64,000 nucleotides of DNA from Macrostomum lignano (Eukaryota): the NCBI GenBank assembly GCA_002269645.1, contig NIVC01002002.1, forward strand, positions 150,212-214,211, in the 5' to 3' direction. The notes under the pieces are model-generated. The model saw only the letters and a program-made list of their open reading frames with translations. It had not been told where the DNA came from and did no database searches. Positions 1 through 64,000 of this stretch are shown here, piece after piece (within the stretch, counting starts at the first letter, position 1; the number at the start of each line of letters is the position of its first letter). The position numbers and the translations under genes are program-made.

Positions 1-507
1 AGAGAAGTCAAGTCAGACACAAGCGGGCAAGAGAAAACCTAAGAGGATCCTCGACGATTCTGGGGTAGAAGCAGGATCAAGATGTTAATTTAATGGGTTG
101 CTTGTAGAAAGCGAGAGGCGATTGTTGCAGCTTTTAAAACTTTCAAGTTTCAATATAGGCAAAAACGCTAATTTTGCTACTGAAAAGTAGATTAGCGCAT
201 TTTTGCGAGTGGCATATCTAGTTATTGTACTCTTAGTATCTGTGATGAAAAAAACAAACTTAAGAAGAGTTATAAATAGCTCAAGACTGGCCCTGCCCTG
301 CAGTTTCGCAGCTATAATAAATAATCTAATAAAAACAACTACTTTATATACCTGGGTTGCTGTGGCTACTTTAAAAAAGACGTTTCAGTTTTCAGTTTTG
401 GTTGAAGCTCTCAAACTGTCGGGAGTAATTATATACTAGAGTGGGAGAGGGCTCAAAATCCGCTGATTAGGCCAATCAATGATTGGCAGTCAGAAACTGT
501 CAGGCGC

Positions 508-7109
<6,602 letters not shown>

Positions 7110-8399
7110 TATAATTGAAAAAAGAAACTTAAAAAGATGCAAAACCAGAATTATAAACAGAAATAATTGATTCACGAATACTTATTAAAATGTAGAACAC
7201 AATAAATTCACTAAAATAGCAATACACTACCTATCATGTTGATAAAAAATGATGATGATAATACTTAAATTGTACGCTTTAAGTGATTTTAAAATTTCAC
7301 AATAAATAAATATGCAAATCATATGCAGGCAAATGCTTTTTCTTACAATTCTATGTACTACTAAAAATATAATTTAAGCTTTAGCATAGAAATTAACAGT
7401 TCTTTTACTTTTTATACTTTGTTCTATTGCTCTAATAGCTATCGTTTTTAAAGGTTGAACTTCGTGGAATTTTCTCAAACTATCATAGTAGATGTATAAT
7501 GATACTCAGTCGGGCAGATTGTAAGTGTTAAATGCTTATCTTGATAGTTATCACTTAAAAATCCTTTCTATTTAAATGGCAATAGCAACAATGTGATATA
7601 TTGGGATAGGGTTATTTCTTCTATCCTAAAACTGTCACTAAGAGAAGACCTATCAAAAGTATAAGTATAAATCTAAACAATTTTTTTCTTTTTGAAAACT
7701 AATTAATTTACTATATTATAATAATCCTAGGCCTAGTGAAGTCCACCGATGTTGTGATAGAGCTGAATTTATTTTTATCTTGGCCCTTGCCACAAAAGTT
7801 TTGCTACTTTATTATAAAATTCATGGTTTATCCCTTATATATTTTATATATACCCATATTATAAATATTGATTATTACAAGATTTAAACAAAATGTACTC
7901 ATTGAAAAGTCAAAAGCAATTTATTACTTTGCATTTGTGTAATACATTGCTCTTAAAAATTAGGAATCTTGGCTGTTTTATCCTTAAACAATTGTGGCCA
8001 TGGGGGACAATTTGCCCTTAGTAAGACAATTTCACCCATAGTCTATTTTGTTTACAAACCAGTTTAGCTATAAGCATTTTGGCCATAATGCTGAATGTAT
8101 AGTATACAGATACATATTTTAGTATTAAGCTATTGTATTATAGTATAAATAAGCTATTGAAATCTATAGATTTTGAACCCATTGAATTCTAATCCCTAGA
8201 ACTATTTTTGCAAAAAAATAAAATTAAAGTCATAAACAAAAACTTGTTAATAGTTAAGAGAGAAGTTTGAAAATATAGAATAAATTCATGTTAAATTAAG
8301 ATTTCAGGCAAGAATTGATCATATTGTCTAGGATGCCACTCAAAATAAGTCTAGGCCTTATCTAAACATGTCCTATGTTAGCTTTAGCAAACTGTTGGC

Positions 8400-9120
8400 C
8401 TCTGCCTTTCTTTCTGTCCCTTGGGTTCTTTAAAATTTCTTTCTTTTCTTTCTTTTTTATTTTATTTATCATCTTGCCTTTTATTTCCTCTCTCCTCTAC
8501 TTTTTTCTCTTTCCCTTTTTTCTCTTTTCTCTGCTTTCTCTATTGCTCTTTCATCCTTCTCACCCTTTCTACTCTCTCTCTTGTTTCTTCTCTCTCTTCT
8601 CTGCTCTCACATCTCTCTTTTCCTCTCTTCTCCCTTGTCTCTTATTTCTTCTCTGCTCTCATACCTCTCATTTCCCCTCTCTCCTATCTTCTTTCTCCTT
8701 TTTGCTTTCACACATATTCTCTCTTCTTTCTCTTCTCTCTATTCTCCTATCTCTCTTCTCTATTCCCTCATCTTTTCTCTCCTCTTGTCTTTCTTCTGTT
8801 GTCATTGCTTCATTATCTGTTCACTCATCTCTCTATTATGTACTTTTCTCTTTTCCCTCTTCTGACTCCTCTCTGTCCTTACTTCTCTCTTCTCTTCCTT
8901 GTTCTATACTCTCTCCTCTCATCTCTATTGTCTTCTCTGTCAACTCTCTTCTCCCCTCCATCTCTGATTTCTTTGATTTCTTTCATCTCTACAATCTTAT
9001 TTTTTCTCTCTCCTTCCCTTTCATTTACTTTCTTGTCTTTCCTTTCTCCTCTCTCCTCTTTCTTATATCTATTTCCTCTCTTTTCTCTCTTTTTTCTCCC
9101 TTTTCTCTCCTCTCTCCTCG
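8400..9120. repeat. CT-rich low-complexity polypyrimidine tract
   Basis: About 700 bp made almost entirely of C and T. It produces spurious L/S/F-rich ORFs. Confidence 0.9.
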
Positions 9121-12091
9121 AGAAATTCAAATCAGGATGCTCAAAGTCACTTGGTGTTATCTGTTGAAGGAGCAGCTGGTATTGGGGTGATAATGGAATG
9201 CTGGAAAGACTAGCTGAGGATGTCTAGCAGTTGAGGCTTGCCCATTGTTGAGGCTTAATCAACAAAACTAGAGAAATTCGCATCAGGATGTCTATAGTCA
9301 CCTGGTGCCACTTGTTGAAGGTCCAAAAGCTCCATCTGGATGAAGGCTAGTGACCAACAAAGGCAGAGCTGATGTAGACATGTGGTCAATATGCTAATGA
9401 AATTTGGAGGCTTGGCAAGGCTACATGCCATGATACATGATACAAAAACCTACTTATGTGTTAATGTAATTATTGAATTAAATAAATGTTGGCTAAGATT
9501 GCAATCCTGTTTAACAAGGGTAGGCAAGAATTAAAAAGTTATTTTTACCCAAAGAACCCACCTTGAACCTTTTACATTGCTGTGAGTAAAAATAAAATCC
9601 TGATTTTGATAAGTTTATCCTGTGTAATCCCACAGCACTTACACATGATTAATTTAATACTTGGTAAAGAAAACTGTAGGTTCTATGAACTATAAATCGA
9701 GATGCTTAGAGTACTACTAATATCGTCCCAATCTTCTTGCCAACTGGTTACTGACTTATAATAAGTTTGTTTTATCTATACTTAATCACATTATTGAATT
9801 GCTTTATACTGTTCATTTTTGTACCAAGGTGAGATCAAATTTCATTCTTTAATATCTAGTATTATGCTGGTCTAGTTTACTATGCTCCAAGCTTGCTGTC
9901 TAATCTCTTGTCATTAAATTATTCTTTTTTCTTTTATGCTGTGCATATATTAAAGTTCGGCGGACCGACTCCCGATTTCGCATAAACTTCTGCCTTTGGG
10001 GCGATGCACTTTGCTCAGCGCCGGAGCCGATTCACTTTTTTGTGCACTTGCCAATCGCATTCCTGCCGGCGTCGCCTTCGCGCGAGGAATGAGTCTCGTC
10101 CGCCTTCGCCCGAGATAATTCGCTTATCTGGCATTCGAGAAAATTGAGGCAAAAGAAAATTCTAAGCTCGCTGCTTGTCTGCTTTTATTCTATAGAATTT
10201 CCCTACTCATCTCCTTGGTTTGCCAGCTTTGAGCCATCGTATAGGAGGAAGATGATGATCGCGCGTGCTGGTGCGGCAGGCTTGGATCTGTGAGTCTATC
10301 GCTGTCCCAATACGACTTTGGTAGTCCGTCCGATATTATTCCCTCCCTGGAGTTCCTGTGGTTGGTTCGATTTCTCCTGAAGAGCTAAGAGCTTGCACGA
10401 GGAACTGGGAGCTGGAGAGACGCGTATCGATGGAGAATGGAATCCAGCCACTTCCCTCCTATCCTTCTCTCTCCTGTTCCTCATTTCCGATTTCCGCGCA
10501 AGTTCCACTGGGCGCTGTGGCTAACCCTCTCCGGGGATTAAATGAGCTGGCCGGATGGAAAGGGATAACAGAAAGGCGTGACTGACCTCAGCTGCCCTCT
10601 GTCCTGGCCGACTCCATTTTTCGTCGCCAAAGTTTCATTTTTTCCTTTCCTTCTCTGTTAATTTTATGCAAAAAACGCTGGACTAACGCTGGAAGGTTGA
10701 AGCATTTCAGGTCACACGAAGCTATAAAGGTTATTTATGGACCCTTTTAGGCTGAGTATCTCTGGTTTATTTATGATTCTGAACTGCACTTTTATTATCA
10801 AGTACCGTCGACAAGTACCGAGCTGCATGTAGCTAGAAAAGAGACATTAAATACACTACGAGTATTTTGCAACCGATTCTTTGCACTGGATGGTTGTCTA
10901 GGTACAGTCTTGCTTCCGGACTTCTCTATCATGTTTGAAAAGCTGCAGGCCAATGTTTATTGCTTTTTTATCTCCACTAGATGTTGAAATCGTTAGTCTA
11001 AAATACCAAACCTAAAATAAGCAAACTTCTGTTTAAGTTCCCCCATGTTCTTTCTGGTTTGTACTTTATAAACAGCATTAAAATTAGTAATCTTCTATAA
11101 TATTAGTGCAGCTTTTCTGACGCCAAGTCACAACTGTCTCCTAGAAGCATCTGTCTTTAAAACTCCCTCCATCATCGGATTCATCGCATCGATGCTTGCT
11201 CCCCTTCGACCAGCGCGTGAGTGACGGCTGCGAAACATTTCTTAGAAACTTAGAATATTTTCAAAACTTTAGAATGCTTATTTTGTTATGTTAAATAACC
11301 GGACACTTTGGATGTTGAATGTGTTTTAAAATATTTTTCTGCCCGCTACTTTGGTTTCTATGAAAGTAAGATGAACTGGCGAGAGTTACTTTCAAGCGCA
11401 TGTTTCTTGCCAGTGTACTTTCTTTGTAGGCTATCGGCATTGCTGGCAGTTAGGCCTGTTTTTCGCTTGACGTGATCCGCTATTGTGTTTTTTTAGTCCT
11501 ACCGAAAATTGATGACCACTTATGGTGACCGTGTGGCCTTCAGAACGTTGCTTTTTCTTTTCCTTTCCATCCGAGCCGAATCAGCCAATCAGATGCAGCT
11601 CAGCAGTCGACTGGTTTAGTACGAAGCTTAGTATAAAAACTAAGGAAAGGTTCAAGCGCATAGATAGCTGCTTTGCGGTGACATTTTCTTCTTCTAGAGG
11701 ATTGGCTGGAGCTAGGAATACATTAAAGTCTGCCGCTGGCCCTTTGCTTGCATTTTGTGCGAGTTAGACCTATTCTTGGTTGGTTATTTCCGATCAGTTT
11801 ATTCTACCTATCTGATTCAAGGTGGTCTGCCGTGCTCCGGGTAAGCAGCTGTGAGTTGGTCTATAGAGACATCATTTTTAATATTATTACTGTTTTTTTC
11901 GTGCTATGTGGAACAGTGGGCATGCAAAACGGAGTGACCTATCGTTCTGGCTTCTATTCCGGCTCATCTTTTCATATAGCATGACAAATCGACTTGTCTA
12001 TGGCCTGCTTTCTCGAGTTAATTCAAACGCTTGGCCATAGAATTCTATAGGCCATTCCGTTTCCGTCCACTGTTCCACATACGAGCTAGCA

Positions 12092-13072
12092 CATGGGTCG
12101 GCAAACTTTTTTACCTCAAGTGCCAGATAGAGAACCCAGAGAATGGGTAGGCAAACTTTTTTACCTCAAGTGCCAGATAGAGAACCCAGAGAATGGGTAG
12201 GCAAACTTTTTTACCTCAAGTGCCAGATAGAGAACCTAGAGAATGGGTCGGCAAACTTTTTTTATCTCAAGGGCCAGATAGAGAACCCAGAGAATGGGTA
12301 GGCAAACTTTTACCTCAAGGGCCAGATAGAGAACCCAGAGAATGGGTAGGCAAACTTTTTTACCTCAAGTGCCAGACAGAGAACCTAGAGAATAGGTCGG
12401 CAAACTTTTTTTATCTCAAGGGCCAGATAGAGAACCCAGAGAATGGGTAGGCAAACTTTTACCTCAAGGGCCAGATAGAGAACCCAGAGAATGGGTCGGC
12501 AAACTTTTACCTCAAGGGCCAGATAGAGAACCCAGAGAATGGGTAGGCAAACTTTTACCTCAAGGGCCAGATAGAGAACCCAGAGAATGGGTAGGCAAAC
12601 TTTTACCTCAAGGGCCAGATAGAGAACCCAGAGAATGGGTAGGCAAACTTTTACCTCAAGGGCCAGATAGAGAACCCAGAGAATGGGTAGGCAAACTTTT
12701 ACCTCAAGGGCCAGATAGAGAACCTAGAGAATGGGTCGGCAAACTTTTACCTCAAGGGCCAGATAGAGAACCCAGAGAATGGGTAGGCAAACTTTTACCT
12801 CAAGGGCCAGATAGAGAACCCAGAGAATGGGTAGGCAAACTTTTACCTCAAGGGCCAGATAGAGAACCCAGAGAATGGGTAGGCAAACTTTTACCTCAAG
12901 GGCCAGATAGAGAACCTAGAGAATGGGTCGGCAAACTTTTACCTCAAGGGCCAGATAGAGAACCCAGAGAATGGGTAGGCAAACTTTTACCTCAAGGGCC
13001 AGATAGAGAACCTAGAGAATGGGTCGGCAAACTTTTTTTATCTCAAAGGCCCGATAGAGAACCTAGAGAATG
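12092..13072. repeat. 48-51-bp minisatellite (~20 copies)
   Basis: Unit atgggtaggcaaacttttacctcaagggccagatagagaacccagaga. Confidence 0.95.
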
Positions 13073-13407
13073 ACTGCGGACTAGAGGAGGGGAGAGAGGA
13101 GAGGGAATAAAGGAGAGAGAAGGGAGATAAGAGAAAGGAAAGGCGATAGAATAAAAAAACAGAGGAGTGGAGGGAGAGAGGAGATGAGGAGAATGGAGAG
13201 GAGAGACGAGAGAGGAGATGATAGAGAAGAGAAGAGAAGACAGAAGAGGAGAGGAGAGAGAAAGAGAGTACAGTGGAGATTACATGTAGAGAGAAGAGCG
13301 CTGAGAAGAGATAAACATTGAGTAGGCCGGGTTGCTATTGTAAAGTTTCAAAAGACCGAAAGGCCGGATAGAGAAAGGCTCTGCGGGCCGGAGTTTTCCG
13401 ACCCCTG
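12092..13407. mobile_element. hAT-Charlie-like non-autonomous element containing a 48-bp minisatellite and a GA-rich tract
   Basis: Left end CATGGGTCGGCAAACT; the right end reverse-complements to CAGGGGTCGGAAAACT (14/16 match). Both resemble Charlie/MER58-type termini as I recall them. No clean 8-bp TSD (agctagca vs agtcatag). Confidence 0.65.
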
Positions 13408-15497
13408 AGTCATAGCAGGGCAAAAAGCAATGCTTCGTAAGTTATTAAGTTGCTACGCGGCTTAGACGAATAAATGAACATATCTTTCGCACAAAAGACA
13501 CTAGAAATTGGAGCGTATCGGTCTATTTACAATTCTTAGGATTTGCATCTAGAATATGGCAGCAGATTTTTTATCAATAAAAGTACAGATTATACTTGGT
13601 TTACAGATAAGATAAGTGATTTCCTGTCTGGCCATTCTATTTACACAGCTATTTCTGTGAGCTCTGTGCTCAGAAGTAGTATTCTGGAGTAGCTGTGAGG
13701 CTTGCCCCCTAGCCTTGATTGTATTATGTCTTCTCGTCTAAGGCCTCGGAGCCCTCGGGCGTTTTCGGGAAGATCTTTTTTCTTCAGGGTCTCTCCCTGA
13801 GTGCCTGCATTTCCTTGCTTTATAAGTCACACGGTGTCTGCAAACTTTAGTCGCGCGTAGGACGGGGCCGGGAGCCGTCTCCAAGCGTTTCATCATGATG
13901 TTTTGCCCTGCTGACGCTTCTTGCTGTCCCCTCTGTCTCGGTTGCCTCTATTTTGATCGAACGACTTTTTCTTTTTCAACTGTTCTTTTAGAAGTGGCTG
14001 GACTCTTCTAGTCTGCGCCTAAAACACTTTTTCTTTTTTTCTCTGGATTCTAATTACACAGTTTCCTTGCCTACGGAAGCTCGGTATAGTGTTTCATAGG
14101 CTAGCACTAGTGCCATTAATCATATTACCAGCCATACGGTGAGCCTGAGCGGTGTTCTCTTCACTCAAGTCTTTTCCATCATCCACACGGCTCGGGCTTG
14201 ATTACCTATCGAATTCGAGTGTCCGAGTGGCAGCCCCCCCCCCCCTGCTGCCGCCGATATGACGGAAGAGCATTTTTGTTGTGGCGAAATAGGAAAGGCA
14301 GACTGGGGATTTATAAAAGTGCATCGTCTCGCTAGCGCTGGATCCGCTCTCTTCTCTCCCTCTTTGGATTAATACGGGTCTGTGTTATGTCAATCCTCAA
14401 CCCTGGACAGTTGCCTCTGTGCCTCCCAGTCTTGTTAGCTTGCCCAGTTCAAGAGTCCAGCGCGTTAATTGCATCCGTGTACAGTTCTCCCGGCTGACCC
14501 TGCCGCAGAGGCGCGCTATCAGCTGTTAGAATCAGCGGGTCGGCTCGATTGCAGTGCTACGGCCAAAATAGATTGCTTCTGTTGGATAGTATAGCATTAT
14601 TTTCGATATATCTGTTTATTACTATATCAGAGCTTTAGCCTTGACGTCTGCAGATTATTGCCCGCGAAACTGCTTGCCTAGTATTCGTAAGCGGCATTTT
14701 TCTTCCGAAACCAAGGTGTTCATAAAAATTAGATTCATTATAATAAGTACTGCAGATATTGACTAAATACTTGACCAGATGAAAACGGTACCAAGGCCAA
14801 GAAGCGTCCCAGTGAGTCTCTTGCGTCGGCCCAGAGTCGTTTCAGAGTCGTTGCAGGTAACACAGATGAAATAGGAAAGAAGTGACTATAGAGACTACTC
14901 TTAAAAGATGAAATGTCACGGTACAAGTCGCCAAGAAGTCGTCTAAGAGTCAATTTGAGGCGTTTTATTGTCTGCGACTCTGAAACGACTTTAGGGCGAC
15001 GCAGGTGACTTTGGGACCGTAGAGTCCTATCTGAGACGTGCCAGAGTCGCTATAGAATCACTGAGTTGCGTCTAAAGTGCATCTGCGTCAACTATTTAGT
15101 CTACTTGAGTTAGTAGAAAGTTAAGCGTTAACACAACTGAATTTTAAACAACTTTTTCGCGAATCTTACGATTTTGCAACTCGCGTGATGCTCTCCTGAC
15201 TCGTCAGTCGCCTCTCCGTCGCATTACAGTCAATTGAGTAATTAAAAATTCACAAGAGTCGCTAGTGAGTTGTTTGTAATCACTCTAGCGATTCTTGTCA
15301 CTGTAACGTCAATGATTATCCATTCCAAGTATCCAGTAATCCAGCCTTGCTGCAGAATTCTTTTCCCTCTCGATTTCAGAGTCTCGCCGTTCTGGAACTG
15401 ACAAAAATAGCTATTAATTAGTCAAGGGCGTCAGCGAGATTGAATGCGGCGCTAAGGCTGGCACCATCGGACAGTTTGCCTGAAGTGAACTGGCGCA

Positions 15498-16226
15498 ATG
15501 GCATCGGCAAAGACTGACGCCGAGGCCGGAGTTAAAGTGGCCAATAATGCGGAGTTTTTCGTTTGCAATGCCAACATAGTTGGGCATAGGAATCGAGTTT
15601 GGGGCCACAGGAACACGGTGACAGGGAATAGCAATCAGGTGTACGGCAATTGGAACCGGGTGGCCGGCACCCGCAACACTGTCCGGGGCATCAACAATCG
15701 GGTTGTCGGTGTCAAAAATGACGTCATCGATGCTAGCACTCTTGGCAGCGCCGGCTCCTCCGCTCCGTCCTCGTCGACATCCTCGGCCGAGGAATCGGCG
15801 TCGAACGATGGCGATTCTGCCGCGGCGGCCGAAGTCCTTGTCAGCGTCTGCAAGCGGGTCCGAGTTCGAACCGACGCCAATGGGCGGCGCCAGCGCGAAA
15901 ATTTTCACGTCGAACTGGTCGAGCGCCGACTATTTGGGGTGGATTTGTCCTCGTCTTGGACGGCCAGCTCGCCGTTGAAAGGATTCAACAATCCAGACAC
16001 TCTGTACGATTTGTCCGGTCTGGATGGCGCGGACTCGGACGCCGCCGGCCTGCCCTGCTGCGTCTGCCTCGGCCGGGAGCGCTGCGTCAAGCTGTCCCCC
16101 TGCCGGCACGTGCCGGTGTGTCTGGCCTGCGCCAAGCGCCTGTTTAACGGGGCTCGAACCCGGACTGTCGCTTGTCCGCTGTGCCGCTCGCCTGTTGAAT
16201 CGGTGGAACGACTGTTTTTGAACTGA
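15498..16226 (+). CDS. Intronless 242-aa protein: N-terminal xxNxVxG heptad repeat, Ser/Ala linker, C-terminal C3HC4 RING finger (putative E3 ligase)
   Basis: Open GC-rich ORF. RING ligands are C187, C190, C202, H204, C208, C211, C226 and C229 (IAP/MGRN-type spacing, CPLCR end). G, N and V show strict 7-residue periodicity over residues 29-76. Confidence 0.85.
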   Translation: MASAKTDAEAGVKVANNAEFFVCNANIVGHRNRVWGHRNTVTGNSNQVYGNWNRVAGTRNTVRGINNRVVGVKNDVIDASTLGSAGSSAPSSSTSSAEESASNDGDSAAAAEVLVSVCKRVRVRTDANGRRQRENFHVELVERRLFGVDLSSSWTASSPLKGFNNPDTLYDLSGLDGADSDAAGLPCCVCLGRERCVKLSPCRHVPVCLACAKRLFNGARTRTVACPLCRSPVESVERLFLN

Positions 16227-16324
16227 TTGAATGCGAGTTTAGTCTAAATATGTGGGAGAGATATCTGAGCATTTACCAGCTGCTCAACTCGTATGGAAGC
16301 TGATCTTATCTTAGCCAGTAGACG

Positions 16325-16590
16325 CTTAGCTCACCAGGAGGCTACTGTACTGCTTAGCTCACCCGGATGCTACTGTACTGATTAGCTCACCTGGAGGCTA
16401 CTGTACTGCTTAGCTCACCTGGAGGCTACTGTACTGCTTAGCTCACCTGGAGGCTACTGTACTGCTTAGCTCACCTGGAGGCTACTGTACTGCTTAGCTC
16501 ACCTGGAGGCTACTGTACTGCTTAGCTCACCTGGAGGCTACTGTACTGATTAGCTCACCTGGAAGCTACTGTACTACTTAGCTCATCTGT
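16325..16590. repeat. 28-bp minisatellite (~9-10 copies)
   Basis: Unit ttagctcacctggaggctactgtactgc. Confidence 0.93.
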
Positions 16591-17424
16591 AAGCTCCATA
16601 GCGCAGCTTAGCGTTACGTGGGTCACAGAAGATATTAAGCTGCCCTATAATAAGCAGTTTATCTCCACCTCGAAACTGCCCCAATTCAAATAAATTCTTT
16701 TTTAACCCGCCTTTCTATGCAAATTAATTGGTCCGTTTTTACAAAAGAAAAATAGCATCTCTCTCCTATTGTGTTTGCTTTGATTGTGACTAAAAACTGA
16801 TTGATCATCAGTTAGGATTTCTTGATAGTCTAGACTATAGTCTCTACTGCATTGAATTGCATCGGGCATTGATTTTCGCAGAGCTTTTTCTCTCTTGACA
16901 AAAGATTTCTCATAATTTAGCTTATACCAACAATTCTGCACTGTTCTGTCTGTTTTCTACACAAATCTAGTCGTTATTTATGAAAATGATTTATTACAAT
17001 ATTTCATGAAAAAATACATTTTGCTGGAGATTTTCCTCAGGTTTTGTCATAGATGTGTTATCGAATTAGCTTTATTCGAATTTTTGCTATTGCTGCTACA
17101 TAGTGCCGCAAACTTCAATGGTCTCGAGTAAGAGTTTTTTTTAGGATTTATTTTAATTAGATATTGGATTCAAGTCAAAACTTTTTCGTCTGATGACGTT
17201 TTGAGATCAAATAGCTCTGATTGCTTAGTTATTTTTTAAGTTTTTCTCTTCTTTTGCTGCTTTTCTCAAAGCCATCCTGTTTTTTTCATCAGTCATTTTT
17301 CAGTTGTTTTAGTGCTGCCACAAGTTCAATGCATATTTTGCACTTGATGCATCTTTCATAGTTTATAATTACAGCATAATCCCAAAAGGCATGCGTAGCA
17401 CTCCCAAACCCTCAGTTTTTGGGA

Positions 17425-18095
17425 CAGTCTCCCAGATCCTCAGTTGTTGGGCCACCTTCCCAGATCCTCAGTTGCTGGGCCACCACCCTCCCAGATCCTC
17501 AGCTGCTGGGCCACCACCCTCCCAGATCCTCAGTTGCTGGGCCACCACCCTCCCAGATGCTCAGTTTTTGGGCCACCCTCCCAGATGCTCAGTTGCTAGG
17601 CCACCACCCTCCCAGATGCTCAGTTGCTAGGCCACCACCCTCCCAGATCCTCAGTTGCTGGGCCACCACCCTCCCAGATGCTCAGTTGCTAGGCCACCAC
17701 CCTCCCAGATCCTCAGTTGCTGGGCCACCACCCTCCCAGATCCTCAGTTGCTAGGCCACCAGCCTCCCAGATGCTCAGTTGCTGGGCCACCACCCTCCCA
17801 GATGCTCAGTTGCTAGGCCACCACCCTCCCAGATCCTCAGTTGCTGGGCCACCACCCTCCCAGATGCTCAGTTGCTAGGCCACCACCCTCCCAGATCCTC
17901 AGTTGCTGGGCCACCACCCTCCCAAATGCTCAGTTTTTTGGGCCACCCTCCCAGATCCTCAGTTACTAGGCCACCACCCTCCCAGATGCTCAGTTGCTGG
18001 GCCACCACCCTCCCAAATGCTCAGTTTTTTGGGCCACCCTCCCAGATCCTCAGTTACTAGGCCACCACCCTCCCAGATGCTCAGTTGCTGGGCCA
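17425..18095. repeat. 31-bp minisatellite (~21 copies)
   Basis: Unit cagatcctcagttgctgggccaccaccctcc. Confidence 0.93.
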
Positions 18096-18564
18096 CCCCA
18101 TATCAGATTCTAATTTCCCAGTTACTCATATTTTTCCTGGCAAATAGACTTGCAGCATTGTGCGCCGCAGACACTTCAGTATTTCCTTCTTTGACAGGAA
18201 CCGTTGACTGAACTTTTAGAGTCCGTTGATTTATACACAAACTGTGACACAGACGTCCCCAAGTCAATACTGTCAATCATATTTTCAATTCGAATTTCTG
18301 CTGCTAAGTTTCGCGCCCGGCTCCATTTCGTCCAAGCTTTATTAAATTTTCGTGTTCAGTCATAACTAGCAATAAATCGAAAGATACTCTATCTCTGTCT
18401 ACTTTTCAAATTGTTGTTTAAAAGATTGCAATTGCCATTTACTACACGTGTTACTATTGGAAAAATCGATTTTTCTTATACTTTTTATTATTGGCATCAT
18501 TCAGCTAGGGCTGGTTTTTATAGCGAATGCAGAAATCTAACTAGTAACTAGTTTGTCACAGTGC

Positions 18565-19425
18565 CACCTGAGTAGCCAGCTTCCCAAATCCTCAGGCTGA
18601 GTAGCTAGCTTCCCAGATCTTCAGGCTGAGTAGCCAGCTTCCCAGATCTTCAGGCTGAGTAGCCAGCTTCCCAGATCTTCAGGCTGAGTAGCCAGCTTCC
18701 CAGATCTTCAGGCTGAGTAGCCAGCTTCCCAGATCTTCAGGCTGAGTAGCCAGCTTCCCAGATCTTCAGGCTGAGTAGCCAGCTTCCCAGATCTTCAGGC
18801 TGAGTAGCCAGCTTCCCAGATCTTCAGGCTGAGTAGCCAGCTTCCCAGATCTTCAGGCTGAGTAGCCAGCTTCCCAGATCTTCAGGCTGAGTAGCCAGCT
18901 TCCCAGATCTTCAGGCTGAGTAGCCAGCTTCCCAGATTCAGGCTGAGTAGCTAGCTTCCCAGATTCAGGCTGAGTAGCTAGCTTCCCAGATCCTCAGGCT
19001 GGGTAGCCACACTCCCAGATCTTCAAGCTGAGTAGCCAGCTTCTCAGATCTTCAGGCTGAGTAGCTAGCTTCCCATATCCTCAGGCTGGGTAGCCAGCTT
19101 CCCATATCCTCAGGCTGAGTAGCCAGCTTCCCATATCCTCAGGCTGAGTAGCTAGTTTCCCAGATCCTCAGGCTGAGTAGCCAGCTTCCCAGATCTTCAG
19201 ACTGGGTAGCCAGCTTCCCATATCCTCAGGCTGAGTAGCTAGCTTCCCAGATCTTCAGGCTGAGCAGCCACACTCCCAGATCCTCAGGCTGTGTAGCCAG
19301 TTTCCCAGCTCCTCAGGCTGAGTAGCCAGCTTCCCAGATCTTCAGGCTGAGTAGCCAGCTTCCCAGATCCTCAGGCTGTGTAGCCAGTTTCCCAGATCCT
19401 CAGGCTGAGTCGCCAGCTTCCCAGA
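18565..19425. repeat. 29-bp minisatellite (~30 copies)
   Basis: Unit gagtagccagcttcccagatcttcaggct. Confidence 0.93.
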
Positions 19426-19500
19426 TTGGTTGCAGCATGCCTCAATATCTAAATGGGCAGTCATTGACCTCGGATCGTATTCTTTCCAGCAACAGACACA

Positions 19501-19836
19501 ATGAACGCGCCCCAGCCCTGGGAGTCATTCCTACTAGAAGAAGGCCAGAAGAAAGTCGTGATGCAGCGCGACACCAAAGTGCCCAACGCGGCCCTGTTCA
19601 TCATCAACAAGGAGGATCACACCCTGGGCAACCTGCTCACCACCCAGCTGCTCAAAGACCCCGGCGTAATTTTCGCCGGCTACAAGATGCCGCATCCGAT
19701 GGAATTCCGCGTCATGATCCGGGTGCAGACTGTGCCAGACTATCTGCCGCAGGACGCCTTCAATCACGCCATCTCGGATTTGATCTCCGAGATCTCCGGC
19801 CTGGAGGAGGGATTCAAGGCTGGCCTGTACTCATGA
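19501..19836 (+). CDS. POLR2J: DNA-directed RNA polymerase II subunit RPB11, intronless, 111 aa
   Basis: The motifs [26 protein letters not shown] and QLLKDP.V.FAGYK.PHP are diagnostic of RPB11. An acceptor-like ttctttccag lies 10 nt upstream of the ATG. Confidence 0.95.
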
Positions 19837-20885
19837 CAGGCTGTTTTGCCGATGCCTGATGCCTGCATTTTTTACCTTTTTGACAACTATGCAACTGTCT
19901 CTTGTTGTGCTTTACGAGCTAATGCTATTCAAAACTATTTTGCCTGTCTAAAATGCGTCTAAAACGTTTCCTAATTTGCTACTTTCAGTAGTATGTACTA
20001 GTACTCGTAGCTTAATATTATCTGAAATGTGAAAAATAAAATTTTGGGAAGTTGTTAAAATCCAAACCATTTTCCGGTTGTAAATTTTTGTAGAAAAAAT
20101 CCCAGCCGAAATTGACTGCTTCTTCTATTAAATAATTTCGACAATTTTGTGTACCGGGGGAATCTTCTGAAAAAAATGTTGTTGCAAGCAGCTCACATAT
20201 GCTCACGTCAGTCAATGAAATGCTGGTGGTCATGGCTGACTGTACAGTTTTGGATACAAGCGAGAGAGAAGTGTGCGGCCCCAGTGAGTGTTCCCGCATA
20301 GCCAGCCAGCTCTGCACTTGTAGATTCAGCTGGTCTAGCGGCCATCGATCGCACAGCTATTATACTCTAGGGGAAGGCACAATAGACTTCAGAGGCGAAT
20401 GTCCACTGGCTCTGCTACAAGTCTCTGAAGTAGTCGGAATCTGCACACTTAAACTGGAGTCGGCTTGAAACTGTTTTGCATTGCGAATAACCGGATTGCA
20501 ATCCTGCACTTTCGACTATAAATCTGATTTTTTGTGAGTATGATGGAAATGGTGCTTGATTTAATAATAGTACGAGCGTAGATTAATATAATAACCGACA
20601 GCTCAGCCGCAGCTATTGCGAGGCGCATCTGAAGGCTGCGTACGGCTGTTCAGTCCAAGGACTGGGGGGTCTCCACACACAGCCTCAATTACCCCAGCTA
20701 ATGCTGGCACCAATTTTACAGCTTTTACTGCAATGCAGATTTAAGTGTCTTGCTCAAGGACACAAATTGTTCCCGAGTTGGGTCGAGAATAAATCAATGA
20801 TTCAGCAGATATGGATGCCAGCCACTTTAAACTAATCAAAGTTAATAATTCCTCATTCTCCAGGTAGATGCCACATTGACTAATT

Positions 20886-21860
20886 ATGCTGCTTTCCTGG
20901 CTGCTGAACCGTTCGCTGGTGGTGGTGCTGCCGCTGATGCTGCTGCTTGACTCTTCAGCCGCCAAGGTCAGCCAAACTGGAGGCTGCTTGGTCGGCGCCG
21001 GCGCTCTCGACTTGAAAGCTGCCGACGTGTGCGATGGCCGGCGCAGCATCGTGTTCACCGTGGCCCGCCCGCTGGTCACCTTCGACGACTGGCTGCCGGC
21101 AACTGCCTGCAATTTGTCCATCCTCGTCCCGGCGCCTGCCGTCGTCGGGCTGTTCGGCCGGCTTCGCTACCTGGCCATCCGCCTGTTCCGCCCGTCGACG
21201 CATCAACTGGATGAGATCAGGCGGCGGCGCAATCTCTGCCTGGAGACGGCGTTCAGCATCCGATTGGCGCCCCCCGCGGAGGCGGAGGAGACCGCGTCGG
21301 AGGGCGACTCGACGCAGGAGCCGCCGGCGCCGCTGCGGCAACGTCGCGGCTGCCTGGCGCCGGGGGCTGCTGAAGGCGTGTGGCTGTTTGAAGAGCTGCC
21401 GCCGATCGCTGAGGACGCCAACGCCACGGCCCCCTCCGGGCTGCTGGTGCACCTCACCTGGCGTCTCGCTCACCAGCCGGGCGCCACAGTCGCCGACGAG
21501 AGTGCGACAAAGTCGGCGCCGCCGCCGCCGATTCGGCTGGCATTCAGCGTGGCGCCGTTTTTCAACTGCACCGGGGCGCCGGACGGAGACAGCTTCGTGC
21601 ACTGCCAGGACACCGCGGGCACCGGCGGCAGCCTCTGCGTGCCGAAGCGGCTGGCCTGCTGCAGCCCGGTGGTGAACTACCTGGAGTGCCCGAAGCGGGC
21701 CCTGTTCCAGACCTCCGTGCTGGACTGCGCCTTCTACAATCACGACATCGGCTTCTACTTCTTCCTAGTGGTCGCCGGCACCGTCGTTGTGGCCGTCATT
21801 ATGACCTTCTTGATTGTCAGGCCCATTGTGGCTTCGGTTCGGAATCGGAAGTCTGCCTGA
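20886..21860 (+). CDS. Orphan type I membrane protein, 324 aa (signal peptide, possible CUB-like region, Cys-rich LDLa-like module, TM helix, short basic tail)
   Basis: Hydrophobic N-terminus ending near SSAA. Cys cluster FNCTG..VHCQD..LCVPKRLACC..LECP. TM segment IGFYFFLVVAGTVVVAVIMTFLIV followed by RPIVASVRNRKSA. GC-rich ORF. The domain names are by-eye inference. Confidence 0.7.
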   Translation: MLLSWLLNRSLVVVLPLMLLLDSSAAKVSQTGGCLVGAGALDLKAADVCDGRRSIVFTVARPLVTFDDWLPATACNLSILVPAPAVVGLFGRLRYLAIRLFRPSTHQLDEIRRRRNLCLETAFSIRLAPPAEAEETASEGDSTQEPPAPLRQRRGCLAPGAAEGVWLFEELPPIAEDANATAPSGLLVHLTWRLAHQPGATVADESATKSAPPPPIRLAFSVAPFFNCTGAPDGDSFVHCQDTAGTGGSLCVPKRLACCSPVVNYLECPKRALFQTSVLDCAFYNHDIGFYFFLVVAGTVVVAVIMTFLIVRPIVASVRNRKSA

Positions 21861-22964
21861 TGCCGCCTATGGTTTCTCGTGACAGTTGAATTCGCAGCAC
21901 CTGCAGAGCATTTGGCCAGGACCGCGGATGTTAGGAGGACTTTAGCGGGGCAGAGCAGCTCAGGCGGATAACGCATGCGGCTCAAAGTACCCTGGTTCGA
22001 TTCAGTGCGCAGCGCTGCGACATTCATTTGTGGTCTGTGCGCGAAAATGTGTCCTAGTTGGGGTTGTCGGGCGATTCACACTCATGAGGACCAACCCCCA
22101 GGGCACACAGAGTGTACATGCTTGATGAATAGAAAGTCAGGGCCGCCTGTACACCCTGTGTGAGCGTGTATGAGTGCTGTGCCTGCGTACAGTATCCGTG
22201 CGTTGTGCTAGGAATGCCCGCAGCCCTCCCCAGGAATATTTATTTACATAATAGGACGGACGGAAAGGCAGGTTGACATTACCGCTAGTAGCTCTGTGAG
22301 TAAAATATTGCCCAAATCAGTTTTTAATTTGTTTTACACCGATTTCAGAGCTGGCAATCTCGCTCTCAACACGGATTTGTTAAATAGGATTATTTCAGTG
22401 ACTACTCATTAGTATTTAGTAGTCCCTGGATTATTTTTTGCAGAATGCAGTGCATTGGATGGGGCTTTACCAGATACTTTCTCAGGTATGCACTCACACA
22501 GGGTGTGTATGAGAACTACTAAAGTAGAAGGGGGGAACTTTATATCTTGGAAAAAATTTAGGAGGCAGTTTTTACCGAAAAAAACATTACGGAGAATAGA
22601 GGGCTTCATTTTTTCGGCACAAAAAGCTCTACGAATATCTATAGAGCATAGAAAAGGCAAGTCATATCAAAAGATGAACATTGGGTCTGCCTCCTATCAA
22701 AAGCAATAACAATTTTTGTGCTGAAAAATGTAAACCCGTCTCCGTAGTGAATTTTTCGGTAAAACCTGCCTCCTATTTTTTTTCAAAGAATCATAGCTTC
22801 ATGTCCTACCTGAGTAGTCTTTGAGTGTATAACGGCCCCGACCTTCGTTTTGTCATAGCATGCACGTACTCTGTGCCTTGGGGGTCGGCCTTCATGGGTC
22901 CGAATCGCAGTTTTTCTTTCCTTTCTCCTTTCAGTCGTGCGTCCGACGCTCTCACTAGGCTCCA

Positions 22965-23315
22965 ACCCCATCGGCTCCGACCCCCCTCGGCTCCAACCCC
23001 CTCGGCTCCAACCCCCTCGGCTCCAACCCCCTCGGCTCCAACCCCCTCGGCTCCAACCCCCTCGGCTCCGACCCCCTCGGCTCCAACCCCCTCGGCTCCA
23101 ACCCCCTCGGCTCCAACCCCCTCGGCTCCAGCCCCATCGGCTCCAACCCCCCTCGGCTCCAACCCCCTCGGCTCCGACCCCCTCGGCTCCAACCCCCCTC
23201 GGCTCCAACCCCCCTCGGCAGTTTGGGTCTGCCTGTTGGAACCCTGTTGGAACCCTTTCGGCTCCAACCCCCTCGGCTCCAATCCCCTCGGCTCCAACCC
23301 CCCGGCTCCAACTCC
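22965..23315. repeat. 15-bp tandem repeat (ggctccaaccccctc)n
   Basis: Direct inspection. Source of the APTPS/LQPPR shadow ORFs. Confidence 0.92.
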
Positions 23316-23629
23316 CTCAGTCTATAGACCATACAATCTATATATTACAAAAATACATGTATATATTTTGTTGTCGCAATTAAGTTATTATAAATAAATA
23401 CATGTGGCAAAGTAAGCCTCTATTGAGTTAATTGCTATTTTCAACAGTCTTATTGGAATAGCGGTGAATTTTGGTAAAATATGGCAACATAAATACCCTT
23501 TGTTTGTCTATGTTTAAGCGTGCCACTTTTGGGTGACGTTTACTGTAGTTAATACAGTATACAGTAATACAGTACATGGCAGCGCCCCGTTTGCGCTCTA
23601 CCCCTTGCTTTGTTCACTTCGCGCCTCTT

Positions 23630-23830
23630 GTATACTTTCTCTCTCCCTCTTCCACTCTCTTCCTCTTCCACCTCCCTCCTTCTCCGTCTCTCTGCCCCGT
23701 GTGCACCCACCTCCCTCCCTCTCCGTCTCTGCCCCGTGCGCACCCACCTCCCCCCTCTCCGTCTCTCTGCCCGTGCGCACCCACCTCCCTCCCTCTCTGT
23801 CTCTCTGCCCTTTGCGCACTCACCCCCGTG
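23630..23830. repeat. Imperfect ~40-bp C-rich tandem repeat
   Basis: Recurring cccgtgcgcacccacctccctccctctccgtctctctgc. Confidence 0.75.
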
Positions 23831-24350
23831 GTCTGGTTTTAAAACCTCGCGTTGACTTGGCTCGCCTTGTCTGTTTGCGCAGTGCAGTAGTGCAATTGGT
23901 CGCTTTTTATTTGCTTGCGCACTTCACTCCACCATGTCGGTACTGCGTCTGCTTTCTTTCGTGCTCGGACCGTAAAATTTAATTCATAGAAATTCAAAAA
24001 TTACTCTTAACACATAAATAATGTTTATTTACATATTTGAACATTTCGCGGTCAATTTAATAGCCTTATGTATACTAGAAATGCTCGTGTTTATTTATAA
24101 AACTACGAGCGTAATTTTAGATGCTAAAATTAGCATATAGCATCAGTACAAACCGAGTGGCAGCCATTTTCTCCACTTGCAGTCTCTATGGGCCTAAACC
24201 AAATTTATAGCAATCATTGCTCTAATAAAAAGGCTGCAATGCCAAGAGTACCGAACGAATTTGAACTCGCATTAACCAGCAATATGGCGCTGTCGCATTG
24301 CTTCATTCGTGCCAATCCAGAGCAGGTGTGCAGCAGATGTCACTGCTGAC

Positions 24351-27300
24351 CACAGATACTAAATACCATAGATGGTTCACTCGAGTATATTTAGCAAAAC
24401 TACTCTCTGTTCGGTAGTATGATCGTAAAAAGCTATATTTATTTATTCAACTGCATGTAGCTGTGAATAATTAAGCTAAAACATTGATTATTGACGTTGT
24501 CTACACAATCGTAAGTCAAACTTTAATGCTACATTGCTACTGGTATACTCAGTAATTATTTTTATTTATTTAGCAAGCAAGCAACATTTTTGTGCATTGC
24601 AAGTGAGAAAAAAGAACAAAACGGGGTAATATTTATAATACAGTGAAATTAAAATTACCGTAGAATAAAAGGATGCGACTATAAAGTTCTTAAGTTATAC
24701 TAGTGTAACAAAGTTAGTGTAGTTTGCGAATTTTCCCCATAGTTTTCTTTTTTTGGGCCACTGCACGCAGGTTCTTCATTTCACGTCGGCACCAATGGTG
24801 CAGCCGTAGGTGAGCAAAATTTTTAAAAACCTGATTATGCACCCGCGTGTGATGCAGCTCGCAGGCAGGCAGTGCTACTAATTGTTCCCGGAGGTGGTTA
24901 ACAAACCGAGCTGCCACACGAGGCTGGATTATGAAGCTGGATGTCAGGGCTGCGAACTCGGCTTCCATCTTCATAAATGCAACAAGCGCCACCGGCGAGG
25001 GCGCAGTCAACCCGCGGAATGCATGCGAGTAGGTCTTGTGCTGGATGTGAACCCCTGCAGATTCGGATGCTGTAAGCAAAGAGTTGCACACCTGACAGTG
25101 AAGAACTCGGCTTCGCTTTAGCACATATCCGCCAACGTACTCAGCAGCTTCCAGCGAGACATTGCTTGCGCCCTGCCAGGAGTCCAGTTTTTTTGGAGCA
25201 GCTGCTGCTGTGGTGCCTGGCATACAACACTGCTTGAGTTCTGTGGACCCGCTTTGGTAGTCACACAGTCTCCGGCACCGGTGGGGGCGCAGGCTGCTAT
25301 GATGGCAGCCTCACAGTTGTCGTCTTCGCAGTTGCGAGACGTCGAGTCAGGCTGGGCCAGGCCGCTGGTAGCCACGGACCGCAGGGCACCGACGAAGGAG
25401 CTGAGCTCTGGTCTGTCGTTAAAACCGTTGTGCCCGCGGATGATGCAGAAAAGGTTCTGAAGAGGAGAATTGTACGATGCCCTTTGTTTCATCAATGCAA
25501 ATTCTTGTACATTGCTGAACCACAAATTAGGGTGAAGTAATCTTTAAATATTTAATTATGGAAATATAGTCTCGCTTTTAATAAATTTTGTGAACTTACC
25601 TCAACGTGATCTTGAGTAAATCGGCGAGTACACACGTAGTCAAAGTGGTGGTCCCGAATGAGAGTAGTGCACAGCTGCTTGGTAGCAGAAAGCGATAGGA
25701 GCCACCCTTCTTTGAATGGCATCGTAGGCTTAACAGCGCGCCCATTCAGTGGGAGAAAGCGCCAGCTCCGCACGAAGTCTTCCGCCTCTGTCAGACGGTC
25801 GATCTGCGCCGATAGAGTATCGCGATGAATCGGCTGCTGGAAGCCTTTGCCATAGAGATGCGCTGAGTTCAGCATGTCGAAAATGTCATTCAGACGCTTC
25901 GCAAATTCAGCTGTCTGCAACGCATCCTCAGATAACTCATTATGATGGACCAAAGTCCTGATACCACTTGCAACAGAATGGCTTAACACTTGTGCTGCGA
26001 GCGATACTTTCATCTTCTGACCCAGAGCTAAGCTGAAATGAGCGTCGGTGAGCTTGCTTGCTAATCGGAGAGATGGGCCGCTGTCGTTCTGATAAAACTG
26101 GATGAGATGCTGCCACTTAGCTAGCTTGCACTCGTTGAATTTGATGTCGTTCTTCATCAGGGCGTTTCTAGCATTTTTTAGGCAATGTGGGATGTCCACG
26201 ATGACGTAGACTGGCTCACCGGTTACAGGGTGACGTAAAAAAGGATTTGCAGTGTCAGCCCGTCTGGAAAGGTGAGCCCACTGGGTTGACTCTTGATCCG
26301 CAACCAGTGCAACGACCTTAATCCCGGCCTTGTGGCTAGCTGTCAGGCACTCATCAATAGCTATCCCGAATCCTTCTTGGCCAAGAGTTCGAAAAACAGG
26401 ATAATATGCGATTGGTTGTTTCCAGTCCTGAAAGACTCCTCGAAGCACAGCGACGATGGCCTCGTTTACAGGTCTGGGCAACTGCTCCTTGCTGTCATCA
26501 GCGGTTCGTGGATCGCAGCCCACCACCACGTCACGATGTTGCTGGTAGCGCAGGCTGGGTGTGAGACTCATTCCATCGAAGCAAAGGGTAGCAATCCGCT
26601 GCTGATTTGTCGATGATGCATCAAACTTGGACTGCAAGGATCGTATCGTCAAGTTGCAAATCCCAGGCAATACGAAATACTGTCGAATTCGCCGCCTAAT
26701 TGTCGAACTTGATGGTAGCGGAATTTTCCACTTATTGCGGACCAGTCGGTAAGCTGACGAGCCTTTGTGATGCAGCTGAATTGAGCACGCAATGTCTTTT
26801 TTGGTCCAGCGCATGCCGCGACTGCGAACATCACGCCTGATCTTCTGCTGCATCAGACGAGTAGCTATTGAGCTGCTGCTACCCGACTGGACTGCTTTTG
26901 CTTTTTCTATTCGCGCTTGCATCTGTCGGATGGTGGTTTTTTGGCGGCGAACTTTGCTGCGCAGCTGAGCGATGATGTTGTTCAGCATGACCTTGGTTGG
27001 TTGGGCTGTTGGCTGTTGGCATTGTCTGCTGCTCTTCGGCCTGTGGCGGCTCACCATCGGTGCTGTTGAATGGCTGCAGTTCAGGTGGATAGAGATTGTC
27101 AGCCTCTTCGTCACTGCGAAAAACCAAATGTGTCAGGTCATGTGCAATGAGGCGGGGTAGAGTCAGCTCCCTGTCTGGAACGGCATTCCATCGCAAACGT
27201 GTGGTATATTCATGTCGCAGAGAAGGACAGCTGTAATCATTGTCAGTAAAATGCACACTGCACACTCGCAATCCCATCTTGAGAATGGCTCCGATGTCCA

Positions 27301-27912
27301 AGTCGATTTCCAGCATTTGCCTCCATCGATTCGCAACTCCGTCGTCCGCTGGAAACCTGTGCATTCGCACAGCCACTCCCTCGTCCGTTAGAGATTGCGC
27401 TGTATGGGTGCAGGTGGCTGCACAGCAGCGCTTTGAGCTGAATTCCATGTCAGTGTGGTGATTGCAAGAAGCGTTGCTGGTGTTTTTGTCGTTCTTGCAC
27501 TGCTTGCTGGTAAAGTGCGAAGTAAAATCTTCTCTTTCTCCGTCCTGCCTTATTACTTTAAACTCCGTATCTCGTCCCACTTGACTGCTAGCTAGAAACG
27601 AAGTCAATCGATTTCTTCGACTGTCTATGGCCAAGACCAACGCCTTTTTGGGGTGGGTGCAGATTTTACTAGTGGTTTTTACGCCTGAGAATTCCGATCC
27701 ACTGCCAAGCTTGGCCATAGATAAAAGAATTGAAAGCGCCAAGGTTGTGCGCGTGTGACGCGGGCATCTAGACCATCATTCTCTCCAAATATTTTATGTC
27801 AAGACAAAAAATAGAGCAAATATGCGCTTATGCCACTGGACAGAGAGTAGCAAATCAAACTGACGCATAAAGATAATGCTGAGTGAACCATCTAGGGTAT
27901 TTATTATCTGTG
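24351..27912 (-). mobile_element. Full-length P-element superfamily DNA transposon (3562 bp)
   Basis: 32-bp TIRs CACAGATACTAAATACCATAGATGGTTCACTC and CACAGATAATAAATACCCTAGATGGTTCACTC (30/32 identical). Perfect 8-bp TSD CTGCTGAC at 24343-24350 and 27913-27920. Encloses a THAP transposase. Confidence 0.95.
24714..27448 (-). CDS. THAP9/P-element-type transposase (THAP zinc finger, coiled-coil linker, DDE core, C-terminal domain); one clear intron and two unresolved frame switches
   Basis: THAP motifs CCAATC..HRFP..W..RVCSVHF..RLRWNAVP. Catalytic motifs CFDGMSL, VADQES, DIPHCLKN, KMKVSLAAQVLS and TQDHVE|NLF. Intron 25599-25457 (GTAAGT..TCAG). Frame changes near 27000-27100 and 25180-25320. Confidence 0.88.
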
Positions 27913-27957
27913 CTGCTGACTGTGGCAGCCTCCGATGCCGCTTGCTGCGATACCGCG

Positions 27958-29930
27958 GCATGACGGCTTCGCGACTCCGGCAGAGGCGACTTCGCTACCA
28001 TCAACAGCATCGGCACTGGCGGCGAGGCGGCGACCTTCTTGGGGTTGTCAACTGTGGAGCGAAGCGGCTTCGGCTTGGAGCTGCGCGCGTCCGTTGCCTT
28101 CGCAGCAACGTGCGGCGAAAAATTTGCAGCCCGTCAGCGCCGCCGCCGCCGCCACAGCCGCCAGCCCACCGCGCGCCTCGGCTGCTGGTCCGTCGGGCGT
28201 CGCCAATCGACTGGTCGGAGCCTCCGCTGCCGCCGCTGCCGCCTCAGCGCAAGCCTGCGCTGGCATTTCCCGCAGTTGCTAAGTGGGAGATTTTCCTGGC
28301 TTCGCGCACCACTCGGACTCAGGATTGGTCTGACGGCCCGCGTTGCTATGGCAACGGTATCGATTTCTCTCCGCAAAATGTTCAAATTCATCAGAGAAGA
28401 CAGCCGTGCCGAAGCGCGCCGGTCATTGTGGCCGCTGATTGGGGCGCGGACCCTTGTGCCGAGACAGCCTGGACAAGGAGGCTGCGGCCGCTGCCGCCCA
28501 TGCCTGAGGCGCATTTGCCGCTCACCTGCCAGATCGTGAGCTATTTATGGGCTATCTATATAACTAGATAAATTTCCAGATTGTCTGATTGACCTCAAGC
28601 TTTCCATCGACCTCAGTTGGTAATCCGACTCATTCCCGAGCCGGCCCCACCTGATGAGCATCAGACAGATGCAATCCAACCATTTCCCCCATCTGAACCA
28701 GGTGCCAGAGCGGCCTCCCAGCCACTGCGGCAGCACAGACTGGGAGCTCGCCCTGTCTCCCAGCTTCGCTCCTATCGGCCCAGTCTCTCGCCAAGTCAAA
28801 GGCATCCGCAGCTGCGTGGGCGGCTGCGGCGACATTCGTCGAAGATGCCGACGGTTCAGAAAGCCCGGTCGGCAGAAGACAGCACCAGTGGCTGGGGTTG
28901 CGGAGCCGGAAGAAGAGCCTACGGCGCAAGTATGCCAGCAATTTAATCAAATTCTCACCTGCTATCAGCCCTTCAGCCACTTTGGTCAGCTGGTTCTGGT
29001 CACTGCATTGCGTCCTGACGACCTCGGTGAGTGCTGGGGCGTTCGTTTTACCGACTTTGCCACTACTAATGGCGTCAGTGTCTGCATCAGCTCTGATTTC
29101 GTTGGGCACTGGTCTTCACCCAGGTGGAGCTTTTGGACCTTCGACAGGTGGCACCAGGTGAATGTGGCCTCCCTGTTGCGAGTTTCTCCAGTTTTGCTGA
29201 TCAAGCCTCGACAGTGGGAAAACCTCAACTGCTGGACATCCTCAGCTAGTCTCTCAAACATCCTCCCCCGACGCCGTCGGCACCTTCAACAGATGGCACC
29301 AGGCGTCTGTCAAGTGTGGCGTCCTAGTCTACTTTAGTTTTGCATGTCGGCCGTGCGATCAGCGGCTCTCATTATGTCTCTTAGGACAACGACTTCTCTT
29401 GACCCCCAAGACTGCACCCGTATCCGTGTTGTGCTCAAAAATCTGATGGCAGCGGGTCAACCGTCGAACAGAAGCCTGGCCAGCACCTTCTGCCTCTCCG
29501 CCAGCTGGCTAAACTAACTCATGGGGTGATGAGTAGCAACGCCGCCCCCTACTCCCCTTTTCAGCAGATTCAAGCGCGCCGGTCCAATCTGGCAACTCTG
29601 GATCGACGCATGACTCCGCCGTGAGCGTCGGCGACAACGCAGACTCGCAACAATTTGATCCAGTTGCTGACGACGACTCCGGTGTCAACAACGGAGACTG
29701 CGCGGACTGCCGCAGCGAAGAGGGCTTCTTCACCGGGATGCCACCGAGCGATGCTGGCTGCCAGCTGGTGACATCTAACGGGGAGACAGCCGCTGCCGTT
29801 GTCGCTGCCGCCAGCTGGGAGTCGGTAGAGACGCTGAACTGCCGAGAGCTGACGCCGAGCTTCGATACACATCCGCGGCGTCGTCGCCGCTGTCGCCTAG
29901 GCCTAATACGGTTGATTGGGCGCCACTGCT
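27958..29930 (+). other. GC-rich, possibly coding region of unknown identity immediately right of the P element
   Basis: Overlapping ORFs (Pro-rich frame within 27876-28571, 28654-29337, 29621-29932) with a donor-like ATC|GTGAGC near 28535. I could not build a consistent gene model or recognise a domain. Confidence 0.3.
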
Positions 29931-30095
29931 GACCATCGGGGAAAACTTGATAGCTATGTCGCTTCCTGGGTGTTCTCCGCGAGCTTGAAAATGTTTCTAT
30001 CTGGTCGACCTGCTCTCTCTGATTGGGATCCTAGATTTTGAAGATTGGGAGAAAAGAATATGGTAAATAGGGGTAGATTCTTTCTAAAGTAAAAT

Positions 30096-30815
30096 ACCTC
30101 ACGCCCTGTCCCTCTCGACTCTCTTTTCTATTTTATTACACCCACTCTATTCCTTTCTTTATTTAAGCACCCACCTCACGCTCTGTCCCTCTCGTCTCTC
30201 TTCTCTATTTTATCACACCCACCCTATTCCTTTCTTTCTTTAAGCACCCACCTCATGCCCTGTCCCTCTCGTCTCTCTTCTCTATTTTATCACACCCACC
30301 CTATTCCTTTCTTTATTTAAGCACCCACCTCACGCCCTGTCCCTCTCGTCTCTCTTCTCTATTTTATCACACCCACCCTATTCCTTTCTTTATTTAAGCA
30401 CCCACCTCACGCTCTGTCCCTCTCGTCTCTCTTCTCTATTTTATCACACCCACCCTATTCCTTTCTTTCTTTAAGCACCCACCTCACGCCCTGTCCCTCT
30501 CGTCTCTCTTCTCTATTTTATCACACCCACCCTATTCCTTTCTTTCTTTAAGCACCCACCTCACGCCCTGTCCCTCTCGTCTCTCTTCTCTATTTTATCA
30601 CACCCACCCTATTCCTTTCTTTCTTTAAGCACCCACCTCACGCCCTGTCCCTCTCGTCTCTCTTCTCTATTTTATTACACCCACCCTATTCCTTTCTTTC
30701 TTTAAGCACCCACCTCACGCTCTGTCCCTCTCGTCTCTCTTCTCTATTTTATCACACCCACCCTATTCCTTTCTTTCTTTAAGCACCCACCTCACGCCCT
30801 GTCCCTCTCGTCTCC
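30096..30815. repeat. 77-bp pyrimidine-rich minisatellite (~9 copies)
   Basis: aagcacccacctcac recurs at 30165, 30242, 30319 and onward (period 77). Confidence 0.93.
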
Positions 30816-31444
30816 CCTTAACTATCACAGCCACACACTTTATCTTTCTCACCCACTTTCCGCAATTAAGTGTGATTTAAAAACAATTTCCCTGGTGCAT
30901 TGACTGCAGCCAATCAGAGCAGTTCCGACCCATGTCGTCTCCGGCGCTTTTTCCCCTGTGAGTCAACTGTGTGGGCATATTCAACCGTTAAATGTGTGAC
31001 AACGTAGCCTCGGCCTAATATTACCTCACTGGCTGGCCAACTGTGTACTACAGTAAATATTAAAAATCTGCTTAATTAGTAAAACATATTCGAACAAAAA
31101 TATAGTCATGCAGATTTATGCGTGCACTACATTAATCCATTTCCACTTTGTATTGCTGTATGAGCAAATATATAATCAAATAATGCATAAATATGGTTTG
31201 TTTTTACGCTGCAGTAAAATATATTTTACTCGTATTGATCATTTTTACTTAGAGAAACAATTCTCGATGATTAGACGTGCTGATAAGCGAGTTATAAATT
31301 ATCAAGTTTACCCACATAATAAGAGCGTGTATCTCAAATAGTAAAGTTAGGACACGGTGCGGACATAGTGGCTACAGTTCTCTATTAACTTCGTCGAAAG
31401 TCTATTCAAATAGTGGGGCCGTACGGCAGATTAGCGTGAAGTCT

Positions 31445-34400
31445 TCATTCCCCGCTGCGATGTTCATATCCAGTAGTTGGTTGCCTCGACTGCATGACCG
31501 CACTGGCGTCCGCCACCCTGACGCTCCTGTCCTTCAGGATGGTCAACACCTGTCAGGATGCGGGCGGAACTAATTCAGGAAGTCTAAGCGACATCACTGC
31601 TGCCCTCACTGCACTGCCCACATTGCTTCCCACACTGCTTCCCACACTGCTTCCCATACTGCTTCCCATACTGCTTCTTCTTCTTCTTCGGGTCGCGGTC
31701 ATTCTGGCTAGCCAATAGGACCGGGTGTCTAGCACCATGCAGCCAAAGCGCTGACTCCGTGCGGGCGGACAGTAGACGGTGGAGTCCAATTTGCGGCCTG
31801 CAGAGAGTGGCCAGAAAGCGAGGGGACCCGGGTCCCGGCGGGACAGCTCCCCCAGACTGTATACCCGGATGTGAGACCAATTCGTCACCCCGTCGATGGC
31901 AGGATCGCACGGAGCTCCTGCCACATTGGCGGGGTGTCCAGGGGCGCGACGTGGACGCTGGTTTCGTACCACCCTCCTACACTACTGCCGTCACTGCTGC
32001 CGTCACTGCTGCCCACACCCCAGCACACACCTCAACCCACACCAGCCCACACTCCAGCCCACACCCCAACCAACACTCCAGCCCACACCTCAGCCCACAC
32101 TCAAGCCCACACTCCAGCACACATCCCAACCCACACCCTAACCCACAACCCACACCCTGACCACCGACCTTCCCGCCAAACACCAGCAGCACGGTGGTGG
32201 CTGAGCAGATGTTGATGCAGCAGGTCAGCAGCACGAGTCGCAGGTCCACCGAGCCGATGGGCAGCGCAAACTCCAGCACCACGCCGATCAGCCCCATCAC
32301 GGTGGTGTTGTACACGCAGATTCCGATCACCTTCGAGTCGTTCAGCGCTTCCACGTGAATTGTGCGAGTCTCCCAGGCAAAGAAAATTCCGAACAGAAGG
32401 AACACCGCCTTCATGCCGATGATGAGGCCCTTCCACAGCACCTCGCTGCTGGACTGACACACGACCAGCTTGTGCAGAACCACAGCTCCGTCAGAGATCA
32501 TGTCCTGCATTGGCATGGCACTGCATGTCAGTGGAATGTCAGTGCAATGTCAGAAATCACACTGCACAAACTGTCACCTGCTCAGACAGTCTCTTGTGAA
32601 TGCAGAGTACAGAATCACTGCACACCCTGTTACCTGCTCAGACAGTCTCTTGTGAGTGCAGAGTACAGAATCACTGCACACCCTGTTACCTGCTCAGACA
32701 GTCTCTTGTGAATGCAGAGTACAGAATCACTGCACACCCTGTTACCTGCTCAGACAGTCTCTTGTGAATGTAGAGTACAGAATCACTGCACACCCTGTTA
32801 CCTGCTCAGACAGTCTCTTGTGAATGCAGAGTACAGAATCACTGCACACCCTGTTACCTGCTCAGACAGTCTCTTGTGAATGCAGAGTACAGAATCACAC
32901 TGCACACCCTGTTCCCTGCTCAGACAGTCTCTTGTGAATGTAGAGTACAGAATCACTGCACACCCTGTTACCTGCTCATACAGTCTCTTGTGAATGCAGA
33001 GTACAGAATCACTCCACAACCTGTTACCTGCTCAGACAGTCTTTTGTGAATGCAGAGTACAGAATCACAGCACACCCTGTTACCTGCTCAGACAGTCTCT
33101 TGTGAATGCAGAGTACAGAATCACTGCACACCCTGTTACCTGCTCAGACAGTCTCTTGTGAATGCACAGTACAGAATCACACTGCACACCCTGTTACCTG
33201 CTCAGACAGTCTCTTGTGAATGCAGAGTACAGAATCACACTGCACACCCTGTTACCTGCTCAGACAGTCTCTTGTGAATGCACAGTACAGAATCACACTG
33301 CACACCCTGTTACCTGCTCAGACAGTCTCTTGTGAATGCAGAGTACAGAATCACTGCACAACCTGTTACCTGCTCAGACAGTCTCTTGTGAATGCACAGT
33401 ACAGAATCACACTGCACACCCTGTTACCTGCTCAGACAGTCTCTTGTGAATGCAGAGTACAGAATCACACTGCACACCCTGTTACCTGCTCAGACAGTCT
33501 CTTGTGAATGCAGATTACAGAATCACTGCACACCCTGTTACCTGCTCATACAGTCTCTTGTGAATGCAGAGTACAGAATCACTCCACAACCTGTTACCTG
33601 CTCAGACAGTCTCTTGTGAATGTAGAGTACAGAATCACAGCACACCCTGTTACCTGCTCAGACAGTCTCTTGTGAATGCAGAGTACAGAATCACTGCACA
33701 CCCTGTTACCTGCTCAGACAGTCTCTTGTGAATGCACAGTACAGAATCACACTGCACACCCTGTTACCTGCTCAGACAGTCTCTTGTGAATGCAGAGTAC
33801 AGAATCACACTGCACACCCTGTTACCTGCTCAGACAGTCTCTTGTGAATGCACAGTACAGAATCACACTGCACACCCTGTTACCTGCTCAGACAGTCTCT
33901 TGTGAATGCAGAGTACAGAATCACTGCACAACCTGTTACCTGCTCAGACAGTCTCTTGTGAATGCACAGTACAGAATCACACTGCACACCCTGTTACCTG
34001 CTCAGACAGTCTTTTGTGAATGCAGAGTACAGAATCACACTGCACACCCTGTTACCTGCTCAGACAGTCTCTTGTGAATGCAGATTACAGAATCACTGCA
34101 CACCCTGTTACCTGCTCAGACAGTCTCTTGACAGCCAAGGCTGGTGAATCCAGGAGTCCGAGAGCCAGCAGCAGTCCAGCATCCATCAGCAGAATAGCGG
34201 CAATCACCATGCAGAGGTGCCAGTCCTTGATGGTCTGAAATCCGGTAATGCGTGACCAGGCTGGCTCAAGGTCATTCAGGGGACTGACGATACACGAGCA
34301 CTGCAGTGCAGATGGACTCACAGTCAGCCTCATCTTGTTGGTGAAGATTCTGTGGACTCGCCACGTCTTGGCCAGAATTCCACCGAAGGCGCACGAGTAG

Positions 34401-37400
34401 CCAGTGATGAGGCAGAGCAGCTGGGACCAGCACAATCCGAGCTGGCTTCCCATGTACGCGTTGAAGGTCATGATGAGGCAGGACGCGTGGCACAGGAGGC
34501 AGCCCAGTCCGATGATGGTGTTCACGATGGGGCTGCTGAGCCGGATGTAGGGCACCTTGCGGAACCACAGGTTCACCGCCATGGCGGCCAGGGAGAGGCA
34601 GGCGCCGCAGGCAGACAGGCCGCCAGAGACCACGGCGCTGACGAGGCTGGCGTGGACGAGCTTTGAGAGGATTCTGGGAGAGTCGACTGGAGCTGAGCCG
34701 CCTGCGGAACGGGATGGGAGATGCGCTGATGGGGCTCGGGAGACTGGGCTGATAGGGCTCGGGAGACTGGGCTGATAGGGCTCGAGAGACTGGGCTGATA
34801 GGGGGCTCGGGAGACTGGGCTGATAGGGCTCGGGAGACTGGGCTGATAGGGCTCGGGAGACTGGGCTGATGGGGGGCTCGGGAGACTGGGCTGATGGGCT
34901 CGGGAGACTGAGCTGATGGGGGGCTCGGGAGACTGGGCTGATAGGGGCTCGGGAGACTGGTCTATGAAGTGAGCTAAGATCTCAAGCAGTCGAGTCGCCT
35001 ACCTGCAAACCACGGTGATTTGATCCATCGAGTGTCCCCTGTCAGCGGGTCGTACGTAGCAACTAAATCTCTCTTCAAAGCTGGAGAAGAGAAAAGATGC
35101 TCCACTTAACCAGTTTTAATTGCATTAGACAAAACTTTGATTTTATGCCTTTGGAATAGCATCTTACCTCTAATCTGATAGAAGAGGACTTTGGCCGCCC
35201 GTTCTCCTTTGCTGTTGAACTTTACAGGTCCCTGAAATAGTTTTGAGTTCCTTTCTTGATTGAGGATTAATTACTGTTGGGAGCCTGTGAGACAGCCATT
35301 CCCATTCCGCTGAACCCTGAGCACTCACGCAGGGTGTACAGTGGCCCTGAATCTCATCGTAGGTTATGTACACTCTGTGTCTTGAGGGTTGATGAGAATT
35401 TGCGTGAATTGCACTACAAGTGAACCCTATGCGAGGCTCGCTTGTAGGCTCTGGGTTGCCTGGGTTGTCTGGGTTGTCTGGGTTGCCTGGGTTGTCTGGG
35501 TTGCCTGGGCTGTCTGGGTTTCCTGGGTTGTCTGCGTTGCCTGGGTTGTCTGGGTTGTCTGGGTTGTCTGGTTTGTCTGGGTTGTCTGGGTTGTCTGGGT
35601 TGCCTGGGTTGCCTGGGTTGTCTGGGTTGTCTGGGTTGTCTGGGTTGATTCGCTCCGAGCAATGGAAACGGTTCCGCTTACCGACAGACCATTGAAGTCG
35701 AGACTCCGCACACTGTTGAAGACTTGGTCCTTGAAGTCGCTGCAGTTCAAGTCAATAGGATCGGAGGCGTAGTTCTCAACTGCCAGGGTGCTGTTGATCG
35801 CCATGGCAACTGCAGAAATTGCATCGAACCGCAGATCGAATCCAACAGTGCCAGTTTGCTCTGGGTCCACCGTCTCCTTGCCGTGCAGTCGCATAAAATC
35901 CTCGAATAATTCTTCTCTTGTCTGCGGGAGGGTCATTGGATTTTGTGCTTTTTGTTGGCCTCTGGGTGTCAGCTGTGATGACACTGGGGGCCAGCTATGA
36001 TAACACTGGGTGCCAGCTGTGATGACACTGGGGGCCAGCTATGATAACACTGGGTGCCAGCTGTGATAACACTGGGTGCCAGCTGTGATAACACTGGGTG
36101 CCAGCTGTGATAACACTGGGTGCCAGCTGTGATAACACTGGGGGCCAGCTGTGATAACACTGGGGGCCAGCTATGATAACACTGGGTGCCAGCTGTGATA
36201 ACACTGGGTGCCAGCTGTGATAACACTGGGTGCCAGCTGTGATAACACTGGGTGCCAGCTGTGATAACACTGGGTGCCAGCTGTGATAACACTGGGTGCC
36301 AGCTGTGATAACACTGGGGGCCAGCTGTGATAACACTGGGTGCCAGCTGTGATAACACTGGGTGCCAGCTGTGATAACACTGGGTGCCAGCTGTGATAAC
36401 ACTGGGTGCCAGCTGTGATAACACTGCATGGCTCAGTGCCAGTTGTCACACCAGAACAAATCTACAAAGTATTCTCATGTAAGCAACAGTGTAGGGAAAT
36501 TTTACCCACCTGTCCTGTGATCCCAATCTCGTGCTCGGCAGTTGGATCGTCAATATCGTTGTCCGTCTCCATGGAGCCCTCCATAGCAACGAGTCGGTCG
36601 GAATCTTGACAACCGGAATTCGGCAGATCCAGTCGAGTTGTAGCGGGCAACCCAATCTGAATCCACTGGTACTTGGGCCCGTAGGCACCCAGCTGTTTAA
36701 TCTGCATGAGAAGAATGCTCAAACAGTTGACAAAAAGGCTTTGAGCTGGTGAAACTTCGAGTTGTAAAATTTCGAGCTGGTAAACCCCTTATCCGAGAAG
36801 GAACTCTCACCACGCAGTCCAGTCTTTTTTTGGAGTCCTCCACTAACATCGCCCGAATGGCAACGAAAATTCGAAGATCTTTCTTCTAAAAGTGACAATA
36901 TATGTTTGCAAACCAATTACGGTTATTAATACACAAACTGACAATAAATTTATAGCAGATTTCATCTCACCAGCAAGCTAGACAGGGCAACGGTGGGGTC
37001 GGTAGTATAGCCCGCTTTTGTCACGGTGACATTGTGCAGCGCCAGCGCCGCCTCCAACCCTACTGTTACATGCAGGTTCAGACATAGGCCGAGTAAAAAT
37101 AGTGTTGAGCATGCAGACTTGCCTACTAATAGTGGAGTAATGAGCAACTCACTGACAAAAAGGCGGCGTAATCTTGCACTATCAGACCTATCGTCTTCCA
37201 CCCGAATTCTCTTGTCATGGCGACTACTGGCGCTACGCTGATGCCGAGAGTAGTTGCCATGCGGAAGTAGTACGGATACCTGGTCCTGTCGCTTAGATCC
37301 GGTGAGGGGTTCAAGCCAATCTGGAGTGTGAGTAATAGATTTCCACAAAAATTAGATATTCATCAGCCGCAGTCTCTCACCTGAGTCACACAGTTTAGCC

Positions 37401-39595
37401 ACAGTCTCTCACCTGAGTCACACAGCTTAGCCAGAGTCTCTCACCTGAGTCACACAGCTTAGCCACAGTCTCTCACCTGAGTCACACAGCTTAGCCACAG
37501 TCTCTCTCCTGAGTCACACAGTTTAGCCACAGTCTCTCACCTGAGTCACACAGTTTAGTCACAGTCTCTCACCTCAGTCACACAGTTTAGCCTCAGTCTC
37601 TCACCTGAGTCACACAGTTTAGCCTCAGTCTCTCACCTGAGTCACACAGTTTAGCCACAGTCTCTCACCTGAGTCACACAGTTTAGCCACAGTCTCTCAC
37701 CTGAGTCACACAGTAGCCACAGTCTCTCACCTGAGTCACACAGTTTAGCCACAGTCTCTCACCTGAGTCACACAGTTTATTCACAGTCTCTCACCTGAGT
37801 CACACAGTTTAGCCACAGTCTCTCACCTGAGTCACACAGTTTAGCCACAGTCTCTCACCTGAGTCACACAGTTTAGCCACAGTCTCTCACCTGAGTCACA
37901 CAGTTTAGCCACAGTCTCTCACCTGAGTCACACAGTTTAGTCACAGTCTCTCACCTGAGTCACACAGTTTAGTCACAGTCTCTCTCCTGAGTCACACAGT
38001 TTAGCCTCAGTCTCTCACCTGAGTCACACAGTTTAGCCTCAGTCTCTCACCTGAGTCACACAGTCTAGCCTCAGTCTCTCACCTGAGTCACACAGTTTAG
38101 TCACAGTCTCTCTCCTGAGTCACACAGTTTAGCCACAATCTCTCTCCTGAGTCACACAGTTTAGCCACAGTCTCTCACCTGAGTCACACAGTTTAGTCAC
38201 AGTCTCTCTCCTGAGTCACACAGTTTAGCCACAATCTCTCTCCTGAGTCACACAGTTTAGTCACAGTCTCTCACCTGAGTCACACAGTTTAGTCACAGTC
38301 TCTCACCTGAGTCACACAGCTTAGCCACAGTCTCTCACCTGAGTCACACAGTTTAGTCACAGTCTCTCACCTGAGTCACACAGCTTAGTCACAGTCTCTC
38401 ACCTGAGTCACACAGCTTAGCCACAGTCTCTCACCTGAGTCACAGTTTAGCCACAGGCTCTCACCTGAGTCACACAGTAGTAGCGGGCCAGCTCAGCAAT
38501 GACCTGAGACTGCTGCGAGAAGCTGGCGCCCAGCATCAGCGCCTTGTTGCTGCCGCTGAGGTAGCCGTCAACAAATGCCTTCAGAGCAGCGCCGATGTTC
38601 TGTTGCTGACATGTTATGATAGTTTTACAAAAAATTAACTTTAATTTCGGTCATAATTAACAAAATGAATTTTTTAAATATGACACTTTAACCAATTGGC
38701 CCGTATGTTTAGTGGCTTCTTCATTACCAGAAAATTTTAAAATAGTTCTGAAACTACCCCAGAATGTATAGGCCCATTGGGCCGGTTACGGGGCTAACCA
38801 AATTTTGTTCACAATACTCTCAGCGCACTACTAACATGATAGACTCGAATTCGGCTGATAATGCTTTTGGATTTGAAGCATACGGGAGTGGCCCAACTGG
38901 GTTTTCATTGCATATGCTGGCGTATTGCACGAGGTAAAAGCCGGAGATGGCGGGGTCCTCCCTCCTGAGTAGAAATCTGCTGAAATTCGAATACGTAAAA
39001 TCTAATGACACACGAAACGCCAATGTCTCCCGTCTGTAGCAGCATTAGCTTTCGTTTTACAAAAAATAGACATTGGGCGTTGTCCTGTACTTATCGTACT
39101 CGCCATGGGAATTCAACCTAGGTATAAACCTTAGCCATCGGATTCTGCTGGCCCTGAGCACACACGCTCACACAGAATGTACACTCTGGCACGAGAGTTG
39201 GACGCGTTTAGCGGTGAGCTGTTCTGCTCTGATTCCTATTTTACTTAAACATCACTACGGGACAAGACCGTTGCTTCAAGCTGCTATCCGTCCACGGTGA
39301 AAGCTATTACGATACATATCGGACCTATTGAATAGTAAGATAAGAAACGCAGATCATTACTCAGCAGTAATTCAACTGAATTTACCCCCGCGACTTCTCG
39401 AAATGTCGGCCGCAGAGTAAAGTTAGGAAACAGGTCCGAGCGGCTGTTGACATAGTTTACTGAGTAGTTGAAGTAGACAATCTCATTCTGGAACGGGCTG
39501 TCTACAGACACGGTGAGCAGGATGTGCACTTCCTGTCTTGCACTGGACGACGCTGTTGCGATGAAGGCTAACGCGAGCGCTGCGGCAAAGTGCAT
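31445..39595 (-). CDS. GABA-B-receptor-like class C GPCR, copy A, 13 exons, ~736 aa
   Basis: Exons 39595-39386, 38605-38465, 37320-37153, 37069-36971, 36885-36811, 36701-36510, 35921-35682, 35231-35168, 35080-35003, 34701-34322, 34234-34112, 32504-32169 and 31549-31445 join in frame. Signal peptide; Venus-flytrap motifs ([34 protein letters not shown]); 7TM motifs [10 protein letters not shown] and FAWETR..ALNDSK.IG. The exon 4 acceptor is CAT rather than CAG. Confidence 0.9.
32576..34130 (-). repeat. 56/58-bp minisatellite (~27 copies) spanning the exon 11 splice donor of GPCR copy A
   Basis: Sense unit GTAACAGGGTGTGCAGTGATTCTGTACTCTGCATTCACAAGAGACTGTCTGAGCAG. Its last 18 nt equal the end of exon 11. 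Confidence 0.95.
34725..34960. repeat. ~23-bp repeat (ggctcgggagactgggctgatag) in intron 9 of copy A; homologous arrays at ~47050-47310 (B) and ~59590-59745 (C)
   Basis: Direct inspection. Confidence 0.88.
35450..35645. repeat. 9-bp repeat (gggttgtct)n in intron 7 of copy A
   Basis: Direct inspection. Confidence 0.92.
35960..36427. repeat. 22-bp minisatellite (~21 copies) in intron 6 of copy A
   Basis: Unit ccagctgtgataacactgggtg. Confidence 0.93.
37368..38476 (-). repeat. 32-bp minisatellite (~34 copies) spanning the exon 2 splice donor of GPCR copy A
   Basis: Sense unit GTGAGAGACTGTGGCTAAACTGTGTGACTCAG. Its last 12 nt equal the end of exon 2 (C-V-T-Q codons). Confidence 0.95.
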
Positions 39596-40028
39596 CCTGA
39601 GTCCGAATCGGGTCTTGGCTACTGCATGGTGTCTCATGCGCTGCACTGCCGCTTGAAAGATTTTATTTTATTCTCACAACCGGCCCTCCCCGCACGTGAT
39701 TGGCTGCCGACTCAGAGCTGCAGTTCAGGGACAGGGCACGGAGGACCGCTCCAGGACCTTCGGTATGAATGCCTCACCAAGGATAACTTGAGTAAAAGGA
39801 CGGGAGACATTAGCTTTTCTAGAAAATAGCAATTAGCAATACTCATAAATGTCCTTTTTTACGAGTATTTGAAGTATCGATAATTTTTTCATCGATTTTT
39901 GGGCTAGCATACTAGTCAACGATACTTTCTAAATTAGGAAATTCAAACTCACTCGCAAATATATCCCGAATATTCCCGAATTCTTGAATCTTCTGTTAAA
40001 TGGTCTAAAAGCACCAGTAACTCTATTT

Positions 40029-41804
40029 CAAGGACCATTAGAAGAAGAAGGACGGGACACTTCGTTTCTTGGAAAATTTATTAAAGGCTGATTTTCACGG
40101 AAAAATGCACTAGCGAGATAGGAACTTTTCACTTTTTTCACTTTAAAATGGTGATAGCTTTTTATTGGAAGCAGATACAAAGCTCTTCTTTTAATATAAC
40201 TTACAAAACATGTTGCTTCAACGGATTTTATAAAGATTTTTTTACAATTAATTGATCTTCATATTATTTTAGTTACTAGCTATATCATGCAGCAATTATA
40301 GTTTAAAGCTAACTAGTGACTAACTTGAATTTTACAATATCTTTTTAGTTAAATGCATCTATTTATTAGCAATATATCATTACAAAACAGTTGGCTATAA
40401 TTATATGCATAGCTAGTGTAGCTAAGGTATAGCTACATAATTAAATACTTATTTTATATGAAAAGTATAAAACTAAAATGAATAAGCAGTGAATTCGGCA
40501 TATAATTATAGCCAACTGTTTTTATAATGATATATTGCTAATAAATAGATACATTCGACTAAAAAGATATTGTAAAATTCAAGTTAGTCACTAGTTAGCT
40601 TTAAACTATAATTGCTGCATGATATAGCTAGTAACTAAAATAATATGAAGATCAATTAATTGTAAAAAATCTTTATAAAATCCGTTGAAGCAACATGTTT
40701 TGTAAGTTATATCAAAAGAAGAGCTTTGTATCTGCTTCCAATAAAAAGCTATCACCATTTTAAAGTGAAAAAAGTGAAAAGTTCCTATCTCGCTAGTGCA
40801 TTTTTCCGTGAAAATCAGCCTTTAATAAATTTTCCAAGAAACGAAGTGTCCCGTCCGGGAGCACCCCAACTGCCAGCCGGAAAACCGCCAGCCGACAACT
40901 GCCAGCCGGAAAACCGCCAGCCGACAATTGCCAGTCGACAACTGCCAGCCGACAACTGCCAGCTGAGAAAACTGCCAGCCGGAAAACTGCCAGCCGACAA
41001 CTGCCAGTCGACAATTGCCAATCGACAATTGCCAGCCGAGAAATCTGCCAGCCGAGAAATCTGCCAGCCGACAACTGCCAGCCGACAAGTTCTAGCTAAT
41101 TGAATCTACTGTAGCCTACTTATTAGCTAAGTAAAAAGCACGAAACTGTTTGGCTAGCAAAAGGCTTGTGGGGTAGCCTTAAATGTCGCCCTTCCCTTCG
41201 TCCCTAATTTTTTCAGATTTCCATTGGAAGTATATATATGTGAAGGAGAAAGCATTCAAATTTCGTATATTTTTAGGTTGCCTTTGCTCTTTCTTTGAAA
41301 GCTTTATTTAAGTAAAGTAATTTAATAGACTTATCTAGGATTGCGTCATATAGCAATCGCAATCGCAAATTAAATAATAAAGTAAATAAACTTTCAATAC
41401 AGAAATATTTACAATAGGCATTACAGAATGCCTTCTCCTTCACATATATACTTCTAATGGAAATCTGAAAAAATTAGGGTAGGGAAGGGCGACATTTAAG
41501 GCTACCCCACAAGCCTTTTGCTAGCCAAACAGTTTCGTGCTTTTTACTTAGCTAATAAGTAGGCTACAGTATATTCAATTAGCTAGAACTTGTCGGCTGG
41601 CAGTTTTCTCGGCTGGCAATTGTCGACTGGCAATTGTCGGCTGGCAGTTGTCGGCTGGCAGTTGTCGACTGGCAGTTGTCGGCTGGCAGTTGTCGGCTGG
41701 CAATTGTCGGCTGGCAGTTTTCCGGCTGGCAGTTGTCGGCTGGCAGTTTTCCGGCTGGCAGTTGGGGTGGACCCGTCCCGTCCTTCTTCTTCTAGTGGTC
41801 CTTG
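40029..41804. mobile_element. Palindromic MITE (P- or hAT-type, 8-bp TSD) carrying a nested insertion in its right arm
   Basis: Termini CAAGGACCA..; TSD CTCTATTT at 40021-40028 and 41805-41812. Arms 40029-40408 and 40498-40856 plus 41784-41804 are near-perfect reverse complements around an ~89-bp spacer. Confidence 0.9.
40857..41774. mobile_element. Mutator-like non-autonomous foldback element (9-bp TSD) nested in the MITE above
   Basis: TSD GTCCCGTCC at 40848-40856 and 41775-41783. Ends GGGAGCACCCC and GGGGTGGACCC. Inverted arms 40857-41257 and 41426-41774 contain gccagccgacaact subrepeats. Confidence 0.88.
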
Positions 41805-42289
41805 CTCTATTTACCGGTGCGAGCTTTCTCAAGCCAAACTTTTCCACGCGGAAAACTGCTACACAAAGTCAAAACAAAAAGAACTGCCGCCTTCATGCCT
41901 CATTTATTTGACTTCGCTACAGTTTGCGAGCAGAGGTTTCTTCGAAGGCACACACGGCCCTGAAAAGGAAAACTGCAACGTGAAACGACCTGACCCAACC
42001 TTGGAAGCAATATTTTTTTCATTTAAGACTCCCTTTGAGCAGTCAAGGAGAAGAAACAGTCACGAAACTGATCAGTAAAAACAACCCGGGCTGTCAAAGA
42101 CATTCATGCTTTGAACCATGGCAGTTTGAAAGCAATTAGCGACCTCGAGCACGCAAAATGCGTCAGAAACGAGCGGAAGCTGATGAAAACCATTGATTAG
42201 AAGTTAGGAGCCATGCCAGTGTTTCAATATCACTTCTGCACTCGCATACTGTGCTACTGCCAACCACCCCTGCCGACCCCACACACTAA

Positions 42290-42660
42290 CCCCCATGGAT
42301 TGGCAACAAACACCCTCTCACTGCCAAGCGCCCCGCACAACAACCCCACAAAAAACCCCCACACATAACACCCTCCCACTGCCAACCCCCTCCCACACAA
42401 AACCCTCCCATGTGCCAACTCCACACACACACACACAACACCCTCCCACAGCCAACCCCCTCCCACACAAAACCCTCCCATGTGCCAACTCCACACACAC
42501 ACACACAACACCCTCCCACTGCCAACCCCCTCCCACACAAAACCCTCCCATGTGCCAACTCCACACACACACACAACACCCTCCCACTGCCAACCCCCTC
42601 CCACTACCAACACACCCCTCCTACCCACACAACACTTTCCCAGGCCCAACCCCACGCACC
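42290..42660. repeat. CA-rich ~63-bp imperfect repeat in the 3' flank of copy B; homolog at ~56720-57090 in the flank of copy C
   Basis: Recurring acaccctcccactgccaaccccctcccacacaaaaccctcccatgtg. The adjoining ~42640-43300 matches ~57090-57720. Confidence 0.85.
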
Positions 42661-42993
42661 ACCCCTTTTCTCTTTCGACCATTTTAACAAGAACAAAGTC
42701 AAAACTCAAAATTGGCTTGGTTATATTTCTCAATAAGTGGCTCCTGCATCAGAGAGCGTCCACAGGGATAAAGTTTTGCTTTCGTCGTTTTGCTATACTC
42801 TTTTCTTTGTCAAAAACAAGCCACGGGCAGTTAGGGGGTAGGGAGGCTTTCGCCAAATCCAGTGGCTTATTAATATTGGTAGCCTCTGGCTTATTAATAT
42901 TGGTAGCCTCTGGCTTAATCAAGTAGGTATGTTCTGATCCGTCAGAAAATCCAGTTCGGAATTGAAACTTTCAAGAAGCGAGTTCGCAGGGAG

Positions 42994-54121
<11,128 letters not shown>

Positions 54122-54499
54122 GCTGCCGCAGAGCTGAGACTAGTGAGTATAGACTGGGCTGCTCGAGCGGCAGCTCAGAGAGTCTTCGATGCTCAGTTGA
54201 TTTTGAGAGATTTATCACCTGCTAATAACTGTTCGCGACTTCTGATTGGGCGATTGGGTGAACAGGCTTTTCAGGTCCATCCGCTATGCTAAAAGTGGTT
54301 TTAACTATCTATCCATCAATCCGTGTGTGATTGATAATTACTTCTACTCAAAATGACTTGATAAGTGCTTCAATTCATGTCTTCGATTCGATGAAAGCTA
54401 GCCTAGATGTGAACAGACTGAACCTGGATTTGAATTTTATTAGTGTAAGTTTTTTAGAAAGATTTTTTTAAAGTGAAGAAACTCAACATAATAAAAGAA

Positions 54500-55680
54500 G
54501 CGTCATGTCAAACATAAAAGAAGTGACATGTCAACCATAAAAGAAGTGCCATGTCAACCATAAAAGAAGTGACATGTGAAACATAAAAGAAGTGACATGT
54601 CAAACATAAAAGATGTGCCATGTCAAACATAAAAGAAGTGTCATGTCAAACATAAAAGAAGTGTCATGTCAAACATAAAAGAAGTGTCATGTCAACCATA
54701 AAAGAAGTGTCATGTCAACCATAAAAGAAGTGTCATGTCAAACATAAAAGAAGTGCCATGTGAAACATAAAAGAAGTGCCATGTCAACCATAAAAGAAGT
54801 GTCATGTCAACCATAAAAGATGTGTCATGTCAACCATAAAAGAAGTGTCATGTCAACCATAAAAGAAGTGTCATGTCAAACATAAAAGAAGTGTCATGTC
54901 AACCATAAAAGAAGTGTCATGTCAAACATAAAAGAAGTGTCATGTCAAACATAAAAGAAGTGTCATGTCAAACATAAAAGAAGTGTCATGTCAAACATAA
55001 AAGAAGTGTCATGTCAAACATAAAAAGTGTCATGTCAAACATAAAAGAAGTGCCATGTGAACCATAAAAAGTGTCATGTCAAACATAAAAGAAGTGCCAT
55101 GTGAACCATAAAAAGTGTCATGTCAAACATAAAAGAAGTGTCATGTCAAACATAAAAGAAGTGTCATGTCAAACATAAAAAGTGTCATGTCAAACATAAA
55201 AGAAGTGTCATGTCAAACATAAAAGAAGTGCCATGTGAACCATAAAAAGTGTCATGTCAAACATAAAAGAAGTGTCATGTCAAACATAAAAAGTGTCATG
55301 TCAAACATAAAAGAAGTGCCATGTGAACCATAAAAAGTGTCATGTCAAACATAAAAGAAGTGTCATGTCAAACATAAAAGAAGTGTCATGTCAAACATAA
55401 AAAGTGTCATGTCAAACATAAAAGAAGTGCCATGTGAACCATAAAAAGTGTCATGTCAAACATAAAAGAAGTGCCATGTGAACCATAAAAAGTGTCATGT
55501 CAAACATAAAAGAAGTGTCATGTCAAACATAAAAGAAGTGTCATGTCAAACATAAAAAGTGTCATGTCAAACATAAAAGAAGTGTCATGTCAAACATAAA
55601 AGAAGTGCCATGTGAACCATAAAAAGTGCCATGTCAAACATAAAAGATGCGTCATGTCAACCATAAAAAGTGTCATGTCT
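54500..55680. repeat. 23/21-bp AT-rich minisatellite (~50 copies) upstream of copy B
   Basis: Unit ataaaagaagtgtcatgtcaaac, with a 21-bp variant lacking ga. Confidence 0.93.
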
Positions 55681-56249
55681 GATACAATGCAGTAAATTTA
55701 GAATGCGCATTATGAGACCGTTCTTCCCGGTTCGAGAACCAAACCCGGTGCTACCTGCAGGTACTCAAAATATAATAGAGTGAGGAAATTTACGCATACA
55801 CATGACTGGATGAGCTAATTAGTCGTTTCTCTCTTCTAAACATTCCCCTCTTTCTGACAAAAGCAGCAATATCGCAGCGGTGACTAACAGAAAATTAAAT
55901 ACAGTAACAAGCTCAGCGCTCCACCAGCAAGAAAGACACAAAAAACACACAAGCAAAAATGCATAACGAAGCAGGATTCTTTTGTGTGAAAAAACAGACT
56001 GCTGTTGAACAACTGCCATATTCGAATAATTCATCTGTCGTCAAAGAGAAGCGTGACTGCAAAGCACTAAAAATAGCTGCGAGGAGCAAACAGATGCAAT
56101 CACAGCGAGAAACAATCGGACCGTTAAGAGGCGTTAACGGTGTTCCTTTTATCGGGGTTGGCTGTCTGGTATGTCGTTGGGCGCGAGGTAAAAAGTGCCT
56201 CTGCTCCGGCTGAATGCAACTCCTCATTGTCAGCATCCGCGTTGCCGAG

Positions 56250-56570
56250 GATCACTCAGTGCCTACACGGATCATTGCCTCCTGCGCTCCACCACTAAAC
56301 AGAGCACAGCTCTTTGAAGAGATCGTTTTGAAATTTCGAGCCAGCACTGATGGCATCATTCAAGCAGGCTCCATTGCAGTGCGTTGAAGCATCTTAGACT
56401 ATGCGCGACTTTGTGGTGTCGTAGCCGGCTCGAACCACTGCGAAGTGCGACAGGTACGAGCTACCTCCAACCCGCCACTGGCACAGTGCCTTCGACTTCT
56501 TCTATGTAGCCTTTAACCACATGTTCGTCAAGCACCTCCTGGTGCGCATTCGCCAGGCCTGGATCCTTTT
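56250..56570 (-). mobile_element. Degenerate BEL/Pao LTR-retrotransposon reverse-transcriptase fragment
   Basis: My translation gives EVLDEHVVKGYIEEV, then after a frameshift [46 protein letters not shown]. This matches the BEL/Pao YLPHH..TTKLRVVFDAS..SLND..GP.LQ.DL motif, with stops. Confidence 0.75.
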
Positions 56571-58334
56571 CCACAGCTCATTCCGATCCACGCTTGCAAG
56601 CACCGCTTAAGTATCAGTCCCTAGGCAGCTAAAACACAGTCACTTCTGTTTTACAGCTTCCCACCTGGCCTGAGGGTCCATTCTTAGACATTTCTGACAC
56701 CTCCATACTCCATGCTGCTCATTGCTCCTACACACAGCACCCTCCACTGCAAACCCCCTCCCACACAAAACCCTCCCATGTGCAAACCCCCCACAAACAC
56801 AACACCCTCCCACTCCCAACCCTACACACACATCACCCTCCCACTGCCAACACCACACACACAACACCCTCCCACTGCCAACACCACACACACAACACCC
56901 TCCCACTGACAACACCACACACACAGCACCCTCCCACTGCAAACCATCTCCCACTGCCAACTCCCTCCCACACAAAACCCTCCCATGTGCAAACCCCCCA
57001 CAAACACAACACCCTCCCACTGCCAACCCCACACGCACAACACCCTCCCACTGCCAACCCCACACGCACAACACCCTCGCAGGCCCAACCCACGCACCAC
57101 CCCTTTTCTCTTTCGACCATTTTAACAAGAACAAAGTCAAAACTCAAAATTGGCTAGGTTATATTTCTCAATAAGTGGCTCCAGCATCAGAGAGCGTCCA
57201 CAGGGATAAAGTTTTGCTTTCGTCGTTTTGCTACACTTTTTTCTTTGTCAAGAACAAGCCACGGGCAGTAGGGGGTAGGGAGGCTTTCGCCAAATTCAGT
57301 GGCTTATTAATATTGGTAGCCTCTGGCTCAATCAAGTAGGCATGTTCTGATCAATCAGAAAATCCGGTTCGGAATTGAAACCTCCAAGAAGCGAGTTCGC
57401 AGGGAGTCACATTTCAAGAGACTCATTTCTAGCCGTGTTGACTCGCCCAGTCCCGTTGGGGTCATTGTTGCACACCGTCCTCAGCACCGTGTTGGCGTCG
57501 GCGACTCTGACGCGTCGGTCTTTGAGGATGGTCAGCACCTGGAATTCGATTTAGTCCGGATGTCCGATGGGGCTGCGAAGCGCCTGAGATTCGCAATATC
57601 TCGTAAGCTAAGCCTCCAGCCTAGACCTCATCAGAAAGTAATACAAATTTAGGTAAGTAGCGCTGGTAACTCGAAAACAAAATTGCTAACTTGCACTAAT
57701 TACCAAAACTTGCAGTCCGCTCTACAGCTCACACTCCATTCCAGCCCACACCTTAGCCCACACTCCATACCCCACACCCAAGCCAACACTCCAGCCCACA
57801 CTCCAGCCCACACCCCAACCAACACTCCAGCCCACACCTCATCCCACACCCCACACCCCAGCCCACACTCCAGCACACATCCCAACCCACACCCTAACCC
57901 ACACCCCACACCACACCCCACACCCCACACCCTGACCACCGACCTTCCCGCCAAACACCAGCAGCACGGTGGTGGCTGAGCAGATGTTGATGCAGCAGGT
58001 CAGCAGCACGAGTCGCAGGTCCACCGAGCCGATGGGCAGCGCAAACTCCAGCACCACGCCGATCAGCCCCATCACGGTGGTGTTGTACACGCAGATTCCG
58101 ATCACCTTCGAGTCGTTCAGCGCTTCCACGTGAATTGTGCGAGTCTCCCAGGCAAAGAAGATTCCGAACAGAAGGAACACCGCCTTCATGCCGATGATGA
58201 GGCCCTTCCACAGCACCTCGCTGCTGGACTGACACACGACCAGCTTGTGCAGAACCACAGCTCCGTCAGAGATCATGTCCTGCATTGGCATGGCACTGCA
58301 TGTCAGTGGAATGTCAGTGCAATGTCAGAAATCA

Positions 58335-58997
58335 CACTGCACAAACTGTCACCTGCTCAGACAGTCTCTTGTGAATGCAGAGTACAGAATCACTGCACAC
58401 CCTGTTACCTGCTCAGACAGTCTCTTGTGAGTGCAGAGTACAGAATCACACTGCACACCCTGTCACCTGCTCAGACAGTCTCTTGTGAATGCAGAGTACA
58501 GAATCACTGCACACCCTGTTACCTGCACAGACAGTCTCTTGTGAATGCAGAGTACAGAATCACAGCACACCCTGTTACCTGCTCAGACAGTCTCTTGTGA
58601 ATGCAGAGTACAGAATCACTGCACACCCTGTCACCTGCTCAGACAGTCTCTTGTGAGTGCAGAGTACAGAATCACACTGCACACCCTGTTACCTGCTCAG
58701 ACAGTCTCTTGTGAATGCAGAGTACAGAATCACTGCACACCCTGTCACCTGCTCAGACAGTCTCTTGTGAATGCAGAGTACAGAATCACACTGCACACCC
58801 TGTTACCTGCTCAGACAGTCTCTTGTGAATGCAGAGTACAGAATCACACTGCACACCCTGTTACCTGCTCAGACAGTCTCTTGTGAATGCAGAGTACAGA
58901 ATCACACTGCACACCCTGTTACCTGCTCAGACAGTCTCTTGTGAATGCAGAGTACAGAATCACTGCACACCCTGTTACCTGCTCAGACAGTCTCTTG
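58335..58997 (-). repeat. 56/58-bp donor-spanning minisatellite (~11 copies), intron 11 of copy C
   Basis: Same unit as in copies A and B. Confidence 0.95.
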
Positions 58998-60469
58998 ACA
59001 GCCAAGGCTGGTGAATCCAGGAGTCCGAGAGCCAGCAGCAGTCCAGCATCCATCAGCAGAATAGCGACAATCACCATGCAGAGGTGCCAGTCCTTGATGG
59101 TCTGAAATCCGGTAATGCGTGACCAGGCTGGCTCAAGGTCATTCAGGGGACTGACGATACACGAGCACTGCAGTGCAGATGGACTCACAGTCAGCCTCAT
59201 CTTGTTGGTGAAGATTCTGTGGACTCGCCACGTCTTGGCCAGAATTCCACCGAAGGCGCACGAGTAGCCAGTGATGAGGCAGAGCAGCTGGGACCAGCAC
59301 AATCCGAGCTGGCTTCCCATGTACGCGTTGAAGGTCATGATGAGGCAGGACGCGTGGCACAGGAGGCAGCCCAGTCCGATGATGGTGTTCACGATGGGGC
59401 TGCTGAGCCGGATGTAGGGCACCTTGCGGAACCACAGGTTCACCGCCATGGCGGCCAGGGTGAGGCAGGCGCCGCAGGCAGACAGGCCGCCAGAGACCAC
59501 GGCGCTGACGAGGCTGGCGTGGACGAGCTTTGAGAGGATTCTGGGAGAGTCGACTGGAGCTGAGCCGCCTGCGGGACGGGGTGGGAGATGCGCTGATGGG
59601 GCTCGGGAGACTGGGCTGATGGGGACTCGGGAGACTGGGCTGATGGGGTCTCGGAAGAGTGGGCTGATGGGTAACTCGGGAGACTGGGCTGATGGGGTCT
59701 CGGGAGACTGAGCTGTTGAGGGACTCTGGAGACTGGGCTGATGGGGGGAAATTCGAAAGGGTTAGGGTTAGGGATGGAGTGTTAATGGCCTAGCATTTGA
59801 ATGGCATACCCTCGAACCACAGTGGTTTGATCCAGCGACTGTCCCCTGTCTTCGGTTGATAAGTTGCAACCAAATCTCTTTTGAGACCTAGGGTGGGATG
59901 ACACTCGTTGGAAATGTTCGTGCGTATAATTGAAATTTTTAGAGTAAGACTAAATTCCATATCTTACCTCGGATTTGGTAAATAATAACGGTAGGTTCTC
60001 TGTCGCCCTTCGAATCAAAATTGACGGGACCCTGCAGTTGTTGCTTTATTCGTTGTTATGTATGTTTGTGATGCGGTTAAATGCTATAGTGATTTGCAAA
60101 GGTATAACAAAATACTCTTGTACACTATTGCAGTCTTGTACACTGTACCAGTCTTGTACACTGTACTAGTCTTGTACACTGTACTAGTCTTGTAAACTAT
60201 AGAAGTCTTGTACATTATAGCCTTCTTGTATACAACAGCAGTCTTGTACACTATAGCAGTCTTGTACACTTTATACACTTGAGAATTCTGGTACAACCTG
60301 GTGAAATTGTACCCCTGTTTAAAATGCGATTCATCATCATTCCAAGGAACGAATATTCTTGTTCTTTTCCTTAGGTATCCTTTAATTTCTACTCTTAGTA
60401 GTGGACTGGCGCAGAGAAGCATTTATCTTTATATTGTAGCGCCTTGTTTCCCACTGTCCTTGCGTAATA

Positions 60470-61213
60470 TAGCTTTTGCAGCCCATTTGGGCTTATGCGC
60501 ATTGAATTTAATCAAGATAGGTTTGTCAAAGTAATGGAGCTTTTGTCTATGGTAGCAAGGCTGGCACAGCGGCATTTAATTTGGCCCAACAAGCATCAAT
60601 TTGGTCCATTTAGTTCATTTGCAGCTCAGTCCCAGAATTGTGGACCATATGCTAGGCTGTTGAACGAATGTCATTGGCTTGTGATCGAAGCACTCGACGG
60701 AGGTGAACACCCAAAGGACATTGCAAGGTTGCTGAATGTAAAAGAAAAGGTGGTTTACAGCATCCAGCAGCGCGTTGAAACTCTGCCGGCAGAGATTGCC
60801 TGCGAAAGGGTGGCAATCGCCAAGGAAAGTTGCTCGAGAGCCTCAGGTCCAACTGCTACTCGATGCAGTTGAGACGAACCCTTTGTTGACATTTCAGAAA
60901 ATGCAGCAGAAGTTGAGGGAACAGCTCCAGTTGGTTATCAGATTTCGACTATCAGCAGAGCTCTGGAAAAGCGACTGAAAATTTTGTTAGAGACGCTGAC
61001 ATTCCAGCGGTGCGCAACAACCTGCAGACGGTTGAGAGAAGGCAAGAGTTTGTCCAATGGTCACGAGTGTTTGGACCAAATTGATGCTTTTTGGACCAAA
61101 TTAAATGCTGCTGCGCCAGCCTTGCTACCATAGACAAAAGCTCTGTTACATTGGCAAACGTATCTTGGATTAATTAAAAATGCGCGTAGGCCCAAATGGG
61201 CTGCAAAATGCTA
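60470..61213 (+). mobile_element. Internally deleted Tc1/IS630-like element in intron 7 of copy C
   Basis: ~140-bp imperfect TIRs (tagcttttgcagcccatttggg.. / ..cccaaatgggctgcaaaatgcta) flanked by TA. Internal broken HTH-like frames VIEALDGGEHPKDIARLLNVKEKVVYSIQQR and LLDAVETNPLLT..ISTISRAL. No DDE domain. Confidence 0.8.
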
Positions 61214-64000
61214 TATATAATAACTTTCTTTTGATTGCCCACAAGCTAGGTTGTCTATGACCCAAACTCCAACTTTCGGTTTCAGCCCCAAACCAACTGT
61301 ACTTTATTTTTATTAAATAGACGCGATCGCCACCCAGCCGAGGTTTAACCTTTCGCTCAACTTAATCAATCATCTTCATCTTTTGGTAGCCAGCGCTACA
61401 ATATTTAACTTCTCGAATAGCGCGTGCTTTCTGACATCTGAGCATGAGACGCAGGCGTATTTCAATTAACTTCGCATTAACGCCTCCGCTTCCCGCCCCT
61501 GCTAACTGACTACTGAAGGCAATTTCAAACAAATTTCGCCTGGGCCTGGTGGGCGGATGCGGGCTGCCCACCGATGGCCATCCACTTGTCGTCAAGCGGA
61601 TTCACCAGATGTGGGGTGCTGTTTTCCGTTAAAATATGATAACACACAATTCTGGTTGATTATTGACTGCGAAGTTGTTTAAATCCTTTTTCGGATTTTC
61701 GGATCTCGCAATGAGATTTCAGTCTGCTAGCATGGAACCGCGAGACAAGCAACTCACGGAAAGTCCATGAAAGTCCAGGCTGCGAACGTTCTCGAAGATT
61801 TTCTCTTTGAAACTCGAGCATTCGAGGTCGGCAGGCTCGGCAGTGTAATTCTCGCCCTGCTCCAGGGTGGCGTTGATGGCCAGGGCGGCCGCCGTCACCG
61901 CGTCGAAACGCGTGTCGAAGCCGTTGATGCCGTATTGCTGGGGGTTTGCGGTCCAGCTGCCGAACTGGCTGAGGAAGTCCTCGTAGGTCTCGTCTCTTGT
62001 CTGAAATTGTGCGGCCTGCCCTCTGAAGAACTCGCTTGAGATGTCACGACAGTCAGAGATGTCCCGATATATCTTGACATCGTGACATCTCTGACATCGG
62101 GACATCTTGACATCGTGACATCTTGACATCGTGACATCTTGACATCGTGACATCTGACATCGGGACATCTTGACATCGGACGTCTTGACATCGTGACGTC
62201 TTGACATCGTTGACGTCTTGACATCGTTGACGTCTTGACATCGGGACATCTCTGACATCGGGACATCTTGACATCGTGACGTCTTGACATCGTGACGTCT
62301 TGACATCGTGACATCTCTGACATCGGGAAATCTTGACATCGGGACATCTTGACATCGGGACGTCTTGACATCGTTGACGTCTTGACATCGTTGACATCTC
62401 TGACATCGGGACATCTTGACATCGGACATCTTGACATCGGGACATCTTGACATCGGGACGTCTTGACATCGTGACGTCTTGACATCGTTGACGTCTTGAC
62501 ATCGTTGACGTCTTGACATCGGGACATCTCTGACATCGTGACATCTTGACATCGTGACATCTTGACATCGTGACTCTTGACATCGTTGACGTCTTGACAT
62601 CGTTGACGTCTTGACATCGGGACATTTTGGTATCTGCCATCGGGACATCTTGATTCCTAGCATATTTACATCCTAAGAACATCTTGACAATGGCATTCTG
62701 GCTTAAAAAACATCCTGACTTAAAGACATCCTGACATAAATAGCATCATTACATATCAACATCCTGGCCACATTAGCACCCTTACATCTTAAACATAATG
62801 TCATATTAGCATCTTGACTTTGTAGCATGACATCCTGACATCCTGGCGTCCGATATTACAATACTGATATGAAATTACGATATATTGCAGCCTAGCGGAC
62901 ATACTGATATCCTGACATTTTTGACAACATATCGGCACTATGCTTGACTCTCAAACATTCCTGGTTCTCAGAGCACCATGACGTCCTGACAGTATGACAA
63001 CTTGAAGCTTTGAAATTTCGACATGTCGAAGTTCTGACATTCAGACATCGCAATTCTTACTCGACCCGTCAGTCCAGCGGGGTTCCTCCTCCCCGGATCC
63101 TCTGGTCATTGTCCAGCACTATGGAACCCTCCATGGCCACGGCTCGCTCGGAATCAGGCAGCTTCCATTATGATTGAGCTGCGTGGTTGCCGGAAGCCCC
63201 ATCTGAATCCACTGGTACTTGGGTCCGTTACGCTCCCAGCGCTTGATCTGTGTTTGTTAGCGCTTTTTGTTAGACTCGTGTTAAACTGTTACTGATCTCA
63301 AGATTCGGAGGTGGGTGGATTCGGGTCTGGGAGATTGAGGTCTGAGAGATTCGAGTGTGGGAGATTCGGGGGTGGGAGATTCGGTGTGGGAGATTCGGGT
63401 GTGGGAGATTCGGGTGTGGAGATTCGGGTGTGGAAGATTCGGGTCTGAGATTCGGGTGTGGGAGATTCGGGTGTGGGAGATTCGGTGTGGGTGGATTCGG
63501 GTGTGGTGGATTAGGAGTGGTGGATACGGTGTGGGAGATTCGGGTGTGGGTGATTCGGGTGTGGGTGGATTAGGGAGTGGGTGATTCGGTTGTGGGAGAT
63601 TCGGTGTGGGTGGATTCGGGTGTGGGTGGATTCGAGTGTGGGTGGATTTCGGTGTGGGTGGATTAGGGTGTGGGTGGATTCGGGTGTGGGTGGATTCGGG
63701 TGTGGGTGGATTCGGTGTGGGTGGATCGGTGTGGGTGGATTCGGGTGTGGGTGGGATTCGGGTTGGTTGGATTTGGGTGTGGGTGGATTCGGGTGTGGGT
63801 GGATTCAGGTGTGGTTGGATTTGGTGTGGTTGGATTTGGGTGTGGGTGGATTCGGTGTGGGTGGATTCGGGTGTGGTTGGATTTGGGTGTGGGTGGATTC
63901 GGTGCCCTACCACGCAGTCCAGCCGCTTATCTGACTGTTCAAGCGGCGATCGAGCGAACAGCGATGAAGATTCGAATGTCCTTTTGCTGCAAATCATAAT

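What the first reader, a model, noticed from the sequence alone, without database searches (positions are those of the whole stretch)
15567..16226. xxNxVxG beta-roll-like heptad repeat fused to a RING E3 ligase domain in an intronless animal gene
Seen: seven consecutive heptads (HRNRVWG, HRNTVTG, NSNQVYG, NWNRVAG, TRNTVRG, INNRVVG, VKNDV), a flexible linker and a complete C3HC4 RING. Established: xxNxVxG is the consensus of the grass ice-binding protein (LpIBP/IRIP) beta-roll, and related N-x-x-x-G repeats form beta-solenoids in microbial adhesins. I know of no animal family joining it to a RING. The outward positions are R/W/Y/Q rather than a flat Thr/Ser face and there is no signal peptide, so ice binding is doubtful. 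Inference: a cytosolic beta-solenoid substrate or ligand sensor coupled to ubiquitination, possibly of viral or horizontal origin given the intronless structure.
Basis: partly seen in the sequence, partly recalled or inferred. Interest (0 to 1): 0.8.

Follow-up and report, generated by a model that had tools for sequence, protein, structure and literature searches.

The report
Flatworm beta-roll RING ubiquitin ligase
This flatworm gene joins a short beta-roll of seven-residue repeats to a ubiquitin-ligase RING finger; it belongs to a large, unstudied protein family otherwise seen only on environmental DNA contigs that look like giant viruses, so it was probably acquired by horizontal transfer and is not an antifreeze protein.

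Summary
Window 15498-16226 (+) is one uninterrupted 242-aa ORF of Macrostomum lignano, with a 99%-identical second copy in a syntenic contig.

- **Structure:** residues 11-78 form a confidently predicted beta-solenoid (pLDDT 88-97) of ten strands spaced 7 residues apart. Residues 187-229 are a complete C3HC4 RING with an IAP/MDM2-style 13-residue tail (F240).
- **Family:** an exhaustive search of 1.84 billion representatives shows the architecture is not unique. At least 80 clusters (50% identity) have N-terminal xxNxVxG heptads plus the same C-terminal RING.
- **Distribution:** of the 21 non-self representatives whose sources I looked up, only one carries an organism name, and it is a 54%-identical M. 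lignano paralogue. The rest are unnamed metagenome or SRA proteins.
- **Context:** ten contigs with family members are compact and intronless. They carry giant-virus-like genes: delta-like PolB, a weak NCLDV capsid hit, DHFR-TS, dUTPase, MYND/DUF4116, a histone-fold protein, PCNA, SNF2 helicase.
- **The flatworm gene:** it sits between ordinary host genes, uses host-like codons, and comes from a transcript-derived annotation.

Best reading: a domesticated, horizontally acquired, probably dimeric RING E3 that uses the beta-roll as its target-binding or assembly module. The resemblance to grass ice-binding protein is a shared repeat motif, not a shared function. Function and transfer direction remain inferred.

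The parts
15498..16226 (+). Complete single-exon CDS (242 aa plus stop) of the beta-roll-RING protein; a near-identical copy of GenBank PAA59048.1 / BOX15_Mlig034525g2
   Evidence: ORF list. Exact cluster look-up names Macrostomum lignano. The second copy is 240/242 identical and lies in 98-99% identical syntenic flanks.
15528..15731 (+). Residues 11-78: beta-solenoid of ten 7-residue units, the last seven of clean xxNxVxG type. Inferred to be a two-sided beta-roll with 14 residues per coil.
   Evidence: AF2 pLDDT 88-97 with a strand every 7 residues. Pfam LbR_Ice_bind E 1.7e-5. The family profile hits 3ULT at 3.9e-16 and BpaC at 1.6e-12. Lag-2 periodicity of heptads across the family.
15732..15833 (+). 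Residues 79-112: Ser/Ala/acidic low-complexity linker
   Evidence: pLDDT 41-44, no secondary structure.
15834..15926 (+). Residues 113-143: basic beta-hairpin (VSVCKRVRVRTDANGRRQRENFHVELVERR), specific to the Macrostomum copies
   Evidence: Strands 113-125 and 131-143, block pLDDT 56-71. Among 176 family and hit proteins, phmmer finds it only in P0001, P0003 and the paralogue P0005.
15927..16055 (+). Residues 144-186: disordered acidic pre-RING linker containing the near-invariant family proline (P159)
   Evidence: pLDDT 38-54. P159 is at least 90% conserved in alignments A1 and A3.
16056..16223 (+). Residues 187-242: C3HC4 RING (C187...C229) plus a 13-residue C-terminal tail ending LFLN (F240)
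   Evidence: Pfam zf-C3HC4_3 at 40.4 bits, above the cut-off of 27. The best solved relative is the MDM2 RING, E 3.7e-5, aligned through CPLCRSPVESV. pLDDT 78-94. Tail length and aromatic position are conserved in the family.
15361..15379 (+). Polypyrimidine tract plus AG (ttttccctctcgatttcag), about 120 nt upstream of the ATG; a possible cis- or SL-trans-splice acceptor of the 5' UTR
   Evidence: Read directly from the sequence. The 'g2' gene suffix denotes the second gene cut out of one transcriptional unit, per PMC5730564. This is an inference and was not tested.

Best explanation
The ORF is a transcribed Macrostomum lignano gene for a cytosolic or nuclear RING-type ubiquitin ligase.

**Proposed mechanism.** The C-terminal RING is of the IAP/MDM2 kind. 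It ends 13 residues after the last zinc ligand and has an aromatic residue (F240) at tail position 11. It most likely dimerises and activates an E2~ubiquitin conjugate. The N-terminal 70-residue beta-roll has Asn ladders and a Val/Ile core inside, Gly at the turns, and variable residues on two flat faces. It serves as the target-recognition or self-assembly module. A disordered linker connects the two and carries a Macrostomum-specific basic hairpin.

**Origin.** The gene is one member of a large, uncharacterised 'beta-roll + C-terminal RING' family. All other members examined lie on compact, intronless, giant-virus-like environmental contigs. The flatworm lineage therefore most likely acquired the gene horizontally, probably from a giant virus. 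It then duplicated it, adapted its codon usage and kept it.

**Status of each step.**
- Shown: the ORF, the domains, the predicted fold, the family and its genomic contexts, and integration in host DNA.
- Inferred: E3 activity, dimerisation, the role of the beta-roll, and the direction and source of transfer.

It is not an ice-binding protein.
For: **Domains.** RING above the Pfam cut-off. MDM2, IAP and TRIM RINGs are the best solved relatives.

**Fold.** Solenoid pLDDT 88-97 in the full model and 91.7 alone.

**Family.**
- 610 representatives at E<=1e-3.
- At least 76 of the best 150 have three or more in-phase heptads plus a RING.
- All 80 aligned members hit PF13920 and 77 of 80 hit PF21300.
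- HMMER alignments span both domains, e.g. P0006 over query residues 13-242 and P0008 over 23-239.
- A conserved pre-RING proline and a conserved C-terminal tail are shared. In 65 of 80 members residue 11 after the last Cys is F or Y, and 73 of 80 tails are 11-14 residues long.

**Coil size.** Heptad identity is 0.21-0.26 at even lags against 0.11-0.13 at odd lags. Asn-state agreement is 0.80-0.84 against 0.42-0.51.

**Variable faces.** Positions 1, 2, 4 and 6 of the heptad have 3.1-3.8 bits of entropy.

**Contexts of family members.** ORFs of at least 90 aa cover 74-91% of nine loci and 63% of the tenth, L008, against 29-31% for flatworm DNA.
- L002: PolB plus PARG.
- L011: DHFR-TS, dUTPase, MYND/DUF4116.
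- L010: 515-aa histone-fold protein.
- L052: weak Capsid_NCLDV hit, E 5e-6.
- L053: SNF2 helicase plus PCNA.
- L013: T5orf172.

**Host integration.** There are two 99% identical copies with syntenic flanks next to PKA-R and RPB11-like genes. GC3 is 0.70, against 0.80 for the neighbouring host gene. A 54% paralogue shares the unique hairpin. The annotation is transcript-based.
Against: - No biochemical data exist for any member.
- None of the environmental contigs carries a taxonomic label. The only capsid hit is below Pfam's cut-off (26.8 against 34.8 bits). PolB relatives are all environmental, apart from one MAG labelled Nitrosomonas.
- In BFVD, which holds named viral proteins, the solenoid matched only two uncharacterised proteins from Marseillevirus metagenome bins. 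No named isolate with the full architecture was recovered.
- I looked up sources for only 21 non-self representatives (20 of the 150 best hits plus the weak RING hit P0002), so named eukaryotic members could exist among the rest.
- The RING alone scores as well against RING-only proteins as against family members. It therefore cannot by itself prove common descent of the whole architecture.
- Foldseek against the PDB gave no significant match, and 3ULT was not in the top 50. The beta-roll geometry thus rests on sequence-profile similarity and the 14-residue periodicity, not on a structural superposition.
- The two copies differ at 3 synonymous and 2 non-synonymous sites, too few to show selection.
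Confidence: 0.6

Rival explanations
1. Vertical or protist origin. The beta-roll-RING family is an old eukaryotic family that giant viruses captured from protist hosts. Macrostomum either inherited it vertically, with loss in most animals, or took it from a eukaryote rather than from a virus.
For: One contig with a family member, L008, is less compact (63% ORF cover) and carries DEP, SET and ankyrin genes; it could be cellular. The flatworm gene has fully host-like codon usage and an old paralogue, so the event is ancient and its source is hard to trace. Giant viruses are known, from general knowledge, to pick up host RING genes.
Against: No named eukaryote other than M. lignano appeared among the 21 non-self representatives looked up, although the collection includes NCBI, UniRef and EukProt. 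Nine of the ten contigs read are compact and ORFan-rich with virus-type genes. The CDS lacks introns in a genome that averages 4.9 introns per gene.
Confidence: 0.2
2. Assembly module. The beta-roll is mainly an oligomerisation device rather than a substrate binder. It would trimerise as in trimeric-autotransporter adhesin heads, or stack end to end, clustering RINGs into a higher-order E3.
For: The family profile matches the TAA head repeats of BpaC (1.6e-12), CbpF (4.6e-8) and UspA1 (1.3e-3). Many members alternate Asn-type and Ala/Ser-type heptads, as YadA-like heads do. One face of the flatworm roll carries a small, flat V28-T42-A56-V70 ladder, read from the sequence using the strand register.
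Against: The closest solved match, LpIBP (3ULT), is to my knowledge a monomer. The hypervariable exposed positions fit diverse targets better than a conserved self-interface.
Confidence: 0.25
3. Ice-binding protein. The repeat binds ice and inhibits recrystallisation, as the grass IRIP/LpIBP beta-roll does.
For: It shares the xxNxVxG consensus. Pfam LbR_Ice_bind matches at E 1.7e-5, 3ULT at E 0.0027 for the protein and at 3.9e-16 for the family profile.
Against: The score is below Pfam's cut-off (25.3 against 30 bits). There is no signal peptide (the N-terminus is MASAKTDAEAG). Exposed ladders carry R33, W35, Q47, Y49, R54, R63 and R68 instead of a flat Thr/Ser/Val face. The domain is fused to an intracellular RING. 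Only about five coils are present. Relatives sit in viral-type genomes with GC from 23 to 58% from diverse samples. From general knowledge, M. lignano is a temperate intertidal species.
Confidence: 0.02
4. Non-functional relic, contaminant or annotation artefact. On this reading the ORF is a decaying insert or foreign DNA in the assembly.
For: It lies next to long satellite arrays and in a window with a transposase. Differences between the two copies are 3 synonymous to 2 non-synonymous, which is not evidence of constraint.
Against: The ORF is intact in both copies, which lie on long contigs (214 kb and 91 kb) with host genes on either side. All zinc ligands and the tail aromatic are intact. 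Codon usage is host-like. The annotation admits only transcripts with RNA-seq support. A diverged paralogue was annotated independently.
Confidence: 0.05

Closest known systems
Lolium perenne ice-binding protein LpIBP / grass IRIP beta-roll (PDB 3ULT; Pfam PF21300 LbR_Ice_bind)
   Same: The same heptad consensus xxNxVxG. It is the best solved sequence match of the repeat (E 0.0027 for the protein, 3.9e-16 for the family profile). A 14-residue coil is inferred.
   Different: The score is below the Pfam cut-off. There is no secretion signal and no flat Thr/Ser ice-binding face. The array is half as long and is fused to a RING. Foldseek did not retrieve 3ULT. From general knowledge, the grass domain is a recent Pooideae innovation, so the likeness is probably convergent use of the same simple repeat.
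YadA-like left-handed parallel beta-roll heads of trimeric autotransporter adhesins (BpaC 7O23, CbpF 9U93, UspA1 3NTN; Pfam YadA_head)
   Same: The family profile hits them at E 1.6e-12 to 1.3e-3. Many family members alternate Asn-type and Ala/Ser-type heptads, as these heads do.
   Different: Those are bacterial, secreted, obligate trimers with stalk and membrane-anchor domains, none of which is present here. Pfam YadA_head does not hit the flatworm protein and hits only 1 of 80 family members.
IAP / MDM2-type C-terminal RING E3 ligases (Pfam PF13920 zf-C3HC4_3)
   Same: The RING is above the cut-off. MDM2, cIAP, XIAP and MGRN1 are the best solved relatives. The RING sits at the extreme C-terminus with a 13-residue tail and an aromatic at tail position 11. 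From general knowledge, this is the layout of MDM2 Y489 and XIAP F495, which support RING dimerisation and E2~Ub activation.
   Different: There is no BIR, p53-binding or other known partner domain. The N-terminal module is a beta-roll.
Unnamed environmental 'LbR + RING' proteins (e.g. P0006, P0008, P0025, P0175) on giant-virus-like contigs
   Same: The same domain order and similar size (median 248 aa). They share the pre-RING proline and the RING tail. Full-length HMMER alignments reach E 5e-16.
   Different: Identity is only 20-33%. They lack the Macrostomum-specific hairpin. They are encoded in compact virus-like genomes rather than in an animal chromosome.

Membership tests
RING E3 ligase, zf-C3HC4_3 (PF13920) subtype | HMM score above the curated cut-off | tested here: met
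   40.4 bits against a cut-off of 27, residues 186-236.
RING E3 ligase, zf-C3HC4_3 (PF13920) subtype | Eight zinc ligands in C3HC4 order with cross-brace spacing | tested here: met
   C187, C190, C202, H204, C208, C211, C226 and C229 read from the sequence. These columns are invariant or nearly so in 80 family members.
RING E3 ligase, zf-C3HC4_3 (PF13920) subtype | Ubiquitin-ligase activity with an E2 | not testable with these tools
   Needs an in vitro ubiquitination assay.
IAP/MDM2-like dimeric RING | C-terminal tail of about 13 residues with an aromatic residue near the end | tested here: met
   The tail is RSPVESVERLFLN, with F at tail position 11. The same position is F or Y in 65 of 80 family members. 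The alignment to MDM2 runs through the tail. Dimerisation itself was not tested.
Grass ice-binding beta-roll (PF21300 LbR_Ice_bind / IRIP) | HMM score above the curated cut-off | tested here: not met
   25.3 bits against a cut-off of 30. Some relatives score far better (best E 6.5e-18).
Grass ice-binding beta-roll (PF21300 LbR_Ice_bind / IRIP) | Secreted (signal peptide), with a flat Thr/Ser/Val ice-binding face | tested here: not met
   The N-terminus MASAKTDAEAGVK has no hydrophobic signal. The exposed ladders are R33/Q47/T61/D75, W35/Y49/R63/I77, N26/T40/R54/R68 and V28/T42/A56/V70, read from the sequence with the strand register.
Grass ice-binding beta-roll (PF21300 LbR_Ice_bind / IRIP) | Ice-recrystallisation inhibition activity | not testable with these tools
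   Needs a splat or capillary assay with recombinant protein.
Grass ice-binding beta-roll (PF21300 LbR_Ice_bind / IRIP) | Two-sided beta-roll with 14-15 residues per coil | tested here: inconclusive
   The 14-residue periodicity across the family supports it, and the AF2 solenoid is confident. However, the Foldseek PDB search gave no significant hit and no 3ULT in the top 50. Model coordinates could not be inspected for coil size or handedness.
Trimeric autotransporter adhesin head (YadA_head) | YadA_head Pfam match, with neck, stalk and a C-terminal membrane anchor | tested here: not met
   No YadA_head hit for the protein and only 1 of 80 in the family. The C-terminus is a RING.
Uncharacterised LbR + C-terminal RING family (environmental, giant-virus-like) | N-terminal array of at least three in-phase xxNx[VI]xG heptads, a disordered linker with a conserved Pro, and a terminal PF13920 RING; alignable end to end | tested here: met
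Uncharacterised LbR + C-terminal RING family (environmental, giant-virus-like) | Encoded in a Nucleocytoviricota genome | tested here: not met
   The flatworm copies lie in host chromosomal DNA. For the environmental members the viral assignment is inferred from gene content only.

The most novel reading that the evidence does not exclude
The beta-roll-RING proteins may be a widespread giant-virus family of ubiquitin ligases whose hypervariable beta-roll faces act as a programmable target-recognition scaffold, a viral counterpart of TRIM- or LRR-type receptors. On this reading Macrostomum captured one from a giant virus, duplicated it and now uses it as its own E3, for example in antiviral restriction or stem-cell and germline proteostasis. 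That would be a rare documented giant-virus-to-bilaterian gene domestication.
Probability: 0.3. Interest if true: 0.65.

Novelty: new variant of a known kind. Interest (0 to 1): 0.5.

Why it matters
RING ligases are defined by what their non-RING part recognises. A left-handed beta-roll as that part has, as far as my literature searches show, not been described or tested.

The family is large: at least 80 clusters at 50% identity among the best 150 hits, and 610 hits in all. It appears concentrated in giant-virus-like genomes, so it may be a common viral tool for rewiring host ubiquitination.

The flatworm copy offers a tractable entry point. M. lignano has RNAi, transgenesis and expression atlases. 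It is also a candidate case of virus-to-animal gene transfer.

The result is also a caution for annotation. Pfam 'LbR_Ice_bind' hits in animals, such as those counted as cold-adaptation genes in a salmon preprint, need not mean ice binding.

Tried and rejected
1. The word-indexed homology search with the protein found only itself and one weak RING hit. With a 32-sequence profile it was swamped by Asn-rich candidates and returned only 21 hits. The exhaustive phmmer search was needed.

2. The search for related loci on IMG/VR failed in four ways:
   - The profile had no conserved 7-10-column stretch.
   - P0161 and P0025 had no close relatives.
   - The L002 PolB returned only two 23%-identity matches.
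   - It is therefore uninformative for taxonomy.

3. A degenerate DNA pattern for two heptads, run against IMG/VR, gave 36 loci. These included five GVMAG contigs, but only beta-roll-only ORFs (e.g. L026, L048) or chance matches, and no RING fusion.

4. Foldseek of the full model against BFVD was dominated by RING and IAP hits. The solenoid-only model hit only two uncharacterised proteins from Marseillevirus metagenome bins and nothing significant in the PDB. Foldseek's masking of highly regular repeats may explain the PDB result, but I could not verify that.

5. The PolB of L002 was used as a taxonomic anchor. Its relatives are all unnamed environmental sequences, plus one MAG labelled Nitrosomonas. 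Identity to eukaryotic Pol delta/zeta is 23-32%. This is consistent with a large DNA virus but is not proof.

6. Each half scores best on single-domain proteins (long beta-roll arrays; RING-only proteins). The halves alone therefore do not discriminate origin.

7. Considered and rejected: the ice-binding reading, IAP membership (no BIR domain) and TAA membership (no anchor).
Full report
**1. What is in the sequence.**

Window 15498-16226 (+) is a single ORF of 242 codons (sequence). The finding's coordinates start at residue 24, where the repeats begin.

Residues 30-78 read HRNRVWG HRNTVTG NSNQVYG NWNRVAG TRNTVRG INNRVVG VKNDVID, exactly as reported. Three more degenerate heptads precede them.

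Tandem Repeats Finder sees no 21-bp DNA array there. The periodicity is therefore maintained at protein level and is not a recent DNA expansion.

The C-terminus has all eight ligands of a C3HC4 RING: C187, C190, C202, H204, C208, C211, C226, C229.

| Search | Match | Result |
|---|---|---|
| Pfam | zf-C3HC4_3 | 40.4 bits, cut-off 27 |
| Pfam | LbR_Ice_bind, residues 17-76 | E 1.7e-5, 25.3 bits, cut-off 30 |
| PDB | MDM2 RING | E 3.7e-5 |
| PDB | Grass ice-binding protein 3ULT | E 0.0027 |

**2. Whose gene it is.**

An exact look-up places the protein in a two-member cluster. The other member is PAA59048.1, 'hypothetical protein BOX15_Mlig034525g2 [Macrostomum lignano]'.

- That copy differs at 2 of 242 residues. 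At DNA level there are 3 synonymous and 2 non-synonymous differences.
- It lies on another contig whose flanks are 98-99% identical to the window over more than 9 kb. This is expected for the partly duplicated M. lignano DV1 genome (PMC5730564).
- The neighbours are ordinary host genes: a PKA regulatory subunit upstream and an RPB11-like RNA polymerase subunit downstream (the latter at window 19495-19836).
- The gene call spans exactly the ORF, so the CDS has no intron. M. lignano genes average 4.9 introns.
- GC3 of the ORF is 0.70, close to the neighbouring host gene at 0.80. The window as a whole is 47% GC.
- The GenBank annotation was built only from RNA-seq-derived transcripts; novel transcripts below RPKM 0.5 were discarded. 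The gene is therefore very probably transcribed.
- A pyrimidine tract plus AG at 15361-15379 could be the acceptor of a UTR intron or of the spliced leader. This is an inference.

**3. Predicted structure.**

With a 32-sequence alignment, AlphaFold2 gives four regions:

| Residues | Feature | Confidence |
|---|---|---|
| 10-80 | Ten short strands, one per heptad | pLDDT 88-97 |
| 81-112 and 144-180 | Disordered | Low |
| 113-143 | Hairpin | Moderate (56-71) |
| about 186-240 | RING | 78-94 |

The solenoid alone gives mean pLDDT 91.7 and pTM 0.79.

A profile of the repeat region matches 3ULT at E 3.9e-16. It also matches the left-handed beta-roll heads of trimeric autotransporter adhesins: BpaC at 1.6e-12, CbpF at 4.6e-8 and UspA1 at 1.3e-3.

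Across the family, heptads resemble each other at even lags, not odd ones:

| Measure | Lags 2, 4, 6 | Lags 1, 3, 5 |
|---|---|---|
| Identity at variable positions | 0.26, 0.245, 0.21 | 0.13, 0.13, 0.11 |
| Asn / non-Asn state agreement | 0.84, 0.80, 0.80 | 0.51, 0.47, 0.42 |

This is the signature of a 14-residue coil made of two non-equivalent sides, that is, a two-sided beta-roll.

One result does not fit. Foldseek of the solenoid model against the PDB found nothing significant, and 3ULT was not in the top 50. I could not inspect the coordinates, so coil size and handedness remain inferred.

**4. It is not unique: a large family.**

The word-indexed search found nothing. The exhaustive phmmer search of 1.84 billion representatives found 610 proteins at E<=1e-3.

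- Several align over both domains, e.g. P0006 over query residues 13-242 and P0008 over 23-239.
- Of the best 150, at least 76 have three or more in-phase heptads N-terminal to a C3HC4 RING.
- In an 80-member alignment, all 80 hit PF13920 and 77 hit PF21300.
- Members share size (median 248 aa), a near-invariant proline in the acidic pre-RING linker and the RING tail.
- The tail after the last Cys is 11-14 residues in 73 of 80. Its 11th residue is F or Y in 65 of 80; in the flatworm protein it is F240.
- From general knowledge, this is the layout of the MDM2, XIAP and cIAP RINGs, where that aromatic supports RING dimerisation and E2~ubiquitin activation.
- Exposed heptad positions 1, 2, 4 and 6 are highly variable (3.1-3.8 bits). 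Positions 3, 5 and 7 are N, V/I and G. The filter used to collect heptads inflates the conservation of positions 3, 5 and 7.

**5. Who else has it.**

I looked up the sources of 21 non-self representatives: 20 of the 150 best hits plus the weak RING hit P0002.

- Only one carries an organism name. It is P0005 (UniRef A0A1I8H3F5, auto-named 'Pectate lyase'), a 54%-identical M. lignano paralogue.
- P0005 shares the hairpin region, which occurs in no other collected protein. That argues for one acquisition followed by duplication.
- All the others come from JGI, ENA or Logan assemblies without names.

Ten contigs carrying members were read:

| Locus | Gene content |
|---|---|
| L002 (106 kb) | Delta-like PolB, second PolB-like gene, PARG, AAA |
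| L003 | DOT1, PP2C |
| L004 (carries P0006, the closest non-flatworm relative) | Two MYND proteins, RNase T, another RING, Kelch |
| L006 | Only ORFs without Pfam matches |
| L010 | 515-aa histone-fold protein, dsRBD |
| L011 | DHFR-TS, dUTPase, MYND+DUF4116, F-box |
| L013 | MYND, T5orf172 |
| L052 | 508-aa protein with weak Capsid_NCLDV hit (E 5e-6, 26.8 bits, cut-off 34.8), Ras |
| L053 | SNF2 helicase, PCNA, Ras |
| L008 | DEP, SET, ankyrin; looser packing |

Long ORFs cover 74-91% of these loci (63% for L008), against 29-31% of the flatworm DNA. Their GC ranges from 23 to 58%.

The L002 PolB has only environmental relatives at 42-55% identity, plus one mis-labelled bacterial MAG. Its identity to eukaryotic Pol delta/zeta is 23-32%.

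Together this is the picture of diverse Nucleocytoviricota genomes. No contig is taxonomically labelled, and the one hallmark capsid hit is sub-threshold. In BFVD, the solenoid matched only two uncharacterised proteins from Marseillevirus metagenome bins.

**6. Interpretation.**

The most economical reading has three parts:

- The gene is a RING E3 in which a beta-roll replaces the usual substrate-binding domain.
- The family arose or radiated in giant viruses, where variable roll surfaces would target different host or viral proteins.
- A copy entered the Macrostomum lineage long enough ago to acquire host codon usage, a lineage-specific hairpin and a diverged paralogue.

Ice binding is very unlikely, for four reasons:

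- The protein is intracellular.
- It has bulky R, W, Y and Q ladders.
- It has only about five coils.
- It scores below the Pfam cut-off.

The likeness to the grass protein is a shared simple repeat.

Two questions remain open. One is whether the roll binds targets or drives oligomerisation, as it does in adhesin heads. The other is whether the donor was a virus or a protist.

**7. Novelty.**

Literature searches for the domain, the architecture and giant-virus RING or beta-roll proteins returned nothing describing it. The only paper using the Pfam name counts 'LbR_Ice_bind' hits in a salmon genome as cold-adaptation genes.

Databases already tag the two Pfam domains on these proteins automatically. 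The architecture is thus computationally visible but uncharacterised. I rate it a new variant of a known kind (RING E3), of moderate interest.

Noticed in passing
window 16324-16589, 17429-18097, 18568-19426: Three satellite-like tandem arrays (28-bp x9.5, 31-bp x22, 29-bp x15 or more) lie directly downstream of the gene, between it and the RPB11-like gene. The 28-bp array is about 25 copies long in the second genomic copy (L001 10827-11540), so copy number differs between the duplicated regions.
   Followed up: partly
window 25552-27742, minus strand: A P-element-like transposase. One ORF has a THAP domain (26879-27742). An overlapping ORF in another frame has the TNP-like RNase H and GTP-binding insertion domains (25552-27114). 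The two are split by a frameshift or an intron.
   Followed up: partly
window 19495-19836, plus strand: A single-exon RPB11-like RNA polymerase subunit gene (Pfam RNA_pol_L in the L001 gene table) with GC3 0.80. It was used here as the host codon-usage reference. It may belong to the same transcriptional unit as the RING gene, given that gene's 'g2' suffix.
   Followed up: partly
L002 1-1200 and 16800-20594: The 106-kb environmental contig carries two family-B DNA polymerase genes. One is a 1264-aa delta-like enzyme. The other is a 651-aa protein with a faint protein-primed PolB (DNA_pol_B_2) signal, which might come from an integrated polinton or virophage-like element.
   Followed up: no
L026 2984-3595 and L048 2745-3434 (IMG/VR viral contigs): Small proteins with the same heptad beta-roll but no RING occur on predicted viral contigs. 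The roll therefore also circulates as a stand-alone module or with other partners.
   Followed up: no
literature (bioRxiv 10.1101/2025.09.09.675276): A salmon genome preprint interprets about 19 Pfam LbR_Ice_bind hits as an expansion of ice-binding proteins. The present case shows that this Pfam model also picks up non-ice-binding heptad beta-rolls, so that inference deserves checking.
   Followed up: no
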